NCBI GenBank assembly: GCA_963823665.1
Contig: CAWGMQ010000003.1
Location: 1,248,001 to 1,312,000, forward strand
Direction: 5' to 3'
Length of the DNA stretch: 64,000 bases
Source of the DNA: an uncultured Planctomycetota bacterium
Lineage (GTDB): Bacteria; Planctomycetota; Planctomycetia; Isosphaerales; Isosphaeraceae
The number at the start of each line of letters is the position of its first letter. Within the stretch, counting starts at the first letter, position 1. Shown here one piece after another: positions 1 to 64,000 of the stretch. Under the pieces are notes generated by a model. It worked only from the letters and a program-made list of their open reading frames with translations. It was not told the origin of the DNA and did not search any database. The position numbers and the translations under genes were made by a program.

Positions 1-364
1 CATCCTCGAGCCGCGCTCGACGTTCGAGGCGCTCATCTTCATGTCCCACGGTGTTACGGTTCCGCCAGAACATCTCGAACAGGGTCTGGTCCGCCAGACC
101 GAGCTACCCGACGGCCAGCTCTTCGATTGGTCCGAGCTCACCCGCGGAGTCTTCCAGGTGCAGCACGTCAGGCAACATCATCGCCCCGAGCATGCATACG
201 TGGCTGTGTGGTATCGAGACTGCTGGTTCTACATCGACGATCGCGACCACAACAGCAAGATGGCCTTCAACCAGGTCTACCACCTCTCGCGGCTCGACCT
301 CGCAATCCCCGGCGCCCGGCTGGAGCGAACGCGACCCGTGTTGACCCTCCCCCTCGGCCGCTGA
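1..364 (+). CDS. Hypothetical protein, C-terminal part (runs off the window start)
   Basis: Frame is open from the window edge. Ends AYVAVWYRDCWFYIDDRD...PVLTLPLGR, a C-terminus I associate with uncharacterised planctomycete/proteobacterial proteins. Confidence 0.6.
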   Translation, partial: ILEPRSTFEALIFMSHGVTVPPEHLEQGLVRQTELPDGQLFDWSELTRGVFQVQHVRQHHRPEHAYVAVWYRDCWFYIDDRDHNSKMAFNQVYHLSRLDLAIPGARLERTRPVLTLPLGR

Positions 365-794
365 CCGTCACGCCGGCAACGCCACGCCCGTACGTTGACG
401 GGCTGCGAGGCGCGGGTCTCCCCGACTCCACCCCTGACCAGACGGAAGTCGTCACTCTACCCACTCCGGCACTCGATGCGAGCCCGCTCGTAACAGCCGC
501 GCCCGCGACCTCCGAAGCTTTTCGGACCTCCCAGGAACAACCGACATCAAAAAGCACGTTGGCCAATTGCAGCGAAGGCCGCAACTGATTAAGCTCATTG
601 ATGAAGCTGTGAACGATGGCATGCACCGCTGACCTCGGCGTTTTCCGAGCGCTTGGAACGTTCACCACCGACCGAGCCAGAATCTCCACTGTAGGAGATA
701 GTTCAACGATCCACGTATGGCGGCAAGGTCGGGCCGAGCAACGTCCATCCAGAATCGATGATGATAAACACTCGCGCGTAGTGAAGCCTCCCGC

Positions 795-3700
795 GTGGTC
801 GTCTCCGCGGCGGAGGCCAGCAGTAAAGGAAGCTTTGAGCCGGGCACCAGAGGATTGCGTGAAAACGGCGGACAGACGTCGTTCTCCCGGCTCTCCGCAT
901 ATGTCGCGTGCTCGTCATCCGCTGGCGATTTGAACCCGGTCGTTGCGGATCTGGTCGAGCAGATGACGCAAGCCCTTCAGGATGGGAAGCCGGTCGACGT
1001 CGACGCGGTGGCCGCGCAGTACCCGGACCACGCCCAGACGATCCGCCGCCTCTTCCCGGCACTTCGCCAGCTCGCCGGCCTGCGGAACGTCGGGAGCTCG
1101 GGCAAGCCCATCGCTCTACCTCCCGCCCGGCACTCGATCCAGGCCGGACGACGGCTGGGTGACTTCCAGTTGATTGGGGAGCTGGGCCGAGGAGGGATGG
1201 GGGTTGTCTTCGAGGCGGTCCAGGAATCACTCGGGCGACGGGTCGCGCTCAAGATCCTCCCGACCGCTGCGACCCTCGACTCACGGGCGAGGCAGCGGTT
1301 CCAGATCGAAGCACAGGCCGCGGCGTGCCTCCAGCACCCGAACATCGTGCCGGTCTACGCCGTCGACTTGGCCGACGACATCCCGTACTACGCGATGCAG
1401 CTCGTCGAGGGAATGAGCCTGGCCGAACTGATCGTGAACCTCCTCCGGCTTGCCGGGTCAGACGCTCAAGAGGAGCCGGTTGAGATCGCTGACGGATCGA
1501 TTGACCCGCTGCTATCCCGCCTCCTGTTTGATCGGTTCGATCCCACTGGGGAGGCGGTCAGGAGCCATTCAGCCGAGTCCTCGCAGCGAGACGGCCGGGG
1601 GAAACCGGCCGCGCCCGCCCCGCCGCTGGCGGGCTGGCTGTCCGGCGTCACCGTGGTGCGTTCGGTCCGTTCTTCGCCCTACTTCCGGTCAGTGGCGCGG
1701 TTGGGAGTCCAGGCCGCTCTGGCGCTCGAGTACGCCCACGGCCAGGGGATCGTGCATCGCGACGTCAAGCCGGCAAACCTGCTCATCGACCGCCGCGGGT
1801 GCCTCTGGGTCACCGACTTTGGCCTGGCAAGACTGCCGGCTGAGAGCGGGTTGACGCGTACCGGGGAGCTAGTCGGTACGGATCGCTATATGAGCCCCGA
1901 GCAGGCCGCCGGAAACCAGGCCCTGATCGATCGCCGCACCGACATTTACTCGCTGGGGGCAACGCTGTACGAGCTGCTCACCCTTCAGCCGGCTTACGGA
2001 GCACGAAACCCACACCAGATTCTCCGCCAGATCGCCGAGGCCGACCCTGTCCCGATCCGGACTATCAATCCGGCGGTGCCGACCGATCTGGTAACGGTCG
2101 TGGCCAAGGCGATGGCCAGGGACCCGTCGGCCCGTTATCTCACGGCCCAGCATCTGGCCGACGATCTCAACCGATTCCTCGAAGGCCGGCCGGTCGCGGC
2201 GCGGCCGACTCCGTCCTGGGTGCGAGCGATGAAGTCGGCGCGGCGCCGGCCGGTGCTCACGGCGCTGTTGCTGCTCGTCCAGCTTCTCGTTTCGGCGCTC
2301 GTCGTGCTGGGTGTCTGGTCCTACAGACGAATCAGCCGCGAGGCCGACGCGGTCCGGCGATTCGCCAGCTCGGAGTCGCTTGCCCGCGTCACATCGCAAC
2401 GCACCTCGGCCGCGCTGGCGCTCGACCGCGGCATCGCGCTGGCCGAGCGCCAGCAGATCGGCCGCGGACTGCTCTGGATGCTTCGGAGCATGGAATCGGC
2501 CCCGGTGGAGGCTGGCGATCTCCGGCGCGTCGCCGCGGCCAACCTCGTCTCGTGGGGCGAGCGAGCGTCCTTGCCGTGCGCGATCCTGCCATGCACGGCA
2601 CCGATCTCGGCGCTGGCTTTGAGCCCCGATGGCCGGACCGTCGCCACCGGCGACGACGACGGAATCCTCACGCTCTGGGATGCGGACTCCGGTCATCGGA
2701 TCGACTCGGCCCGCGCGCCGGATGCCCGGTTCGCCGGGATCGAGTTCCACCCGGGCGGCAGCCTGCTGGCGACATCGGGCTCAAGCGGAATCGCACGCCT
2801 CTGGGACGTGCGGCCTCTGCGCCCTCGGGGCGACCCCATGCCCCTGACCACCAGGGTCGTCAATCGCATCGGCTTCGATCCGCTGGGCCGCTCATTCCTG
2901 ACCGCGAGCTTCGATGGAATCGTTTACTTTCGCGACGTGCAGACAGGTCGTCCGTTCGGCCCACGCCTGGATACGCACGACAGGACATCGAATACTCTTC
3001 TGGGCGCGACGTTCCGCCCCGACGGTGCCCGGATCCTCACCTATGGCCGCGACGGCCGCGCGCAACTCTGGGACACGGCTACCGGCCAGCGGCTCTTCGA
3101 CCCGCTCGTCCACGACGGCGGTGTGGTGTCCGCGAGTTTCCGGCCGGACGGCAGACGGATCGCGACAGCACGCGACAATGGGACGGAGGGGCGTGTCACC
3201 GTCTGGGAAGCCGACACCGGCCGGGTCGTCGCCCAGTCGGAGCGGTTGCCAGGTGGCTTGTTCGCGGTCGCCTTTCACCCTGACGGGCGAGTGATCGCCG
3301 CCGGAGGCCGCGACGGAGGCGTTCGTCTGCTCGATGCCGAGACCGGCCAGGCTCGCGGCTGGCCCATGACCGAAGGCGGAGTCGTCAATCGCTTCGCGTT
3401 CAGTCCCGACGGCCGGCTTCTGGCCACCGGCAGCGTCGACGGCACGGTCTGGTTCTTCGACGCGTGGACTGGCCGCCCTCTCGGGGCGACCCCTGACCAC
3501 GGCGGCGAGATCTCCGGCCTGAGCTTCCGCGCCGACGGCCGGAGGCTCTTTACCGCCAGCCGCGACGGCTCGGCGCGGGTGTGGGACCTCACGCCGATCA
3601 CCGATCCCGGTCGAGGCATCCCCTTGGCATCCAACGCCCAGACGGCGGACCAGAGCCCCGACGGCCGGTTGCTGGCCACCGACGGCATCGACGGCGCGGC

Positions 3701-4895
3701 ACGCGTCTTCGAGACCGCGACGGGCCGCCCTTTCCTCCCGCCGCTGGTGCACGCCAACGGGTTCGTGCGGTTCGCCCGATTCAGCCCCGACGGCCGCCTG
3801 CTGGCGACCGGCGGCGACGACTCGATGGTCCGGATCTGGAACGTCGCCACCGGCGCACCGGCCGGTCCCCCTTTACCACAGCCCTCCTGGTCGCGCAACG
3901 CTCGATTCAGCCCCGACGGGCGCCGGCTCCTGATCGGCCACACCGGCGGCACTGCCGCCCTCTGGGACCTCGCAACCTTTCGCCGCATTGGCCCGCTGCT
4001 CAAGCATCCCGTGTTGGCCGGTCACGAGATCGGCCACCTGGCGTTCGACCAGGCGGGCCGGATCGCCATCACTGGCTCTATGGTCACCGACAGATCCGAG
4101 GCCACTGTGGGATTCTGGGATGCGGTGACCGGAGGGCCGCTCGCCCCGTTCGTACGCTTCAACCAGGGAGTCGCCCGAATGATTGTCGGCCCCGAGCCGC
4201 TCGGGCCGCTCTACGTCGTCGAAGGCGGCCGCATGCACATGCTCGACCTCGGCTCGTTCCGCGAGACGCGCGCCCCGCTCGGTGACCGCATCGAGGCCAT
4301 CGCGCTGCACCCCGCGGGTAAAACCCTGCTCGCCGGCGGATCGGACAAGACCGCCCGTCTCCTCGACCTCGGCTCAGGCCAGCCGATCGGCCCGATCCTC
4401 GAACACGACGAGCCGGTCCGCGGAGTTGCAATCGCCCCCGACGGCAGGACGCTCCTCACTCTGGCGGGCGAGCGGCTCCGGTTCTGGGACGCCGCAACCG
4501 GCAAACGGCTCGGGCCGCCCCGCCTGCACCGCAACCACGTGCGCACCGACCGGCTCGACGACTGCCCCCCCGTCTTCTTCTGCCCCGACGGCCAGACCGC
4601 AGTCAGCGTGGGCGGGTCCGTCGTCTTCTGGGACGTTCCAGGAAACGACCCCATCGTCACGCCCGATCCGCCGCGCCTCGCCCGCTCGATCCGCGCCTTG
4701 ACCGGAATGGAATTGAGCGACGCGGGCGATGTTCGCATGCTCGATGTCTCGGACTGGCAACGGCGGATCGCCGATTCGGCGCCTGCGGCGTGGACCAGGC
4801 CGGCCCTTCCCCCGAAGATTGGCACGACCGGCTCGCTTCCGAAGCCGAGCGCTCCGCGCATTGGTTCGCGGCGCTCTGGCACCTTGACCGCCTGA
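795..4895 (+). CDS. Hanks-type Ser/Thr protein kinase with TM helix and WD40 repeats (N-terminal part; continues into the TPR ORF across a frameshift near 4800)
   Basis: Kinase motifs LGRGGMGVV, VALK, HRDVKPAN, DFGLA, YMSPEQ; TM segment ALLLLVQLLVSALVVLGVW; many (F)SPDG...W-D repeats. The true start may be ATG 901 with a 1-nt indel. Confidence 0.93.
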   Translation: MVVSAAEASSKGSFEPGTRGLRENGGQTSFSRLSAYVACSSSAGDLNPVVADLVEQMTQALQDGKPVDVDAVAAQYPDHAQTIRRLFPALRQLAGLRNVGSSGKPIALPPARHSIQAGRRLGDFQLIGELGRGGMGVVFEAVQESLGRRVALKILPTAATLDSRARQRFQIEAQAAACLQHPNIVPVYAVDLADDIPYYAMQLVEGMSLAELIVNLLRLAGSDAQEEPVEIADGSIDPLLSRLLFDRFDPTGEAVRSHSAESSQRDGRGKPAAPAPPLAGWLSGVTVVRSVRSSPYFRSVARLGVQAALALEYAHGQGIVHRDVKPANLLIDRRGCLWVTDFGLARLPAESGLTRTGELVGTDRYMSPEQAAGNQALIDRRTDIYSLGATLYELLTLQPAYGARNPHQILRQIAEADPVPIRTINPAVPTDLVTVVAKAMARDPSARYLTAQHLADDLNRFLEGRPVAARPTPSWVRAMKSARRRPVLTALLLLVQLLVSALVVLGVWSYRRISREADAVRRFASSESLARVTSQRTSAALALDRGIALAERQQIGRGLLWMLRSMESAPVEAGDLRRVAAANLVSWGERASLPCAILPCTAPISALALSPDGRTVATGDDDGILTLWDADSGHRIDSARAPDARFAGIEFHPGGSLLATSGSSGIARLWDVRPLRPRGDPMPLTTRVVNRIGFDPLGRSFLTASFDGIVYFRDVQTGRPFGPRLDTHDRTSNTLLGATFRPDGARILTYGRDGRAQLWDTATGQRLFDPLVHDGGVVSASFRPDGRRIATARDNGTEGRVTVWEADTGRVVAQSERLPGGLFAVAFHPDGRVIAAGGRDGGVRLLDAETGQARGWPMTEGGVVNRFAFSPDGRLLATGSVDGTVWFFDAWTGRPLGATPDHGGEISGLSFRADGRRLFTASRDGSARVWDLTPITDPGRGIPLASNAQTADQSPDGRLLATDGIDGAARVFETATGRPFLPPLVHANGFVRFARFSPDGRLLATGGDDSMVRIWNVATGAPAGPPLPQPSWSRNARFSPDGRRLLIGHTGGTAALWDLATFRRIGPLLKHPVLAGHEIGHLAFDQAGRIAITGSMVTDRSEATVGFWDAVTGGPLAPFVRFNQGVARMIVGPEPLGPLYVVEGGRMHMLDLGSFRETRAPLGDRIEAIALHPAGKTLLAGGSDKTARLLDLGSGQPIGPILEHDEPVRGVAIAPDGRTLLTLAGERLRFWDAATGKRLGPPRLHRNHVRTDRLDDCPPVFFCPDGQTAVSVGGSVVFWDVPGNDPIVTPDPPRLARSIRALTGMELSDAGDVRMLDVSDWQRRIADSAPAAWTRPALPPKIGTTGSLPKPSAPRIGSRRSGTLTA

Positions 4896-5809
4896 TCGCG
4901 CGCCGCCCAGGCGATTGGTCCGCCCACGCCCGCCGGTCCCGCGCCCGACGCCAGGCCGGTGATGAAGCTGGCGCCCAAGCCGACCTCGCCCACGCCCGGG
5001 AGCTCGACGCCCTCGGTCAGTTGCAGGCTTGGGAGGCCCACGAGGACTTCGATCGCGCCACACACGCGATGGCTCGCGGCCATTGGCAAACCGCCCGCAC
5101 CCACCTCCGCCCGCTCGCTCAAACGACGGGCGAGCACCCCTCACTGCTCTGGCGGCTCGCCGAGGCCGACGTTCGTATGGAGCGCTTTGGCGATGCCGAG
5201 GTCGAGCTGGCTGCTGCCATCAACTCCCTTGGCAACGCGAGCCTCGATTCGATGTTCTACCGGAATCTCCCCGGCTGGCTCGCCGCGCTTCGCCTGCACA
5301 ACGGCCACCACGACCTCTATCGCGACGACTGCCGGAAGCTGCTCGAATGCGCCAGCGCTAGACCGGACCCGCTGATTGGCTTCTTCGTCGTCTGGCACTG
5401 CTGCGCTGGCCCCGATGCCGTCGACAACCCGATGGTCCCCGTCCGGGTCGCCGAAGCTGCGCTGGTTGCCGCCAAGGGTAGTTTCAGGCGAATGATTCTG
5501 GCCGGATCCGGGGCGGCTCTTTACCGCGCTGGTCGTCATGAGCAGGCAATCGCGCGACTCGAAGAGGCCGAACGCGATTGGGACGGCGACCATTCGCCCC
5601 TCGTGGCGTTCCTGGCCATGGCCAATCAGGCCCACGGCCGCCCGGCCGAGGCCCGGCGCTGGCTCGACCGGCTCCGCAACCGCACTCCCATCACAGCGGC
5701 CGACTGGAACGTCCCCTGGGACGAGCTCGAAGTCAGAAACCTCCAGCAAGAGGCTGAAGCCGTCGTGCTGCTCGACCCGGTCTTTCCCGCCGACCCGTTC
5801 AAGCAGTGA
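4790..5809 (+). CDS. TPR-repeat C-terminal part of the kinase-WD40 protein
   Basis: Helical TPR-like repeats (GAALYRAGRHEQAIARLEEA) and terminus LDPVFPADPF, typical of planctomycete kinase-WD40-TPR proteins. Overlaps the previous ORF in another frame. Confidence 0.8.
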   Translation: MDQAGPSPEDWHDRLASEAERSAHWFAALWHLDRLIARRPGDWSAHARRSRARRQAGDEAGAQADLAHARELDALGQLQAWEAHEDFDRATHAMARGHWQTARTHLRPLAQTTGEHPSLLWRLAEADVRMERFGDAEVELAAAINSLGNASLDSMFYRNLPGWLAALRLHNGHHDLYRDDCRKLLECASARPDPLIGFFVVWHCCAGPDAVDNPMVPVRVAEAALVAAKGSFRRMILAGSGAALYRAGRHEQAIARLEEAERDWDGDHSPLVAFLAMANQAHGRPAEARRWLDRLRNRTPITAADWNVPWDELEVRNLQQEAEAVVLLDPVFPADPFKQ

Positions 5810-5815
5810 AAGAAC

Positions 5816-6430
5816 TCACGGATCAGGCTCCAGAAGCCCGCGCAGGCGAAGCACGCTGCGCAACAAGCGCGACTTCACGGCCCCCTCGCTGATCCCCAGC
5901 GCCAGAGCGATCGACGCCGTGCTCAGTTGCTCGAGATGCCGCATCACCAGGATTTCCCGGTCCTTTGCCTTGAGTGAAGCGATCGCCTCCATGATCTGCT
6001 CGTTTCGCTCTTTGCGGGCCAGCCGATCGCTGGGACTCGTGTCATCGGCGAACACCCGGCGGACCAGCTCGACCGCTGATCGATCCGGGATTCCCAGCCC
6101 GTCCCTCTCGCGCAGAATGCTGCGGCGCTGCGCCGAGACGTGTCGCCGGTGCGTATCGATGATCCGCTCGCTCGCGAGCTGGCGCAGCCAGGCGAAGTAG
6201 GGCAGCGGGCGTTCGAGCAGATACTTGTCCAGCCGACCCGCTGCGTCGACCAGCGTCTCCTGCACGACATCCGAGGCGTCGACCCGGCCAGCAATCCTTG
6301 GGTCCAATCGAGCCGCGACCATACGGCGCAGCTCATCACGGTAGAGTTGTAAGAGAACCTCGCGGGCCTTCTCGTCTCCCTGCGTCGCGCGATCGAGAAG
6401 ACCCTGAATTATCGACTCCGGTTCCGGCAT
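5816..6430 (-). CDS. ECF sigma-70 factor (planctomycete kinase-associated type)
   Basis: Region 2 RVDASDVVQET...AWLRQLA; region 4 DREILVMRHLEQLSTASIALALGISEGAVKSRLLR. Confidence 0.92.
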   Translation of the reverse strand: MPEPESIIQGLLDRATQGDEKAREVLLQLYRDELRRMVAARLDPRIAGRVDASDVVQETLVDAAGRLDKYLLERPLPYFAWLRQLASERIIDTHRRHVSAQRRSILRERDGLGIPDRSAVELVRRVFADDTSPSDRLARKERNEQIMEAIASLKAKDREILVMRHLEQLSTASIALALGISEGAVKSRLLRSVLRLRGLLEPDP

Positions 6431-6622
6431 GATCGTCGTCTCGCGGACTCACCCATCCTGCAAGACCTCGCTCCTATCAACCCCGCAAGTACTTGAGAAA
6501 GGTTTCAAATTTCGCCATCGATCATCTCAGCCAATCAGTCAAGTCCTCAAGATCATAATCGGCACAGCCGATACAACCGTTAAATATTGCCAGTGGAAAT
6601 CGGGGTCGGCTGGAGCGACGGA

Positions 6623-8104
6623 ATGGTACGCAAGTGCAGCGTCGGCTTATGGTTAGGTGGCTTGATGCTGCTTCTGGTGGCGCCCTCGGCGTCTGCGCAA
6701 GGGATCATCGTTCCCAGCGCCGGGCCAATTAATAGTGCGATGGCCGGTGCATCAACGGCCGCGCCGACCGACTTTGGAGCCAGCTACTGGAACCCAGCGA
6801 TCCTGAGCGGGCTTGAAGACAACGAGGTCTTGATTGGGTCGGCGCTTAGCCTGCCGAGCATCCACCTGCAAAGCGCGATCGCGGCCGACTCGATCGGCGG
6901 GCTCTTTCCGACAACAAATCGATACGGCGAGGCAAGAAGCAATAGCGGAGTCATGCCAGGGTTGGCCACAGGCTTTTCCTCCCGGATGAGCGACGACTCG
7001 CCCGTGACCTTCGGGCTGGGTGTCTTCGGCCTGGTCGGCGGAGGTGTGAACTTTCCCGGAAGTACCCAGGTGCCGGTTTTGACGCCACAGCTCCCGCCTA
7101 AATACTACGGGTTCGGACCGATTTCCGCCAACGTCGCGCTGCTGTCGATCAACCCGATGGCATCATTGCAGCTTACCGATCGCCTCGCGATCGGCGGCGG
7201 GCCAATCATCACCGCCGGCATGCCGACCTTCAGCCCCGCGTTCTTCGCGCCGGGCCCGAAAAACCTTCTCGGCATCAGTTCGTTTCCCGCGGCCACCAAT
7301 ACCCGCAACGACTGGGGCGCGGGCTTCCAGGTCGGGCTGTTTTACGAGGTCAACGACGACTGGAACCTCGGGTTCTCTTACAAGAGCCCGATCTGGATGG
7401 AAAAATGGGACTACAACGCAGCTACTCCGCGCCTGGTCGGGCGCACGATCGGCGTCCAGGCAGGACTTCCCGAGATCTTCTCGTGGGGGGTCGCGTACAA
7501 GGGCTTTGAGCGCACCCTGATCGACGTCGATCTCCGCTACATCGACTACGCCAACACGCCGCTCTTCGGCACCAAGGTCGTCGACGGCGGCCTCGGCTGG
7601 CAAAGCGTCTTCGCGGTCGCGTTCGGCGTCCAGTACAAGGCAACCGAAAAGCTGTCGCTGTTGGGGGGCTATCTCTATAACACGAATCCTGTCCGCAGCG
7701 AGACAACGCTCTTCAACATTCAGGCCCCCGGGATCATCACCAACACTCTTTCCCTGGGTGCCTCGTACAACATCACCGAAGACATCACGGCTTCGCTCTC
7801 CTGGGTCCACGGCTTCCGCAATTCTTCCGAGGGCTCGATCCTGCAGCTACCGGGATCCTCGGTCCGCCTCGATGCCCAGGTTGATACGCTCTGGATGGGC
7901 TTCAACATCAAATTCGGCCGCAAGAAACGAACCGGTCCGGCCGAAGGTCCGGGCAATTTCGCTCACGACGAACCGATTGCAATCCCACCGAGCAGTTATG
8001 ATCCGGGAATGCCCGTCCCACCCAGCCCCCCCTTCACCGGAGACGGCGGCACGACCGCGAGCGCGGTTTCCGAAGATGCACCGCCGCTGCCGGTCCCCAG
8101 ATAG
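6623..8104 (+). CDS. OmpP1/FadL/TodX-family outer-membrane transport protein with Pro-rich tail
   Basis: Signal peptide, then the FadL-like hatch SAMAGASTAAP...YWNPA, followed by amphipathic beta-strands. Confidence 0.8.
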   Translation: MVRKCSVGLWLGGLMLLLVAPSASAQGIIVPSAGPINSAMAGASTAAPTDFGASYWNPAILSGLEDNEVLIGSALSLPSIHLQSAIAADSIGGLFPTTNRYGEARSNSGVMPGLATGFSSRMSDDSPVTFGLGVFGLVGGGVNFPGSTQVPVLTPQLPPKYYGFGPISANVALLSINPMASLQLTDRLAIGGGPIITAGMPTFSPAFFAPGPKNLLGISSFPAATNTRNDWGAGFQVGLFYEVNDDWNLGFSYKSPIWMEKWDYNAATPRLVGRTIGVQAGLPEIFSWGVAYKGFERTLIDVDLRYIDYANTPLFGTKVVDGGLGWQSVFAVAFGVQYKATEKLSLLGGYLYNTNPVRSETTLFNIQAPGIITNTLSLGASYNITEDITASLSWVHGFRNSSEGSILQLPGSSVRLDAQVDTLWMGFNIKFGRKKRTGPAEGPGNFAHDEPIAIPPSSYDPGMPVPPSPPFTGDGGTTASAVSEDAPPLPVPR

Positions 8105-8110
8105 TGGACG

Positions 8111-9454
8111 CTACTTCGTATTGCGAAGGTAGCGATCCGCGAATTTCATGAAGGCATTCCAGTCGACGGCCGTCACGTCGTGCTTGCCCGGCCGGATATG
8201 GTAGCCGACCGTGCTCATGATGAGCTGGCCGTGCTCGGGCGGCGGCATCGCCGTGGCGGCCAGTCCGTCGGTGCCCAGCAGTTTGTACACAGGCGACGCC
8301 CCGAGCGCTGCCAGGAATTCCCCCTTGGGGTCGGCCCAGAGGTCCTCCGCGGCCGAGCAGACGAGCACCGGTCGAGGCGCGATCAGGGCAATCAGCTCGT
8401 GCTGGTCAACCGGGAGCCGATCTTCGTGGCCGTTGTACTGGCGAAAGTTGGTGCAAAACCAGTGCGGGAAGCTCGTATTGATGCGCAAGACGGTTTCACC
8501 AAAGTTCCGCCGCGAGAGCGCGGCACCGCCGCAGCCTGATTCATTGGAAATCACGATCGCAAACCGAGGGTCGGTGGCTCCCGCCCACAGGGCGGCTTTG
8601 CCCAGCCGCGAGTGGCCCGTGAGCACGACCTGACGCGCGTCGATCTCGGAAACAGTTTCGAGCGCGTCCAGGCACCGCGAGAGCCCCCACGCCCAGGTCG
8701 CGATCGAGCCCCACTCGTTCGCGGCAGGCCGCGTTTGACCCGAGCCGTAGAAAAGGGGATGGACGCCATTCTGAAATCCGTCGTCGAAGTCCGGATCGAT
8801 ATCGCCGTAATACGCCGTGGCAAGCGCGTAGCCGTGCGACAGCACGCGCTCAACCTGCCATCGCGATGCACTCGATCCCCGCGTCGACTCGGCCGGACGG
8901 TGATCGGTCACGCCGTGGTCCGGATTGTTCGGCACCCAGCCTGTCGCCAGCGAGATGCCCGGGTCGCTGTGGATCGTGTGGTTCCCCTGGAAGTTGAGCC
9001 CCAGGAATGCCGGCACGCGGCCCGACGCCACCAGTGCCTTGGGCAGATAGATCAACAGAAAAATCCGCGGGGCGTCGGCCTTATCCAGGAACTCAATCGT
9101 GATCTCGCGCCGGATGGCCGTTCCGCCCAGGGCCTGCTTGTCTTCGGACAGAATGTGAAATGTCGGGCGCACCGGCTGTGGCGGCTGTGGCACCTTCCCG
9201 TAGACCTGGTCCTCGAAGATCCGGATCAGCTCCGGCCGGCGCTTGCTGATCCATTCCTCGCGGGTCGTCACCTTGCTGCCGTCCGCCATGATCAGCGGGT
9301 CTGGAAGCGTGTACGAACCGACTTTTGTTTCGTCGAGATTGATCGGGATCTCCTGGGCGCGGGAAGTCACGGGCACGAACGATGCGCCGAACCAGAGTGC
9401 CGCGATCAAAAACAGTTGCTCCACACTTCGCGGATTGAGTTGATTGGACAGCAT
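8111..9454 (-). CDS. CE15 glucuronoyl esterase-like carbohydrate esterase
   Basis: Catalytic GHSRLGK motif, SNESGCGGAAL, LPVDQHELIALIAPRP, WADP, C-terminal GKHDVT; signal peptide. Confidence 0.88.
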   Translation of the reverse strand: MLSNQLNPRSVEQLFLIAALWFGASFVPVTSRAQEIPINLDETKVGSYTLPDPLIMADGSKVTTREEWISKRRPELIRIFEDQVYGKVPQPPQPVRPTFHILSEDKQALGGTAIRREITIEFLDKADAPRIFLLIYLPKALVASGRVPAFLGLNFQGNHTIHSDPGISLATGWVPNNPDHGVTDHRPAESTRGSSASRWQVERVLSHGYALATAYYGDIDPDFDDGFQNGVHPLFYGSGQTRPAANEWGSIATWAWGLSRCLDALETVSEIDARQVVLTGHSRLGKAALWAGATDPRFAIVISNESGCGGAALSRRNFGETVLRINTSFPHWFCTNFRQYNGHEDRLPVDQHELIALIAPRPVLVCSAAEDLWADPKGEFLAALGASPVYKLLGTDGLAATAMPPPEHGQLIMSTVGYHIRPGKHDVTAVDWNAFMKFADRYLRNTK

Positions 9455-9472
9455 GATCGTTCCGTTTCTCGA

Positions 9473-11072
9473 TTAAGGACGCGGCGAGCCCTCGCCGGAA
9501 AGTCGCTCGGCCATCTGCTTCATCATGGCTTTCTGGGAGATCCCAATCCAGCAGTGTCCCTCGCCTCGGCCAAACTTGATCGAGCCTTCGAAACGCGGCT
9601 CGGCAAGCGACAGGAAGTTATCCAGCAGATGGACGGCGTTGTTCAGAAAATAGTCGTCGGCTTCGCCCACCCAGATGTGCAGCTTGCCCTTGAGCTTGGG
9701 CCCGAGCTCGGCCCAGTTGGCTTCGAGCACCCGGCGCAGGTCGTATTTCTTCCAGTGCTCGGCGGCCTTGGGGTCGATCACCCCGGTTCTGGGGTCCCAC
9801 AGCGGCACGGGAAGACCGCCCTCGCCCCGGGCGCCGTAGGTCGCGTTCCATGCGCCCCACTGTCGCCCTGAGAGCGTCCAGGAATCAGCCCGCCCAAGCA
9901 CGTTCTCGACCTGGCATTCATGCCGCATGGTGAAGCGAACGTCGCCGGTGACATCGCGTGCGCTGGGCCGCTCGAAGCCATGCTGGTTGATGTATGCGTT
10001 GTGATCCTCATAAATGTTGACAAGCTGAAACGAGCGAAAATCGACGCTGTCGGGGCAGAACGACCAGGCGCCGTTGAAATAATCCGGGTAGAACACCTGG
10101 AGTGCCAGGGCCACCCACCCACCGGTCGACCCGCCGTCCAGGAACCGGGCCTGGCCTCGCCCGATGCCGCGGAAGTGCTCTTCGACGTATGGCAATAGCT
10201 CGCGGGTGACCGCCGCACCGAATGGCCCGTGATTGGCCGAGTCAATCTGGTAGGGATCACCCAGCGGACCGGCACCGTCCAAGTGCACGAGGATCATCGC
10301 CGGCGTGTCATCCGCCATCCAGTCGGCCTGGAACGACGATCCAGGGCTCATCATCGCCGCGACGTCGGTGAAACGCGAAGCGTAGCCGCCGATGTGAACC
10401 AGCAGCGGGTACTTCCGCTCGGGCTCCCGGGCGAAGTTGCGCGGCAGGATCACGCCGGCGCGGAGATCGATCGGCCGCCCGTAGAAGCCGGAGAGGAGTC
10501 GTGACGGGATTTTCAAATATTTGATCAAAGCGGAATCGGCAGGAAGCTTCTCGGCCGGGACGGTCCTGGAGAGCTCGAGCCGCACGGGGCCGCCAAGATC
10601 CTTGTCGAGCTGCGACATTGACCACCGGGCTGTAAAGGTCTTCCGGCGCATTCGGGAAGTTGAGATCCGGGTTCCGGTGCAACAGGGCCTGAACGGCGTA
10701 CCGCCCCGGCTTGAGCTCGCCCAGGCTGGCGATCGGAGAGATCGCCGATTTTCCGTCGAGCGTCGCCACTTCGCCGGGCGCCAGACCGACCACGTCCCGC
10801 CCGAGCACAGGTGGCTGAAAGAGTCCCGTTTCTCCAACGGTAAGACGAGGATCGCGCGACCCGGCTTCCCCCAGGACGACCATCACCCGGCCGGAGATCT
10901 TCTGGTCTCCCTGTGTCTGAGCCTTATCTGCCTTCGCCGCCGGAAGAACAACCTCAAATCGCAGCCCATCCGGCGGTGCTGCCGGGAGATCTCCACAGGA
11001 ATGAATCGAGACCGGAACAATCACCACCAGTAACACACATACCTTGCTCAACGGCCGACGGCGACGCGTCAT
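9473..11072 (-). CDS. Secreted alpha/beta-hydrolase (Fes/putative esterase family), frameshift near 10620
   Basis: ORFs 10308-11072 (N-part) and 9473-10837 (C-part) join into one protein; nucleophile elbow GGSTGG, DSANHGP, VGEADDYFL. Confidence 0.8.
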
Positions 11073-11618
11073 ACACGCTTCCTTTCGAGGCGCGAGCCGC
11101 CCGGTCCATCCGGCCGCGCTCCGACCCGCGGCTCGCTCGCTCGCCGGCAGCTCAGGCTCGTATCCTAGCGGCCACCTTGCTGCGAGCGAAAGGGGGCGGT
11201 GGAGTCATTCGGCGCTCATGGGCTCGGCGAATCCGCGGCTCATTCCGTCGTCCACGCCCACTCGCACTCGTATACTTTGCGAGTGAACGGGATTGAGTGA
11301 GGGAGACCCCGTTCACGATGCCGGATCGGAGCAGAGAAGGGGCAAATCAAAACCAGCGTGGGGATGACAAATTCACGTGCGGCGAGACCGGCAACAGCAG
11401 CGTGGCGGAGATTGGAGAGGGAAATGCGGATGCGCACCGAGGTCGAGCGGGAGCTCGTTCTTGCCCACCGCGGAGCGGTTTAGTTCAACTAGCCATGTGG
11501 TGGCGGACACCTTTTCCTGGCAGTTTTCCTCCCCGTGGAATGAAAAACTAGCTGCGCCCCGGTTTCCTCCCCCGCGCCCCCGTTTCCATCCCGGCAGGTC
11601 ATCCGATCGGCCGCGGGC

Positions 11619-13192
11619 CTATCTGGCGACGGCTCGGGCTGCGCGGACGGCGTCGCGCGCCTGGAGGAGCCCGGCGCCGAAGGTGTAGTCGCGCCCCTTC
11701 CGGCCGATGTCGCGGCAGGTCTTTTCCATGATCGCCTTGACTTCCCAGGGGCACAGGTCCGGGTTGGCGGAGAGCATCAGCGCGGCGACCCCGGCGGTCT
11801 GCGCGCCAGTGAAGGAGTTGCCGCCCCGGACGTCGACCAGCGCCATCTGGTCGTTCTCCTTCGAGAAGATCGCGCCATTCTCCGGCCGCGCCCAGCGCGG
11901 GAATCCGCCGAACACGCCCGTCACGTCGGGCTTGGCGAGGGGCCGCGACGGCGGGTAGTCTTCGTAGAACTTCACCCCATCCCAGGTGCAGGGGCCTTCG
12001 CTGCTCTCGTCGGCCTTCCTCCCGTCGCGCGTGATGCCGGCCGCGGTGATCACGCAGGGAACGTCCTTGGGCAGGGCGATCTCCTTCCCCCGTCGTAGAC
12101 GAGAGTAATTCCCCGCCCCACCGACGGCGACGATGCCCGCCGCCGACAGGTGCTCGAGCGCCGTCCGATAGAGGCCCCGGTAATTGCCGAGCGGCATGTC
12201 CTCCCACATATAGCTCAACGAGAGCACGTCCGCACCGTGGGCCGGGGCGTACTCGTACGCCTTCAGATAGCCCATGCCGCGCAGGACCATCAGCCGCGCC
12301 GGGGGGCGACGCCGGTGAGCAGATTCAGTGTGTTGATCGGACGGCCGGCGATGATCCCGGCGCACATGCTGCCGTGCGGCCACTTGAGGTCATCCCCGAT
12401 GTTCCAGTACGAGTCGCCCGCGAAGTCGTAGCCGAAGACGTCATCGACATAGCCATCGCCGTCGTCGTCCTTGCCGTTGAAGACCTCGAGGGGATTCCTC
12501 CACAGGGCACGGGTCAGGGCCGGCGTCAGCATGATCCCGGTGTCGTTGAGGGCCACCACGACCCCGCGGCCGGTGACCTTCTCCTCCTTCCACGCGGCGT
12601 CGACCTGGATGGTCGACAGGTTCCAGGAGAGGGTGAAGCCCTGGGTGGTGAACGGCTCGTCGCTGTCGTCCTCCCACTGGGCGATCGTTTGCCGGAAGAA
12701 TCTCTCCTTCTCGGGCGTTGCGGCCGGCTGATCGGGGTCCCGGTGCTGTTTCACCTGGCGGAGCGGGCGGCGCTGGAGATAGACGAAGGCGACCTCCTCG
12801 AGCGCGGCCAGGCGCTGGCAGGCGTCGCCCGTCGCGTCGCAGGTGAAGCCGTTGACGATCCAGTAGCGATCGAGGTCCCGGACCTTCTGTGACTTCTCCA
12901 GCTCGGCGACCCGGGTCGCGACCTGGCCCCACGAGCGGTCGGCCTTGGCTCGGAGCGTCTGGACGATCGCCGGCCGGAGCTCGCGCCGCTTCGCCCCGGC
13001 GTGCTCCGCGCAGAATCGTTCGTAAGCGCCGCGTTCGCCGAGCAACTGGTCGGCCATCCGGACGAACACGGCGTAAGTCTTCCGCCCGGTGCTGCCGATG
13101 TCGCGGTCGATCTTGCCCGCGACGTCGGCGGCGTTCGCCGCCGGGACCAGGCCGAAGAGGAGGGCCACGAAACAGCCCCGTGCCGCCGCCAT
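11619..13192 (-). CDS. S8 subtilisin-like serine peptidase, frameshift near 12300
   Basis: Triad motifs VALNDTG, PHGSMCAGIIAG and GNSFTGAQTAGVAALMLS; NGKDDDGDGYVDD loop; signal peptide and prodomain. Confidence 0.88.
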
Positions 13193-13460
13193 CGATGGAG
13201 GCCGGTAGACTGAGTCGGTATGATATTCCGATGGGCGAATCAACCGGGTCCGTGCCAGGAGTGCGATCATTCCAGGTCCCTCCTGAAGCTCGACTGGGTT
13301 CATTGATGTTAACCCAACGGCGGATGCCCGACAACGCACGAACGGCCGTCACTTCTGATCGTAGTCACAGCCTCGATTCAGGTGGCGACACTGAGCATCT
13401 ACACCCGATTGAGGGCAAGGGGATTCCGCCGGGTCGCCTTGGGGGATCGCTCCCCCAAGG

Positions 13461-15880
13461 GCCGGGTAAGGAGGTGACGTTACCGCCACCCCCTCCCCTC
13501 AGAACTGCACGTGAAAGTTTCCCTTCATGCAGCTCAAGCCTTCACGAACGCCCCTCGCAGGACGCGGCCGCTTTCGTCAGTCGTTCTTGGACATGGATCT
13601 GCCGATGACAGTTGGCATGCAACAACTCCAGGTTGTCGGCTGTGCCAGAACCGCCCCGGCTGCGCCAGATGCGATGGTGGAGATGCAAGTCTTCCTCTGC
13701 GATCCGCAGCGGTTGACCACAGACCACGCATCGTCCCTCTTGTTCCTTCCATAAGTATTCGATCCGACCCCGACCTGCCAGCGTTTGGCTCAGTTGCCAA
13801 CCCAGTCGTGCTTCCAGGTACAGTTCCCACTTCGGATCGTAGGGATTCACGTCGCTCCGGATCTTCACATAACGAATGATCTTCACTTTGGCTGCTTCCA
13901 TCAACTGGATCGGCCGGCCTTGGCCTTTCTGGTCAAACAGCGTACCGGTGAAGACCCAGTGGCGGTAACCGTCTTGCTGGAAGTATTTCTCCTTGATCCA
14001 CCTCCGGCCTTTGTTCTGGTGCCGTCGTCGACACCAACGCCACAATTTCTGGAAAATCCGGTGATCCACGTACGTAAAAGTGCGCTTGCTCGCCGCGTAA
14101 CGGTGGTACATGGTCCAGCCCTTGATCTGCTGATTCAAACGCCAGATCATCTCTCCTGCCGTTAGGCTGCCCGAGCCGTCGATCGTTTCCTGTATCTTGT
14201 TCAAGAACGTCTTCACGTTTCGCAAGGACGGCTTGGTGAACACCTTGCCGCAGCGATAGCGTCGCACATTCTGCCCCAAGAAATCGAAGCCATCCTCCAC
14301 ATGCGTGATCTGGGTTTTCTCGTGGGAAAGTTCCAAGCCGCGTTCCTTCAAGAAATGAGCCACGAGAGGTTGCACTTGGTCACGGAGGAGTTCCTTTGAG
14401 ATGCCCGTGATCAAGAAGTCATCCGCATAGCGGACCAGGTGGACTTTAAACTTCCGTTGTCGCCCGTGCTTCTCGGCGAACTGTTCCGCCAACAGCCGTT
14501 GCAGTCCATCCAGAGTCCAATTCGCCAGGACGGGTGAAATGATCCCGCCTTGAGGTGTTCCTTCCGTGGTGGCGAACCAGGCGTGCTTCTCCAGGAAACC
14601 CACTTTCAGCCATTGCCCGAGCAACTGCCGGTCCATGGGGACGTGCGTCAAGAGCCAGTCATGACTGATGCGATCAAAGCAAGCTTTGATGTCCCCTTCG
14701 AGAATCCATGCTGGACCGCTCCGATTACCCAAGACAATATGAGATTGTTCCAGGGCGTCGGCACAACGACGTTCCAGCCGAAAGCCATAGGAATGGCCGT
14801 CGGCTCGAGATTCCGCAATGGGATCGAGGCCTAGCAAGTATAATGCCTGCATGGCTCGATCTGACATGGTGGGAATTCCGAGAGGACGTCGCTTGCCGTT
14901 GCTTTTGGGAATGTACACCCGGCGGAGCGGTTGCGGTTGGTAACCGTGCCGACGCAGAGTGCTGAAAGCAGCCGACTTGGCTTCCGGTGTGTTCCAGAGA
15001 ACTCCGTCCACACCGGGAGTCTTCGCACCCGAATTACTGATGACTCGCAAAATGGCCAGGGCCCGGCCACTGAACGAGTGCGTGAGCAGATAAACCAGAG
15101 CCTTGACCTTATTCCATCTGCCCTCCGCAACAGCCTTCACGATACGCGCCTGGAGCCGACGGACTGTGCGCCAGACTTTCTTCCATTCGATGGAGTGCCA
15201 GTCGGGCGTAAGCTCGGGAGCCGCACCAGCAAGCATTTCTGCCGCCGACATATCTGCTTGTCTCCCTGAGTCGGTTGGCCAAGGTTCTCTCGTGACGGAA
15301 CACCTGAGGGAAGTCGGCACCGCTTTCGCGGTGAGGGGATGTCGTCCGTGGGAGGACTCACCCTCTATCCGATCGACTACCGAACGGCATTGGCTTGCTC
15401 CCTCATCCTCCACCCGCCGCCCCATCGGCGACGCCTTACGACGGTCCTACCCCGAAGGGAGGGCGACGGGCTTACCACGTTCCACGGATGAATCACGGAT
15501 GGTTTAGGCTCTGCCTCTCCGCCGGTGGCTCGGATGACGACGACAGGGGATGGGAAATCCCACTGTACCTGGCCACGTACCTTTTTGGTTCAAGCCTCTC
15601 AGCGCCTTTGGCTTGTTGGATCTCACGACGTTTATCGGCAGTTCACCTGGATTAGCCATGCCATCCACCCCTGGCCCCCGACCGCATTGGCGTTCGCAGT
15701 CGCCGGATTCCCTCACGGGATATCCAACCACCCGAAGGTGAGGTTACGTTGTCCCAAGAGCTTCGCACGGTCGGATTGCTCCGGCCGCACGTCCTGGTAG
15801 GGTTCCGGTGGTCGTACATCGGGTTATGTCCTGGTTGCAAATCCAGTCATAACAGACTCATCCGCAGCTTCGTTTCGCGA
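13461..15880 (-). mobile_element. Group II intron, inner (CL/IIB-like, RT-maturase-HNH), nested in DVI of the outer intron
   Basis: 5' end TCGCGAAACGAAG at 15880. DV GAGCTGCATGAAGGGAAACTTTCACGTGCAGTTC at 13502-13535. DVI ends CTTACCCGGC at 13461. EBS1 TTCCCA (15551-15556) and EBS2 AGATCC (15618-15623) match the flanking host sequence. Confidence 0.92.
13542..15251 (-). CDS. ltrA: Group II intron-encoded reverse transcriptase/maturase/HNH endonuclease (intact, about 569 aa)
   Basis: RT N-terminal [45 protein letters not shown], domain X, and C-terminal CxxC...HH...NL..LH.NCH HNH. Confidence 0.96.
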
Positions 15881-15927
15881 CTCCCACAGATCCGGGCTTG
15901 CCCAATTAAGGCACCCGGCTCGTCATG

Positions 15928-17278
15928 TCACTTGTTCGCTACGAGACGGCATACTGAGTGGATCGCAATCGCTGCCGGAAGCGGTTTATGCTTCAGGAAC
16001 CGAGCGAACCGTTCCCATGTCATCCGACGGCCGCGCCGCGGCGCGACAGCCAGTGCTGCCAGAGCCAGGTGGCACCACTGCGAAACCGTGACAACATTTT
16101 GGAGTTGCCGGTGATTCCGTAGTAGGCATAGTGGCCTAGCAGTTTCTGACCTAGTATCCGGTGCTGCACCTTGAGCGGTTGATGGCGATTTTGCGACACC
16201 AATCCGCCAACGTTCGCAGGCTGCGGCGAAATCGACTTTTGGACGTCTTGCGCTTCACCACCCAGCGACCCTGCCGGGAGCGACCCCAGTAATGGGTGAA
16301 CGCCAGCAGGTCGAAAGTCCCTGGTGGAGTTCGTGTGGGTCTGCCTTCCGGTTTGGGACGGTCCGATGGCCGCTCGAACGGCACCAGCCGCGTCTTGTCC
16401 GGGTGGATGGTCAAGCCGTACTTCTCAAAGCGTTTGGGCAACACATTCATCACACGCCGTGCGTCGGACTCGCATGAGAAGACCATGACGAAGTCGTCCG
16501 CATAGCGGATCAAGAACGATCTGCCCATCATCCGAGGCTGAACCTCCCGCTCGAACCACTCGTCCAGCACGTAGTGCAGGAAGATATTCGAAAGGATCGG
16601 GCTGATCACACCCCCTTGTGGCGACCCCATTTCGGGGTGCGTAACGCACCCGTTCTCGAAGACGCCCGCATTGAGCCATTTGCCGATGAGCCGGAGCAGC
16701 ACTCCGTCTCGCACCCGACGCTTGAGGAAGTCGCGTAGATGGCCGTGGTCAATCGTGTCAAAGAACTTACGAATGTCCACATCCACTACCCATCCGCCCT
16801 TCATGTTCATCGTCTGTTGCCACAGGCTCTCTGACGCAGTGTGTGCCGATCGCTCGGGCCGGAAGCCATGCGAGCAGTTCTTGAAGTCCTGCTCGTATAT
16901 CGCCTCCAGAACCATCACGACAGCACGCTGGAGCACTTTATCCTCGAAGGTCGGGATTCCCAGTGGCCGGGTTTCGGTCGCTGAGCCTGCCTTGGGGATA
17001 TGCACTCGCCGCACAGGCGGTGCGTGGTACGTACCGGACTTGGCTCGTTCCAGCAGCGACCGTAGGTTCGGGACCAGGTTCGCTGCGTAGGCCTCGCCAT
17101 CTTGTCCGTCTACGCCCACCGCCCCGTCTTGGCGGGTCCGGTAGTAAGCTGTGAGCAGCCAATCGAGGTCGATGAAGTGCCCCAGGGATGTGAATCCCAT
17201 CTCCGGGCTTCGCCGAGCGAGTTCCGCTATCCGTTGTTGTTTCGTGGACACGTCCACGGGTTCCGATGCACCCGCCAT
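15928..17278 (-). CDS. ltrA: Group II intron reverse transcriptase/maturase without endonuclease domain; two frameshifts (~16190, ~16040)
   Basis: AVGVDG, RPLGIP, PQGGVISP, RYADD, FDLLAFTHYW. Continues in shifted frames as GHYAYYGITGN...MTWERF...LP to a stop just before DV. Confidence 0.93.
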
Positions 17279-17857
17279 GTTTCCCTCCAACGGTTGTGTG
17301 ACATGGCGTCTCCTTCCCTCCACCGGGTCCCTCGGAGTGGTTCCCCGGCTTCAACGGTACTACGAGACGCTCCGACTCCCATCCGCCCCTTTCGCCGCAC
17401 TTCGTTGCCTTCGTGTGGCGATACCACCCTTGCGTCCTGTTCGCTCCCAGCGACCCGACGCGGGGTCGTGGGCCGGGGAGTTGGTATTCCGGATCCCGAG
17501 CCGGAAATGTCAGTGGAGACGGATGGGGCTCTCAGGTTCCCGAGCAACCCTCGCGTCCCTGCGCCATGTTCTTGGACCCCGGCAGGACCGAACACGCCAG
17601 GCCATTGCGGCGTGTCGACACGGCCCCCGCTTGTGTCTACAACGGAGGCTCCCACGATGAGTATTTCGGGGCTCGATAGCATGGCATGGAGACTCGCTGT
17701 CTACGCTTCGCAGTGAGGGTCACCCCTCCCCACGCAAGACTTGCTTCCGGCTGCCGGCCAGGCTCTGCCGGGCGGGATTCGTTAACCCGCAGGGTCGCGA
17801 TGAAAGGTTTCTGTGTTTCGAGGCACTTCCTCCTTTCTCGAGCTTTTCCTGACGCAA

Positions 17858-17877
17858 AGACACCCATCGTTTTGTCG
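17858..17877 (-). repeat. GGGTGTCT motif copy (GACAAAACGATGGGTGTCT), forming the 5' exon of the outer intron
   Basis: Near-identical to 20849-20868 (GACAAAAAGGGTGGGTGTCT). Joined to the 3' exon it reads GGGTGTCT|GGAATCCC. Confidence 0.75.
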
Positions 17878-17883
17878 AGGGCG

Positions 17884-18168
17884 TTGACTTCCTATCCACG
17901 GCGAATGATTTTTGACAGCTTGGAGATCCATCTCAGCCACCGGCCGACCCACCGATCCCGCCGAATCAAGGAAATGCGGCCGAACCCCGTTGCCGGGTGG
18001 GAACTGCGGCTCGGTGACTATCGGGTCCTCTATGATGTGGATGATCAGAGGCGCGTCGTCCAAGTCCAGGTCATCGGTGAGAAAGTCGGCAACCGACTCA
18101 TCGTGCAAGGCGAGGAGTATTCCGCCCATGAAAGTGATCGACCTGAACGAGGCGAAGGCGAATCTTGA
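17884..18168 (+). pseudogene. RelE/ParE-family toxin, probably 5'-truncated
   Basis: WELRLGDYRVLYDVD..VVQVQVIGEK RelE signature. The N-terminus is short and abuts the GGGTGTCT motif. Confidence 0.75.
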
Positions 18169-18319
18169 GGGTTATGCCGAAGAGTGCCAACAATCGCCGG
18201 TGATTGTCACGATTGGAGGGATCCCGAAATTCGAGCTCGTCCCGATCCACACGGACGATCCCGAGTTCATCGACCGCCTGCTCGAAGAGAACGAGACGAG
18301 GGCCGCTCGAAAGATCTGA
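18128..18319 (+). CDS. Phd/YefM-family antitoxin, probably 3'-truncated
   Basis: MKVIDLNEAKANLEGYAEEC..PVIVT..G.PKFELVP Phd-like N-terminus; overlaps the toxin gene. Confidence 0.72.
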   Translation: MKVIDLNEAKANLEGYAEECQQSPVIVTIGGIPKFELVPIHTDDPEFIDRLLEENETRAARKI

Positions 18320-18334
18320 GGCTTTCCCCGTATG

Positions 18335-18469
18335 CTACCAGTTTGAACCCGTGTCTTCGTCGAGGCTGACCCGACTCTTGCCGACGCGCACGGCGCCCGG
18401 CTCGTCTACTCGGAGCGGAGGCGGGTCGGCATGGATGGGAAGCAACTCGTTCAGTTCACTCTCGTTCAT
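18335..18469 (-). pseudogene. DUF433-family antitoxin N-terminal fragment
   Basis: ADPPPLRVDEPGAVRVGKSRVSLD matches the DUF433 start. Similarity stops at ~18359, next to GTGTCT (18351-18356). Confidence 0.65.
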
Positions 18470-18844
18470 GACGCGACACTCCGCGGCATTCACCCGTTGG
18501 GGTCTATCGTGCGTCGCCACTTACACTGTATACCAAGGCGGCTGGCATCGGTAGTTCGGTTGGACGGCGAGCGAGGCTGTGAGCAGCCGGGCTCCGCGCC
18601 TGGGTTGGCGCAACGTCAAGATCGGTTCGTGACACCTTTGCTGGGAATTCGATTGGATTCGAGGCCGGCCAGTGATGTTTCCTTCGCCGGCGCGGCAAGT
18701 GACGAACTCGTCGCATCGGTCGGCGCGACGCACGCGGCCGAGCGGGGCCCAGATACCCGCTGTGTGCCGGTTGAAGTGGATGCCCTAAACTGCCCCGATG
18801 ACCGGGTGTTTGCCTTGCTCCGCGCCTTCCTTACTTGGATGAGT

Positions 18845-18903
18845 GGGTGTCTGCCTTCCATTCCCCCCAAAGGTGGGTGTCTGACATCCGGTGTCTGACA
18901 TCC
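18845..18903 (+). repeat. Cluster of GGGTGTCT motifs with a 14-bp perfect tandem duplication (GGTGTCTGACATCC x2)
   Basis: Motifs at 18845, 18875 and 18890; duplication units 18876-18889 and 18890-18903. Confidence 0.8.
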
Positions 18904-19372
18904 CCGGCCAACGAATTCGCCAACCTCTGGCAGCGCCGCATCTCCTTCCGTGTCGGGGCGCTGATCACCGGGGTGGTCGGCGTCGTGATCCAGACGTGGC
19001 GGCTGATGGAGGACTCTTCCGGCTACATCTTCAAGTGGCTCATCGCTTACTCGGCGCTGCTCGGCGCGATGGGCGGCGTCCTCATCGCGGACTACTTCCT
19101 GGTGTGCCGGACGCGGCTCGACCTGCAGGCGTGGGGCGGGTCGTGCTGGTACACGGGCAGCTTCCACGCCGCCGGCCTGCTAGCCCCCGCCGGCGAGGGT
19201 CATCCCCTGCGTGCCGGGGTCCCTGGCCACCGTCGGACTGGTAGAGGTGATGCCGTCCTTGACGGACCTGTACCACTCTGCCTGGTCTCTCGGTTTCGGG
19301 ACGTCCCTCCTGGTATACTCGGGCCTGACGCTCCGGCGCCCCGGCGGGGCCGCGTCGCCACGCGGCTCTTGA
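18901..19372 (+). pseudogene. NCS1 nucleobase:cation symporter (cytosine/allantoin permease), C-terminal fragment
   Basis: SPANEFANLW.RRISFRVGALITGVVG...WLIAYSALLGAMGGVLIADYFLV. Starts immediately after the motif and degenerates downstream. Confidence 0.78.
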
Positions 19373-19397
19373 CGACCTCAAAGGGGAGAGGGCAACG

Positions 19398-20135
19398 ATG
19401 GACACCGAATACGACCGGATCGCGGAGCAGTACCAGCGGGCGAGGCTCCAGCCGTGGCGGACGCACATCGAGCGCTACACGCTGCTCCGACTGGCCGGCG
19501 ACGTGGCGGGGAAGGCGGCGATCGACCTGGCCTGCGGGGAGGGGTACTACACCCGCGCACTCCGTCAGCAGGGCGCCGCGCGGATCGTCGGCGTGGACCT
19601 GTCGCGCGCGATGATTGGGTTGGCCGAGGCCGAGGAGGCGCAACGGCCGCTGGGCGTCGAGTACCGCGTGGGGGATGTCCGGTCGCTGGAGGTGCCCGGG
19701 GAGTTCGACCTGGCCTTCGCGGCGTACCTGCTCAACTACGCCCACTCGGCCGAGGAGCTGGAGCAAATGTGCCGGGCGGTGGCCCGCGCGCTGAGGCCCG
19801 GCGGGCGTTTCGTGACGGTCAACAGTAACCCCGCAGAGCCGATTGTCGCCTTCCCTGCGGCCCGCGCCTACGGCTTCTCGAGGCGCGTCGAGGGGGAGTT
19901 GGTGGAAGGTGCACCCGTCGTCTTGGAGTTCTTCCTGCCCGAAGGCTCCTTCGAGGTGACGAACTACTACCTCAGCGCGGGGACGATGGAAAAGGCGTTC
20001 CGCGCGGCGGGCCTGCGCCAGCTGCGCTGGCACGCGGCCGAGGTCTCGCCCGAGGGCCTGCGCGAGTTCGGCCAGGAATACTGGGCGGACTTCCTCGCCC
20101 ACCCGCCGGTGGCCTTCATCGTTTGCGTCAAGTAG
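19398..20135 (+). CDS. Class I SAM-dependent methyltransferase (ToxA-like)
   Basis: Motif I IDLACGEG, VGVDLS, FDL..AAYLLNYA, LRPGGRFV; RBS GGGGAG upstream. Confidence 0.9.
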   Translation: MDTEYDRIAEQYQRARLQPWRTHIERYTLLRLAGDVAGKAAIDLACGEGYYTRALRQQGAARIVGVDLSRAMIGLAEAEEAQRPLGVEYRVGDVRSLEVPGEFDLAFAAYLLNYAHSAEELEQMCRAVARALRPGGRFVTVNSNPAEPIVAFPAARAYGFSRRVEGELVEGAPVVLEFFLPEGSFEVTNYYLSAGTMEKAFRAAGLRQLRWHAAEVSPEGLREFGQEYWADFLAHPPVAFIVCVK

Positions 20136-20710
20136 GTCTCCGGCAGGGGATGCGTGGTGGCCGGCCTGGAAGGGCGGTCCCCGGTTGACGGCGCCGCCAG
20201 TCCGGGGCTCAGCCCGACCCAGTCCGCATCGCCAAGTCGCGTGTACTGCACCGCCTCAAAGAGCGATTCGGCGAGCTGATCCAGGAAGCACGACTCCTTT
20301 CCGCCCTCGTGCCGCTTTGGTGTGACAGACCGCGCATTCCTTCTTCAGGACCCGGCCTCGCTCTCATCGCGAGGATGGAACTTACTTATGTTCCTATGCT
20401 GTCGTCAACCGACGAGAACCTAGACTTGTGCGGCCCAGCGAGTCGCCTTTCTTTCCTCTTGCGCGCGTCGGTCCGACGACACCGACGCATTTTCTGGCTT
20501 GGGGAAAGTGGCGACTGGATTTGAGCTCGCGACGGCACGGCACCGATCCTGCCGGTCACGGCTTATCGCCATGTGACATAACCGGTGAGCATTTCACGAA
20601 AAACACCTGTTCTTCGTTAGCCCGATTCTGAAATGCTCCGTTCTGCGGAGATGGGGCAAAGAACCCCAAGCTCATCCGCTGCATTCGAAGCATTCCACGG
20701 ACACCCTCTT

Positions 20711-20739
20711 TCGAGCTTTTCCTGACGCAAAGACACCCA
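20711..20739 (-). repeat. 29-bp exact copy of the outer intron's 5' exon/intron junction (20-nt intron stub)
   Basis: tcgagcttttcctgacgcaaagacaccca is identical at 17838-17866 and 20711-20739. On the minus strand it is followed by another motif variant, GGGTGTCC (20699-20706). Confidence 0.85.
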
Positions 20740-20848
20740 CCTTCTGCGCAGCGTCGGACACGCGCCTTCTTTTTGTCGAAATGACGGGCGGCAGTGCCGT
20801 GGTTCTCCGCCGAACGTGTGGGCCGCGAATTCATGGATGCGGGGCCGT

Positions 20849-20885
20849 GACAAAAAGGGTGGGTGTCTGGATTCCCTGGATTCCC
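20849..20885 (+). repeat. Empty GGGTGTCT^GGATTCCC motif with a 9-bp tandem duplication (CTGGATTCC x2)
   Basis: gacaaaaagggtgggtgtctggattccctggattccc matches the reconstructed intron target site. Confidence 0.75.
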
Positions 20886-21664
20886 GATTTACACCGGTGT
20901 ACGGATGCTTGACAGCCTCGTATAAGCGCCATTTTCCGCCACTTTCCGCCACTCTTCCATGGTCAGAACGTTCATCCCCGTTCGATCCGCATGTCCAATC
21001 TGGATCAAAGGATCAGACCTGGCCGGTGCGTTTCCTAGCGATCGAAAAAGGCTCGTGGCGCCTGCCGCACAAAACTGCCACAGTCATGCGACCATGTTGT
21101 TCACTATGTTTGAACGGCTTTTTTCGATGCGGAAACAACGAGCGAATGGAGCACACAGCTTTCACAATGGGTGGGGGCCTGGCGAGTCGCTTGCAACGAG
21201 CGGGGGGTGCAGGGGTTTGTTCCCTTAACCCTTGCGGGGAAAGGACGCGCGTCGAATATACAAAACGAAACGGACCCGGTCATTACACGTATTTGCTCGG
21301 CATCGACCGCTGAATGGTTGACGCCCATTTATATAACCGCGGCGACACACCTCAGTTTCCTCACGAAACTTCCCATCCGGGCCCAAACATGATGGCGGCA
21401 ACAACCGCCTACTTCGGGCTCGAGCACGAAGTATTGATTATGCTGCTGGAAGGCCATGAAAGGCCGTCGTAAGGTCGCTGGATCTGACACGGCGAAAAAA
21501 GTGGCGACGCGTTGGATTTATTTTGGCGAACGACGACCGGTCAGATACCATGGCAGCGACCGGAGTACGCGGAGCGCGTCCAAGCGCCTTCGTGAGGTGC
21601 GGATTCTCCCATCTCTGTTCGCAGAATCGCGCACGACCAGTCGTTGTTGAGGCGGCGCAAGCGA

Positions 21665-22552
21665 ATGACAAGCACGTTGACCGATAAGGACTGGGAGATC
21701 CTCCTGCGGCGCATCCCATTGGGCAAGTGCGTGCCGTTCCTGGGTGCCGGCGCGTGCTACGGTGCTCTGCCGCTCGGGGCCGAGATCGCGCGCGAATGGG
21801 CTGAGCGGTTCCACTATCCGATGCCGGACAACGGAGACCTGGTGCGGGTTTCGCAATTCCTGGCTGTGGAGTATGACCTGACCTACCCCAAGGAGCTGGT
21901 ACTCGAGCGTCTGGGCAGCGGGAAACCTCCGGACTTTCGGGCGGCCGATGAGCCCCACGGCGTGCTGGCTGACTTGCCGCTGCCGATCTACGTGACGACC
22001 AACTACGACGACTTCATGATGAAGGCCCTGGCGACCCGCTGGCGCGACCCGAAGCGGGAGTTCTGTCGCTGGAACGAGCTGATTCGCGAACAGCCGACAC
22101 TCTTCGACACGGAGCCGACCTACGAACCGACGGTCGCCAGACCACTGGTCTATCACATGCACGGGCATACTGACCCCAACTCGATCGTCCTGACCGAGGA
22201 CGACTACCTGACGTTCCTGGCGGCCATGCAGGACCCCAAGCTGCTGCCGGATGCTGTGCACAAGGCCATAGCCGGCTCCTCGTTGCTGTTTGTCGGCTAC
22301 CGGATGGCCGACTGGAACATCAGGGTGCTGCTTCAAGGATTGCGACGGCTCGGCCAGGGGCTCGCGGGAAAGGGCAACCTGAGCGTGATGGTGCTCGTCC
22401 CGCCCGATGGGCCGGACGGCACCCAGCAGAAAATGCAGGACTACCTCGACCGCTACTATGCGGCGATGGACATGCGGGTGTATTGGGGCACGGCTCGCCA
22501 GTTTTGCGCCGAGCTGGGTTCGCGCTGGAAACAGCGTCAACAGCCGGCTTGA
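21665..22552 (+). CDS. SIR2-like (SIR2_2) domain protein, putative NADase effector with intact motifs
   Basis: PFLGAGA, YVTTNYDD, YHMHGH, IVLTEDDY, LLFVGYRMADWN. Confidence 0.88.
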   Translation: MTSTLTDKDWEILLRRIPLGKCVPFLGAGACYGALPLGAEIAREWAERFHYPMPDNGDLVRVSQFLAVEYDLTYPKELVLERLGSGKPPDFRAADEPHGVLADLPLPIYVTTNYDDFMMKALATRWRDPKREFCRWNELIREQPTLFDTEPTYEPTVARPLVYHMHGHTDPNSIVLTEDDYLTFLAAMQDPKLLPDAVHKAIAGSSLLFVGYRMADWNIRVLLQGLRRLGQGLAGKGNLSVMVLVPPDGPDGTQQKMQDYLDRYYAAMDMRVYWGTARQFCAELGSRWKQRQQPA

Positions 22553-22615
22553 CGGCCCGACGCTCCCTTCAGGTCGATCTCACTGAAACTTCATCTCTTG
22601 ACGGAGGCTCAACCG

Positions 22616-23575
22616 ATGCCCGAAGCAACCCCCTCGCCGCCTGCAATCGTGTTGAGGCGTTCCGAGGCCCTCGATGACGAAGGGTGGAAAGTATTGCTCC
22701 GCAGAATCCACACTCAAAAGTGCACTCCCTTCCTGGGGCCCGAAACCTGTTTCGACTTCTCGATTCCCTCAGCCTCGGTGCTTGCCGGGGAATGGGCCGA
22801 CGAGCATGACTATCCGTTCGACGACCGGAACAACCTTCCGCGTGTCGCGCAGTTCGTCGCCTACCAGGCTCATCAGGGAATCATCGACGAGGTCAAGATG
22901 GATCTCGCCGAGAAGTTTCACGGCCTGAAAATGCCCGATTTCTCCCACCAGGAAGATCCTTATCGGATCCTGGCCAGCCTGCCGCTCTCCGTCTACATCA
23001 ACACCCATTACTTCGCGTTCATGTCCTATGCCTTGCTGGCTCAGCACAAAGAACCCCAGAAGGTCGTCTGCCGCTGGAATGACATGGAGGCCTCGGAGGA
23101 CGAACCCGGCCTGCCCGCCGCCTACGATCCCAAACCGGCTTGCCCTCTCGTGTTCCACATGTTCGGCCACGTGGCCGAACCTTCATCGCTGGTCCTGACG
23201 GAGGACGACTACCTCGACTTCCTGGTCCGCACATCGGACAAACAAGATTTAATTCCTCAATGCGTTCAGAACGCAATGAGGAACAATTCCCTGCTCTTTC
23301 TGGGTTACCAGACCAACGATCTGGACTTCCGCGTCATCCTCCGAAACCTCTCCCGGATCAGAAGGGACCCGAGGAAGAGCTCCAACTATACGATCCAGTT
23401 CGTCCACGTCAGCGATGACAAGGTCACGTCCGAGCAAATCGATCGGCTCAAAAGCTATTTCAAGGACTACAACAAGAGCATGGCGATCAGCGTCTACTGG
23501 GGAACCACGGGTGAGTTCATGACCGAGCTTCGCCAGCGGTGGGAGGTCTACTGTGTCAACAGCCAGGTTGCTTGA
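22616..23575 (+). CDS. SIR2-like (SIR2_2) paralogue with degenerate catalytic motifs
   Basis: PFLGPET, YINTHYF, FHMFGH, LVLTEDDY, LLFLGYQTNDLDF; RBS GGAGG at 22603. Confidence 0.85.
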   Translation: MPEATPSPPAIVLRRSEALDDEGWKVLLRRIHTQKCTPFLGPETCFDFSIPSASVLAGEWADEHDYPFDDRNNLPRVAQFVAYQAHQGIIDEVKMDLAEKFHGLKMPDFSHQEDPYRILASLPLSVYINTHYFAFMSYALLAQHKEPQKVVCRWNDMEASEDEPGLPAAYDPKPACPLVFHMFGHVAEPSSLVLTEDDYLDFLVRTSDKQDLIPQCVQNAMRNNSLLFLGYQTNDLDFRVILRNLSRIRRDPRKSSNYTIQFVHVSDDKVTSEQIDRLKSYFKDYNKSMAISVYWGTTGEFMTELRQRWEVYCVNSQVA

Positions 23576-26500
23576 GCCGGCCCCGCCCGAGTCCAGCCCG
23601 GCCGTCCCGGCGATCACCGAGGCTCCGTACGTCGGTCCCCGGCCTTTTCTCTCCGCCGACTGCGAGCGGTTCTTCGGTCGGGACCGCGAGGCCATCGACC
23701 TGAAGCACCGGGTCATGGCTCACCCGATCACGCTGCTCTACGCGATGTCCGGCGCGGGCAAGACCTCGCTGATCAACGCGAGGTTGGTCCCCGAGCTGAA
23801 GAGCCAGTCCTGCCACGTCCTGGATTCTGCCCGGGTGCAGGGCTCGTCATGGAAACTCGAGCCCGGGGGGATTCGCAACATCTACGTGTTTCACGCCGTG
23901 ATGAGCTGGCAGAGCCAGTGCGACGCGGGCACGGCCCGACGGCTCAAGGATCAGACTCTCAGCGAGGAGCTGGCGCCCAGGGCGAAGCGTGCTGATCTTG
24001 ATGACGCGCTTTTGATCGCGATCTTTGATCAGTTCGAAGACTCTTCACAGCATACCCCTCAAGATGGGGAGAGCGCCGGGGATTCTTCGAGCAGCTTTCC
24101 GACGCCCTGGAGTCGATCTCGAATCTCCGGGTGTTGCTCGCGATGCGCGAAGACTGGCTGGCGTCGCTCGATCCTTTCGCGAGCCTGGTGCCCGAGAACC
24201 TGCGGACGAGGTTTCGGCTCGAGCGGCTCCGTCGCGCGGCCGCCCTGGAAGCGGTCGTGAATCCGCTAGAGGGCACCGGACGGAAGTTCGCCCCCGGCGT
24301 CGCCGAGACGCTCATCGACAACCTCATGACCATTCGCGTCCGGCGTAGCCGCGATGCGTCGGGGGCCCGATCCGACAACGGCGATCCGGGTGTCCTGGGC
24401 ACGGATGGCGGTCTATCCGTCACGACCCTCGTTGTCCCAGGTTGCCAGCCCGAGTCAAACGACTACGTGGCCCAGTCTGAATATGTCGAGCCCGTCCAGA
24501 TGCAGGTCGTCTGCCAAACCCTCTGGTCCAATCTCGAGGCCGGCGAGACCGAGATCACGGCCGAGAACCTGGAACGGTGCGGCGACGTCAACCAGGCTCT
24601 GTCGCGGTTCTATGAAGATTGCGTCAAGCAAGCGTCCCGGTTGCCTGGAGTGCGCGAAGGAGACATTCGGCGCTGGTTCGACGAGCGGCTCATGACTCCG
24701 GCCGGGACGCGGGGGCTGGTGCTCCGGGAACCAGACAAAACGGGCGGCTTGGGCAACGACGCGGTCGACTTACTCGAGGGCTGCCATTTGATTCGAGGTG
24801 AGGACCGGGGCGGCGCGCGGTGGTACGAGCTATCGCACGACCGATTCATCGAACCCGTGCGGAATTCCAACCGCCACTGGCAGAGCACTCGTCCTGGCCA
24901 GGCGCTCTGGTTCGAGCTCAACCGTCGGGCCGCAGCCTGGGATGCCGCGCCGGCCGAGAAAAAGCCTTCCTTGTTGCTCAGTAAGGCCGACCTGGACAAG
25001 GCCGAAGCTTGGAGCAAGACCGATTCCGACGAGCTGGGCTTGAGCGACCGGCTCGCGCGATTGCTCGACGAAAGCCGAGACGCCATCGATCGGGCCGAGC
25101 TGGCTGATCGGCTCGAGGATGAGCGCCGGCAGGCGAGAGACAAAGCCCTCAGGATCCGAGTCCTCACCTGTGGAGCGGCTGCGCTCGCGTTACTGTCGGC
25201 GCTGGCGCTCGTCGGCTGGTGGACCGCGAACGAGAACAAGAAGAAAGCCGATCAGTTTGCATCGGAGAGGACGAACGAGGCAAAGGGCGCCCGCGAGCAG
25301 GAGGTCCGGGCCGAGAACGAAAAGAACAAGGCCATGGTCAGCCAGTGGGCCATGCAAGCGACGTTGCAGAAGGAACCTACGTCCGTCCTGGGCGACATCC
25401 AGAAGGTGATCAGAGTCGCCGAAACGGAAAAGTGGCCTCAGCTCGAGGATGGTACGCAGGACTCCATTCGGTATGCCCTCTCCCACCTCACCCACCGGAG
25501 CAAGCTCGGGCCGTACGCCGAGTCCGTCAACGAGGTCGTCTTTGCACCGCAGCGATGGGGTGACGCCCTCCGGGACGGAAGCACGAATCCCGTCGTCGCC
25601 GTCGGCGGCCGGGACGGACTGGTCGAGCTGTGGAGCGTGGGCGATTACGACAACCCCGAAGACGACAAGTCGCTCACGGTGATTCGCGTGCCGGCGCTCG
25701 CGGACCCAGGGAAGTCCGGACGGTGGGTCAACCGGATCGTGTTCGCTCCGGCGGGCCGGATGCTGGCATTCTGCACTGGCGATACCACGAGTTTGAATCC
25801 TGCGGACCGCGGCGGCGCCTGGGTCTGGACGGCGGCCGAGTCGCCCGACGGGAAAGGTGAGTTGCACGCGCTCGAAACCGCGGGCAATTCCGGACCTGTC
25901 GCTGACGTCGCGTTCAGTCCCAACGGCGCCTCGGTTGCCATCGCGGGTAGTCGAGCACTCGGCAGCGCAAGCAATCCTGCGGCCGATGGCGTCTGGAAGG
26001 GCGCCGTTCGAGTCTGCGAGGCAGCGACCGGGAAGCTGCTCCACGAATTCCCGCTCAAGGGCCCGGCCCGAAGCGTCATGTTCGACCATCAAGGTGAGCG
26101 ACTCGTCGCGGCGAGCGGGGATGCCAACGGCGATAACCACAACCTGCCGGGACAAGTGGTCGTCTACAAGCTGAGCACCGGAGCTCCCACACTGATGAAG
26201 GACTACGAACACCCCTCGGTCCGCGCCGTGTTCAGCCCCTACGGGAACGTGGTGGTCTCGGCGGGCGTCGACGGCGTCGGACGGGTATTCGACGCCGCGA
26301 AGGGCAACCTGATCGCGACGCTGGTCGGCCACTCGCAGCAAATCACCGCCCTCGATTTCAGCCACGACGGCACACTTCTGGTCACCGCCAGCGGTGACCG
26401 GACGGCGCGGGTCTGGGATCCCTCCTCTTGGTCCGGCTCTGGCGATGGGGCGTCGCCCTCCACGTGGTCGAGCCGGGTGACGTTGGTCGGGCACAAGTCG

Positions 26501-29071
26501 TCATTGCTTCACGCGGAGTTCAGCCCGGACAGCACCATCGTCCTCACCTCGAGCTCCGACCGCACGGCGCGCGTCTGGGATGCACAGACCGGAGAGTGCC
26601 TTGTCTCCCACGTCGGCCACGACGGCGCAGTCAACGTGGCCCGGTTCAGCTCCCGCGGATTCATCCTGGCGACCGCCGGCAGCGATAAGACCGCCCGTGT
26701 CTGGACGACGGGGCCAGTCGAGACGGCCCGGGGGATACTCGTCGGCCACGCGGCGGCGCTGCGCGACGTCGAGTTCTCGCCCAAACCCGGGAGCTGCCTG
26801 GCCCTGACAGCCGGGGCCGACGGCGTCGCGTTCCTCTGGGATGTCTCTGGACTGGACAAACCCGGGAAGATCGATCCCAAGCACCGCTACGCGCCCGGGA
26901 CAGCCCCCGCCGCGCTGACCGATCTTGCCTTTAGCCCCGACGGCGATCGCTTCGCAACGGCGAGCCTCGACGGCACGGTCAGGGTCTGGCTCCTCGACAG
27001 CGAGACCCCGCTCACGGTCATTCAACCCAAGGCTGGAGCGGCCCTCGGCGTGACTTTCAGCCCGAAGGGCACGTACTTGCTCACATCGTGGACCGACGGA
27101 AAGATCCGGCTCTATCGTCGTGACGGAGATGACTACAAGCTGGCCGCCGACCCATGGCCGGGCTCAGCGTTTCGGCTCACGCCGCACCTCTTCGACAAGG
27201 ATGAGCGGGTCGTGGTCACCCCCAACGCCGGTCTGCTCCGGGTCAAGGGTGAGACCGGAACGGTGCAGGTCTGGGACGTCGCGACCGGCGCTTGCGTCCA
27301 AACCCTGAAGGGGCCCGGCGGCCTCCTCGGGCCCGTATCCGACCTGGCCGTTCAACCCGAGAGCCGCTCCATCGCCGCCGCCATTGAGGGGCCCTCCGGA
27401 ACGGTCGTCGTCTGGGACGAGCACGGGCAACTGACCGCCTCGCCCTTGAGCCATCCCGGTGGGGTCGAGCGAGTGGCCTTCAGTCCTGACGGGAAGTCGC
27501 TGGCGACGGAAGCCGAAGACGGGATCGGGCGGATCTGGGACTGGCCCCTCCGTAGCGGCCAGAAGCCAACAGCCAGCCTTCCTGGTCTGACCGGGCCTTC
27601 ACCCGTGCTCGCCTTCAGCGAAGACGGGTCGCATATCGCGAGCGACGGCGGCTACCTGGCAACGGACACCGGCGCGTGCATCGCACAGGTCTGGCACCTA
27701 TCCGGCCAACCGCCGGCGGTAGGCCGGTCCACGACTTCATTAAGCGGCCCGCGCGATTCGGTGGTGGCGCTTTCTCTACGTCGCGCCGAGGTCGCCGAAG
27801 TGCTCACGATCAACCGCGAGAACCGCTTCCAGCGATGGGCGACCGACACCGGCGGCCCGCTTGGCTCTTGCCGCGGGCCATACCTGACTCCGACTGCAGC
27901 GGCCGTCAGCCCCGATGGGACCCTGGCCGTCGCCGGCTCCGCCCAGGGCGCACTGGTACTCTGGAAGACGGATACAGCTCGACTGGTGGCGGACATGGAC
28001 GGCCACACCGCGGGAATCACCAGTGTGTCGTTCAGCCGCGACGGCCGAAGCATATTGAGCAGCGGCCTCGACGGCAAGGCGTTCGTCTGGTCGGTGCCTG
28101 ACCGAGAAGCCCAGAAGCTCCAACTGCAAAACGCGAGTCTTGTACGCCTCTCGCCGCGCGCCACTTTCCCGCCCAACGGCAGTCCCGTAGCAACCACGGT
28201 CGCCTGCTTCCTTGACTCTCTTGGCCGCCAGGTCGTTACCGGCACCGGCGACCTCAAGCGCGAGCGATGGCAGCCCGAAAAAGAGATGGAGTCACAGGCG
28301 TTTGCCTACCGACTCGACCTCGCGAGCCCATTCCCTCAGCCCGAGAAGGTCGTGGCAGTGACCAAGCTGGAACGCGACAACGACGCGGAGGATGCTCCGC
28401 TGGGCGCGCTGGCGGTGGCCGTCAGCCCCAGTGGCTCCCTCGTCTTCGTGGCTTGCGGCGGTTCGGACCCCATCTTTGACCTCGTCCGGTCCGCAGACCC
28501 GTTCACCGGTAAACTCGACTCGAAGCCCTTCCTCGGCCACACCGACCCAATCCTCGACGTGGCGGTCAGCCCCGACGGAAAGCAAATAGCCACGGCGAGC
28601 GCAGACAACACCGCCCGCGTTTGGACGGTCGACCACTCCAAGGTCGTCGAGCTGCGGGGGCACTCCGGCGATGTCGCCTCGGTGGCATTCAGCCCTGAAA
28701 ATGAATTCGTCCTGACGGTGAGTCGCCAGGACGGCACAGCGCGGGTCTGGGACCGCAACGGAGGGGATCCCCTGTACGTCCTCGGGACCCGTCGAGCCGG
28801 GTTCAACAGCGCCACCCTGGACGATCCCCCCGGCCCGCGCCAGTACACTGACGACGTGGTCGCCGCCGCTTTCAGCTCCGACGGCAAGCTGCTGATCACG
28901 GCCCACGGCGACGGCAACGCCCGAGTCTACCGCTTGGAATTGTGCGGCGGGTTTGACGACCTGAAGGAAGTCGCTAAAAAACGGCGCGAGGGGTTCGAGG
29001 ATAAATCGCGAGTGGGCCAGAGCCATGCCCGAGACCGTCGAGCTGGTTCCGCGGACCCAACTTCTCGTTGA
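23553..29071 (+). CDS. nSTAND1-type NTPase with TM helix and large WD40 array; frameshift near 24040
   Basis: PYVGPRPF..FFGRD, Walker A AMSGAGKTS, Walker B IFDQFE, LLAMRED, YELSHD, TM AAALALLSALALVGWW, then many GH...FSPDG...RVWD repeats. Joins ORFs 23553-24260 and 24131-29071. Confidence 0.9.
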
Positions 29072-29176
29072 TCTGCCGGCGCCGAGCGCCTTTACTTGCG
29101 ATTCTGGCGAAGCGCGTAGGCTATTAGCTCCCGGCTGGACGCGAGCCCAACCTTGCCATCCATTGGGTTCTCAGAT

Positions 29177-29768
29177 TCAGGCAAAGAGGCGCGGATGGGC
29201 TGGCCGTCGGCCAGGCGAAAGGGACGGCCGGTCAGGTCGCGGATCTCGTGCGCCGGATCGAGGCCGAATCGCCAGTAGAGGGTGGCGGCGAGATCGCCGG
29301 GGGTGACGGCGTCGCTGTCGGGGTAAGCGCCCAGCCTGTCGCTCGTGCCGTAGGTGGTGCCGCCCCGAACACCGCCGCCGGCCTGGGATGATGCATGCTC
29401 CGGATGATCGCCACGCGATCCATCACCCGCGCCGTGAGAGGCATGTGCTCGCAGATCCGCAACCCCGGGACGCTGCTCGCAATCGAGCCGAAAGGACCGC
29501 GGACCTCCGCCGGAGCGTTCGGCTTCATGTCGTAGGTGTCGATGTGGCTGGGACCTCCGTAATAGAATATGAGGATGCACGAGCGGATCGGCGACGGCAC
29601 TGCGTGCCGGTCCGCCCAGCCCCGCGACGCCCTCCCTTCGGCCTCGGCGCGGAGCAGCGCGGGCAGTGTCAGGCCCAGCGAGCCGAACCCACCGATTCGA
29701 AGAACCTGGCGACGACTGACGCTTCGTTGGTGGGCGAGCGCCTCAAGGCGTTTTTGGTCGACTCGCAT
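29177..29768 (-). pseudogene. DUF1501 gene with a large internal deletion
   Basis: N-terminus (SRRQVLRIGG...GGPSHIDTYDMKP...IRSMHH) is joined at ~29384 directly to the C-terminus (AGGGVRGG..YG.SD...DLAATLY..GLDP). Confidence 0.85.
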
Positions 29769-30174
29769 GTGAACGCCCCTTTGTTTTACCACCGCCGCAG
29801 GCACCAGGAGGGCAATTGCCGCGGAGAAGTTCCCCGTGCCGGGGGCCCGGACGGCCCGCGGGAAAGACCTGACCCTGATAAAAGGAATTATCGTCAATAA
29901 CAATCAAGCAATAGTATGATGCCGTAGACCGAGTCCACGAAGGTAACTGCCTGGGAAGCTCTCCTCTCCTGGCATTGGCCATCAAAGCGATAACGCCTCG
30001 ATTCTATTCGACTCTAAGCGATTGGGCGATGTGGAATACGTCCGACTTCTTCGACGAGGCCGTTCTCGACGTCGATGGCATCGTGAGCCGAAGGGAGCGG
30101 CACTGGTTGCCGCGCCGCCCTTGGATTCATTCGTCTCTGTCGTGTTCGCGCTGTGCAGGAGTCGAATCCGACGG

Positions 30175-33100
30175 TTATCGAACTCGGTTGCGAACTTCCT
30201 TGAGCACGTTAACGGCATTTGGATCCACCGTGCCATCCTGATAGATACCGAGGTTGATCGTCACTGCGCCGCCGTTGGCCTTGCACCGAGCAATGTAATC
30301 CCCCAACTGTTGGGCCGTGAACTGAGGTCTTGGCATTTCAACCTTATTCTGCACCCAGTAAGGCTCCATGATTAGCAGGGCGTGGTAGCGCAATCCCGCG
30401 CCGGGGCCGTGCTCTTGATTAGTGCCATTGAGCGGCAACCCGACGGGGCTAGCGGTTTCCCCGGCCCAATACTCCTGCCATTCGGATACGTTCGGGTAGA
30501 TCCAGGAGTTCAGCGCAACGATGCGATTCGGGTTCCCCACTTTGCAGGTCTTGAAGAACTCGCGGAAGGAGAAGCCAGGGTATTTTTCCTTGGCTTGATA
30601 GCAGCAGTCGAACCAGTAGCCGGCCACCTTTTCTTTGTAGCGTTCGCCGAACTCCGTCAAAACCTCAGTCATGATCCGGGTGAACTCCTCTTCGCCGGCC
30701 TTTGGGTATCTGGTGAGACGAGCCGCGTTCAAGTAGCACATCAGCTTGATGCTTTTGGCGCTGAGCACATCGGCCATTTCGGCAATCAGGTCGCGTTGAG
30801 TTGTCTTGCCGGAGTGGTATTTCTCCCAGGCTTTGAGCGGTGCCGGACAATAGGACTCGGCGTGGCCAATCGTGAGAATGACGTAGCCCGCTCCCGTCTC
30901 TTCTACCATTTCCGCAAAACGGTTCACGTCAAATTCGTCAACGGCCCGCGCATACGGCTTGTGTGTTCCGTCCTTTCCGACGCTCTGCGAGGTCCAATGG
31001 AACATCAGCCCGTATCCGGCTTTGGTCAGCCACTCCGTGCTGGCCCGCGCACGCCGCGCCTCCTGTCGCTCGGCCTCGATGGCCGCGTTGGCGCCGACCG
31101 GAATCAGCTCCAGGCAGCGAAACGCGAGCACAACCATCGCTTTGGGCGCGTCCGGGATGCTCAGCGTGATCGACTGAGTTCCCGCCTCGAGGCGGAGCCG
31201 GCCCTTGAGCGGCGTCATTTCATACGATTTGTCCCCAAAAACCCCGTTGGTCATCGCCAGCGTGGACCCGACCCTGCTGACACCACTGCTGACCTGCAAG
31301 TGCCGTCCAACCGCGCCGGGTTGCGCGGCGTGACAAAGGACGACCTCGTAGTCTCCCGCCCGGTCGACTTGTACCTTCCAGGTAATCTGCCCGCTGCCCG
31401 TCCAACGGAAGCTGTCCCCGGCTTGCTTCTTGACGCAATCGTCCGTCGAGACCGCTCCGGCTCCGTACAGGGATGCGGGGACGTCGCTTTTGACCGGAAT
31501 CGCGGTCGGTTCGGCTTGGGCGGCCCCCGTACGGGCATACTTGATGATGAAATCCACGACCGACTTCGGGTCTTTCGGCGAAAGCGGAAAATGCCCTTCG
31601 CCCGCCCTGACGATAACCGTGATCTTGCCGTCGAGCTCATTGTAACGTTTCTCGACGACGCGAGTCTGGTTGTCCAACCAGGGATCCAAGGCGCCGCAGT
31701 CGTGCAGGACCGGCACGCCTGCTTTCGCGAGCGCCGCAAGGTTGTCAATCGGTTGCTCTCTGCCCGCCATCAGACTCTTCATGAGCGGATTCCGGGCATA
31801 AATGCAGGAGACCTTGCCCGGGTTTGCAACCGCCCAAGCGTATGCTTCGCCTGCCATCGCCCCGGTCCCTTTCAACACCGGCTTGTTTGAGAATTGATTA
31901 TCCACAAGGATTTTATAGACATCGTCCCACTGCTTTCGCGACATACCCGATCCTGTGGGTGGGAGGATCACAATGTGGTAGCCCTTCGCGAGCAGCGCCT
32001 GCTCGACGGTGGCATTCCTCTCGATCGGATCCCCGGTGAACACCCAGGGTTTTCCCGGCGCCACGGTCCTGGGCACGATAATCGACATGCCGCCCGTCCT
32101 GAAGGTGCCGGAAGTGCCTCCGTCGTAGCGGTCGTAACACTCCGTGAACCCTGGCCCGCGGGCCGTGGCATAGGTGTCCTCTTCCTTCAGATAGATGAAG
32201 GAAGGCTCGAGGCTGTAGTAATACCCCTTCGCGAACTTCTCATCCGCGAAAGCGGGCCGGTTGGCCGTGGACGGTGTCATATGCTGCTCGATCCAATCGG
32301 CAATCGGCTTGGCGTTTTGCAGGCTATGCGGGTGATGGGCGTGGCCTTCCTTGATGAGCACCGTGATCAGGCCACCCAACTGGTGGTAAGTGTTCTCGAC
32401 GACCAGAGTGTGGCGCTGCAACAAGAAATCCTCAGTGCCGCAAACGTGCAACAGTGGGATGTCATGCTTGGCCAGCACCGGAACTTTGGCGAAGTCCTCG
32501 TCGTACAACGCTGTATTATCGGCATAGATGCACGCAACCTTGTCGGGATTAACGACGCCCCAGTTGAACTCATTCACACCGCCTTTGCTCATCCCGATGA
32601 AAGCGGCCTTCTTCGCTAGCCCATGCTTCTCCGTCAGGAACTTGTACCACCTGTCCCACGCTTTGCCCTGCCTGCCGGCGTCGGGTGTGATAAACGCGAT
32701 ATGGAACCCGCGCTTGAGCAGCTCGACTTCGGCCTGAGGCTGGTGGTCCCAGTAACAGCCTTGCCAGGACCACGGGTTGCCCGCCGCCACTTCCTTCGGA
32801 ACAACCACGATGCATCGCCGGAGGCCCTTCGCGGCAGCTTTGACTCCAAAACGTTCGTCATCGTCCCTCTTGAAGGGTTTGATGGCCAGGCTCTCCTCGT
32901 CCATCACGAAATCGTAGCGATCGAATCCGTCGTGCCACGTGGTCTTCTCGCCATCGAAGGGCACGTACGCAACTGCACGTCCCGGAGTCGCCGAGCCTTT
33001 TTCCTGTCCAGAAGTCTCCTCCTTCCGCGATTCGCTTGCCGACGGCTCCGACTTCAACCCTACGCTGTTCACGGTGACGACGGAGTAGATGTGCTTTTCA

Positions 33101-34401
33101 TCGGACTGGGCCGACGTATCGAGGTAGCGCATTTCGGGCATTGGCTGATCCGGAGTGTCGTGGTACGTCATGCCCTGGAACAACGGACGTCCGAACTTGC
33201 CAACCGGTTTTTCGGGAACGTTCGCCAGTTCCTGACCATCGCGCAGCACGACGAAACCGCGGATGCCACTCTCGAAATCGGCAACTGCGCTCCATGTGAT
33301 CTCCATTCCCCGGTCGCTCTTGGGTGATGCTCTCACGTGGAAAGGAGCCGGCGGTGGAGTGGTATCGCTCGATGAGCCGGTTTTCACGTATTCCGCCCAA
33401 GCATTCGCCACTGCTTCGTTCGGCAACCAGACAGCTTCCTTGGGATCGCCTTGGAATTCCGCGGCCGGTCGAGGTTTGTCGCCCATCAAAGGAGCCAACC
33501 ATGCCTTGCTCATGTCGACGGGCTTGAGAGTTTGGTCCGCTGCATCTTTCTCCGGCAATCGCATCGCCAGGCAGGCATCGAGGAATGGGATGGCCAGATA
33601 ACGGCTGTCGCCACACTCATGTCCGGTGCGCGGGTCGGGCGCAAAGCCGATCGGCGCGCCCTTGGACCGATATTCATGAAACGTCGCCAAATTCCCCAGC
33701 CACGGGCCTTTCATGTTCTGCTCGGGCGTGTTTTTCTGCTGGGCGACTTGCTTTTCCTTCACGCCGGGATTGCACATCATCGGAATCCCGTACACAGCGC
33801 TCGGTACTTTGTGCCGGGTAAACTCGGGATGACTGAGAAACATGACCGCGGAACCCGAGCGCATCCAGACCGCGACGACGCGGTCCGGGTGAAGGGCACA
33901 CATCACATCCGACCAGATACCGCCGCCGGAATGTCCCCACAAAACCCACGGGACGGTCTCCAATTCCGGGTGGCCGGCCTTGGTCGCGAGTTCGCCGAGC
34001 GCCTTGAGGAAGGTCTTCTCCGAGCCTCTCCGCGGATCGAACCAGAGTTCCGAACCCCCAGGGGAGAGATCGTTTTTCTCGTGCAACACGTGGTAACTGG
34101 GGCCGAGCAGGGCGCAATCCCACTTCTTCGCCAGTGCCTGCCAGTGCAAATCATAGGCAGCGGTCGATCCCTCAATCGATGCCGTTGTGCCGGCTCCGTG
34201 CTGGTGGACGATGACGCCGCGCAGGCGAGGAACCCCATCGGGAATCCAAAGGGTGTATGTGACAGCGATTTGCAATTCGCCCGCGACGGTCGATGCGGGA
34301 TAATCTACCGTCAGGCATCCTCCGGCACCTCGAGTTGTTCCAGCGAGGCCAAACACGCAAGCGGCGATGGACGCAAAAGTGACGCTGTTTGTGCGTGTCA
34401 T
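30175..34401 (-). CDS. Secreted multidomain protein: alpha/beta-hydrolase, FN3-like, two further hydrolase modules, CBM-like, GH29 (alpha-fucosidase)-like TIM barrel
   Basis: Signal peptide; GHSGGG and GMSKGG elbows; duplicated PW.W/F...ALL..GYHI modules; C-terminal YGLMFHW, GAGYVILT..H and GYWFD. Confidence 0.75.
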   Translation of the reverse strand: MTRTNSVTFASIAACVFGLAGTTRGAGGCLTVDYPASTVAGELQIAVTYTLWIPDGVPRLRGVIVHQHGAGTTASIEGSTAAYDLHWQALAKKWDCALLGPSYHVLHEKNDLSPGGSELWFDPRRGSEKTFLKALGELATKAGHPELETVPWVLWGHSGGGIWSDVMCALHPDRVVAVWMRSGSAVMFLSHPEFTRHKVPSAVYGIPMMCNPGVKEKQVAQQKNTPEQNMKGPWLGNLATFHEYRSKGAPIGFAPDPRTGHECGDSRYLAIPFLDACLAMRLPEKDAADQTLKPVDMSKAWLAPLMGDKPRPAAEFQGDPKEAVWLPNEAVANAWAEYVKTGSSSDTTPPPAPFHVRASPKSDRGMEITWSAVADFESGIRGFVVLRDGQELANVPEKPVGKFGRPLFQGMTYHDTPDQPMPEMRYLDTSAQSDEKHIYSVVTVNSVGLKSEPSASESRKEETSGQEKGSATPGRAVAYVPFDGEKTTWHDGFDRYDFVMDEESLAIKPFKRDDDERFGVKAAAKGLRRCIVVVPKEVAAGNPWSWQGCYWDHQPQAEVELLKRGFHIAFITPDAGRQGKAWDRWYKFLTEKHGLAKKAAFIGMSKGGVNEFNWGVVNPDKVACIYADNTALYDEDFAKVPVLAKHDIPLLHVCGTEDFLLQRHTLVVENTYHQLGGLITVLIKEGHAHHPHSLQNAKPIADWIEQHMTPSTANRPAFADEKFAKGYYYSLEPSFIYLKEEDTYATARGPGFTECYDRYDGGTSGTFRTGGMSIIVPRTVAPGKPWVFTGDPIERNATVEQALLAKGYHIVILPPTGSGMSRKQWDDVYKILVDNQFSNKPVLKGTGAMAGEAYAWAVANPGKVSCIYARNPLMKSLMAGREQPIDNLAALAKAGVPVLHDCGALDPWLDNQTRVVEKRYNELDGKITVIVRAGEGHFPLSPKDPKSVVDFIIKYARTGAAQAEPTAIPVKSDVPASLYGAGAVSTDDCVKKQAGDSFRWTGSGQITWKVQVDRAGDYEVVLCHAAQPGAVGRHLQVSSGVSRVGSTLAMTNGVFGDKSYEMTPLKGRLRLEAGTQSITLSIPDAPKAMVVLAFRCLELIPVGANAAIEAERQEARRARASTEWLTKAGYGLMFHWTSQSVGKDGTHKPYARAVDEFDVNRFAEMVEETGAGYVILTIGHAESYCPAPLKAWEKYHSGKTTQRDLIAEMADVLSAKSIKLMCYLNAARLTRYPKAGEEEFTRIMTEVLTEFGERYKEKVAGYWFDCCYQAKEKYPGFSFREFFKTCKVGNPNRIVALNSWIYPNVSEWQEYWAGETASPVGLPLNGTNQEHGPGAGLRYHALLIMEPYWVQNKVEMPRPQFTAQQLGDYIARCKANGGAVTINLGIYQDGTVDPNAVNVLKEVRNRVR

Positions 34402-34688
34402 GGTTCACCTCGCCGTGGAGAGGAGCACTCTGGATTGAAAGAGAAACGCGCCACGCTTATCTTCTCGGCCCAAAATGGAAACGAAGGCAACGATCTGTTA
34501 GCGGGCAGGTCGATTCGTTCGCTCTCGTTCGCCGACTTTCCAATTGGACGTCTCCTATACTTTACCGAGAGTGTGCGCGTAACTCGACGACGTTCAGCCG
34601 ATCTGGTCGGACGTCGAAACCCTGGCGTAGTCGAACGGAGTGAAACATCGTTACGATGATCCGCACGAAAAGACACGGGAGCCAGTCC

Positions 34689-35189
34689 ATGCGAAAAGCC
34701 GTCTACGCGGGCAGTTTCGACCCGATCACACTCGGTCATCAGTGGATCATCGAGCAGGCGGCGCCGCTCTTCGATCAGTTGGTCGTCGCGATCGGCGTGA
34801 ACCCCGACAAGAGGGCAACGTTTACGGTTGAGGAGCGTCTTCGATTTATCGTTGAGACCACCTCCGGAATCGCCACATGCGCCGTTGCCGCCTTCGAAAA
34901 CAAATACCTGGTCGACTACGCCGATCAGATCGGCGCCGGCTACATCATCCGAGGAATCCGCAATGAATCCGATTTCACTTTCGAGCGCGCGATGCGGCAC
35001 ATCAACAGTGACCTGCGCCCCGAAGTGCTAACCGTCTTCCTCATGCCGCCGCGGCAGCTCGCGGAGCTCAGCTCCAGTATGGTGAAAGGGATGGTGGGGC
35101 CCGAAGGGTGGGAAACCGTTGTCCAGCGATCTGTTTCCCCCTCTGTGTTTCAAGCCCTCAAGGCGGTTCACGGAGGGCGTCATGCTTGA
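34689..35189 (+). CDS. coaD: Phosphopantetheine adenylyltransferase
   Basis: AVYAGSFDPITLGH, IRGIRNESDF.FE, ELSSSMVK. Confidence 0.95.
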   Translation: MRKAVYAGSFDPITLGHQWIIEQAAPLFDQLVVAIGVNPDKRATFTVEERLRFIVETTSGIATCAVAAFENKYLVDYADQIGAGYIIRGIRNESDFTFERAMRHINSDLRPEVLTVFLMPPRQLAELSSSMVKGMVGPEGWETVVQRSVSPSVFQALKAVHGGRHA

Positions 35190-35805
35190 CCGCTGGCGCG
35201 CCCTGGTCGCTCGCGTTACAGAAATGCCCGAGCCCGAAGCGGCCCGAGCCGTCTTCGATGACCTTTATACCCGATACACGGCGGCAGACCGGCGGTACCA
35301 CGACATCCACCACATCGACCACTGCCTCCAACTCTTCGATATGGTTCGCGCCCTGGCTTCGCAACCCGATGCAATCGAGCTTGCGATCTGGTTCCATGAT
35401 GCGATTTATGACAGCCACAAATCCGACAATGAGGCCTCCAGCGCGAGCCTGGCGGAATCCGCCCTTTTGCAACTGGGCGTTCCGCGTGCGACGAGGCAAT
35501 GCGTCTGCGATCTGATCCTCGCCACGCAGCACAACGCCCCGCCCACCAATCCTGACGCGGCGTTGCTGGTGGATATTGACCTGTCGATTCTGGGTCAACC
35601 CGAGCCCATTTTCGACGCCTATGAAGCGGGCGTTCGATTTGAATATGCTTGGGTTACGGACTCCGCCTTTCGCGCCGGGCGGTCCAAAGTCCTCCAGTCC
35701 TTTCTCGACCGGCCGCGGATTTACACAACGGCCTATTTCAGCGCCGCCTTCGAATCGTCCGCCCGTCAAAACCTGGCCCGCTCGCTGACAAACCTCTCGG
35801 GCTGA
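35182..35805 (+). CDS. HD-superfamily predicted metal-dependent phosphohydrolase (COG4339-like)
   Basis: RRYHDIHHI, AIWFHDAIYD, DNEASSA, VDIDLSILG, VRFEY. Confidence 0.85.
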   Translation: MLDRWRALVARVTEMPEPEAARAVFDDLYTRYTAADRRYHDIHHIDHCLQLFDMVRALASQPDAIELAIWFHDAIYDSHKSDNEASSASLAESALLQLGVPRATRQCVCDLILATQHNAPPTNPDAALLVDIDLSILGQPEPIFDAYEAGVRFEYAWVTDSAFRAGRSKVLQSFLDRPRIYTTAYFSAAFESSARQNLARSLTNLSG

Positions 35806-35821
35806 CTCGAGCTTGGGACGG

Positions 35822-35846
35822 TTCGCGTGCGAACGCGAAATTTATT
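35822..35846 (+). terminator. Putative intrinsic terminator after coaD-HD
   Basis: Stem TTCGCGT/ACGCGAA with a GCGA tetraloop, followed by ATTTATT. Confidence 0.45.
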
Positions 35847-35860
35847 CCAGGCGATTGCGA

Positions 35861-35881
35861 CTATCCCACCGAGTAGGATAG
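35861..35881. promoter_or_regulatory. Inverted repeat, probable HigA operator
   Basis: CTATCC-N9-GGATAG immediately upstream of the higB reading frame. Confidence 0.5.
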
Positions 35882-35882
35882 A

Positions 35883-36236
35883 ACGCAGAAGATCTTCATT
35901 GAGTCCAGCGAGTTCACGAAGTGGGTCAATGAATACCTGACGCATGACGATTTCGTTGCCTTGCAGCGCATTCTGCTAAAGGATCCTGACTCGGGAAATG
36001 TCATGTCCGGCTGCGGCGGCATGCGAAAGCTACGAATCGCCGACCCCGGTCGAGGAAAAGGGAAAAGGGGTGGCGCGCGTGTGATCTATCTTCACATCGA
36101 GGAATTGGAACAGATTCACTTCATCACGGTTTACGGCAAAGACGACCAGGATGACATTTCGGACGACGACAAGAAAAGCTATCGAAAACTCGTCGAAGCC
36201 TTGAAGAAACAAGCCAAACGCTTCAGGAGGTCATGA
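35883..36236 (+). CDS. higB: HigB2/RelE-like toxin (apparent ACG start)
   Basis: IFIESSEF...GCGGMRKLRI...GKRGGARVIY..ITVYGK. Homology begins at ACG 35883, after an in-frame TAG. Confidence 0.85.
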   Translation, partial: TQKIFIESSEFTKWVNEYLTHDDFVALQRILLKDPDSGNVMSGCGGMRKLRIADPGRGKGKRGGARVIYLHIEELEQIHFITVYGKDDQDDISDDDKKSYRKLVEALKKQAKRFRRS

Positions 36237-36243
36237 GTACGCG

Positions 36244-36648
36244 ATGAACGAACGAACGACTCGACTCCCGGTGGCGCAACAAATCCGCAAGGGCCTCGAA
36301 GAGGCGATCCGCCATGCGAAGGGAGAAATCACCCTCAAAACCACCGTCGTGGAATTTCCCGACCCACCGCCAGAGATTGAAGCTGGGCAGGTAACGAGAT
36401 TGAGACTGGAATCCCGCATGTCCCAGGCCGTTTTCGCGCGAGTGCTCAATGTCTCGACCAAGACAGTGCAGAGCTGGGAGCACGGCACCCGAAAGCCCTC
36501 CCAGGCGGCACTTCGGCTGATCCAAGTCTTCGGCCAGAACCCGGGCGAAGTGCTGAGAATCGCGGGCATGACAGAGAATGGAGTCAAGACGAGCGCGAGA
36601 GGAAAGACGGCTTCGGCCCGGGCAAGGGGATCGGGCGATCGCCAGTGA
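36244..36648 (+). CDS. higA: HigA2-like Xre HTH antitoxin
   Basis: GLEEAI, MSQAVFARVLNVSTKTVQSWEHGTRKPS.AA.RL. Confidence 0.88.
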   Translation: MNERTTRLPVAQQIRKGLEEAIRHAKGEITLKTTVVEFPDPPPEIEAGQVTRLRLESRMSQAVFARVLNVSTKTVQSWEHGTRKPSQAALRLIQVFGQNPGEVLRIAGMTENGVKTSARGKTASARARGSGDRQ

Positions 36649-36675
36649 GCCGGCGTCCCCCCGGATAAGGCTGAC

Positions 36676-38016
36676 TCATCGCCGCTGCATTTTGCAGTCG
36701 AAGCCGCCCGGGGTCGCCACGAGTGCCTTCGTCGATTTGATTGACGCCGAGACGTTGACAGTCTGGATCGCACTGCCCGTTGCAATCTCACGCGGAGTGC
36801 GAATCCATCGGTCAGGCCGCCCACCAAACAAAACGAGCACCTTCCAAAAGAGATAGATCGGGAACGCGCCGGCGGCGGCCGCGTATCGCCAAGGTAAGCC
36901 CATCACGAGGAAGGGTGAGACAAAATGAAGGCCCAGCGCGAGCGCCATCAAACTGAGCGAGCTGACGAGCACGGGGCGAAGCAGCGGCATCGCGAGGTGG
37001 TGCGAGCCGAGCAAGCAAAGAATGTCAATCACCGCAACGCCGATACACAGCATAGTAAGCGTTGTGATCGTCGGCAGGGTGAGGTCACAGAGAGCCAGGA
37101 TTTTCTTCCTGGCGGAGAGGACCTTGCAGGTGATCAACGGTACGAGCACCTTCCTGCGTACGGCCTTGCGACCGAACTCCCATCGCTGGCGCTGTTTGAC
37201 CGCAGCCTCGCCCCCGTGGGCGAGCATCGTGCTGTAGACCGAAACTTCTGGCTCAAAAACAACCGCTTCGCCCGCCATCCGCAGGACCCAGGTGTACTCC
37301 AGATCCTCGACAAGTCCGTGACAGTGCCAGGGCACGCGCCGCAATCCCCGCACAGACAGGCACATGCCGTTGCCCTGGAATGAGGCGCCCAGACCAAGTT
37401 GGGTTTTGCCAAGGGCCATCACGCCATTGAAAAGGCTGAACGCATAAGTCAGAAGGACCGTACGCCAGGTTGCGTCCGGATTCGCGACGGCGCTGTGAGC
37501 CTGAATCCAATCGCATCCCTCCCGCAGATCTTGATCGAACGTGGTCAGAAGACGCCGATCGATCGTCGTGTCCGCGTCCACGATCACCAGGGCATCAATG
37601 CGTTCGAGCTCGCCACTCTGTTGAAGAGTATCGATCAAATAGTCGATCGCGTGCCCTTTGCTTTTCTTGGACTCGTCAAGACGTTCGACGACGCGCGCGC
37701 CGGCGAGTCTTGCCAGGACTGCGGTCCCGTCGGAACAGTTATCGGCGATGAGAACAACGTCGAAAAGCGACCGCGGGTAATCGACTTCCAGGCAGCTCTG
37801 CACCGACTTCGAGACCACCGGCTCCTCGTCGTGCGCGGGAATAACGATCAAGAACCGCGACACCGGCGTCACCGCGCGTTTTGCCCCCCGCCGTGCCAGG
37901 AATGCTGCGGCCGTTACCACCAGAAGGAAACAAATGTGAGGGATTAACGCGAAATTGATGAAGATGAGAAGTAGCGAGAACGTCCAGCCGATCATCATCC
38001 ATCTCCGTAAACGCAA
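36676..38016 (-). CDS. Membrane GT2 glycosyltransferase (cellulose synthase/IcaA-like)
   Basis: IPAHDEE, ADNCSD, DAD, EDL and QRQRW motifs; N- and C-terminal TM helices. Confidence 0.9.
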   Translation of the reverse strand: MRLRRWMMIGWTFSLLLIFINFALIPHICFLLVVTAAAFLARRGAKRAVTPVSRFLIVIPAHDEEPVVSKSVQSCLEVDYPRSLFDVVLIADNCSDGTAVLARLAGARVVERLDESKKSKGHAIDYLIDTLQQSGELERIDALVIVDADTTIDRRLLTTFDQDLREGCDWIQAHSAVANPDATWRTVLLTYAFSLFNGVMALGKTQLGLGASFQGNGMCLSVRGLRRVPWHCHGLVEDLEYTWVLRMAGEAVVFEPEVSVYSTMLAHGGEAAVKQRQRWEFGRKAVRRKVLVPLITCKVLSARKKILALCDLTLPTITTLTMLCIGVAVIDILCLLGSHHLAMPLLRPVLVSSLSLMALALGLHFVSPFLVMGLPWRYAAAAGAFPIYLFWKVLVLFGGRPDRWIRTPREIATGSAIQTVNVSASIKSTKALVATPGGFDCKMQRR

Positions 38017-38420
38017 AGTGGACCGTCATCGTGGTGGTGCCAAGCACGAACGACATTAAGTTGTGCATCCAATCAGCTTCCCGGTTACGTCAATCAAGGA
38101 ATTCTCGTCACCAGCTTGGATCACATTAGACCATCGACGATTGCTTTCGTAAATGGTCGCTGTCCAAGTTGAGATCGCGCCCGAACCAGCTCTAACTCGC
38201 GCACGCGACGCCGTGGATCCGGTCGCTGAGGTGGTTGTGAGCAATCCACGTGCCAATTGCAGCAGAAGCTCAGATCACCATTTTCGTCGCCAAAATTCTC
38301 AACGAGACCCGCAGCGGCGCGACCACCTCGGAATGCAGCATGGCCACGACGATGGTGCGGACGTTGACTGTCCACCAGCACGCTTGGCGCTCGGTTCGCA
38401 ATAGCACCGACAACGGCAAC

Positions 38421-39353
38421 TTAGCCAGGCACACCGTCCGCCCGCGCTGCGATCAACTCGCGGCTCCGGTAATGCGTAACCCGGTTTCGACCGGCCTGTT
38501 TCGATTGATAGAGGGCACAGTCGGCGTGTTCGACGAGCGCCGTCGCGGTCGTAGTGCCGGGGCCGATTGTTGCCACTCCCAGGCTGGCGGTGACCTGACG
38601 TCGCGGCCATGCGCCGCTTGCAATCGAGCGGCGCAAGCGTTCGGCAACTTCCATCGCCTCGTCCCCGCCGGTTGCCGGCAGCAAAATGACGAACTCCTCG
38701 CCGCCGTAACGGGCCACCACGTCGTGGCTGCGCAGACTGGATCGCAGAGTCGACCCAAGACGCTTCAGGATCTCGTCGCCCGCCGGATGGCCGAAGGTGT
38801 CGTTGTATTCCTTGAACTGATCCAGATCGAGCATGATGAGCGAGAGTGGAGTCCCCAGACGCTGCGTCTGAGCGTAAAGCAGGTCCAGGTCTTCACGGAA
38901 TCGGCGCCGGTTCTTGGTGCCGGTCAATTCGTCGACCGCGGCCAGCTCGGCCAGGCGCTCGTTCTGCCGCGCGAGCTGCGCGTGCACCTTTAGGATGCGC
39001 TCGGCGATCTCCAGGCGCACCGCAAGCTCATCCGGATCAGGCGGCTTGATCAGGAAGTCGTCGGCCCCGGCGCGAAGGCCTTCGAGACGGTCGTCTCTTC
39101 GATCGCGAGACGTCAAAAGGATGATGTACGTATACCGTTCCATCGCGCCGGAGCGGATGCGTCGGCAGAGCGCCGGTCCGTCCAGCAGCGGCATCATCCA
39201 ATCCGAAAGCAAGACGGGCGCCTGGTCGTTTTGCAATGATCGCCAGGCCTGCTCGCCGTCGGATGCGATTGTCGTCTCGTGACCGAGTTTTTCCAGCGTG
39301 CGGGCCAGGTAGAGCGCCGAGGGCGCCTGATCTTCGGCGATCAAGATCTTCAT
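38421..39353 (-). CDS. Response-regulator diguanylate cyclase (REC-GGDEF)
   Basis: REC LSDWMMP; I-site RSHD; active site RYGGEEF. Confidence 0.93.
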
Positions 39354-42046
39354 GCCTTGGCCCCGACAGCCAGGAAGTCTTCCAGCGTCGTTCTCACCGC
39401 CTCCCAGGCACCTGTCAGGTCCGCGGCGGCGCTCGAGGCGCTTACCAGATCCTTACGATTCGAGGCGTGCTCGACGTCGACGCAGAATTGCGCCAGCTTG
39501 GGGGCGCCAATTGTCCGGCTGATCCCTTTCAAGGCGTGGGCTTGTGCCGAGAGTTCCCGCCAATCGGTGCTCTGGAGCGCTTGCTCGATCCCGGCCAGGC
39601 AGCCCGGCGCTGATTGCAAAAACGTGAGCGCCAGCTCGTGGGCGAAGTCTTGATCACCCCCGCAGATCTCCGTCAGCTCTTCGATCAGCGACCGACTGGC
39701 GTCGGCCGAGGAAGGGCTCTCAATCGGGCCCAGGCGCTCGAGTGCGGCGTGCAGGTCTGCCTGACGCATCGGCTTGGGAAGATAGCCGTCGAATCCGGCG
39801 GTGAGGCACCGCTGGCGGTCGCCCTGCATCGCGTGCGCCGTGAGCGCGATGACCGGCGCGTGGTCGCCGGTTTTCTCCTCGCGGCCCCGAATCGCTTTGA
39901 GCGCCTCGAACCCGTCCATCTCCGGCATCTGCAAGTCCATCAAGACCACGTCGAACCGGCCTGCTTGCAGGGCATCAAGCGCCTTGGCGCCGTCCGCCGC
40001 GACGACCACGCTGTGACCCAGGTGCTCGAGCATGCGAACGGCCACCTTCTGATTCACGGGGTGATCCTCGGCGAGCAGTATTCGAAGCGATGCACCCGAG
40101 CGAGCGGGTGCGATCGCGCAAGGGGAAGGCGCCCGCGTGCGACTGAGCTCCGACCTGCTCCAGAGCGTCATCTCTTTCAAGAGCGCGTCGAATAGCTCGG
40201 ACTGACGAACCGGCTTCGTCAAGCAGAACGAGATCGCCAGAGCGCGGCAGCGTGCTGTGTCTTCCGGCTGGCCGGCCGAAGTGAGAAGCACCAGGCGAAC
40301 ACCGGCGATCGCCGGCTCTCGCCGGATTCGTTCCGCCAGGTCGAAGCCATCGATCTCGGGCATCATCCCGTCGATCAGAACAATGGGATACGGCTCGCCG
40401 CGGTCCGCGGCGTTGCGCAGCGACAAAAGCGCCGCACGACCGCCGTCGACGGCGGTCGGTCGCATTCCCCAGTTCGTGATCACTTCGGTCAGGATCAGCC
40501 GGTTGGTGGCGTTGTCGTCCACGATCAGGACATGCAGACCTTCTAGATGGGAAAGCTGCGGCTCGGAGGCGTGAGCATGGTCGGGAGCCTGCACCCCCAT
40601 CTTCACCGTGAACGTGAACGTGCTGCCCCGCCCTGGCTCGCTATCGACCGAGATCTCTCCACCCATCAGATCGACGAGCTTGTGCGAGATGGTGAGCCCC
40701 AGGCCGGTGCCTCCGTAACGCCTGGTCGTCGACCCGTCCGCCTGCTCGAACGGCTGAAAGATGGTCTGCAATTTGTGTGCAGGTATGCCGATGCCCGTAT
40801 CCGAGACGGAGATTCGCAGCATGACGACCGCGTCGCTCGATTCCACGACCGAGACCGCGGCGACAACCTCGCCGCGCTCGGTGAACTTGATCGCGTTTCC
40901 GATCAGATTGACGATGACCTGGCGAAGGCGCCCGGAGTCGCCGATCAGTCGATCGGGCACATCGGGTGCGATGCGGCAGGCGAGTTCGAGGCCCTTGGTG
41001 TGAGATCGCAAGGCCAGCGCCTGCAGGGTTTCGTCGAGCGTATCACGCAAGGCGAAGGGAGCTTCCGCCAGGCTGAGCTTGCCGGCTTCGATCTTTGAGA
41101 AGTCGAGAATGTCATTGATGACCGTCAGCAGCGAGTCGGCGGAGCTCTTGACCAGACCGAGATACTCGCGCTGCCGAGGTGTCAGATCGGTGTCGAGGGC
41201 CAGCTCGGTCATGCCGATGATTCCGTTCATGGGCGTGCGAATCTCATGGCTCATGTTGGCGAGAAACTCGCTCTTGGACCGACTCGCCGCCACGGCCTGC
41301 GCCTGGCTCTCGCGAATCTCGATGGCTTGCCGTGTGAGCTCACTGTTGGCCGCGGAGAGATCGGCCGTGCGCTGCCGCACTCGCGCCTCCACGCGGGCGT
41401 GGGCCGCTTCGAGCTCGGCAAGATGAACGGCCAGCTCGTGCATGTTCTCGCATGATTGGCGGCAGGCCCGCACGAGAACGATGTCCTCGAAAACAACCCA
41501 GGCCGAATGCTCGAGCCAGCGCCAGGGACTTGATGTCAGGACGCCGTAGACCGATTGCGGCCAGTAAATTCCTCGCAGGAAATGGTCGATAGCCACCACT
41601 GCCGACGCCGTGATCAAAACCCTCCAGTCGCGGTAGAGCGACAGGAACGCCAGCGACACGAAAACGTGGAAGTGAAACTCGATCCGCCCCCCCGAAAGAT
41701 GGATGAGCAGCACGCTCATGAGCATCTGGCCAATCGCCACCGCGTGACGCGTCATCGCCGCGGCCGGGCGCATGACCGTGAGTGCGACCGGCAGGCTCAC
41801 AATGGCGCCGCCTAAAAAGATCGAGGCCAACAGGTGCAGATGCACCCAGCGCGACTCGCCAGCCCATGTGTAGGGTGTCACCGCCAGCGCAAACGACACG
41901 GCGGCCGACCACTCGAGCACAAGCAGGACCGCGAAAAGCTGGTCAACATGTTTGTAGACCGCGTGCAATTGATCCTGGTACTTCTGATCCGCCCGCTCGG
42001 CCGTCGACCCGCGGAGGGTTTCCTGGTCGGGAATCCCGGTCGTCAT
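39350..42046 (-). CDS. Hybrid sensor histidine kinase (RedC-like multi-TM input, HisKA, HATPase, 2 REC, Hpt)
   Basis: TM region with [35 protein letters not shown], two receiver domains, AHALKG Hpt. Confidence 0.93.
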
Positions 42047-42654
42047 GGGCGTGTCTCCGCAGCCGGTGCCGGCTGGGGGTCAAGAAGCGGACATCCAAAG
42101 GCCGGGGCACTGCATCGATCGGCTGCCTCGCCGAACAGCCTGGCCAGTACCGCCGCGCGGCCAAAATTCTCTCCGCGATGGCCACGTGCCGGCGTGATTC
42201 CACCGCTGTAGAGCAATCGCCCCTGCGGATCGTACAGAACCACGTGCCCGGACGTGCGCACGCCGAATAGCCGGGCGAGCACGCCACCCTCGTCATCCCA
42301 GGTCGTGAGCCCCGGCAATTGCGAGAGTGAGCCGTCGATACGCGGGCCGGCTTCGAACTGTTTCGAACTCGCGCGCAAGATCACCGCATGCGCGGCGACC
42401 CGATTACCACTGCGTGCCAGAATCTCGCCCAGCTCGTCGACGCTGGCGCCGGAACACGGGCAGAGGGGATGGAGGAACATCAGGAGCGTGGGCCGTCGGG
42501 CGTCCAGTGGAATCTCGCTGGCTTTTGGCCAGGTTGAGAGTGTGCGCACCGCGGCGCCGGGCGAGGCCGCGTAGGCCTGCAAGATCAGACAACCAGTGGC
42601 GACGGCAATGCCCCACCCAGCAAACAAGTAGCTCCACGGAAAACGAGGCCGCAT
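42043..42654 (-). CDS. RedB-like thioredoxin-fold membrane protein
   Basis: N-terminal [33 protein letters not shown]-terminal FGC; overlaps the kinase start. Confidence 0.72.
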
Positions 42655-42933
42655 CTTACGTGCTCTCTTCAGCTACGCGCCGTCGCTGTTCGACAAACTC
42701 CGGAGGAGCGCTCGCGCTTCTCCTCACCAAGCATAGGACACTCTGGGCGGGAGTGGCGTCACGAACAGCCGTTCACGGATTAGCGAAATTTTGTCCACTT
42801 CGCGGGGGTGGGCGCGACTGAGCGGCGCGAGGAGTTCCAAAACGGCGTGGCCGGGTTACCGGCTCCCGGCGACCACGCTCGAGCGTCGTAGGCAGAACGG
42901 TGACGCTCTGCCGCCAGGGAAACGGGACGGCAC

Positions 42934-43439
42934 TCAGGGTTCCGAATCGTACGGTTCCGGAAGTCCGATCCGGCTGAACGTATCGGCAAAATGCTTGGCG
43001 AGATGTTCGCGATACGGGGATAGAAGCCGAGCACGTCGGCGTCCGCGCTGGCAAAGGGCGGTAAGGAGGTCGAATCGTACGGTGTGCAGTTGACGCAGGT
43101 CGACGATCATCTCGGGCAAACCGAGCGGGTCGCTTGCGGGAAGAAAATACCAACCGTACACGCGGCCCCCGCGAATCGGTCCTCGGATGTCAGCGGGCTT
43201 GAGAAGGTTCTCGGCGACGAGAAAATGGGCGTCGCGGACGGTGGCGACCGTGACGTTCGATACCTTCCGATTCACCAAGTCGCAGGTTTGGGTGAGTACC
43301 AGCACACGCGTCGGCACGATCTCGATTTCGTTCTCATCCAAGTTGTCCAGATCAAGGCGGGACACGAAGATGAGAGGGCACCCTTTACGATATCCCCTTG
43401 ATCGACTGAATCCGTTGGCGAGGTCGCTCCATAAATCAT
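42934..43439 (-). CDS. Hypothetical protein, possible PemK/MazF-like toxin; frameshift near 43382
   Basis: MIY...VDQGDIV.GCP...VLVLTQTCDL...RLLSPYREHLAKHFADTFSRIGLP. ATG overlaps the upstream TGA. Confidence 0.55.
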
Positions 43440-43705
43440 GGCTCGTCTTCATCCGCTGGGATTTCCGGAACATCCGGAAGCGGCATCGCTCCCGGTTTGG
43501 CGCGAACCCGAATTGTTGACGTCGGCAACGGAAACTCAACCCACGGGTCGAGCATCACGTCGGATTCGTCGTATCGGCACGGCGCTGGACCTCCGGCCGA
43601 ATCGAGCACACGCAGCTCGACCCAGTGACCGTTCACTTGGCAACTGTAGACGCGACCTGCTTCCAGATCGACCTGCGCGAGTGCTTCGACCAGTGAAAGC
43701 CCCAT
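43436..43705 (-). CDS. Small acidic hypothetical protein, possible antitoxin
   Basis: 89 aa, translationally coupled to the downstream gene (ATGA overlap). Confidence 0.55.
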   Translation of the reverse strand: MGLSLVEALAQVDLEAGRVYSCQVNGHWVELRVLDSAGGPAPCRYDESDVMLDPWVEFPLPTSTIRVRAKPGAMPLPDVPEIPADEDEP

Positions 43706-43797
43706 GAGTGCATCAATTGGTTCGAGAAAAGCTGGAATCCGCTTCGATAATACTCATTCTATACTCGATCGGCCCAGGATGGCAGGCCATCCGACCC

Positions 43798-44676
43798 TCA
43801 ATCGGCCAGCAGGAAGTCGAGCAAAGGCCGCGATTCATATAATACCTGCCCGCCATGCCCCAGGCCCGGGATCACGACAACCTTCGCACTACCTCCGAGC
43901 TTCTCGTACCGTTTCGCCACCTCGGTCGAATTCGCGGACATCGGAACCAGGTCATCCTTGTCACCGTGAATATGAAGGATCTTCACACCGGCCTTGGCCA
44001 GCGGGGCCAGGTTGTCGATCGGGTTGAACTCGGCCTGGCGGGCCGTCAGTTGATCGAGCGTCAGGTCGTACCCGAGTCCTTTGTCGGGTGCGGAGAGAAC
44101 CGTGGCCAGGCTCGGCGGCGGCCAGGTGCGGAAGTCGGTGACCGGGCAAATCCCGCCGATGCGGTCGACGCACTCCGGATGGCGAAAAGCCCAGGCGTAG
44201 CCGATCAATCCGCCGTTGCTCTGCACTTCCAGCCGCACCCGGCGCGAGAGGCCGTGCTCAGCCACCAGTTTTTCGTAGAACTCGTGGCACAAGCCGGCCG
44301 CAGCGGGGCTGCCGCAGGAGGTTCCCACGTCGATTCCCGCCACGCTGAACCCGGCGGCGAGGTATTGGGCGACATAGAACTCGTGGTGCAATCGCCCGTG
44401 GCCGTCGTTGACCCCCAGCCAGAACGGAAAGATCCACACCCACCGCTTCTGCGGGTCGACCTTGCCTTTGGGTTTCACGATGTAAGCATTGCGCTCGCGC
44501 ACTCGCATCACGACGAGCTCGCCGTTCTTGTAAGTACCGGAGATGCTGCTTGGAATGAGCTTGCGAACGTACTCCGCCTTCGGATCTGGTTTGGGCGTGC
44601 CATCCGAGGCGAATGAACGGGGGGCAAACTGTACCGCCGCAAGCACGGAGACCAAAGCAAGTAATCTGTTTTCCAT
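43798..44676 (-). CDS. Secreted alpha/beta-hydrolase (prolyl oligopeptidase-like)
   Basis: Signal peptide, QSNGG elbow, HIHGDKDDLVP, GLGH. Confidence 0.82.
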   Translation of the reverse strand: MENRLLALVSVLAAVQFAPRSFASDGTPKPDPKAEYVRKLIPSSISGTYKNGELVVMRVRERNAYIVKPKGKVDPQKRWVWIFPFWLGVNDGHGRLHHEFYVAQYLAAGFSVAGIDVGTSCGSPAAAGLCHEFYEKLVAEHGLSRRVRLEVQSNGGLIGYAWAFRHPECVDRIGGICPVTDFRTWPPPSLATVLSAPDKGLGYDLTLDQLTARQAEFNPIDNLAPLAKAGVKILHIHGDKDDLVPMSANSTEVAKRYEKLGGSAKVVVIPGLGHGGQVLYESRPLLDFLLAD

Positions 44677-44694
44677 ACGAGTATCCTAGCGACA

Positions 44695-45216
44695 TTATGG
44701 CGCTACCGGTCCCTCAGGCGGTTTGCGCCGGACGCCGTGCGCCGTCAACAACCGTTTGACAAAGTCTTCGCCGACGTCGCGGACATCGGTGTCGCTGTGG
44801 GCGACCGCCTTCTGAGCCAACTGCATCGCCAGTCCGCGGTCAAGCGTGCTGTAGAGTTCCAACATCATTTGATAATCGATGTAATCGGCGTCATCGGCAA
44901 GAAACGGCTGGGAGACTCGCTCAATATTCGCGAGGACCCAGTCCCTGGGCAAGGACGCAGCGATGACGTGTCGCGCGGCGCTTCCATACTTGATCGTGGA
45001 CGCTTTCCCCACCAGGTAGTCGAAGAACTCGAGCCTCTCCGGCATCGCGAGGAGGGGTATCAACGTGAACTTCATGGCGTCTTCATTGCCGGTTTTGGTA
45101 GTGTGCAAGATCCCGACACGATCACAGTCTTCAGCGAAAAACTCCTGGTAAAGCCGGAAAGCACTCAGATTGTTCTCCACGAGCTGCCGCCAGAGGACTT
45201 CGTCCCTTTCGGTCAT
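44695..45216 (-). CDS. Hypothetical all-helical protein (possible orphan immunity protein)
   Basis: 173-aa ORF with RBS AGGAGG, lower GC than neighbours, HEAT-like C-terminus. Confidence 0.55.
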   Translation of the reverse strand: MTERDEVLWRQLVENNLSAFRLYQEFFAEDCDRVGILHTTKTGNEDAMKFTLIPLLAMPERLEFFDYLVGKASTIKYGSAARHVIAASLPRDWVLANIERVSQPFLADDADYIDYQMMLELYSTLDRGLAMQLAQKAVAHSDTDVRDVGEDFVKRLLTAHGVRRKPPEGPVAP

Positions 45217-45440
45217 GGTGCGCCTCCTTTGGGTCAGAGGGTGCAGCGTCACCATCGAGATTACGCAAATTTCTCTCTTTCAGCCATTCGATCCGCGGAT
45301 CAGCCTGATGCGGAAGCGCATTCAGCTCGCCAAGCGCACGTGCGGGCCGACAGCAGAAACTCCCGCAGCGTTGCCATTTGCGGACGGTTGGGTCACAATT
45401 ACGATGATCGCCCGCACCACGGCATACGCGAATTCACACC

Positions 45441-48348
45441 ATGCTCTCGTCTGCTCTCCCTGCCATACCCTTTGCTTAACACCTCCACGGTGACAACTAA
45501 CAGCTTGGCCAGAGCCGCACTGCTTCTCGGGGCAATTGCCGTCACGACCGGCGCCTTCGCGACCGACGAGCCTTCGCTCGAATCCCGGTTAGATCCGATG
45601 GTGCGCCCGTTCCTGAAGCAGAACTGCCTCGCCTGCCACGGGCCCGAAAAACCGAAGGCCAAGCTCGACTTGAGCGTGTATGGCTCGGTGCCGTCAATCG
45701 TCAAGGACTACAAAGTGTGGGGGCTCGTGCGAGCCCGGCTCGAGGCAGACGAGATGCCGCCCGGGGAGGCCGGCCATCAGCCCACGAGGTGGAGCGGCGC
45801 GAGATGGTGGCCTGCATCACTACCTTGCTCGACCGCGAAGCCCAGAAGAACGCGGGCGATCCCGGGCCGGTGCTGGCGCGGCGGCTCAACAATGCCGAGC
45901 TCGACTACACGATCGCCGACCTGACGGGTGTCGACATCCACGTGACCAGGGAGTTTCCGGTTGACCCGGCGAACGAAGCCGGGCTTCGACAATTCGGGTG
46001 AATCGCTGGCCATGTCGCCGGCCCTGTTCAACAAATACCTGGCCGCGGCGAAGGCGGGTTGCCGACCACCTCGTGCTCGAGCCGGCCGGTTTCGAATTCG
46101 CTCCCGAGCCGGCGGTCACCGAAACCGACCGCGACAAGTACTGCGTCAGGCGAATCATCAACTTCTACGAGCGGCACAAGGTCGATTACGCACAGTACTT
46201 CCTGGCCGCCTGGCGATTTCAGAATCGCAGTGCACTCGGCAAACCAAACTCCGCCCTGAGCGACTTTGCGGCCGAAGCGGGCCTGAGCACGCCGTACCTC
46301 GCGACCGTATCGAAGGTGCTGGGAGCGAAATGGCCCGAATCGGGACCCATGGCAGAGCTTCAAGCGCTCTGGCGCAAGTTGCCGGCAGACGCAGAGCAGC
46401 AACCCGAAGCGCAGCGCGGGTGCGAGCGGATGCGCGACGTGGTGATTCGCCTGCGCAAAGGCCTCGAGACCCGGGTTCCCGAAATGCGGGCGCAGAGGCA
46501 TTTCGCCCGGCAGTCAGCCCTTCGTCCTGTGGCGGGCGCGGCGTCTTGCCTCGGGGCGGATGAGCGCGCCTGACGGAACAAGCCGCGAGCGACGTGAAGG
46601 AGTTTTGTCGCGTATTCCCTGACGCGTTCGTCGTGTCCGACCGTCCGCCCTACTTCGATCTGAAGGGGGGTTCTCAGGGAAGGCCGCTGTCGGCCGGGTT
46701 TCACCTGATGCAGGGCTACTTCCGCGACGACGCCTCACTCTGCGAGCTGGTTCTGGATGATGCCGCGCCGCCGCGAGCTCGATCGCCTCTGGCGCGAGCT
46801 CGAACTTCGTCACCGGTGCTCCGATGCGGCAGTATCGCGACTTCATCTTCTTCGAACGCGCCGAGCCGCCGCGCTATATGCGGGAATCGGCGTTCGACTT
46901 CGCACGATCCGAAGACAAAGACTCGATCAAGGCAGCGAAGTATCGAGCGGCTGCGCGACGCTTATCTGGCCAAGGCGCGCAAGAATCGGCGTGCAAGCCG
47001 AAGCTCTCAAAGCCATCGAGACGTATTTCGCCGAGATTTCAGGCCAAATTCGCCAGGTTGAGCAAGACCGGCTCGCCGCCGAACCGGCAATCTCGAGGCG
47101 CTTGGGAACTTCGCCGATCGTGCATACCGGCGCGGGCTCTCCGCGGCAGAGCGAAGCGATCTGATCGCCTTTTACAAATCGCTTCGCTCCCGGGACGGGC
47201 TTTCCCACGAAGATGCGATTCGGGATACGGTTGTGAGCGTGCTCCTCTCGCCGCACTTTGCCTATCGCCTCGACCTGGCTGTTCCAGGGTCTGCCGCGCG
47301 GCCGCTCTCAGGCGACGAGCTGGCCAGCCGCTTGAGCTACTTCCTCTGGTCGAGCATGCCCGACCAGGAGCTCTCTGTCCCACGCAATCTCCGGCGATCT
47401 GGTCCAGACACCGGTCCTGCTCGCGCAGACCCGGCGAATGCTTCGAGACGAACGGATTCGCCGTTTTGCCACCGAGTTTGCCGGGAACTGGCTCGGTTTC
47501 CGGCGATTCGAGGAACACAACGCGGTCGATCGCGAAGCGATTTCCCGCCTTCACAAATGAGCTTCGGCAGGCCATGTACGAAGAGCCGATTCGCCTGTTC
47601 GTCGACGTCGTTCGCCGCGATCGCTCGATTCTCGACCTGCTCTACGGCAACGACACCTTCGTCAACCCGGTTCTGGCCAGGCACTACGGCATGCCGGTTC
47701 CAAAGGGCGGCAATGACGAATGGGCACGGTCGATGATGCCGGCCGATTCGGGCGCGGGGGCTCTTGCCCATGTCCGTCTTCTTGACGGCCAGCTCGCCGG
47801 GCTTGCGCACCAGCCCGGTGAAGCGAGGATACTGGGTCGTTCGCAAGCTGCTGGGCGAGCGGATCCCACCGCCGCCGGCGGTCGTGCCAGAGCTTCCAAC
47901 GGATGAAGCCGCCACCGGCGAGCTCAGCCTGCCGCAGCTTCTGGCGCGGCACCGCTCCGACAAGAACTGCGCGAGCTGCCACCAGCGATTCGATTCGATC
48001 GGGCTGGTTTTCGAGGGCTACGGCCCGATCGGTGAGCGGCGCGATCGCGACCTGGGCAACCGCCCGGTCAGCCCCAAGGCCACGTTCCCTGATGGCAGCT
48101 CCGGAGACGGCCTTGCCGGGCTGCGCCGCTACATCGCCGACAGCCGGCAGGATGAGTTTGTCGATAATATCTGCCGCGAGCTGGTCGTGTATGCTCTGGG
48201 ACGGGGTTTGATCTTGTCGGATGAGCCCTTGGTCAAGTCGATGCGCGACCGCTTGTCTGCCGAGGGCCACCGATTCGACAGCATGATCGAAACGATCGTG
48301 GTCAGCCCCCAGTTCCGAAACAAACGGGGGCGGGACGATAGGCGTTAG
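45441..48348 (+). pseudogene. DUF1592/1588/1585 (PSD-family) planctomycete protein with multiple frameshifts
   Basis: CLACH, RRLNNAELDYTIADL, DELASRLSYFLWSSMPD, RTSPVKRG, CASCH..D.IG..FE, all spread across several frames. Confidence 0.85.
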
Positions 48349-48394
48349 AGCCAAATCGGCCAGTTCCTGGTCGAGCACCGCCCAAAGTGGGAAA

Positions 48395-48751
48395 ATGATG
48401 TTGAACACCTTCCACCATAGCGACAGGACTGGCTGGAACGCCGTGCGTGCACAAAAGGCTTGGTGTTTCAAGGCGAATCAACCGAAGCATTCTTCGCGAC
48501 CTGTCGGCGCTTACTTCACGGACATTGAACCGACAGAAGCCAACTTAAGAACTCTATACAAGCGCATACGGGTCCCGAAAGTAAAGCAGCACTACGTCTT
48601 CTGGTTTCTTGATATCGTCGGTTTGGAGCAACTAAACGGCGGACGCGGACGGGACCGACACATCTTCGTCTCGCGAGTCGACTATAATGTTGACGAGTCG
48701 CGTCAGAAATATGCCGGCGAGACGGCCGACATAATGGAGCAGTTTCGATGA
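48395..48751 (+). CDS. Small hypothetical protein, possibly an HYD1-like ADP-ribosyltransferase toxin
   Basis: N-terminal FHHSD..GWNAV and GAYFTDIEP resemble the Tox-ART-HYD1 H...YxTD pattern. Confidence 0.5.
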   Translation: MMLNTFHHSDRTGWNAVRAQKAWCFKANQPKHSSRPVGAYFTDIEPTEANLRTLYKRIRVPKVKQHYVFWFLDIVGLEQLNGGRGRDRHIFVSRVDYNVDESRQKYAGETADIMEQFR

Positions 48752-49134
48752 TCGGTGGAATCGACATTCCGATACCGACGAGGGCTGGGCCCATTTCGAT
48801 CGAGGTCGCGGTTCGAGCGATTCGGCAGAAGTGGCCTCATGCCGAGTACGAGAACGGTTTGACAGGAGAGCGGTACAGCCAGTTCTGTCAAATTCCGTTC
48901 GGCGAACTCGAGGAGGTTTTCGTTTATCGTGACCACGAATCGGCTGATCGCTGGGAAGCAGAAGGTGCGGTCCCATCGCTCGAAAATACAATGATCCATC
49001 TAGTCGCTGACCGTGACCTGGTCACGGTGGTAGTCGATCTGAGGGACGCCGCAATGGAGGAAGTCGTTGCCGCCATTTCATCGGCGCTCGGCGATAACAT
49101 TTTCTGCATTCCAGCGGAACTGGTGGCGGCATGA
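48748..49134 (+). CDS. Acidic hypothetical protein, possible immunity/antitoxin
   Basis: 128 aa; ATGA overlap with the upstream gene. Confidence 0.6.
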   Translation: MIGGIDIPIPTRAGPISIEVAVRAIRQKWPHAEYENGLTGERYSQFCQIPFGELEEVFVYRDHESADRWEAEGAVPSLENTMIHLVADRDLVTVVVDLRDAAMEEVVAAISSALGDNIFCIPAELVAA

Positions 49135-49646
49135 GCGCTTCAACCGTTTCTCCATCAACCCTCGAAGAGACGATCAGACAATCCGGAGAGGGAAGGCTCC
49201 TAGATTCGTTCCCACTGCAAGAGAAGGAAATGGAACGAATCCGTCGGACGCTCGATGCGGTGAACAATCTAGCCAAGAAGCGGCTTGGCGGGGATGCGCC
49301 GGACATCTCAGAGCGAGCTCTCATTGAAGAATTCCGCCGGAACCCACAACGGGTGCGAGGCTTTTTTCAGGCGCTGGGAGGCACGCGCACCCCGGAGATG
49401 CTGCTGATGGTGTGGCGAATCATGCAGGGCATGGAGATAAAGGATCTCGAGGTCGGCTATCGCCGGCAAGAGGAATTCAACATGACGGTCGTTCTGGAAT
49501 CGCCCTACGGAGTGGAAGACGCTCCATATACATCAAATAACATCAATGATTTTACGCTATTTCGCCACATCGGTGTTCTCGAAATCAGTGGTCGGCCCGT
49601 TTTTGATGGTTTCTATGCATTAACGGCGCGAGCGGCCAAGGGCTAA
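49131..49646 (+). CDS. Hypothetical protein
   Basis: 171 aa; ATGA overlap; third gene of a coupled operon. Confidence 0.6.
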   Translation: MSASTVSPSTLEETIRQSGEGRLLDSFPLQEKEMERIRRTLDAVNNLAKKRLGGDAPDISERALIEEFRRNPQRVRGFFQALGGTRTPEMLLMVWRIMQGMEIKDLEVGYRRQEEFNMTVVLESPYGVEDAPYTSNNINDFTLFRHIGVLEISGRPVFDGFYALTARAAKG

Positions 49647-49721
49647 TTGATCGCGTAAATTGGCGCCTGCACGTTCGTGGACTATTTGAGAAACGGTGTG
49701 GAACTGGTTGGGGAACAAAGC

Positions 49722-51059
49722 ATGAAACCGCAGTCCAGGATCAGTCGCCGCACGGTGCTCCGCGGGATGGGCGTGACCATGGCCCTGCCCTGGCTGGAAT
49801 CGATTCCCGTTTGGGGTATGGAGGCCGCTCCCGACGGTGCCGTTCAAGCCTTCCCGAAGCGGTTTGCCGCGCTCTTCATGGGCAACGGCATCAACCCCAA
49901 GCACTGGTCGGCAAAGGGCGCCGGCAAGGACATGGAGCTGTCCAAGTCGCTTCAGCCGATGCTGCCCTATCGCGAGAAGCTCAACGTGATCTCGGGGCTC
50001 TTCAACAAGCACGCCACCGGTGTGGGCATACATCCCGGGCAGACGGGCAACATTCTCTCGGGGGCCGCACTTCAAAGGGGGGCAGTGCTCAAGGGAGGCG
50101 TGAGCATGGACCAGGTGCTTGCCGCGCGCCTGGGCGAAGAAACCGCCGTCGCCAGTCTGGTGCTCGGCTGCGAGCAGCCGATCACCGGCTATCACGAGAC
50201 CAACTTTTCGATGGCGTATAGCTCGCATATTTCATGGCAGGACGCACTTTCGCCGGTGCCGATGGAAGTTTACCCGTCGCTCGCTTTTGACAGCCTGTTC
50301 GACAACCAGGGAAACCGGCGCAACCAGAGCATCCTCGACCGCGTCAAGGAGCAGGCCGCCGAGCTCAACAAGCGAGTCAGCCGCGGCGACCAGGCCAAGC
50401 TCGATGAATATCTCACCAGCGTGCGCGAAGTTGAAAAGCGGGCCGGACGCACCCGGAACGTGAAGGAACGGGCCGACGAGCGAGCGGCAAGCCGTGGGCG
50501 CCTGGCCGCGACGATGCCTCGCCCCGACAACGGCTTGCCGGAAGATATCCGCGAGCACATGAAACTGATGTGCGACATCATCGCGCTGGCCTTCCAGACC
50601 GACAAGACAAGAGTCGCGACCCTTCTGTTGTGCCGCGATCTCTCGGGACTTTTCTACCCGTTCCTCGATGTTCGAACGGCCCATCACCCCTCGTCGCACG
50701 ACGACCAGTCGGATGCCTACGAACGAGTTTCGCGCTACTACGTGAGCCAGCTCGCCTACCTGGCCGGCCGGCTGGACGCCATGAAGGAGGGCGAGCAGAC
50801 GGTCCTCGACCACTCCTGCTTGATGTTCATCTCCAACATGTGGTCGGGGAGCCGCCACGATTCCACCAAGGTGCCGCTTCTGCTCGCGGGCGGCCTCGGC
50901 GGCTCGCTTGAAACCGGCCGCGTCCTCGACTATAGGGAAAAGAGTGATGAAGAGCGCAAGCTCTGCAGTCTGTATCTCTCGCTCATGGATCGGATGGGCG
51001 TGAAGCAGAAACGGTTTGGTGACGCAGACGAGCCTCTGGCGGGGCTGGGTGCGGGCTGA
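49722..51059 (+). CDS. DUF1552 (HXXSHH) family protein
   Basis: Tat-like SRRTVLRGMG..ALPWLE, SMDQ, HHPSSH, LDHS, LLAGG. Confidence 0.92.
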   Translation: MKPQSRISRRTVLRGMGVTMALPWLESIPVWGMEAAPDGAVQAFPKRFAALFMGNGINPKHWSAKGAGKDMELSKSLQPMLPYREKLNVISGLFNKHATGVGIHPGQTGNILSGAALQRGAVLKGGVSMDQVLAARLGEETAVASLVLGCEQPITGYHETNFSMAYSSHISWQDALSPVPMEVYPSLAFDSLFDNQGNRRNQSILDRVKEQAAELNKRVSRGDQAKLDEYLTSVREVEKRAGRTRNVKERADERAASRGRLAATMPRPDNGLPEDIREHMKLMCDIIALAFQTDKTRVATLLLCRDLSGLFYPFLDVRTAHHPSSHDDQSDAYERVSRYYVSQLAYLAGRLDAMKEGEQTVLDHSCLMFISNMWSGSRHDSTKVPLLLAGGLGGSLETGRVLDYREKSDEERKLCSLYLSLMDRMGVKQKRFGDADEPLAGLGAG

Positions 51060-51115
51060 TTCCACAGACAATGGCAAATAACCTCCGACCGCTTCACTCC
51101 TCGAAAGGACCGACG

Positions 51116-51928
51116 ATGGGCGAATCGACCCTCCCTATGAACGAGCCGGAGATTCGATCCCGACATACGCGCAAGCCAACGGCGGGCGCGCTATTGTGCA
51201 TCGTCCTGGGCGGCATTCTCGGCGCCGGCGGTGCAGAAAAAGTTCAAGATTCAGCCGAGGAAAAGGCCGCCGCCGCCATCGAGAAACTAGGCGGGACGGT
51301 CTTGCGCAGCGAGACGGTGCCCGACCGGCCGGTGACCGGGATCGACCTCGACGACACCCAGGCCGGCGACGATGATCTGGCGCTTCTGGAACACTTTCCG
51401 CATCTTCAAACGCTCACGCTTGAGGAGACACGGATCACAAACGACGGTCTGCGCCACATCGAACGACTCACCGGTCTGACGGACCTCTGTCTGGACCAGA
51501 CCGCGGTCTCTGACGGGGGTCTTGCGCACGTGAAGCCGCTCGTCAACCTTCGCAAGCTCAGTTTCGACCACACGGCGGTGACCGATGCCGGGCTCGCTCA
51601 GTTGAAGGGCTTGAAGCAGCTTGAGAACCTCGTCCTGACGGCAACCAAGATCACCGATGCCGGCCTCGTCCAGTTGAAAAACATGCCACGTCTGCAATGG
51701 CTCTTTCTGGAAGATACCGCGATCACCGACGCCGGCCTGGTCCAGTTGAAGAGCCTCAAGAGGCTGGAATTCCTGCTTCTGAACAAGACGGCCGTCACCG
51801 ACGCCGGACTGAAGCACCTGGAAGGGCTCACCGAGCTGGAGCTGGTCTCTCTGCATAACACGGGCGTGACCGACGCAGGGGTCGACGCGCTCCAGAAGTC
51901 GCTGCCGAAAGCCAAGGTTTATCACTGA
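51116..51928 (+). CDS. Leucine-rich repeat protein (24-aa repeats)
   Basis: About seven LxxLxLxxTxVTDAGLxxL repeats after a hydrophobic leader. Confidence 0.9.
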   Translation: MGESTLPMNEPEIRSRHTRKPTAGALLCIVLGGILGAGGAEKVQDSAEEKAAAAIEKLGGTVLRSETVPDRPVTGIDLDDTQAGDDDLALLEHFPHLQTLTLEETRITNDGLRHIERLTGLTDLCLDQTAVSDGGLAHVKPLVNLRKLSFDHTAVTDAGLAQLKGLKQLENLVLTATKITDAGLVQLKNMPRLQWLFLEDTAITDAGLVQLKSLKRLEFLLLNKTAVTDAGLKHLEGLTELELVSLHNTGVTDAGVDALQKSLPKAKVYH

Positions 51929-51958
51929 GTTTATCGGCGAACGACGCAGGTACCGAGC

Positions 51959-52651
51959 ATGCGGCGGTTTTCGATACGCGGTGCGATGAGCGTGATTCTG
52001 GTTTGCGCGGTCGGTCTGGCCGCGCTCCGAAATGCGAATGAGTTCTGGGCCGGTGTCATGGTGTTGGTGACAATGGGGCTCCTGGGAACCGCGCTGCTTG
52101 GGGTGATCCACCAGCAAGGAACCGGCCGCGCCTGGTGGCTTGGCTTCGGCGTCTTCGCCGGCGGTTATCTGATGCTCGCGCTCGGTCCGTGGTTTTCAGA
52201 ACACATCCAGCCGACGCTTGCGACGACGCAACTGCTCGGCTATGTGCACCTGCAAGTTACGGCCGCAACAGTGCCGCGGTCCTCGAATCTTCAAATGCTG
52301 CGGGACCGTCGTGAAACTCTCGCGGTCGAACGGGCAAGCATCAAGAAACTCGTGAGAAGCGCGAACGATCCTGCTCTCAAAAGGAAACAGCGCGAACTCG
52401 ATTCCGTTGACATCCAGATCACGCAGATTCAAGGATTTCCCTCCTCACCGACCGCGATTGCTCCAATCGTGGGCGGAGCGGGTGGTGCGCCGCCGAGCGG
52501 CTGGCAAGTTGCTCTGCCAGGGGCCGCGAATTTCGACCAGTTCTTACGGGTTGGGCATTGGCTGTCCGCGCTGCTCGCAGGGTTGGGGGGCGCTTTCATT
52601 TCGGTGCAACTTTTCGCGAGTCGCGACTCGTCTGAGGAGGTCCGCGGATGA
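51959..52651 (+). CDS. Planctomycete membrane protein
   Basis: MRRFSIRG.M..I...AVGLAALR leader, several TM helices, F.RVGH near the C-terminus. Confidence 0.7.
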   Translation: MRRFSIRGAMSVILVCAVGLAALRNANEFWAGVMVLVTMGLLGTALLGVIHQQGTGRAWWLGFGVFAGGYLMLALGPWFSEHIQPTLATTQLLGYVHLQVTAATVPRSSNLQMLRDRRETLAVERASIKKLVRSANDPALKRKQRELDSVDIQITQIQGFPSSPTAIAPIVGGAGGAPPSGWQVALPGAANFDQFLRVGHWLSALLAGLGGAFISVQLFASRDSSEEVRG

Positions 52652-53322
52652 GTGCGCGCCCGCTCTGTTACACCGAACCCGGCGGCCATCCCACAAACGA
52701 AGACGCATTCGAGGTCATTCAGCACCCGGGCGAGCCGTCGTGTTGGATCGGAGCATTGGCGGACGGCCAGGGAGGCCAGTCCGGCGGGGGCGACGCGGCA
52801 CGATTGGCCTGTCGGGTGGTGATCGAGGCAATCTCAGCTCACCGCATCGCATCTGTGGCAACGGCCGGAACGTGGATCGAGGTCCTCCGTCAAGCCGATA
52901 AACTTGTGTGCGCGGACCGAATCGCAGGGTACACCACGTTGATCGGCTTCGCGGTTGCCAGCGGTCACGTGATTGGTGCGTCAAACGGAGATAGTGCGCT
53001 CTGGCTCGGATGGGAAAATGGCCGCATCAACGACCTGACGGAACACCAGGCCAAGCACCCGCCGATCGGATCCGGCTTTGCACGACCGACGCCGTTCGCT
53101 GCCAAGCTTCCATCGTGTTGGGCCATCCTGGCGATGTCGGACGGCGTGTGGAAAGCCGTGGGCCGTGGCCGCGCCGCAGAACTGCTTAACCAGTGCCGGG
53201 GCCAGGCGCTCATCGACACGCTCCTGTCCGAAGCCAGACTTCCCTGGAGCGGCGGATTGGGGGACGACTTCACGGCGGTCGTGCTGGAAGAGCAGGGAAG
53301 ATCAGGCGCGCTTGAATCGTAA
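52648..53322 (+). CDS. PP2C/SpoIIE-like phosphatase
   Basis: NEDAF, LADGQGG, NGDS, MSDGVW, DDFT. Confidence 0.85.
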   Translation: MSARPLCYTEPGGHPTNEDAFEVIQHPGEPSCWIGALADGQGGQSGGGDAARLACRVVIEAISAHRIASVATAGTWIEVLRQADKLVCADRIAGYTTLIGFAVASGHVIGASNGDSALWLGWENGRINDLTEHQAKHPPIGSGFARPTPFAAKLPSCWAILAMSDGVWKAVGRGRAAELLNQCRGQALIDTLLSEARLPWSGGLGDDFTAVVLEEQGRSGALES

Positions 53323-53631
53323 CAGCTCGAAACGCGACAGTACTTGTGCGTGATCTTGAGGAGTGGTTTATCATCAGAGGCGGCGAGCCTCTACCGCGGG
53401 TTTACGTCTCCTCTCGATCGAACAACGCCTGACGGTTACAACAACGTGCTTCGGCGTCGTGATGCCTTCCTCTGTGTCGCGGAGCGATCAGGCATCCCGG
53501 AACGGAAGCCCGGTGACTTCGCTCCGGCGACTTTCTGAAAAACCCAGACCTTTTGCGACGGCGAGAACCTCTAATCAGGTAGGATTCGGCCAACCGCGTG
53601 ATCGATCCGTGAGAAACGAGCGCGTGCAGTC

Positions 53632-56600
53632 ATGGACAACGGGAAGTTAGCGCCAAAACTGCGAAATGAGATCCGCTCGCTCTGGAGTGTCGGAGCGCTG
53701 GGTCTCGGCGCAGACCCAGACTTGCTGGAGAACTACATTCAGGGAGGTGACAGAGCCGAGTTGGCTTTCGCCGCACTGGTCGAGCGACATAGGCGGACCG
53801 TGCTCCAGATTTGCCGGAACGTACTGGGCGATTGCCACCTCGCGGCAGACTCGTTTCAGGTGACGTTCCTGATCCTGGCGCGCCGGGCAGATTCCATTCG
53901 TGATCCCACCTCGCTGGAACACTGGCTCCATCGCGTGGCGCGACGGGTCGCCATCCGAGCGCGGGCCGCCGCGGACCGTAGGAAACTCGGGCAATTCTCC
54001 GAGTCCGCGGAGATACCGGTCAACCACGGTAACCCACTCGAACACGACGAGATTCGTGCGATTGTCCGCGAAGAGATCGATCGTCTCGACGACGCCCTGC
54101 GCAACCCGATCATGCTATGCGCCCTCGAGGGCCTGACGCACGAGGAGGCCGCAAAGCGGCTCCAATGGCCGGTCGGAACCGTCAAGAGCCGGCTGGTGCG
54201 CGGCCGCCGCCAATTGAAAAGCCGCCTGGCGCGACGCGGGCTCGCGCCCGCAGTCGCGTTCGCCATCGCCGGCCCAGCTCGAGCGTCGACTTTGGTCACG
54301 ACTCCGCGCGTGCTGGCGGCGGCCACGACCCGCGTTGTGTTCGGCGGTCCGGCCGGCGCGGCGCGTTCACGACTTCGGCAGCCTGGCTGCTCGGGCAGGA
54401 GCTCAGGGCGATGACGTTCGCGAAGTTCAAGATTGCTGCCGCAACCTTCACGGGCGGCGTCGCGGTCATGTTGTTCGGCGTTGCCATGGCCGGCCCGTTC
54501 GGACAGCACCGTCCACCGCTCGCGGCTCAATCGCCCGGTGCCACGGAGATTGCGGCCAGATCGACGAGGTCGCATAAATCCCCGCAAGACAAAGACCAGA
54601 ACGAGAACGTTGGGGCTGCGGTCAAGCTTGCGGCTCATGGGCACGTCGTGGATGCGGCCGGCCGGCCGGTCGCCGGCGCGAGTGTGTTCATCCGGGAGTG
54701 GGCAATTCTGCGCACCACCGAGACAACGGCGGACGAGAGTGAAGAGCGGCTCCGCGGCGCGGAGATCGCTGACATCCTGGGCCAGACCACGACCGGCAAC
54801 GACGGTCGATTTCAGTTCCAGAATGTGGCCGCGCCGGCGTTTCGTTACATCGGCCCCCTCGGCAAGGGTTATTACCCGTGGGATCTCGTGGCGATTGCAC
54901 CCGGCCACGGCCTGGCGTGGACACGCCTCACGAACGCGAACCAGCGAACCGAGATCGCACTGAAGCTTCCTGTCGAGGGGATCCTGCGCGGCCGCCTGGT
55001 CGAGACCCAGGGCCGGCCGATCGCCGCGGCGCGGATCAAGGTTTTCGCAGTCTATCCACTCGGGTACCTGAATCCGAGACTGCACGATGACCCCGCACAC
55101 CTGGACCTGACCTGGTCGTCGATTCCACTCCTGGCGACGACCGGGCCGGACGGAACCTTCACGCTGCGCGGCCTGCCGGCGCGATTCAGACCTGCCTGGT
55201 CATCACCGAGCCGCACCACGAGCGCAAGGTCATTTACGCCGCAACGACGAGCACGCCACAGCTAGCCGTATCCAGCGATCCGGGCCAGCGAAGCGTCGAG
55301 AGTGATCGCGTTTATCCCGAGGAGTTCACACTCACGCTCAAATCGACTGACCGTCGCCTTGTCGGCCATGTCGTGCTCGACGCGACCGGCAAGCCGGCCG
55401 CGTGGGCAGAGGTGAGCTTGAATCACCGCCGCAAAGTCACCGCAGACGCGGACGGCAAATTCGTGCTCGAGAGCCTCCCGGCGGGGGATATTGAGATGGA
55501 ACTGGGGGCGCCCACGATGGACGCGGCTCCGGTCAGCGCGCTTGTGAAGATTCCGGAGAGCAGCGGAACCACCGACCAGACCTTCAGGCTGCCGCCGGCA
55601 ATGGTGCTCTGCGGCCGGGTTGTCGATGCCGAGTCCGGCGCCGGCATCAGCGACGCCGTTTTGACGTACCGGGCTCGGCTCGAGCCAGGCCAGGAGCCCA
55701 CCGAAATCACTTTCGCCGCCACGACCACGGCCGGTGGCCGTTTTCGGCTCGCTGCGCCGCCAGGACGCGGCGTGCTCGAGATCCGGGAGCTTCCCGCGCT
55801 GTACCCGATCCCACGGGTCGTCAGGAGAGGCTCGAATATCGCGGCGACGTTCACTCGCGAACTCGGCGGAAAGGCCTGTGATAAAGTCGATGTTCCGAGC
55901 TTTCGACTGAATCGAGGAAAGCCCGTTGCGATCGTGGTGCGTGACCCGGAAGGCCGCCCCGTCGTGGGGGCGGGTGTCGCCGGTGTCAATCTCGGCCCGG
56001 TTCAACCGGCGGCGCGGACCGACGCCCAGGGACGGTGCGAACTGTACAACCTGGATCGCGAGAACGGATTCACGCTGGATGTAACCGATCCGACCAGGCC
56101 GCTCGGACGCCGAGTGGCCGTAGGGCCAGACGCTCCCGACAACGCGAACTCTGATGGCACGATCGAAGTCAAGCTCGAGCCGTGCGGATCGCTCATCGGC
56201 CGGGTGCTCGACATCGACGGCCGCCCGACGACGTTTGCAGTGGCCCGACTCTGGGCAGTCATCGAGTACCCCACTTCGGGGCGACGCATGCTACCCACGA
56301 CGGTCGATGTTCAAGACGACGGCACGTTCAAGTGCGGTCGCCTCATCGCGGGGGTAAGCTATCGCATCAACATCCTGGACGACGACCACGTGACCTGGCT
56401 CGGTGATCCGATCAGGGCGAGACCAGGCGATATTCAAAACCTTGGAGAGATCCGGCTGCCGTGCGCCGACCAGCAAGCTAGCGGTGTCGTTGTCGACGCG
56501 CGCGGTCGCGGGGTCGGCTGGGCGACTGTCGGATTCGAGCGCGATTCTGGCCGAGACAAGACCAGTCCCCCGACGGGCTCCCATTGGTTCCTCGAAACCG

Positions 56601-56782
56601 ATGGGCACGGGCGATTCCGCCTGAGCGGCCTGCCGACGGGCACAATCAACTTACTCGCCTACCGGCGTCGCGATGGCGATCGCTCGGATCGACAGACGAT
56701 TCACGTCCAGGCCCACGCCGGCGCAACCGACGTCAGGATCGTTCTGCCCGACATCGACGACCGGCTTCGAGGCGTCGAATGA
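53632..56782 (+). CDS. ECF sigma factor with TM and long extracytoplasmic extension (carboxypeptidase-regulatory-like repeats); several frameshifts
   Basis: AFAALVERH...FQVTFLILAR...WPVGTVKSRLVRGR, TM near 54450, then repeated G.VVD..G.PVAGA / TD..GRF modules. Joins ORFs 53632-54414, 54117-55265 and 55373-56782. Confidence 0.85.
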
Positions 56783-57010
56783 ATCACTCAGGCGGTTCTT
56801 CGGGTGCTCAATCCAGAAATACAAGATTCTGCATGGACTGTGCCTGGTGCTCGTTGTTCATGAGCACCAGATTCCAGCCGTGCAAGACGATCGTGCTCTG
56901 GCTCATCGGGGTATGGCATGCTGAGCGGAGCTTGATCGATTGCGCGGGAAGGGTTCTCGGGGCATACTGGGCCGCAAACAGCGTGTTGGCCTTGGTGCTC
57001 CTCTATCTGT

Positions 57011-57196
57011 TCATGGTCTAGGTCGTTGGAAAAGGTCAACGAACAGCATTTCAAGGAGCTGGATGCCCTCTTCATCCTGGACGACTATCGAGGCCCGTCT
57101 GGGATCGCAGGAAGCGTTTTCCTGATGTTTGACCGTAAAGGACTGACCGCTCGCGAGCTTGACGAGGAGTGGTGTGAACGGGCGAGCGGTGTGCAC
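57011..57196 (-). CDS. Small hypothetical protein
   Basis: ARPFTPLLVKLASGQSFTVKH.E resembles a small planctomycete protein family; start uncertain. Confidence 0.4.
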   Translation of the reverse strand: MHTARPFTPLLVKLASGQSFTVKHQENASCDPRRASIVVQDEEGIQLLEMLFVDLFQRPRP

Positions 57197-57229
57197 ATGG
57201 ATGTTACGTCCGCACCGATGCCGCGAGCC

Positions 57230-57478
57230 TCACGACCGGAAGATCTCTTGCCCGACTTGCTCCCGCAGAGCGTGGAGTTCACACGAGATGCTGCCGTAGA
57301 AGAGCTCGCCCGCGGCGAGCACCAGCGAGCAAACGGCGCCGACGGCGAACACGGCCAGTAGCGCTGGCAACAAATAAAGGCCGAGACCGACCTGAATCAG
57401 GTGACCGGGTAACAGCGCCAGCGCCGGTATGATGTGTATCATCGTGAATGCACTCTCTCCGTTCGGTGAAGGCTGCAC
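57230..57478 (-). CDS. Small membrane protein
   Basis: Long hydrophobic stretch GLGLYLLPALLAVFAVGAVCSLVL. Confidence 0.4.
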   Translation of the reverse strand: MQPSPNGESAFTMIHIIPALALLPGHLIQVGLGLYLLPALLAVFAVGAVCSLVLAAGELFYGSISCELHALREQVGQEIFRS

Positions 57479-57517
57479 TTTGAACTAATCCCGCAGAGGC
57501 GTGCGATGCGGACGAGA

Positions 57518-58896
57518 TCACGCCATGATCTCGCTCACGACCTGGCCAGCCACGTCCGTCAGCCGGAAATCACGTCCAGCATAAGGATAGGTGAGCCGTC
57601 GATGATCGAGGCCCAGAAGCGCCAGCAGCGTGGCATGGAGGTCGTTGGTGTGCATGCGGCCCTCGACGGTGCGCATACCAAATTCGTCGGTGGCACCATA
57701 CGAGAATCCCTGCTTGATGCCGGCGCCGGCGAGCCACATGGTATAGCCGGTGATGTTGTGGTCGCGGCCGTCCTGACCCTGCGAAGTCGGCTGGCGCCCG
57801 AACTCGCTGCCGAACAAGACGAGTGTCTCCGCGAGCAGGCCCCGCTGCTCGAGGTCGGCCAGAAGGGCGGCGGTCGGCTGGTCGACGGAAGCGCAGCGGT
57901 CGATCAACCCGTTGTGAAGGTTATTGTGATGGTCCCAACCGGGCTGGCAGATCTCGACGAATCGCACGCCAGCCTCGGAAAGCCGCCGGGCCATCACGCA
58001 CTGGCGCGAAACGCGCCTGCCGGACCGGGCTTCACGCCGTACGCGTCGAGCACCGCCTGCGGCTCGCGGGAGATGTCGAGCAGCTCCGGTACCTTCCCCT
58101 GCATGCGGAACGCCAGCTCGTATGATTCGATGATGCCGTCAAGCTCTTCCGGCGCGCCCGGGGAGTCCGCGCTGTTGCGGTTCATCGCCTGGATCAGCTC
58201 GAGCTGCCTGCGCTGTTGTTTGGCCGCGATCTGCGGCTTCAGATTGGGCACGTATCCTTGATCGTTGATGCGCGTGCCCTGGAAGTGAGCGGGAAGAAAT
58301 GCGCTTCCGTAGTTCACCGCGCCGCCGAAGTTGGGCGGTGGGTTGATGGTGACGTAGCCGGGGAGGTCCTGGTTCTCGGTTCCCAGGCCATAGAGAAGCC
58401 ACGCCCCCATGCTCGGCCGGGTGAGCGCGGCATTGGCGCTGCCGGTGTGCAACTGAACCACTGCCTGGGGATGGGCCGGCGTGTCGGTGTAGAGGCCGCG
58501 TAGCCAGCAGAGCTTGTCGGCATGGACGGCCATGTGAGGCATGAGCTCGGAGAACCACGTTCCCGACTCGCCGTGCTGCCGAAAACCGAACTTCGAGGCA
58601 GTGAGGGTTCCGCCGCCCGGGCCTGGTTTCCCGCCATTAAGCTGAAGCTGCGGCTTGTACTCGAACGTGTCCATCTGCGAGATCGCGCCTTGCATGAACA
58701 GAAAGATGATCCTGGTCGCCTTCGGCTTGAAGTGGGGCGGTTTCGCGGCGAGCGGCTGTGACGCTCGAGCGCCGGAGGCACGCGTTGCGGCCTGCCCGAG
58801 CATGCCCGCCAGCGCCAATTGGCCGAAACCCGCGCCGGCGCACCGGAGAACCTGGCGACGTGAGAGTGGAAACTCGGTCCGATCGGCAGCAAACAC
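57518..58896 (-). CDS. DUF1501 family protein; frameshift near 58010
   Basis: SRRQVL, IFLFMQGAISQMDTF, WDHH, SEFGR, GRDH, DLHATLL. Confidence 0.9.
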
Positions 58897-58940
58897 GTGA
58901 CTCTCCTTGGATAGAACCCATTCTGATGATCGCGGACACG

Positions 58941-61548
58941 TCACCTGACGTAGCGGAACTCGGCCGTGCCGAAGAGCGCCTGCGCCAGTGCGAGCCAGGC
59001 TTCGGTGCGGGCATCTGCCGCTCGCACCGTAGGCAGAGCGATCGGCTCACCTGTCTGGTCGGCCTCATCCGGGTTTTCAGGTCGAGGTTTGGGTTTGGCC
59101 TGCGCCTCGGGCGTGGCGGCGATTGCGACCTGCGGTTCTCCATCGCCGTCGCCGTCGAGCTCGGCCTGGGCTGCCTGGTATTCCGTCAGGAAGACCCGGC
59201 TGCGCTGGGTGTCGCCCTCGGTCGGCGAGCGTCCCAGAACCAGGCGGTAAAGCGTCCGAAGGCGGTCTTCGTCCGTCGCCTTCTGGTCGAGGAGCCGTTC
59301 GGCCAGGGCCAGCGCCTGCCCACGAACGAACGGCGAGTTCAGCAGATAGAGGGCCTGGCCGGGCACCGTCGTGACCTGCCGCGCTCCGGTGACCAGTGTC
59401 TGATCGACGGGATCAAATGCCTCGAGCGGTCGCGGCGTGATACCCCGCAGCAGCGGCAGGTAGACGCTGCGCTCCCTGCTCGCATCGGCGTTCTCCAAGA
59501 TCGCGCGGGCTTCCGGGCCGTTGTCGCGGATTTCAACCATCTTCAGGTCGTGCATCGGCGAGGCGGCGTGCCGTTGCAGTTTGAGGCCGCCGGAGGCAGC
59601 GAGCATCGCGTCGCGAAGCTCCGCCGAATCAAGCCGGCGCGGGCTGTGCCGCCAGACGAGCGAATTCGCCGGATCGGTGCTGAGATGCTTCGGCGTAGCC
59701 TTCGAGCCGAGTTGATATGTCCGGCTCAAGACGATCGCTCGCACCAGTCGCTTGATCGACCATCCATCGCGGATGAAGCGTGTCGCGAGGTGGTCGAGCA
59801 GCTCCGGATTTGATGGCGGATCCCCTGTTGTTCCGAAGTTGTCGACGGTCGAAACCATCCCCCGGCCGAAGAGGTGGTACCACACGCGGTTGACAATCAC
59901 CCTCGGGGTAAGCGGGTTACGCGCACTGGTGAGCCAACCGGCCAGCTCCAATCGACCACTCTGCTTCGCATTCACGCCAGGGACGCCGGGAACGTCGAAG
60001 GCCGTCATGAACCCTCGCGGCACCATCGGCCCGAGCTTCTCCGCCTGACCGCGAATGCGGATCTCGGTGTCACCGATCTCCTTCGAATCCCTGGCGCCGT
60101 GCACCGCAAGGCCGCGGGCCGCCGGATCAGTCAACGCGAGTGACTCAGCGCGCAGCCGTTCGTACTCCACGCGGTATCGCCGTTGCACTGGAAGGCCGTT
60201 CGGACCTTTCGCCAGCCCCTCCGGCGTACCGCGGATCGCATCCCAGGCCTTCTTGGCCTCGGCGACCTTGGCATCGAGCGCGCGAACCTCTTGCTCAGGC
60301 GGCGGGAGGACATCGCCCGAGAGCCGCACCAGCATCGACGGATCGTAGTATTCGAGCCCGCCGCCGCCCATCTTGCTGCGCACGCCGGCACAGTTGTCGG
60401 TACTGGTGAATATGCCGGCCAGCGCGTAGTAGTCGGCGGTCGGGATCGGGTCGAACTTGTGATCGTGGCAGCGCGCAGGTAACCGTCAGGGCGAGGACCG
60501 ACCGACTGACGGCGTCGATCTGGTCGTCGACGTTGTCCATCACGAATCGCACCTTGAACCGCTGGTTCACATCCTTGACTCCGAGGGAAAGAAAGCCCGT
60601 GGCGGTAAGCAGCCGGTCTCGCTCGCCGGGCGAGGAAGCGGCAAGCAGGTCGCCGGCGATCTGCTCCTTGACGAATCGATCGAACGGCACGTCGGCGTTC
60701 ACCGCATCGATGACGTAGTCGCGGTACTTCCAGGCGTGCGGATACGGAATATTCCGCGAAGGGCCGGTCGAATCCGCGTATCGCGCCACGTCCAGCCAGT
60801 GCTGGCCCCAGCGCTCGCCGAACTGCGGAGAAGCGATCAGGCCGTCCACTAGCCGGGCAAAAGCGCCAGGCAGGTCGTCGCTCCGAAATGCATCGAGCTC
60901 GCCGGGGTCCGGCGGCAGTCCCGTCAGGTCGAACCTGACTCGGCGCAGCAGCGTGGCGCGGTCAGCATCCTCGACCGGGTCGAGCCCTGCTTCCTCGAGC
61001 CCGGCCAGCACGAACCGATCGAGCTCGTCCCTCGGCCATGAAGGCTTGCTCACGGCGGGAGGCTCAGGATTTGAAAGGGGCTGCCAGGCCCAGTGCTCTC
61101 TCTTGAGAGGTTCGTACCATTCGTGTGCCTGGCCGAGCGATGCGGGAACCTTCGCCGGCGGCCAGGGTGCTCCGTCGCTGATCCAGCGCGAGAGCGCAGC
61201 GATCTGCTCATCTGTCAGAGGTTGCCCCTCCTTGGGCATCCGCTTGTTCGAGCTCTTGTGTTTCACGCGCTCGAGCAACAGGCTTGCCTCCGGTTTGCCC
61301 GGCACCACGGCCGGCCCGCTGTTTCCGCCGGCGAGCAAGCCGTTGCGATCGTCCACCCGGAGACCGCCCGAGGGCTTGGTGTCGGCCGAATGACACGTGT
61401 AGCAATGGTCGACCAGGATCGGCCGGACTGTCGTCTCGAACCGCTCGAGGTCCGTGCCGCGCTCGCCCGGAGCGTCGGCAAATGCCACCGGTACCATGCA
61501 GATAGTCACCGCCGCGAGCCGGGCGAGGAAGCGTGTTATTGAGGTCAT
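58941..61548 (-). CDS. Planctomycete cytochrome c (PSCyt1) / DUF1549 / DUF1553 protein; frameshift near 60475
   Basis: CYTCH, HWAWQP, ERWGQHWLDVARYADS, NPLTPRVIVNRVW, QALYLLNSPFV. Confidence 0.92.
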
Positions 61549-61594
61549 GAGTCAACCACTTTGATCGTGAAATCAATCCAAGGGAAAGGCCGTC

Positions 61595-62994
61595 TCACTG
61601 CGAAGCACGGGCGACTTGCCGGCCCGGCCGCCACAGCGGGTCTTTGAGCTCGGCAGCCCAGGAGTTCCACAAGGACTGGAGCTCCGCGACCTTCTCCGGA
61701 CGCGCAGCCGCCAGATCCTCCTTCTCGCCCAGGTCGCGAGCCAGGTTGTACAGCCGCGGCTGTGTCACTTTCGCCTCGGTGCGTGCGTCAGACCGCGCAT
61801 TCGCTTCGTCGACAGTCCGGTCGTAGCGCACGAGCTTCCAGTCTCCCCGGCGAATGGCGGTCTGCTCGCCCAGCCGCCAGTAGAGCGCGTCGTGCGGCGT
61901 GCCAGAGAATTCGCCCTTCACGTAGGGAAGGAGGTTGACGCCGTCGAGCTTCCAATCCGGCAGAGCCTTGACCCCGGCCGCGGCCAGGACCGTCGGCAAA
62001 ACGTCGAGCTGGATCACGGGCTGTTCGTAGACGACTCCTTCCGGAAGCGACCCCTTCCAGCTCAGCACGAACGGCACGCGAATCCCCCCCTCGAGCGTGG
62101 TTCGTTTCGAGCCGCGCAGCGGGTCGTTGCGTGAAGCGTTGATCGTCGTGCCCGGCATGGTGGGTCCGCCGTTATCGCTCAGGAACACGATCAGCGTATC
62201 GCGCTCGAGCCCCGCCGTGCGCAGAGCCTCAAGCACCTTACCCACGCCTTCGTCCAGGGCGGTGAGCATCGCGGCATACGTCCGCCGCGACGGGTCGGTG
62301 ACGGATTCGAACCGGCGCAGGCGCTCGTCACTGGCGTGCATCGGGGTGTGAACCGCGTTGAACGCGAGATAGAGCAAGAACGGGTCGTGTTTGTGCCGCT
62401 CGACGAACGACACGGCTTCGCGAGCGAAGGCATCCGTCAGGTACTCGTGCTCCACGACGGGCTCGGCTCCGCGGTAGATCGGTGCGCCCTGGCCCGCGAA
62501 ATAAGGATGGGCACCGCCCAGGAAGCCGAAGAACTCGTCAAAGCCCCGGCGCTGCGGTTGAAACCGCGGGCGCCCCCCAGATGCCACTTGCCGACGATTC
62601 CGGTCACGTAGCCGGCCGCCTTGAGCCGGTCGGCGATCGTGGTTTCCGAAAGCGGCAGGCCGAAGCTCTCGGAATCGATTCCGCCGGGATTGAACTCATG
62701 GCCGAACCGCTGCTGGTAGCGGCCGGTCATCAGGCCTGCGCGGGTGGGGCTGCAATACGGCCCTGAAACGTAGCCGCTCGAACAGCGCACACCGCTCCGC
62801 GCCAGCGAGTCGAGGCTCGGGGTCGGGATATCGCGGCAGCCGTGGAAACCCACGTCGGCGTACCCGTGGTCGTCGGAAAGGATGATCAGGATGTTCGGCT
62901 TTCGTGGCTCGGCCGCAAGGCCGGCACCCGGCACGAGCAAGATCGCCGTCGACAGCGCGGCAATCGCGGACAGCAGCTTCAGATTCGAGCTCAT
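61595..62994 (-). CDS. Sulfatase (Cys-type, arylsulfatase-like); frameshift near 62575
   Basis: PNILIILSDDHGY, CSPTRAGLMTGRY, GKWHLG, SDNGG, EGGIRVP. Confidence 0.93.
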
Positions 62995-63046
62995 TCTCAC
63001 GGTTGGTCCCTCTCTCTCTCTTGCAAGCACAGCGCCGGCGCCCGAA

Positions 63047-64000
63047 TCAGTAGCTGTCCGAGCTGATGACTTCGCCGCTCGCTCGGGTTCCCAGGGCCCA
63101 CCAGGCCGCCTGGTTGATCGAGTTCTTCACGAACTTGACACTCCCATCACCCATCAAAATATTCACGCCGCCCGGGTGGTTGCTGTTCGCAGTGACTAGC
63201 TCGGCGTCGCCGATGGCGGCACTGGAGCAGTAGCCCCACGGGAACAACTCGGTGTTGGGCGGCAACACGGTGTTAAACATCGTCTGGGCCTGGGTGCCAT
63301 GAAACCAGTAATTGCCGCGGGCCGTATTCAGCGTGCCCGAGCGATTGTTCCAGGCCGTGTTGCAAGCTTGCGCTCCGGCCTGGACGGAGGGCCAGCTCGA
63401 TGAGACGTCGAGTACCTGCGCCGCGACCGGCAGCGATGAAAGCTGAATGATCCCTGCCGCACGTGTCCAGGAGGTCGAGCTGTCGCCGACCAGTGCCTCG
63501 GAAAACGCGATCGTATTCGACGTGCCGTCTGTGCAGTGCTGAATGCCGTACGATCGCCAGAAGGTGAAGAGCCCCGTGCTGCCGGTTGTGGTCTGCGTAA
63601 CCGCCGTGATCGTGGTCGTACCGAAGCTGTCGACGTAGCTGTTCAGGTTCGTTATGCCCGCGTTGGGGTCGGATGGGCAGAGAAACTCGTTGACCTTGGT
63701 GAGATAGACCGTGCTCTGAATAGGCCCGCACGTGTGGCCCACGAACATTCCCCAGTTGAAGTTGATCGCGTTGTAAAGGGGCGTCTCTCCAAGGTAGCCG
63801 AGAAGCTGGCCATGGGCGCTGACGCCGTGCTCGGCCTGGTAAACTCCCAGGTCGACCATGTTCTTCGACGAACCCATCGGGAACACATTATTCGCGGTGT
63901 GGTAATTGTGCAGCGCGATCCCGATCTGCTTGAGATTGTTGGTGCACTGAATCCGCCTCGCCGCCTCCCGCGCTGCCTGCACGGCGGGCAAGAGCAGCGC
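63047..64000 (-). CDS. DUF1559 (prepilin-type / H-X9-DG) protein, 5'-partial
   Basis: [53 protein letters not shown]. Confidence 0.95.

Follow-up and report, generated by a model that had tools for sequence, protein, structure and literature searches.

A CL1 group II intron nested in domain VI of a class E-type intron, and relatives that recur at the same site

The nested group II introns of Methanosarcina acetivorans described by Dai and Zimmerly in 2003 reportedly target intron ORFs and not the ribozyme core. As at the locus described here, homing in M. acetivorans is site-specific and directed into group II introns, which amount to a perpetual homing site, and nested arrays in Methanosarcina are trimmed by recombination (PMC4424553), as we also saw in two of our loci (L126 and L285). 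In T. elongatus, likewise, CL1/IIB1 introns have repeatedly inserted at one group II intron site (TeI3, of type F3, in TeI4, of type F1), the inner copies are identical while the outer ones have diverged, and separate mobility of inner and outer introns was demonstrated (Mohr et al. 2010, PMC2882425). The cited passages of that report place the site in domain IV between two start codons, with ORF-less inner introns and a close sibling as host. A bacterial intron in domain VI of another is tabulated from Bacteroides thetaiotaomicron, where the host of B.t.I4 is given as "RNA domain 6 of B.t.I3"; unlike the present case it is a single table entry, of class D and without an endonuclease (PMC3552965, Table S1, in the part cited). 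Our literature search found no description of the B.t.I4 insertion. Tr.e.I7/I8 of Trichodesmium resembles our case in having a IIB1 inner intron within the ribozyme part of an unrelated host, and its sequential splicing was demonstrated in vivo, but the inner intron lies in domain I, at one locus in one genus, and the cited passages report no lineage-wide targeting (PMC4649490). The EcKTE56.groEL-type IIB1 lineage is, like the one below, a CL1/IIB1 clade bound to one genetic context; that context is the start and stop codons of housekeeping genes, and the lineage carries a large domain I insertion which is absent here (PMC12584367, in the part cited).

In the window (the whole stretch of 64,000 nucleotides that was analysed) we found an autonomous intron that, in contrast to the inner introns of T. 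elongatus, cuts the branch-point helix of an intron of an unrelated class and appears to read the domain V (DV) of that host (Table 1). It sits at the same host position in copy after copy, its exon-binding sequences (EBS) are complementary to and covary with the intron-binding sequences (IBS) there, and the occupancy of host sites tracks the match. We consider it very probable that the inner element is an active CL1/IIB1 retroelement belonging to an RNA lineage that reads the 3' strand of DV and the start of domain VI (DVI) of class E-type introns, and is thus a parasite of a parasite. An ORF-homing nested intron of the Methanosarcina or T. elongatus type, with its site in domain IV or an ORF, was rejected, as the site here is in DVI. 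In the literature searched, mostly outside subscription papers and the group II intron database, no lineage at this DV/DVI site was described; intron-targeting introns and one tabulated domain VI insertion (B.t.I4) are already known.

Table 1. Features of the inner intron, the host intron and the target site, in window positions
Feature	Position	Strand	Basis or remark
Inner CL1/IIB1 group II intron, 2,420 nt	13461..15880	minus	identical full copies, empty allele, Rfam
Inner DV and DVI, canonical type	13461..13537	minus	RF00029, 63.4 bits; fold z -5.82
Inner intron-encoded protein: RVT_N, RT (YADD), maturase, HNH endonuclease; intact	13542..15251	minus	Pfam, translation
EBS1 TTCCCA, hairpin tip in domain Id; first U accepts G or A at -1	15551..15556	minus	
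EBS2 AGATCC	15618..15623	minus	pairing across relatives
EBS2a G, partner C at -14 of target	15624	minus	Watson-Crick in 36/41 intron/flank pairs
Candidate EBS3 G, tentative; proposed partner C at +1 (13460)	15517	minus	best column, 17/24 complementary
Target in host: IBS2a C 15894, IBS2 GGATCT 15893-15888, spacer G, IBS1 TGGGAG 15886-15881	15881..15894	minus	
5' portion of the class E-type host, starting TTGCG: domains I-V, then 5 nt of DVI	15881..17857	minus	RF02005, repeated 5' end
Host RT/maturase gene, without endonuclease	15928..17278	minus	frameshifted here, stops at 16151
Host domain V, 5-nt loop, 3' strand CGGATC	15889..15921	minus	fold of empty allele
Remainder of host domain VI, putative branch A 13434, host 3' end	13428..13460	minus	empty allele, fold
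Host's own 5' target, repeated genomic motif ending GGGTGTCT	17858..17870	minus	repeats

The first-pass annotation had proposed one group II intron nested in another, and Rfam covariance models do detect the inner domain I (RF02012 at 15674-15823, above cut-off), the inner DV/DVI and the host domain I. Judging by its protein domains and its domain I and DV/DVI models, the inner element belongs to CL1, subgroup IIB1. Among solved structures its protein comes nearest to the T. elongatus CL1 maturase (6ME0, E 9e-181), and it scores 605 bits against the T. elongatus maturase as opposed to at most 137 against LtrA and class C proteins. The inner DVI folds with a bulged A. The ends are non-canonical (minus strand, 15880-13461), with TCGCG at the start and CCCGGC at the finish, so that TCGCG...GC stands in place of the consensus GUGYG...AY. 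Since the ends of relatives vary as well (starts GTGCG, TTGCG and CTGCG; ends AC or GC), the intron is regarded as a variant within the CL1/IIB1 class. Single-sequence folds were weak, the minimum free energy fold of the inner domain I alone not being significant (z -1.54) and the EBS1 hairpin folded alone reaching z -1.67, and the mapping of the EBS elements therefore rests on covariation. A zombie twintron, in which the outer intron splices around a degenerate inner one (PMC7049729), was rejected on the state of the inner intron, whose ORF, DV, DVI and EBS pairings are intact and of which seven copies are identical.

Comparison with a single reference, the class E-type intron of S. meliloti pRmeGR4b, with class F outside the comparison, points to a bacterial class E intron as host. 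Both introns match the domain I model RF02005 (the host at 17567-17781), the GGATCTGTG end is common to their DVs, and the 5-nt loop of the host DV is a class E/F feature (PMC3753933). Against pRmeGR4b, the host RT shows 43% identity with the class E-type RT and 37% with the class D RT, and Pfam finds no HNH domain in the host protein; the disrupted RT of pRmeGR4b we take to be that of the class E intron named in PMC5894124. The 5' end of the host recurs behind its own target motif in many copies, and AGACAC in its domain I is likely its EBS1. Its protein gene is frameshifted in the window copy (375 aa, against 450 aa in two sister copies), a point that the first-pass annotation did not mention, and the source genome (G000) holds at least six protein-coding host copies among the 40 of 86 candidates scored. 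RF00029 fails to detect these class E-type hosts, even empty ones, and standard intron pipelines discard twintrons or overlook the outer intron (PMC4028801, PMC8919778), which together explain how this kind of lineage could have escaped notice.

An uninterrupted copy of the same host (G000 C7:960491, L011) runs GGATCTGTGGGAG straight into CCTTGG, which fixes both junctions of the inner intron and shows the same join that had been predicted from removal of 13461-15880. This empty allele folds as a DV hairpin followed by a DVI hairpin in which an A, 7 nt before the end, is unpaired (z -4.85; none of 200 shuffles was as stable). The insertion point is 5 nt into the 5' strand of DVI, about 45 nt past the host stop codon. 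It splits the basal stem of domain VI, as had been suggested, and does not fall in the DV/DVI linker.

The positions and motifs given earlier for the two targeting loops (TTCCCA at 15556-15551, AGATCC at 15623-15618) were correct, as was their assignment as EBS1 and EBS2: the loops map as proposed, with EBS1 in domain Id, they covary with their targets, and the EBS2a pair fits too. Across 41 intron/flank pairs, 181 of 205 cells show pairing between the EBS2 position and -13..-9, where shuffles gave a mean of 67.6 and a maximum of 99. For EBS2a, whose pairing rule was taken from PMC8643678 (the part cited), a C is present at -14 in 49 of 53 targets. In a set of 18 rows hand-chosen for diversity, two of them with another EBS2, 97.4% of EBS1 cells were paired and 11 of 13 pairs had changes on both sides; none of 500 shuffles was as good, and slid alignments reached at most 64%. 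Compensatory EBS1/IBS1 changes in relatives include CCTGCA/TGCAGG and CCCGCA/CGCGGG. The GCAGG covariation is confined to one subclade, so that independent events are few, which counts against our main reading.

Within the source genome, the inner intron occurs as seven identical full copies on four contigs and one fragment, and all eight adjoin a host DVI tail. The hosts filled are divergent, both protein-coding and ORF-less, and belong to different families and haplotypes. Occupancy was 7/8 at host sites with a full EBS2 match and at most one G-U in EBS1, and 0/19 at sites with any further mismatch or wobble (Fisher p 9e-6, the copies not being independent); this census comprises sequence searches and 20 genome stretches, with 40 of 86 host candidates scored, and further host remnants may exist. 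Fourteen empty host sites read GGATCA. Position -8 separates most empty from filled sites in this genome, yet relatives with other targets often leave it unpaired, and GGATCA sites are occupied in two other genomes (G368 and G413), so the ORF-less hosts may be empty just because they are recent. It had also been proposed that the inner intron is barred from its own junction; this is borne out for the intron itself (0/8 own junctions interrupted), and it fails as a rule of the family, where relatives whose EBS1 reads CTCCCT occupy CL-type DV/DVI, their own kind included (L242, L285, L291).

From established group II intron biology, the inner RNP would reverse-splice into the host DNA site via EBS2a, EBS2, EBS1 and probably EBS3, after which the HNH endonuclease would cut the opposite strand and the RT would copy the intron in. 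In the twintron transcript, the inner EBS1 should be a stronger partner for the host IBS1 bases than is the 3' strand of host DVI, which lies far away (duplex energies -8.6 kcal/mol for EBS1 loop/IBS1 versus -5.3 kcal/mol for IBS1/DVI 3' strand), so that the inner intron would splice first and restore the host branch helix. Ordered splicing, inner before outer, is plausible on this model; contigs from RNA runs (assembled contigs, mostly from relatives) contained no joint skipping 13461-15880. Were host splicing to require prior removal of the inner intron, that intron would be missing from the mobile host RNA: the host would move alone, create new empty sites and be invaded again, and would be less a vehicle than a landing site, renewable and harmless, that also provides transcription. 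The suggestion in the first-pass annotation that the inner intron hitch-hikes on host mobility found no support, since identical inner copies in divergent hosts, together with empty alleles, indicate independent insertions, as was argued on the same grounds for T. elongatus (PMC2882425, in the part cited).

We think it unlikely that the host instead splices while the inner intron is looped out from its DVI, so that the 4.4-kb twintron moves on the host machinery and gains much of its copy number in this way. Composite retromobility is named as possible in the cited part of PMC2882425, in vitro splicing of class E introns is reported to proceed by hydrolysis (PMC3753933), which could relax the need for a branch helix, and two filled copies, the window copy (C3) and C11, share one host haplotype and the same frameshift. 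Three further loci (G000 C8, G216 and G308) consist of a 5'-truncated inner intron with a host DVI tail and no host 5' body, and the fragments in G000 C8 and G216 directly follow the target motif that the host itself uses, an arrangement expected from abortive copying of a composite RNA. These fragments are, however, also explicable as DNA deletions at short homologies beside tandem target repeats, the insertion interrupts the helix that adjoins the branch A, and independent insertion is needed anyway to account for identical inner copies in different host families and haplotypes and for the empty alleles.

Independent insertion by a lineage specialised on this site, the reading we prefer, was assessed among relatives. 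Homologues of the inner protein had been expected to lie mostly at such sites; only 2 of 71 3' ends were at a DVI tail (two further rule matches were rejected by eye) and other targets prevailed, so protein homology was rejected as a grouping. This outcome follows from the protein being common to introns of other specificity (it is 81-89% identical to proteins of planctomycete introns with unrelated targets), and it places the specificity in the RNA. A target-blind metagenome scan with the EBS2 loop pattern as its only query gave 44 distinct insertions, 42 of them scorable (69 metagenome loci; 8 pattern hits that failed the intron filter and 10 without a readable 5' end were dropped before this count). 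Thirty-eight of the 42 were at the DV/DVI site, 35 in class E-type introns with 26 different host flanks and 3 in canonical DV; the other four, outside intact DV, count against the rule. With the EBS covariation, this upholds the claimed specialisation on DV/DVI of class E-type introns and extends it to the lineage, which is widespread and occurs almost exclusively at this site. A sister intron in G417 has 11 of 12 readable-junction copies at DV/DVI and the remaining one at a non-intron site matching EBS2, and single DV/DVI insertions were found in G240, G368, G308, G216, G184 and L126. Close RNA relatives with other EBS loops (L165, L167) sit at ordinary targets, which again counts against the rule. 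The EBS2 pattern gave no matches in viral contigs and, with one mismatch allowed, five matches outside G000 in 400 genomes of the phylum, none of them an intron; only distant relatives turned up in the plasmid collection.

There is very little chance that no specialisation exists and that an ordinary CL1 intron met its target by chance in a locally abundant repeat, one insertion then being multiplied by duplication or gene conversion. The close protein similarity to introns with unrelated targets would fit such a history, as would ectopic insertions at matching non-intron sites (G417 C56, L243, L259), but RNA relatives that differ by about 0.6-0.7 substitutions per site in domain I, and carry at least three protein clades, share this site, and the variety of class E-type host flanks together with the compensatory EBS1 changes largely refutes it already. 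An assembly chimera of two repeats, for which the richness of this long-read metagenome-assembled genome in intron repeats and the single-base indels in host copies might speak, is refuted to near certainty by base-precise junctions at eight places (the seven full copies and the fragment, all adjoining host DVI tails), by the empty allele, by a 314-nt contig from public run X2 (which may share a sampling campaign with the source) that crosses 15880/15881 with one mismatch, and by the identical junction in other genomes and in dozens of independent metagenome contigs.

A wider reading, to whose parts taken jointly we give about an even chance, is that of an old and widespread CL1 guild whose targeting loops are fixed on the stretch of other introns with least room for change, comprising the end of catalytic domain V and the branch helix. 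Such a guild would track host variants by compensatory EBS changes, would have swapped protein partners and arisen more than once (in Ktedonobacteria, relatives would read canonical DV in two further registers), and would gate host splicing through mutually exclusive pairing, while hosts may escape through changes at free linker bases, as the 14 empty GGATCA sites would suggest, in an arms race of intron against intron. The nested insertions themselves take known intron-in-intron homing beyond ORFs and domain IV into the ribozyme core, as the habit of a lineage and not a curiosity. The system offers a clean natural test of ordered splicing, in which one 6-nt segment serves first as the inner IBS1 and later as part of the host branch helix, and a natural test of whether one retroelement can limit the spread of another.

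The host sequence that the first-pass annotation predicted would be rejoined on removal of the inner intron was matched exactly by L011, an uninterrupted host copy in the same genome (G000). This empty allele folds as domain V plus domain VI (DV and DVI) and leaves unpaired the A that corresponds to 13434. The inner intron interrupts the 5' strand of DVI after 5 nt, two base pairs above this A. Rfam matches in the window comprised domain I of the host and both domain I and DV/DVI of the inner intron. The inner intron's protein contains RT, maturase and HNH domains, its nearest solved structure being the T. elongatus CL1 maturase, and its named relatives carry the labels Isosphaeraceae and Planctomycetota. 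The host protein has no endonuclease; it is frameshifted in the window copy and in the contig C11 copy, and intact (450 aa) in two sister copies. Both nested introns begin with T, not G, and finish with GGC in place of AY. In relatives, a TTGCG start frequently occurs with a GC end and GTGCG with AC, with exceptions, and the start and end bases possibly covary.

Coordinates of the features discussed (C, contig of the genome named; L, numbered locus)
Feature	Location	Strand	Remark
Host class E-type group II intron	window 17857 to 13428	-	split by second intron
Inner intron	window 15880 to 13461	-	nested in class E-type host
Intron end bases	window 15876-15880, 13461-13463		T start, GGC finish
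Protease gene	window 11599-13339	-	just downstream; apparently frameshift-split near 12300; presumably subtilase-like, from motifs
Toxin-antitoxin-like small gene pair	window 17900-18300	+	immediately upstream of host intron; RelE-like and Phd-like by eye
Repeated host-target motif	window 17858-17870, 18840-18905; G000 C11:551451-580358, C6:911025-923376, C10:1458545-1460035		
Host remnants starting within DV	G000 C3:129335, C5:1041401; L252, L235, L236		
Class D-like intron at YADD motif	L126:2717-4661		class E-type RT upstream, CL1 RT downstream
L089 CL1 intron	G800 C1:7697356 and 8731802		EBS2 AACCAC; two copies

In G000 the inner intron occurs as seven complete, 100% identical copies and as a single 182-nt piece of its 3' end, and a host DVI tail adjoins all eight; apart from the fragment, four lie in the protein-coding host and three in ORF-less hosts of two kinds. 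Sites reading CGGATCTGTGGGAR are filled in seven of eight cases, and host ends carrying an additional mismatch or wobble in 0 of 19 (14 with GGATCA, one with GGCTCT, two with IBS1 TGGGGG and two doubly changed; Fisher p 9e-6, with copies related by descent and a possibly incomplete census). Since EBS1 begins with U, G and A are both tolerated at position -1. The protein-coding host exists as two haplotypes, with filled copies in both and an empty perfect site in one, so the inner intron came in on several separate occasions; PMC2882425 makes the same argument for T. elongatus twintrons.

The class E-type host and its 13 near-identical ORF-less derivatives (~730 nt) themselves target a repeated motif, REP-type in appearance, that ends GGGTGTCT and is followed by NNCATCC-like bases; their insertions there are frequently clustered and in tandem pairs. 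The host remnants that start within DV retain IBS2 and IBS1, carry a short inverted duplication (AGATCC ahead of GGATC) and contain the inner intron in three cases; they could reflect reverse transcription halted at the DV hairpin.

The loops proposed in the first-pass annotation, EBS1 TTCCCA against IBS1 TGGGAG and EBS2 AGATCC against IBS2 GGATCT in the host DV 3' strand, are borne out by pairing in relatives. CL1 relatives supplied 41 distinct intron/flank pairs, the majority having unrelated targets, and in these the loop that occupies the AGATCC position paired with -13 to -9 in 181 of 205 cells (5000 shuffles: mean 67.6, maximum 99), and the preceding base, EBS2a, paired with -14 in 36 of the 41. 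EBS2a pairing is described in PMC8643678 as required for DNA integration and dispensable for splicing; in the window, EBS2a is G15624 and the target -14 is C. An 18-row EBS/IBS alignment, hand-picked for diversity, had 97.4% of 234 cells paired (slid controls <=64%) and both-sided changes in 11 of 13 pairs. A candidate EBS3, complementary in 17 of 24, is assigned tentatively. Six planctomycete CL1 introns (L071, L077, L145, L177, L184, L191) directly follow attC-like hairpins whose last bases are GTTAG(R). Their EBS loops match these hairpins, and they look like a small lineage; one case of IIB1/attC association is given in PMC7923331.

The suggested specialisation on DV/DVI of class E-type introns is supported by copies in other genomes, a target-blind scan and EBS1 covariation. 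In G417 a sister intron, its RNA 86% alike and its protein different, has junctions that can be read in 12 copies; 11 of these copies lie in DV/DVI and the twelfth outside any intron, at a site that matches EBS2. All seven real host ends in G417 that fit the site pattern are filled. Genomes G240, G368, G308, G216 and G184 and locus L126 add one DV/DVI case each, ORF-less in two. The L126 arrangement is likely due to two copies having recombined, with loss of the central part of a twintron. The scan of metagenome contigs, queried with the EBS2 loop only, found 69 loci; eight hits failing the intron filter and ten lacking a 5' end were left out, and 57 junctions collapsed to 44 distinct insertions. 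Of these, 35 lie in class E-type DV/DVI, spanning 26 different host flanks, three in canonical CL-type DV/DVI and four elsewhere (including one DV remnant); two were too short for scoring, with the DV 3' strand present in both. EBS1 tracks the host (CCTGCA/TGCAGG, CCCGCA/CGCGGG, CCCCCA/TGGGGG), with 98 Watson-Crick cells over 21 combinations vs 85.6 shuffled (p 0.0005; independent events few). The domain I tree is about 0.6-0.7 substitutions per site deep, and host proteins upstream, when found, mostly resemble the class E-type reference.

The expectation that homologues of the inner protein would share this site did not hold, a DVI tail being present at only 2 of 71 3' ends. In a quick tree, the window protein clusters with planctomycete introns having different EBS loops and targets, and the remaining DV/DVI-targeting members fall into two or three separate protein clades. 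We infer from this mixing that target specificity is carried by the RNA, with protein partners exchanged over time. Two Ktedonobacteria-family CL1 introns (Chloroflexota), L089 and L360 (one locus), are inserted in other introns at a canonical DV/DVI and read the DV end there in two registers that differ from the present one, which suggests independent origins of DV/DVI targeting; we take the L089 host protein to be ML-like by appearance. The unpublished genome G820 contributes to none of these conclusions. The proposed block to self-insertion stands for the window's inner intron, whose own junction is mismatched at 3 of 12 positions and filled in 0 of 8 copies, and fails for relatives with EBS1 CTCCCT, which are located in CL-type DV/DVI and build tandem nests.

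The insertion site, its recurrence, the EBS/IBS pairing and the covariation are observed directly; established IIB1 biology implies that the inner intron would retrohome into double-stranded DNA through EBS2a/EBS2/EBS1 pairing, followed by endonuclease cleavage and then reverse transcription. RNA is an unlikely target, given the conservation of EBS2a and the fact that host DV and DVI already hold IBS2 and IBS1 in their own helices. Within the precursor transcript, IBS1 would prefer EBS1 (computed duplex -8.6 kcal/mol) over the DVI 3' strand 2.4 kb away (-5.3), so that the inner intron should leave first, restoring the host branch helix. The host lariat formed afterwards would be passenger-free, and the host would thereby provide fresh empty sites. 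This order is less than certain, because class E introns are reported to splice by hydrolysis in vitro (PMC3753933) and because three genomes contain a truncated inner intron with a host tail and no host body. Either composite movement or DNA deletion could be the source of these fragments. No splice joints were found in assembled contigs of public RNA runs. Host escape through a changed -8 base is offered as a hypothesis only, since -8 is frequently unpaired in other relatives (41 intron/flank pairs).

Introns homing into other introns are already known (PMC4424553, PMC2882425, PMC4649490 and PMC8632793), and one insertion in domain 6, that of B.t.I4, is tabulated in PMC3552965, Table S1. PMC7306698 has no passage on twintrons, and the supplement of PMC8643678 gave no match. 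No account of a lineage with EBS loops reading DV/DVI was found in the literature searched; a prior mention is possible, for instance in the curated intron database or in subscription papers. The reading of the inner intron as a real DV/DVI-homing element is well supported by comparative evidence; it would constitute a further form of intron-in-intron homing, not described before in the literature found.

Follow-up and report, generated by a model that had tools for sequence, protein, structure and literature searches.

A group II intron without an endonuclease domain occupies a fixed position in the end repeat of an HUH/Y1 transposase element

The window, a 64,000-nt stretch of a contig from an uncultured Planctomycetota bacterium, carries two nested group II introns inserted into a solo terminal repeat, together with empty copies of that repeat and a miniature element bearing it at both ends. 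The features are as follows.

15881..17857, minus strand: outer group II intron (class E by best matches), from its 5' end (TTGCG) through domain V, with an Rfam RF02005 match at 17567-17781
17858..17876, minus strand: 5' exon GACAAAACGATGGGTGTCT, the inner part of the solo terminal repeat
17863-17858 and 17866-17864, minus strand: IBS1 (GTGTCT) and the conserved TGG, both within the 5' exon
17633..17638, minus strand: EBS1 hairpin loop AGACAC, complementary to IBS1, with covariation in relatives
17655..17661, minus strand: CTCATCG, a possible second pairing with exon positions -12 to -6 (CGATGGG), without covariation support
15944..17290 (lower coordinate approximate), minus strand: RT-maturase ORF without an endonuclease domain
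15888..15921, minus strand: domain V of the outer intron, read from sequence
13461..15880, minus strand: inner group II intron (RT and HNH), between domains V and VI of the outer intron
13428..13460, minus strand: domain VI and 3' end of the outer intron, read from sequence
13420..13427, minus strand: 3' exon GGAATCCC, comprising the outermost 8 nt of the terminal repeat
18844..18904, plus strand: group of unoccupied terminal repeats, including a tandem duplication of 14 nt
20711..20730, minus strand: 20-nt 5' stub of the outer intron, lying within the miniature element's left end
20731..20876, no strand assigned: miniature element of ~150 bp with TGGGTGTCT reading outward at both ends
20869..20885, plus strand: right end of the miniature element, partially duplicated in tandem (GGATTCCC-T-GGATTCCC)

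The outer intron runs on the minus strand from 17857 (TTGCG) to 13428 (...GGCGACCCGGC), where its 3' exon reads GGAATCCCC (13427-13419), and is split at 15880-13461 by the inner intron, which has seven identical copies, every one within another intron. The RT of the window copy has lost 1 nt near 16190 and is frameshifted; the product of intact copies is 449 aa long, and a profile search with one such product gave TIGR04416 above cut-off and RVT_1 and no HNH domain, in agreement with the original prediction of an intron without an endonuclease. The plasmid matches H9, H11 and H14, at 52-53% identity to the intron RT, lie at locations typed as class E in the supplement of PMC8919778, and by this best-match test, as distinct from a tree of all classes, the intron is probably class E and not IIC. 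The Rfam match and domains V and VI are those of a group II RNA, and we predict a self-splicing, mobile intron. Public sequencing runs held under half of the query words, and the contigs listed from four such runs contained no exon-ligation joint, a result with no bearing on splicing.

The genome holds 21 copies of the intron: six with an RT, three of them intact, 14 ORF-less copies and one stub. All 21 are inserted directly after TGGGTGTC(T/C) amid otherwise varied flanks, and each of the 20 complete copies has precise boundaries. As had been proposed, ligation of the exons nearly recreates an empty site in the window (GACAAAAAGGGTGGGTGTCT followed by GGATTCCC, 20849-20876, plus strand, opposite to the intron); this site is the right end of the ~150-bp miniature element, whose left end (20739-20731) carries the 20-nt intron stub. 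The broader proposal that a dispersed repeat serves as the intron target was borne out as well: TGGGTGTCT-NNNWYCC (TGGGTGTCTNNNWYCC) occurs 124 times versus once in the control, GGGTGTCTGGAWTCC 27 times versus none, and TGGGTGTCT alone, well above chance level, 334 times versus 45, with about 20 of the ~290 above-chance sites filled. Nor do the copies sit at unrelated GTGTCT hexamers, as TGG at -9 to -7 is present in 21/21 copies versus 21 of the 318 such hexamers in 1.54 Mb of flank sequence. Of the upstream AAA-N-TGG context that had been expected, TGG is invariant and the AAA run appears in 12 of the 21 exons. The right half, put forward as GGAWTCCC, does not stand as part of the target: it is degenerate, with GGAWTCC in two of the 20 copies that have a 3' end and NNNWYC common to 18 of them. 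Conservation of the repeat stops at +8 from the insertion site.

A single insertion multiplied by transposition or duplication of its host element, as opposed to repeated homing, would fit the clustering of the copies, 11 of which lie on two contigs and mostly in one element family. The diversity of the flanks largely refutes such passive spread, which we regard as barely probable, for introns 94-100% identical to one another occupy different end types and element families, their 3' exons differ (GACATCC, GGAATCC, GGCATCC, GGTTTCC, GCCTTCC and GAAACCC) and the precise boundaries extend to every complete copy.

The original prediction described the target as an uncharacterised repeated site, likened to attC. 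Repeated it is, but in place of an attC-like site we find an end repeat that reads outward, shared by miniature elements of ~151 bp and by an element of ~1.8 kb. The latter encodes an HUH/Y1 (RayT/TIRYT-like) transposase of 405 aa, which was located by clustering the ORFs that adjoin motifs. The motif stands at both ends of six distinct transposase elements in G000 and of one in G035 (L317), roughly 220-290 bp from the gene on its upstream side and 310-350 bp on its downstream side, and on the expected side in 17 of 30 matched pieces; one intact intron copy of 2011 nt (C7:958514) occupies the upstream repeat of a transposase element. An integron/attC reading was rejected: TGGGTGTCT/C lies within 1.5 kb of two of 20 phage-integrase matches (L112 and L115) in no fixed arrangement, and the motif instead flanks the Y1 gene at fixed distances.

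Searches with Pfam PF01797 in G000 and ten relatives yielded no Y1 gene bounded on both sides by TGGGTGTCT, since the transposase scores below Pfam; a direct Pfam search of the protein gave no match, NF047646 was hit below its cut-off (E 2.8e-8), PDB sequence searches returned nothing significant (E 0.6 to a transposase) and the AlphaFold model is poor (pLDDT 49.5). Comparison of a transposase profile with a Pfam-positive Y1 core gave a match probability of 95.6%. The protein has an HUH motif (N71-H72-L-H74) and a Y-x-x-x-NP catalytic region (Y185...N189-P190), in which H72, H74, Y185 and N189 are invariant across 21 sequences. When a close homolog is defined by at least 60% identity over at least 270 aa, the seven family genomes that have one hold 5-124 motifs each, and two of the other 114 hold at least five; G043 (73% complete) has 30 motifs, yet no close homolog was found in it. 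Since the 151-bp element and the transposase element have just ~20 bp of end in common, we only infer that this enzyme mobilises the miniatures. Deleted derivatives, tandem duplications and motif co-occurrence point indirectly to its putative cleavage and mobilisation of the repeats.

The arrangement recalls that of TIRtrons/TIRYT, in which a Y1 gene lies between inverted GGGGWSAS terminal repeats that also form dispersed families (PMC3733652). Here too an HUH motif and tyrosine are combined with inverted repeats at set distances, and the related core GG[GT]G[AT]C and the HUH plus Y-x-x-x-NP signature are held in common with TIRYT and with TnpA-Y1 subclasses 2.1 and 2.3 (PMC3733652, PMC6006769). 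Unlike the TIRtron repeats, the present core is GGGTGTCT, two positions off GGGGWSAS, so that GGTGTCTG falls outside the TIRYT consensus, and it points away from the gene (towards it in L204). TnpA-Y1 proteins of subclass 2.3 are likewise long and carry an insertion within the core; in the portions of PMC6006769 considered here their genes are without REP-like structures, terminal repeats for them go unmentioned and no flanking signal is described, and the term "group II intron" occurs nowhere in that paper. For a long Y1 transposase of the subclass 2.3 kind, the present elements define the terminal repeats and, probably, the cut point.

Recognition of the target probably runs through EBS1. 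The complement of GTGTCT that had been pointed out, AGACAC at 17638-17633, indeed lies within the EBS1 hairpin loop. EBS1 pairing extends over 6-7 bp and in relatives covaries with the exon, scoring 5.95 versus 3.73±0.15 when exons were shuffled among 54 introns, a value reached in none of 1000 shuffles. For EBS2 the score in relatives is 3.74 versus 3.39±0.11 shuffled, a weak excess; the window intron has a candidate EBS2 pairing of 7-8 nt, but the segment recurs in introns having other exons. The conserved TGG may be recognised either through another RNA pairing or by the RT protein.

A folded, single-stranded element might be recognised instead, as by IIC-attC introns, with EBS1 only setting the register. 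The full 151-bp element does fold with its ends paired (z -3.2), and the GACATCC end is near-palindromic. Structural guidance of this kind is nonetheless very unlikely: the window copy lies in a solo end that adjoins no element body, copies occupy ends of the 1.8-kb element as well as of several unrelated element families, EBS1 pairs over 6-7 covarying bp, and the RT best matches class E, not C. The class E matches, the 6-nt EBS1 and the occupied solo end also led us to reject membership in the IIC-attC group. IIC-attC and IIC-terminator introns (PMC4424553) are likewise En-minus and resident in a repeated intergenic site, but they are of class C and target by structure, whereas the present intron has an EBS1 of the full 6 nt, which covaries, and makes use of solo ends.

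The copies are oriented alike within regions. At C11:546-586 kb, 6/10 plus-strand and 0/16 minus-strand sites are filled (Fisher p 9e-4), and the joint value for the multi-copy regions is 1.8e-4, to be read with the caveat that neighbouring copies and tandem-duplicated sites are not independent. Occupancy and strand bias had been named beforehand as a check, and the intron proved to be on a single strand in six of six multi-copy regions; in flipped elements (C11:579626 and C6:1327361) the other end type is filled and the regional strand is kept. The sense strand of the intron is the G-rich strand in 9/10 regions at ±40 kb (p 0.02) and in 8/10 at ±20 kb (p 0.11), a count that excludes the divergent relative at C7:824368, which disagrees with the trend; a sister family shows no such trend (6/13 agree). 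Replication direction was estimated from the skew at 4-fold sites, which flips sign every 50-150 kb; raw GC skew was too noisy. Because the copies are strand-biased by region, ordinary priming at the replication fork is favoured over priming from a nick.

The most reasonable account, to which we give a probability of about 0.68, is that the copies, all 8 nt inside the end of a terminal inverted repeat common to the transposase element and several families of miniature repeats, arose by likely EBS1-IBS1 retrohoming with likely priming from nascent lagging strands. The end would be located by RNA-DNA pairing, reverse transcription would likely start on the nascent lagging strand, and the intact RT copies would mobilise the 14 ORF-less copies in trans. 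Because the two ends of each element are oppositely oriented, one of them should always lie on the lagging-strand template, as argued for RmInt2. The transposase would continually make new ends, and therefore a renewing, intergenic supply of intron sites, and insertion would cripple the occupied end.

RmInt2 of Sinorhizobium meliloti GR4 homes into both inverted repeats of ISRm17 (PMC4615759, PMC5894124). Like it, the present intron lacks an endonuclease, has all copies in transposon inverted repeats with two oppositely oriented sites per element, may have a lagging-template bias, read here from a noisy skew, and has a weak EBS2. It differs from RmInt2, a class D intron, in its best matches to class E, in targeting the end of an HUH/Y1 element and of the miniatures related to it, and in having sister families on both strands of one repeat, 5 bp apart. 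The habit is also found here in many lineages, with EBS1 tracking the variants and ORF-less satellites dominant. What was known from one rhizobial intron is here common to many related introns; bacterial group II introns thereby gain a lineage-wide targeting habit, directed at the end repeats of HUH/Y1 elements whose activity is itself little understood.

Relatives were chosen by similarity; 29 of their 129 loci had no 5' boundary and were dropped before the remainder were counted as 46 groups, labelled by majority, with several relatives classed by the 5' exon alone. Twenty groups lie in GG[GT]G[AT]C in exact register (13 bottom-strand and seven top-strand) versus a background of 0.30%, this relaxed core having been picked after the data were seen; 22 do not use the motif, and the strict GGGGWSAS consensus occurs in register at 12 loci. 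The sister family is inserted in the opposite strand of this repeat, at a distance of 5 bp. In G070, the Y1 gene L204 is flanked by inverted GAAATTGGTGTCAGTTCATTTTTC, and its repeat is occupied by introns on the top strand (L138 and L151) and on the bottom strand (L149 and L246). In the relatives EBS1 shifts with the repeat variant, and related introns have tracked GG[GT]G[AT]C variants in two registers that lie on opposite strands with an offset of 5 bp, giving a natural series of guides that shifted along with their targets. In a quick RT tree (52 rows) the motif users form two groups, with SH-aLRT of 89 and 97, that descend from an open node, which would fit one origin or several; metagenome pattern scans gave 0 matches and then 11, mostly single and uninformative.

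Tandem duplications at the repeats (units of 8-43 nt) have their outer junction at +5 to +9 in 40 of 43 cases, 18 of them at +8, within a searched range of +1 to +30. They probably record a break some 8 nt beyond the insertion site, close to where an intron endonuclease would cut, and repeat conservation ends at the same point. Nick-primed strand displacement by HUH chemistry would leave a fixed outer end and a variable inner start. The HUH transposase, which retains its HUH and Y-x-x-x-NP motifs, might then cut the bottom strand at ~+8, its 3'-OH into the element priming the top-strand intron and the displaced bottom strand offering a single-stranded target to the opposite-strand family. In Ll.LtrB the endonuclease cleaves 9 nt downstream on the bottom strand, and retrotransposition is stimulated by an HUH relaxase, it is proposed via the nicks of the relaxase, which would serve as primers (PMC4256276). 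However, slippage of a top-strand end yields the same duplications, and the strand and position of the nick are putative; a bottom-strand cut on the lagging template predicts a C-rich sense strand, and mostly G-rich ones are seen; the commoner register in relatives (13 bottom versus 7 top groups) cannot use such a primer; and En-minus introns already have a known primer source (PMC4424553, PMC5894124). We consider a borrowed nick rather unlikely, and fork priming remains the reading we prefer. The relaxase would act on Ll.LtrB through off-target nicks, and the sites there are ectopic, unlike the fixed home of the present intron, which is 8 nt away from what is probably the end of an HUH element; one enzyme and one 30-bp site would make it testable whether an endonuclease-less intron borrows another element's nick as primer. 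That the introns are dedicated parasites of HUH ends, with the transposase as the missing endonuclease nicking at ~+8 and the displaced strand serving bottom-strand introns, is a doubtful extension, under which the transposase nick and displaced strand would explain the crowding of several intron lineages into the same 20 bp. An RF02003-type lineage occupies positions +0 and +8/+9 of the same 20 bp as the two class E registers.

The outer intron of the window (C3:1248001-1312000) is a group II intron in a 16.5-Mb genome (G000) and is itself interrupted by a second intron:

17857 to 13428, minus strand: outer intron, interrupted by the inner intron
15880-13461: inner intron (RT + HNH), between domains V and VI of the outer intron

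On re-reading the window sequence, the exon junction, the empty site and the EBS1 of the original prediction were all borne out, indicating that the observation is real, and so was its description of the intron as endonuclease-less: domain searches found no endonuclease domain in the intact RT protein of 449 aa. The RT is intact in three of the six RT-bearing copies; the window copy has a one-base deletion near 16190, which is also present in copy C11:557295. Named close relatives of this RT are mostly planctomycetes, and it is 52-53% identical to three plasmid matches (H9, H11 and H14) assigned to class E in the supplement of PMC8919778. The inner intron occurs in seven identical copies, each between domains V and VI of another group II intron, with two distinct host families.

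Scoring 40 of 67 search candidates gave 20 near-identical copies of the outer intron in this genome, or 21 with a stub in the window (6 with RT, 14 ORF-less, 1 stub). ORF-less copies are 732-733 nt long, and one contains the inner intron; in these (e.g. C11:551452) DV-DVI differs from that of RT-bearing copies despite 94-96% identity in domain I. All 21 copies have TGG at positions -9 to -7 and 20 have GTGTCT, although TGG precedes just 21 of 318 GTGTCT hexamers in 1.54 Mb of flank sequence. The 3' side reads NNNWYC in 18 of the 20 copies with a 3' end and GGAWTCC in just two, and the proposed right half of the target, GGAWTCCC, is not needed. A genome-wide scan placed the motif above chance (TGGGTGTCT, 334 occurrences versus 45 for the control; TGGGTGTCTNNNWYCC, 124 versus 1). 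Of 121 family genomes, nine have the longer motif TGGGTGTCTNNNWYCC at least five times; among 400 further genomes from the phylum, none has it more than three times.

The motif forms the ends of several short-element families, reading outward on both sides; for one of these families, 151 bp long, a 2.06-Mb sample of the sequence surrounding motifs and introns yielded 37 near-full matches. Clustering of ORFs adjoining motifs identified the owner of the motif as a gene whose 405-aa product contains NHLH and YVDLNP. The histidines and tyrosine of this protein are invariant across 21 homologs, and many homologs are named RayT by a source. Its profile matches a Pfam-positive Y1 core with a probability of 95.6%; against the NCBIfam model it falls below the cut-off. 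The motif lies on the expected side of 17 of 30 matched pieces and at both ends of six distinct transposase elements in G000 and one in another genome (G035), and intron copy C7:958514 is located in the upstream repeat of such an element. The seven family genomes that have a close transposase homolog contain 5-124 motifs each; at least five are found in 2 of the other 114. Because the 151-bp element and the gene-bearing element have only ~20 bp of end in common, we infer, rather than observe, mobilization of the former by the 405-aa enzyme. The transposase resembles subclass 2.3 of PMC6006769 in length and in an insertion inside the core, and the element resembles the TIRtrons of PMC3733652 in layout; the repeat sequences listed in the supplements and figures of these two papers may include the present variant.

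The same repeat hosts other introns. A sister family without an ORF, ~71% identical to the outer intron in domain I, carries TGTCTG as its EBS1; its insertion site lies 5 bp away, on the other strand (e.g. C11:703037, GGGATCTCAGACA^CCCATCC); the 5' exon is CAGACA in 7 of 12 copies examined, most of those being 3'-truncated. Six copies (C10:1134092, C3:793760, C10:1212078, C5:1516609, C3:915322 and C10:2125414) match over the first ~112 nt only, and five of these, as read out, end directly after CCGGAAG[CT]GAG, a common truncation point. Another sister intron (C8:520311, locus L070) has EBS1 GGACGC. Its site, CTAGCTGCGTCC^CC, is the GGGGACGCAGCTAG repeat in reverse, a repeat that adjoins a Y1 gene in locus L215.

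Among 129 loci of relatives, a 5' boundary was placed in 100; grouping these together with three G000 representatives at 90% identity in domain I gave 46 groups. Using the relaxed core GG[GT]G[AT]C, picked after data inspection, 13 groups fit in the bottom register (that of the sister family), seven in the top register (that of the outer intron), two by 5' exon only, two nearly and 22 not at all, against a background rate of 0.30%. The 11 groups that start with GTGCG, mostly from Halomonadaceae, are all out of register. The published GGGGWSAS occurs in register at 12 relative loci, and introns L138 and L151 (top) and L149 and L246 (bottom) occupy the very repeat found on both sides of one Y1 gene (L204). 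EBS1 follows the exon, with a pairing score of 5.95 versus 3.73±0.15 in 1000 shuffles (54 introns, in which kin are not independent); the EBS2 segment has a weak excess over shuffles (54 introns). Introns L261, L264 and L266-L269, of a related group with EBS1 CTTTTT, do not use the repeat; they follow AAAAAG, in conserved surroundings that look coding. In G036, an intron of a different type (Rfam RF02003, GTGCG start, loop CAGACACC; L331:2963, minus strand, G036:C29) also uses the TGGGTGTCT^ site, and four of its relatives (L462, L209, L217 and L075) are located 8-9 nt beyond the top register of GGGGACA, GGTGTCA or GGGGTCA in a biased sample of loci fetched for other reasons. In some repeat families TGGGTGTCT is followed by TTGCGTCA or TAGCGTCA, the outer intron's first 8 nt (C3:130168, 131450, 198255 and 200632 in G000; L414; L445; L319), as if insertion footprints had become fixed in them.

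Copies in a given region lie on the same strand: within C11:546-586 kb, 6 of 10 sites are filled on the plus strand and none of 16 on the minus strand, all six multi-copy regions have copies on one strand only, and in flipped elements it is the other type of end that is filled. The original prediction proposed that the site, if nicked or transiently single-stranded, could supply the primer. In favor of this, sequence conservation ends at +8, and of 43 tandem duplications 40 have their end at +5 to +9, near the +9 cut of Ll.LtrB; retrotransposition can also be stimulated by an HUH relaxase (PMC4256276). Yet the break could be on either strand, the strand bias points in the opposite direction, and such a primer would be unusable for bottom-register introns, so that we consider this priming unlikely.

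In 2 Mb sampled from G000 contigs, 4-fold sites have a strong strand skew, reaching about 0.3, whose sign changes every 50-150 kb; this suggests many inversions or assembly joins. Within ±40 kb, the G-rich strand at these sites coincides with the intron sense strand in 9 of 10 regions, and within ±20 kb in 8 of 10; one divergent relative, left out of this count, disagrees, and the sister family has no such trend (6 of 13 agree). If the G-rich strand marks the leading strand, the template that the intron enters is that of the lagging strand, which is also the case for RmInt1 and RmInt2 (PMC5894124, PMC4615759). The same sources already provide a precedent in RmInt2, an En-minus intron that occupies the inverted repeats at both ends of an IS. 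A literature search for introns in RAYT/TIRYT repeats or MITE ends, with subscription papers and theses outside its scope, found no such report; the +8 break point, the strand test and the co-occurrence of transposase and motif were measured directly here.

Directly upstream of the outer intron, the window contains a small gene pair (17912-18319), one a Phd/YefM-like antitoxin by a weak Pfam match; the gene ahead of it, with no Pfam match, is probably a RelE/ParE-type toxin. A class I methyltransferase gene lies at 19398-20135, and a subtilase-like protease gene, split in two frames, at 11619-13192.

Follow-up and report, generated by a model that had tools for sequence, protein, structure and literature searches.

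A probable HUH/Y1 (TnpA-Y1 subclass 2.3) scar field, entered by a group II intron, in a planctomycete genome

The region at 17858–20885 of the window (the whole analysed stretch of planctomycete DNA, 64,000 nucleotides long) is probably a field of scars from a TnpA-Y1 subclass 2.3 element and the non-autonomous units derived from it, into which a group II intron moved later. Comparison of copies identifies the short motif that recurs there, TGGGTGTCT followed by a tail of 5–9 nt, as the outward end of an element whose gene product is a long HUH/Y1 transposase of that subclass. It also establishes that the intron, “A,” uses EBS1 pairing to home into the motif and inserts between motif and tail. 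The interpretation given in a first-pass annotation, in which the region was a motif-delimited site of gene capture and shuffling, is partly supported.

Composition of the region

The features are given below in window coordinates.

13428–17857, minus: group II intron A; boundaries by copy comparison, Rfam RF02005 at 17567–17781
13461–15880, minus: group II intron B with an RT-X-HNH ORF (13542–15425); Rfam RF02012 and RF00029, Pfam
16151–17323, minus: RT/maturase of intron A; Pfam RVT_1, TIGR04416 at 299.9 bits (cut-off 300)
17858–17876, minus: 19-bp remnant of a mini-element end (motif 17858–17866), forming the 5′ exon of intron A
17877–18298, plus: RelE/ParE–Phd toxin–antitoxin pair, truncated on both sides; matches G012:C30 at 93%, the match having the same limits
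18299–18358, no strand: 60 unassigned bp holding a bare GTGTCT (18351–18356); no similar sequence among the compared loci
18359–18640, minus: N-terminal fragment of a DUF433 gene, inverted; 83% to G000:C3:717451, a paralogue carrying PF04255
18644–18859, plus: remnant of an autonomous subclass 2.3 element, 3′ non-coding arm and end (motif 18844–18852); 18645–18706 matches the 3′ arm of L047 at 84% identity
18868–18904, plus: family-A mini-element tip stacked on the preceding end, with a 14-bp duplication, GGTGTCTGACATCC
18903–20485, plus: captured segment (Pfam) with a C-terminal NCS1 permease fragment, then an intact-looking SAM methyltransferase (19398–20135), and a different dispersed repeat at 20420–20503
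20711–20730, minus: 20-nt stub from the 5′ end of intron A (exact match), within the mini-element's left end
20731–20885, no strand: complete non-autonomous family-A mini-element, 138 bp motif to motif, ends outward; its right tail carries a 9-bp duplication, CTGGATTCC

The window therefore holds one mini-element (20731–20885) and three end remnants. All of the motif copies listed in the first-pass annotation are present: as the 7-mer, on the minus strand at 17858–17864, 20699 and 20731 and on the plus strand at 18846, 18876, 18890 and 20862, together with the bare GTGTCT. The GGTGTCC at 20699–20705 comes after the intron stub and lacks the usual tail, and its link to the motif is doubtful. 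An eighth copy, GGTGTCC at 19400(-), absent from the earlier list, is by its setting a chance occurrence, because it lies inside the methyltransferase start and is common to the G008 copy of the segment.

The breaks between the fragments were compared with the positions of the motif. The NCS1 permease, which had been described as beginning mid-protein after the motif, begins exactly at 18903, after a tip, when compared with G008 (94.5% over 1264 bp) and with run contigs X1 and X5, which are ~99% to the NCS1 segment and both continue unlike the window at 18903. The two perfect micro-duplications (14 bp and 9 bp) reported beside motif copies are likewise real. RelE is truncated, as had been said, lacking ~17 N-terminal residues, but its break at 17877 lies 11 bp inside the motif, on the inner side, and not at the tip; the Phd antitoxin, without ~30 C-terminal residues, is cut at 18298, where there is no motif. 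Similarly, DUF433 does break (18359) 2 nt from the bare GTGTCT, but a tie to the motif is doubtful because this GTGTCT has neither TGG nor the usual tail. Four of the window breaks (17877, 18298, 18359, and 18640) are without a tip.

The end motif

The 7-mer is unenriched across the whole window (16 observed, 15.7 expected) and clustered within it, with 8 of the 16 copies in 3,028 bp (scan p 0.0002, uniform-placement test); 5 of the 7 window copies of TGGGTGTCT fall within the same 3,028 bp (p 0.0004, uniform-placement test). Genome-wide, TGGGTGTCT is enriched, with 334 exact copies against 45 for the reversed control, while the bare GTGTCT hardly is (3549 vs 3161). Ends in the source genome read YGGGTGTCT-N5-CC(C), with an abrupt change of sequence beyond that point, and give the consensus YGGGTGTCT-GRNWT-CC; the CC tail is not conserved among distant relatives. 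TGG(G/A)TG(T/G)C describes the outward-facing end sequence of elements with the long HUH/Y1 gene.

The partner gene

The first-pass annotation had named an HUH/Y1 enzyme as a candidate and proposed a search for a recombinase flanked by the motif; a subclass 2.3 Y1 gene bounded by the motif is indeed found elsewhere in the source genome (G000). Autonomous copies with both ends are L047, L399, L401, and L405, the last internally deleted, and a further copy with both ends, L408, occurs in G001 (63% protein identity). The terminal inverted repeat around the Y1 gene is short, ~9–11 bp (L047, L399, L401, L408), and among 11 near-full-length copies at ≥80% identity, the strict motif is absent within 700 nt on both sides in two and one-sided in four.

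The L047 protein has the motifs NHLH and YVDLNP, with N75, H76, H78 and Y189–P194 invariant in 15/15 rows of the alignment. Its profile matches TIRYT-type Y1 proteins at 99.2% probability, and hhalign against TIRYT alignment A1 reveals insertions of 10 and ~51 columns (10 and ~50 residues); these insertions fall where PMC6006769 puts them for subclass 2.3. NF047646 is matched in 15/15 members, the first member below the cut-off. A 325-aa Shewanella protein with the same upstream end is 51% identical, and 36% identical in the C-terminal block. Pfam gave no match for the partner protein, which had surfaced as weak matches in a profile search. Its predicted structure is a weak model (mean pLDDT 50), with which VIA ranks IS608 TnpA (2vhg) first (Z 6.4, rmsd 5.2, 110 aligned, in the undecided range of that tool's own scale) and Foldseek gives no match at E 0.001; the best hit of a PDB profile search is ISDra2 TnpA (E 0.58).

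Short TIRYT-type Y1 genes were considered as the partner and rejected: PF01797 genes in the source genome and ten relatives showed other end motifs, and among the loci inspected there, a part of all the matches, no PF01797 Y1 gene has an intact pair of motif ends. In L036 the motif cuts a TIRYT gene. A promoter-anchored pattern for the partner's end was also dropped; it returned mostly chance matches and other mini-element families.

The same ends flank 35–80% identical relatives in metagenomes. In the flanks of distant relatives the outward motif occurs in 36/76 upstream and 27/82 downstream cases, against 1 and 3 for the inward control, and the top de novo 6-mers are TGGGTG, GGGTGT, and GGTGTC. 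Among 121 family genomes, in which kin are not independent, seven of the nine with at least 18 motif matches hold a relative of ≥67% identity (a threshold chosen afterwards), compared with 0/112 of the others. G046 (73% complete) has 124 motif matches, yet its best relative is 47% identical, and G206 and G009 have relatives at 64–66% identity and few motif matches. A pattern scan of genome contigs returned 53 loci, many of them isolated chance matches; the repeated, element-like matches came from Isosphaeraceae/Planctomycetota records.

Mini-elements and their junctions

Many of the 334 genome copies belong to ~135-bp non-autonomous mini-elements, and the same end bounds several mini-element families of 65–260 bp. 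Two-ended units number 29 in the source genome, against 0 in the control, and the family-A mini-element gave 47 genome matches from 40 of the 111 candidates scored. In the fold of the mini-element the two ends pair together and neither pairs with itself. Like MITEs, the units are short, non-coding and multicopy, with terminal inverted repeats. Family A and the autonomous copies have only the end motif in common, and of 158 family-A local alignments none comes as close as 600 bp to a subclass 2.3 gene.

The tips bear tandem duplications in which the right junction is fixed and the left start is variable. In the source genome, 48/142 ends are duplicated, with the junction at +5 to +9 in 43 of the 48, and in distant relatives 32/89 ends are duplicated against 101/2000 control points. 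A homology edge to independent DNA lies ≤4 nt from the tip at 29/173 ends, far above the control (34/1200 points). The earlier proposal that the motif marks junctions made in trans holds up. Tips mostly adjoin non-coding DNA (coding-like at 26/142, compared with 288/600 random points), the opposite of an enrichment in coding DNA, which was rejected. Of 36 candidate frames at tips, 31 were scanned, the other five being three from the window and two at sites that are likely chance; Pfam domains were matched in 11, and in at least 7 the tip interrupts the domain.

Continuity of the target was found in 0/18 two-ended elements, including three apparently intact or near-intact autonomous copies, and none of the 18 shows a MITE-type clean insertion with target halves and duplication; in this comparison some homologues are local duplicates and some partner ends, with spans of 2.1 and 3.6 kb, are doubtful. 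On these results, an element's two flanks do not make up a single target, and, because none of the 18 resembles a simple insertion, each end seems to have been joined on its own. A split lipase in G001 was considered as a simple insertion and rejected, the two flanks being different genes.

Ordinary two-ended, MITE-like transposition by the same enzyme, with flanks made unrelated by later adjacent deletions and recombination between the many copies, would explain the complete two-ended units, their number and their conserved insides, from which it is clear that whole units do move. Classical IS ends, moreover, cause adjacent deletions. We nevertheless think it unlikely as the source of the patchwork, given that the target is kept on both sides in none of the 18, that lone tips and stacks of different tips exist (18844–18903), and that the duplications have one fixed and one free end.

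It is scarcely credible that misassembly at repeats produced the duplications and junctions. The source assembly is incomplete (91.9% complete, 12 contigs), and no other-organism run contig spans the whole stretch, with no joint at the motif among those listed; but many assemblies and metagenome contigs, independent of this one, show the same geometry, duplicated units are often not identical to the sequence they derive from, and the 18903 break is base-exact against three independent sequences. To the integron-like array of the first-pass annotation, read as a cassette array served by a tyrosine recombinase, we give next to no probability. Toxin–antitoxin and small genes do occur near tips, both in the window and in G001, but the cargo is broken and in both orientations, unlike the one-orientation whole-gene cassettes of an integron or CALIN, each closed by attC. 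The sites point outward from conserved spacers, and the repeated conserved unit is the DNA between two outward motifs and not the cargo; most tips adjoin non-coding DNA, and the motif is tied to the Y1 gene. A tyrosine recombinase is not needed.

Group II introns

Intron A sits in an element end after TGGGTGTCT; that end continues with its tail, GGAATCCC, from 13427. It is ~2010 nt long without its nested intron, has the group II features of domain I and V/VI RNA structure and an RT ORF, and may be akin to class E introns. No endonuclease domain was found in its RT/maturase, the C-terminal part of which is frameshifted in the window copy in comparison with the copy in L006. Intron B is nested in domain VI of intron A (a twintron), as in several other genome copies.

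EBS1 (AGACAC, 17638–17633) forms 6/6 pairs with IBS1 in the window copy, and candidate EBS2 (CATCGT, 17659–17654; CAUCGU in the RNA) forms 6/6 pairs with the window site and 4–6 of 6 with most other own sites, making 17858 the IBS1 (with candidate IBS2) target of intron A. For EBS2, no clean co-variation with the target was seen across relatives. Intron A 5′ junctions follow TGGGTGTCY in 21/21 cases, a context that makes up about a tenth of all GTGTCT sites. EBS1 comes in at least 17 distinct variants, every one of them matching its own 5′ exon, and the EBS1 loops of relatives co-vary with other Y1 ends, retargeting the intron to different ends on either strand. Two motif copies in the window, 17858 and 20731, are intron insertion sites; this targeting via EBS1 is absent from the first-pass annotation. 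The intron is a clear case of a mobile element specialising on the ends of another, with a recognition code that can be read from EBS1.

With ~20 near-identical intron copies in motif-dense clusters and a 5′ stub at 20711–20730, the introns themselves might be held to have caused the patchwork by reverse splicing, RT template switching or recombination between intron copies, the motif being a target only. This is very improbable: there is no intron at 142/162 examined motif sites, the junctions lie 5–9 nt past the intron insertion point and intron copies retain the 3′ exon tail, and motif and duplications flank Y1 genes on distant metagenome contigs.

A proposed mechanism

The scar field would have been formed by the subclass 2.3 transposase working in trans on DNA in its single-stranded state, probably at replication forks. 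By analogy with known HUH chemistry, it would bind the motif and nick 5–9 nt beyond it, and the freed 3′-OH tip would be joined to, or prime copying from, another place. Joining a few bases back would yield a micro-duplication, whereas joining far away would create a new junction, accompanied by a deletion, an inversion or the capture of a fragment; because each end would act alone, fragments would accumulate between stacked ends.

Joining of each end on its own, if real, would set this mode of HUH-driven rearrangement apart from IS200/IS605 peel-and-paste and REPIN spread, and would make it a supplier of gene fragments to bacterial genomes of very large size. A wider reading is possible, though we lean against it: subclass 2.3 Y1 enzymes may be one-ended joiners and not transposases of the customary kind, each TGGGTGTC tip being an independent cut-and-join point, with the hundreds of mini-elements as portable joints that splice foreign or local DNA into large genomes, and with an intron clade that tracks the tips by re-tuning EBS1 and may switch ends off by pushing the tail away from the motif. 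Were it true, it would provide a gene-shuffling route without cassettes or recombinase. With an end motif defined and the junction position given by natural scars, the enzyme is directly testable with short oligonucleotides.

Relation to known systems

IS91/ISCR elements use HUH chemistry, have one fixed and one variable end, and capture adjacent DNA; their enzymes are Y2-type, and their ori and ter ends are distinct. Unlike these, the elements described here have the same motif and fixed junctions at both ends.

In the published survey, no DNA site was known for the Y1 proteins of subclass 2.3. In its accessible portion, subclass 2.3 is characterised by NHxH and YVDLNP, core insertions of 10 and ~55 aa and a long C-terminal tail, with many diverged copies per genome and relatives in Alteromonadales (PMC6006769), and the same portion of Quentin et al. 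2018 gives no REP-like flanking sequences for it (PMC6006769). Our elements share the NHxH/YVDLNP motifs, the insertion positions, the many diverged copies, and relatives in Alteromonadales, and differ from that description in showing defined ends, mini-elements and junction scars, and in a protein of 409 aa compared with the published median of 325. GGGTGTC is absent from two supplementary files of PMC6006769, and the literature covered, with most subscription journals outside it, holds no description of these ends or of intron homing to them.

REP/REPIN-RAYT and IS200/IS605 systems are alike in that short non-autonomous units with a pair of inverted ends are served in trans by HUH/Y1 enzymes, as far as the accessible text of these papers goes (PMC5581495; PMC6006769). 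Unlike REPs as described there, the present ends lack the GT[AG]G (GTAG) foot and the REP hairpin, and, unlike both systems, the present units are not clean insertions (0/18). Group IIC-attC introns (PMC7923331) and REP-targeting IS (PMC1525189), from the available parts of both reports, are similarly specialised on the site or repeat of another mobile system; intron A differs from the former, as portrayed in that part, in its 6-nt EBS1 with candidate EBS2 (IIB-like) and in needing no evident stem-loop (PMC7923331).

Finally, TIRYT/TIRtron elements of subclass 2.1, as given in the accessible sections of PMC3733652, also have a Y1 gene between short inverted ends and dispersed end families in dimers and clusters; by the same sections they differ in the motif (GGGGWSAS, as opposed to TGGGTGTC here) and in an enzyme of another subclass. 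Those sections of Di Nocera et al. 2013 report no TIRYT junction behaviour (PMC3733652). In the genomes studied here, TIRYT ends have the same core-plus-tail layout and the same stutter.

The end motif and its junction

Every motif copy listed by the first-pass annotation, and both micro-duplications, are present in the window. The motif 7-mer is not enriched window-wide (16 copies versus 15.7 expected), but it is clustered, with 8 of the 16 within the 3-kb region (p = 0.0002). The informative word is TGGGTGTCT, found 334 times in the 16.5-Mb genome versus 45 times for the reversed control; the genome count of GTGTCT on its own is close to that of its control. Our genome-wide statements are based on searches together with genome stretches picked for high motif density. 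Named records with repeated element-like motif matches belong to Isosphaeraceae or Planctomycetota, a hint at the affinities of the host.

An "end" is here an outward-facing YGGGTGTCT with its short tail, and the "tip" is the outer limit of that tail, where the sequence changes. Among 162 distinct YGGGTGTCT sites in the examined loci, 20 carry an intron and were set aside, and the remaining 142 give the tail consensus GRNWT-CC(C): 119 of them have C at +6 and 104 have it at +7, and conservation is low past +9. Tandem duplications occur at 48/142 intron-free ends: 43 of the 48 have their right junction between +5 and +9, and the left start is variable, from inside the motif up to 86 nt upstream. 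Exact duplications of 80–123 bp of flank at L049, L056 and L047/L048 likewise begin at the element tip, with the geometry of the micro-duplications.

A subclass 2.3 Y1 transposase between motif ends

The first-pass annotation named an HUH/Y1 transposase as one of two candidates for an enzyme acting in trans, and such a gene does exist elsewhere in the genome: at L047 (G000:C3:449022–450248, in the window's own genome) an intact 409-aa subclass 2.3 frame is flanked by two outward motif ends, the upstream one with stacked duplications. The short TIRYT-type (subclass 2.1) Y1 genes of the host family share this end layout with a different end sequence, and the profile of their proteins gave weak matches to this longer protein. 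It carries NHLH and YVDLNP motifs, and its match to the TIRYT profile contains both insertions described for subclass 2.3 in PMC6006769. By motifs and insertions, the long Y1 protein is a subclass 2.3 member.

The ends recur around its relatives. Of 11 near-full-length copies (≥80% identity) in G000 and the related genome G001, four have both strict ends, four have one, two have none within 700 nt, and in the last (L003) the upstream end is occupied by intron A; both ends are also present at L408, a 63% relative in G001. Flanks of metagenome and phylum loci (~33–83% identity) contain the outward motif in 36/76 cases upstream and 27/82 downstream, versus 1 and 3 for an inward-facing control. 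The relaxed motif TGGRTGNC marks 98 ends around distant relatives, with duplications at 32/89 of those having enough flank versus 101/2000 control points, and TGGGTGTCT lies upstream in two of three Alteromonadales plasmid records. Across 121 family genomes, a relative at ≥67% identity is present in 7/9 motif-rich genomes and 0/112 others, the exceptions being G046 and G060 (motif-rich), with G206 and G009 as near misses on the other side. Window positions 18645–18706 are 84% identical to the autonomous element's 3′ arm, and we therefore read the 18844 motif copy as an autonomous-end remnant.

Mini-elements and known systems

The stretch 20731–20868 has an outward-facing motif at each end, and this mini-element (family A) has at least 47 genome matches (40 of 111 candidates scored). 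A pattern search for two outward ends spaced 95–125 nt returns 29 units versus 0 in the control. Several mini-element families (66 to 259 bp) are mutually unrelated, their ends being the sole shared part. No internal likeness was found between family A and any autonomous copy examined; family A is assigned to the Y1 system by its shared end motif. Two neighbouring stretches are dispersed repeats as well, each found many times in G000 and G001: 20884–21156, which begins at the mini-element's right junction, and 21170–21270.

The subclass 2.3 element behaves as a TIRtron does and has MITE-like derivatives. Tested as REP sequences its ends fail, and none of the 18 testable elements with these ends looks like a clean insertion; the integron-like array suggested earlier did not survive an integron test. 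Our literature search found no description of these subclass 2.3 ends or of intron homing to them, which does not establish absence from print.

Group II introns homing into the motif

The motif copy at 17858 is the 5′ exon of group II intron A (Rfam; RT), which runs from 17857 to 13428 (minus strand). Its domain VI houses another intron, and the element end's tail resumes at 13427. All 21 genome sites with the intron A 5′ end after GTGTCY read TGGGTGTCY, the observed 3′ exons complete the element-end tail, and the EBS1 loop AGACAC is complementary to GTGTCT. In related introns of the host family EBS1 and target change together: ten EBS1 variants match Y1-end-type cores (GTGTCT, GTGTCA, GGGACA, GGGTCA, CTGACA, CTGACC, GCGTCC, CAGACA, ATGTCC and TTGACA), CAGACA being the opposite strand of the TGGGTGTCY-type motif itself, and at least seven further variants have targets unrelated to Y1 ends. 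At L224 and L285 an intron lies ~100 bp or less upstream of a TIRYT gene.

The commonest form of intron A is ORF-less, at 732–733 nt. Several copies of intron A and of a relative have the nested intron B (13461–15880 in the window) at the same domain VI position (also L045, L050, L054, L058, L061). Intron A relatives with EBS1 CTTCGT (L535–L541, L547; genomes G008 and G049) are repeatedly inserted after ACGAAG in A-rich context, a recurrent intron target with no Y1-end core.

Junctions and broken genes

The claimed NCS1 break is borne out: homology to G008 begins at 18903, directly after the duplicated tip, and contigs from two unrelated soil runs diverge there too. The G008 gene is already a fragment, ~150 nt longer and preceded by a different repeat. 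The RelE break is indeed near the motif, but 11 bp inside it rather than at the tip, as expected if the 19-bp tip was copied onto RelE. There is no convincing tip at the DUF433 break, which had been placed at GTGTCT, or at the Phd break in the window.

The association of motif and breakpoints extends beyond the window. Over all examined loci, pooled from several genomes, a homology edge lies no more than 4 nt from the predicted tip at 29/173 family ends, versus 34/1200 control points, or 29/45 versus 34/274 where any edge is nearby. For these 29 ends the opposite end is testable in 18, lacks a partner in nine and holds an intron in two; in 0/18 does the homologue continue beyond the opposite end, some partners being doubtful and some homologues local duplicates. 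Two-ended moves, then adjacent deletions, may produce the observed flanks.

The analysis demonstrates the end motif and its association with the subclass 2.3 gene, the fixed junction 5–9 nt beyond the motif, the unrelated flanks and the intron homing. From HUH chemistry as summarised in PMC6006769, we propose a one-ended mechanism. The transposase would nick a single strand at the tip, and the nicked tip would be joined to, or prime at, a second site; a near site would yield stutters and a far one deletions and captures, every end acting by itself.

The placement of tips speaks against a gene-capture device. Tips adjoin coding DNA in 26/142 cases versus 288/600 control points, so that coding DNA is avoided, but several domains are severed at tips (Cas1, lipase, hydrolase, C39 peptidase, oxygenase, RHS, Y1). 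The Cas1 gene in L250:18724–19293 (G001) is cut mid-domain at an element tip.

Other loci in the window

Positions 20420–20503 hold another dispersed repeat, which contains a hairpin, GCGTCGGT-loop-ACCGACGC. It has many copies in G015 and G021 and one G008 copy just upstream of the NCS1 fragment, its contig depth is high in soil runs, and it may bound the NCS1–methyltransferase segment as a mobile unit. Positions 21644–29071 look like a conflict or defence locus, with two SIR2-like genes (PF13289), then an NTPase-like frame broken into 23553–24260 and a 1646-aa WD40-rich frame, as read from the ORF list. At 11619–13339 (minus strand) a subtilase (PF00082) is divided between two frames.
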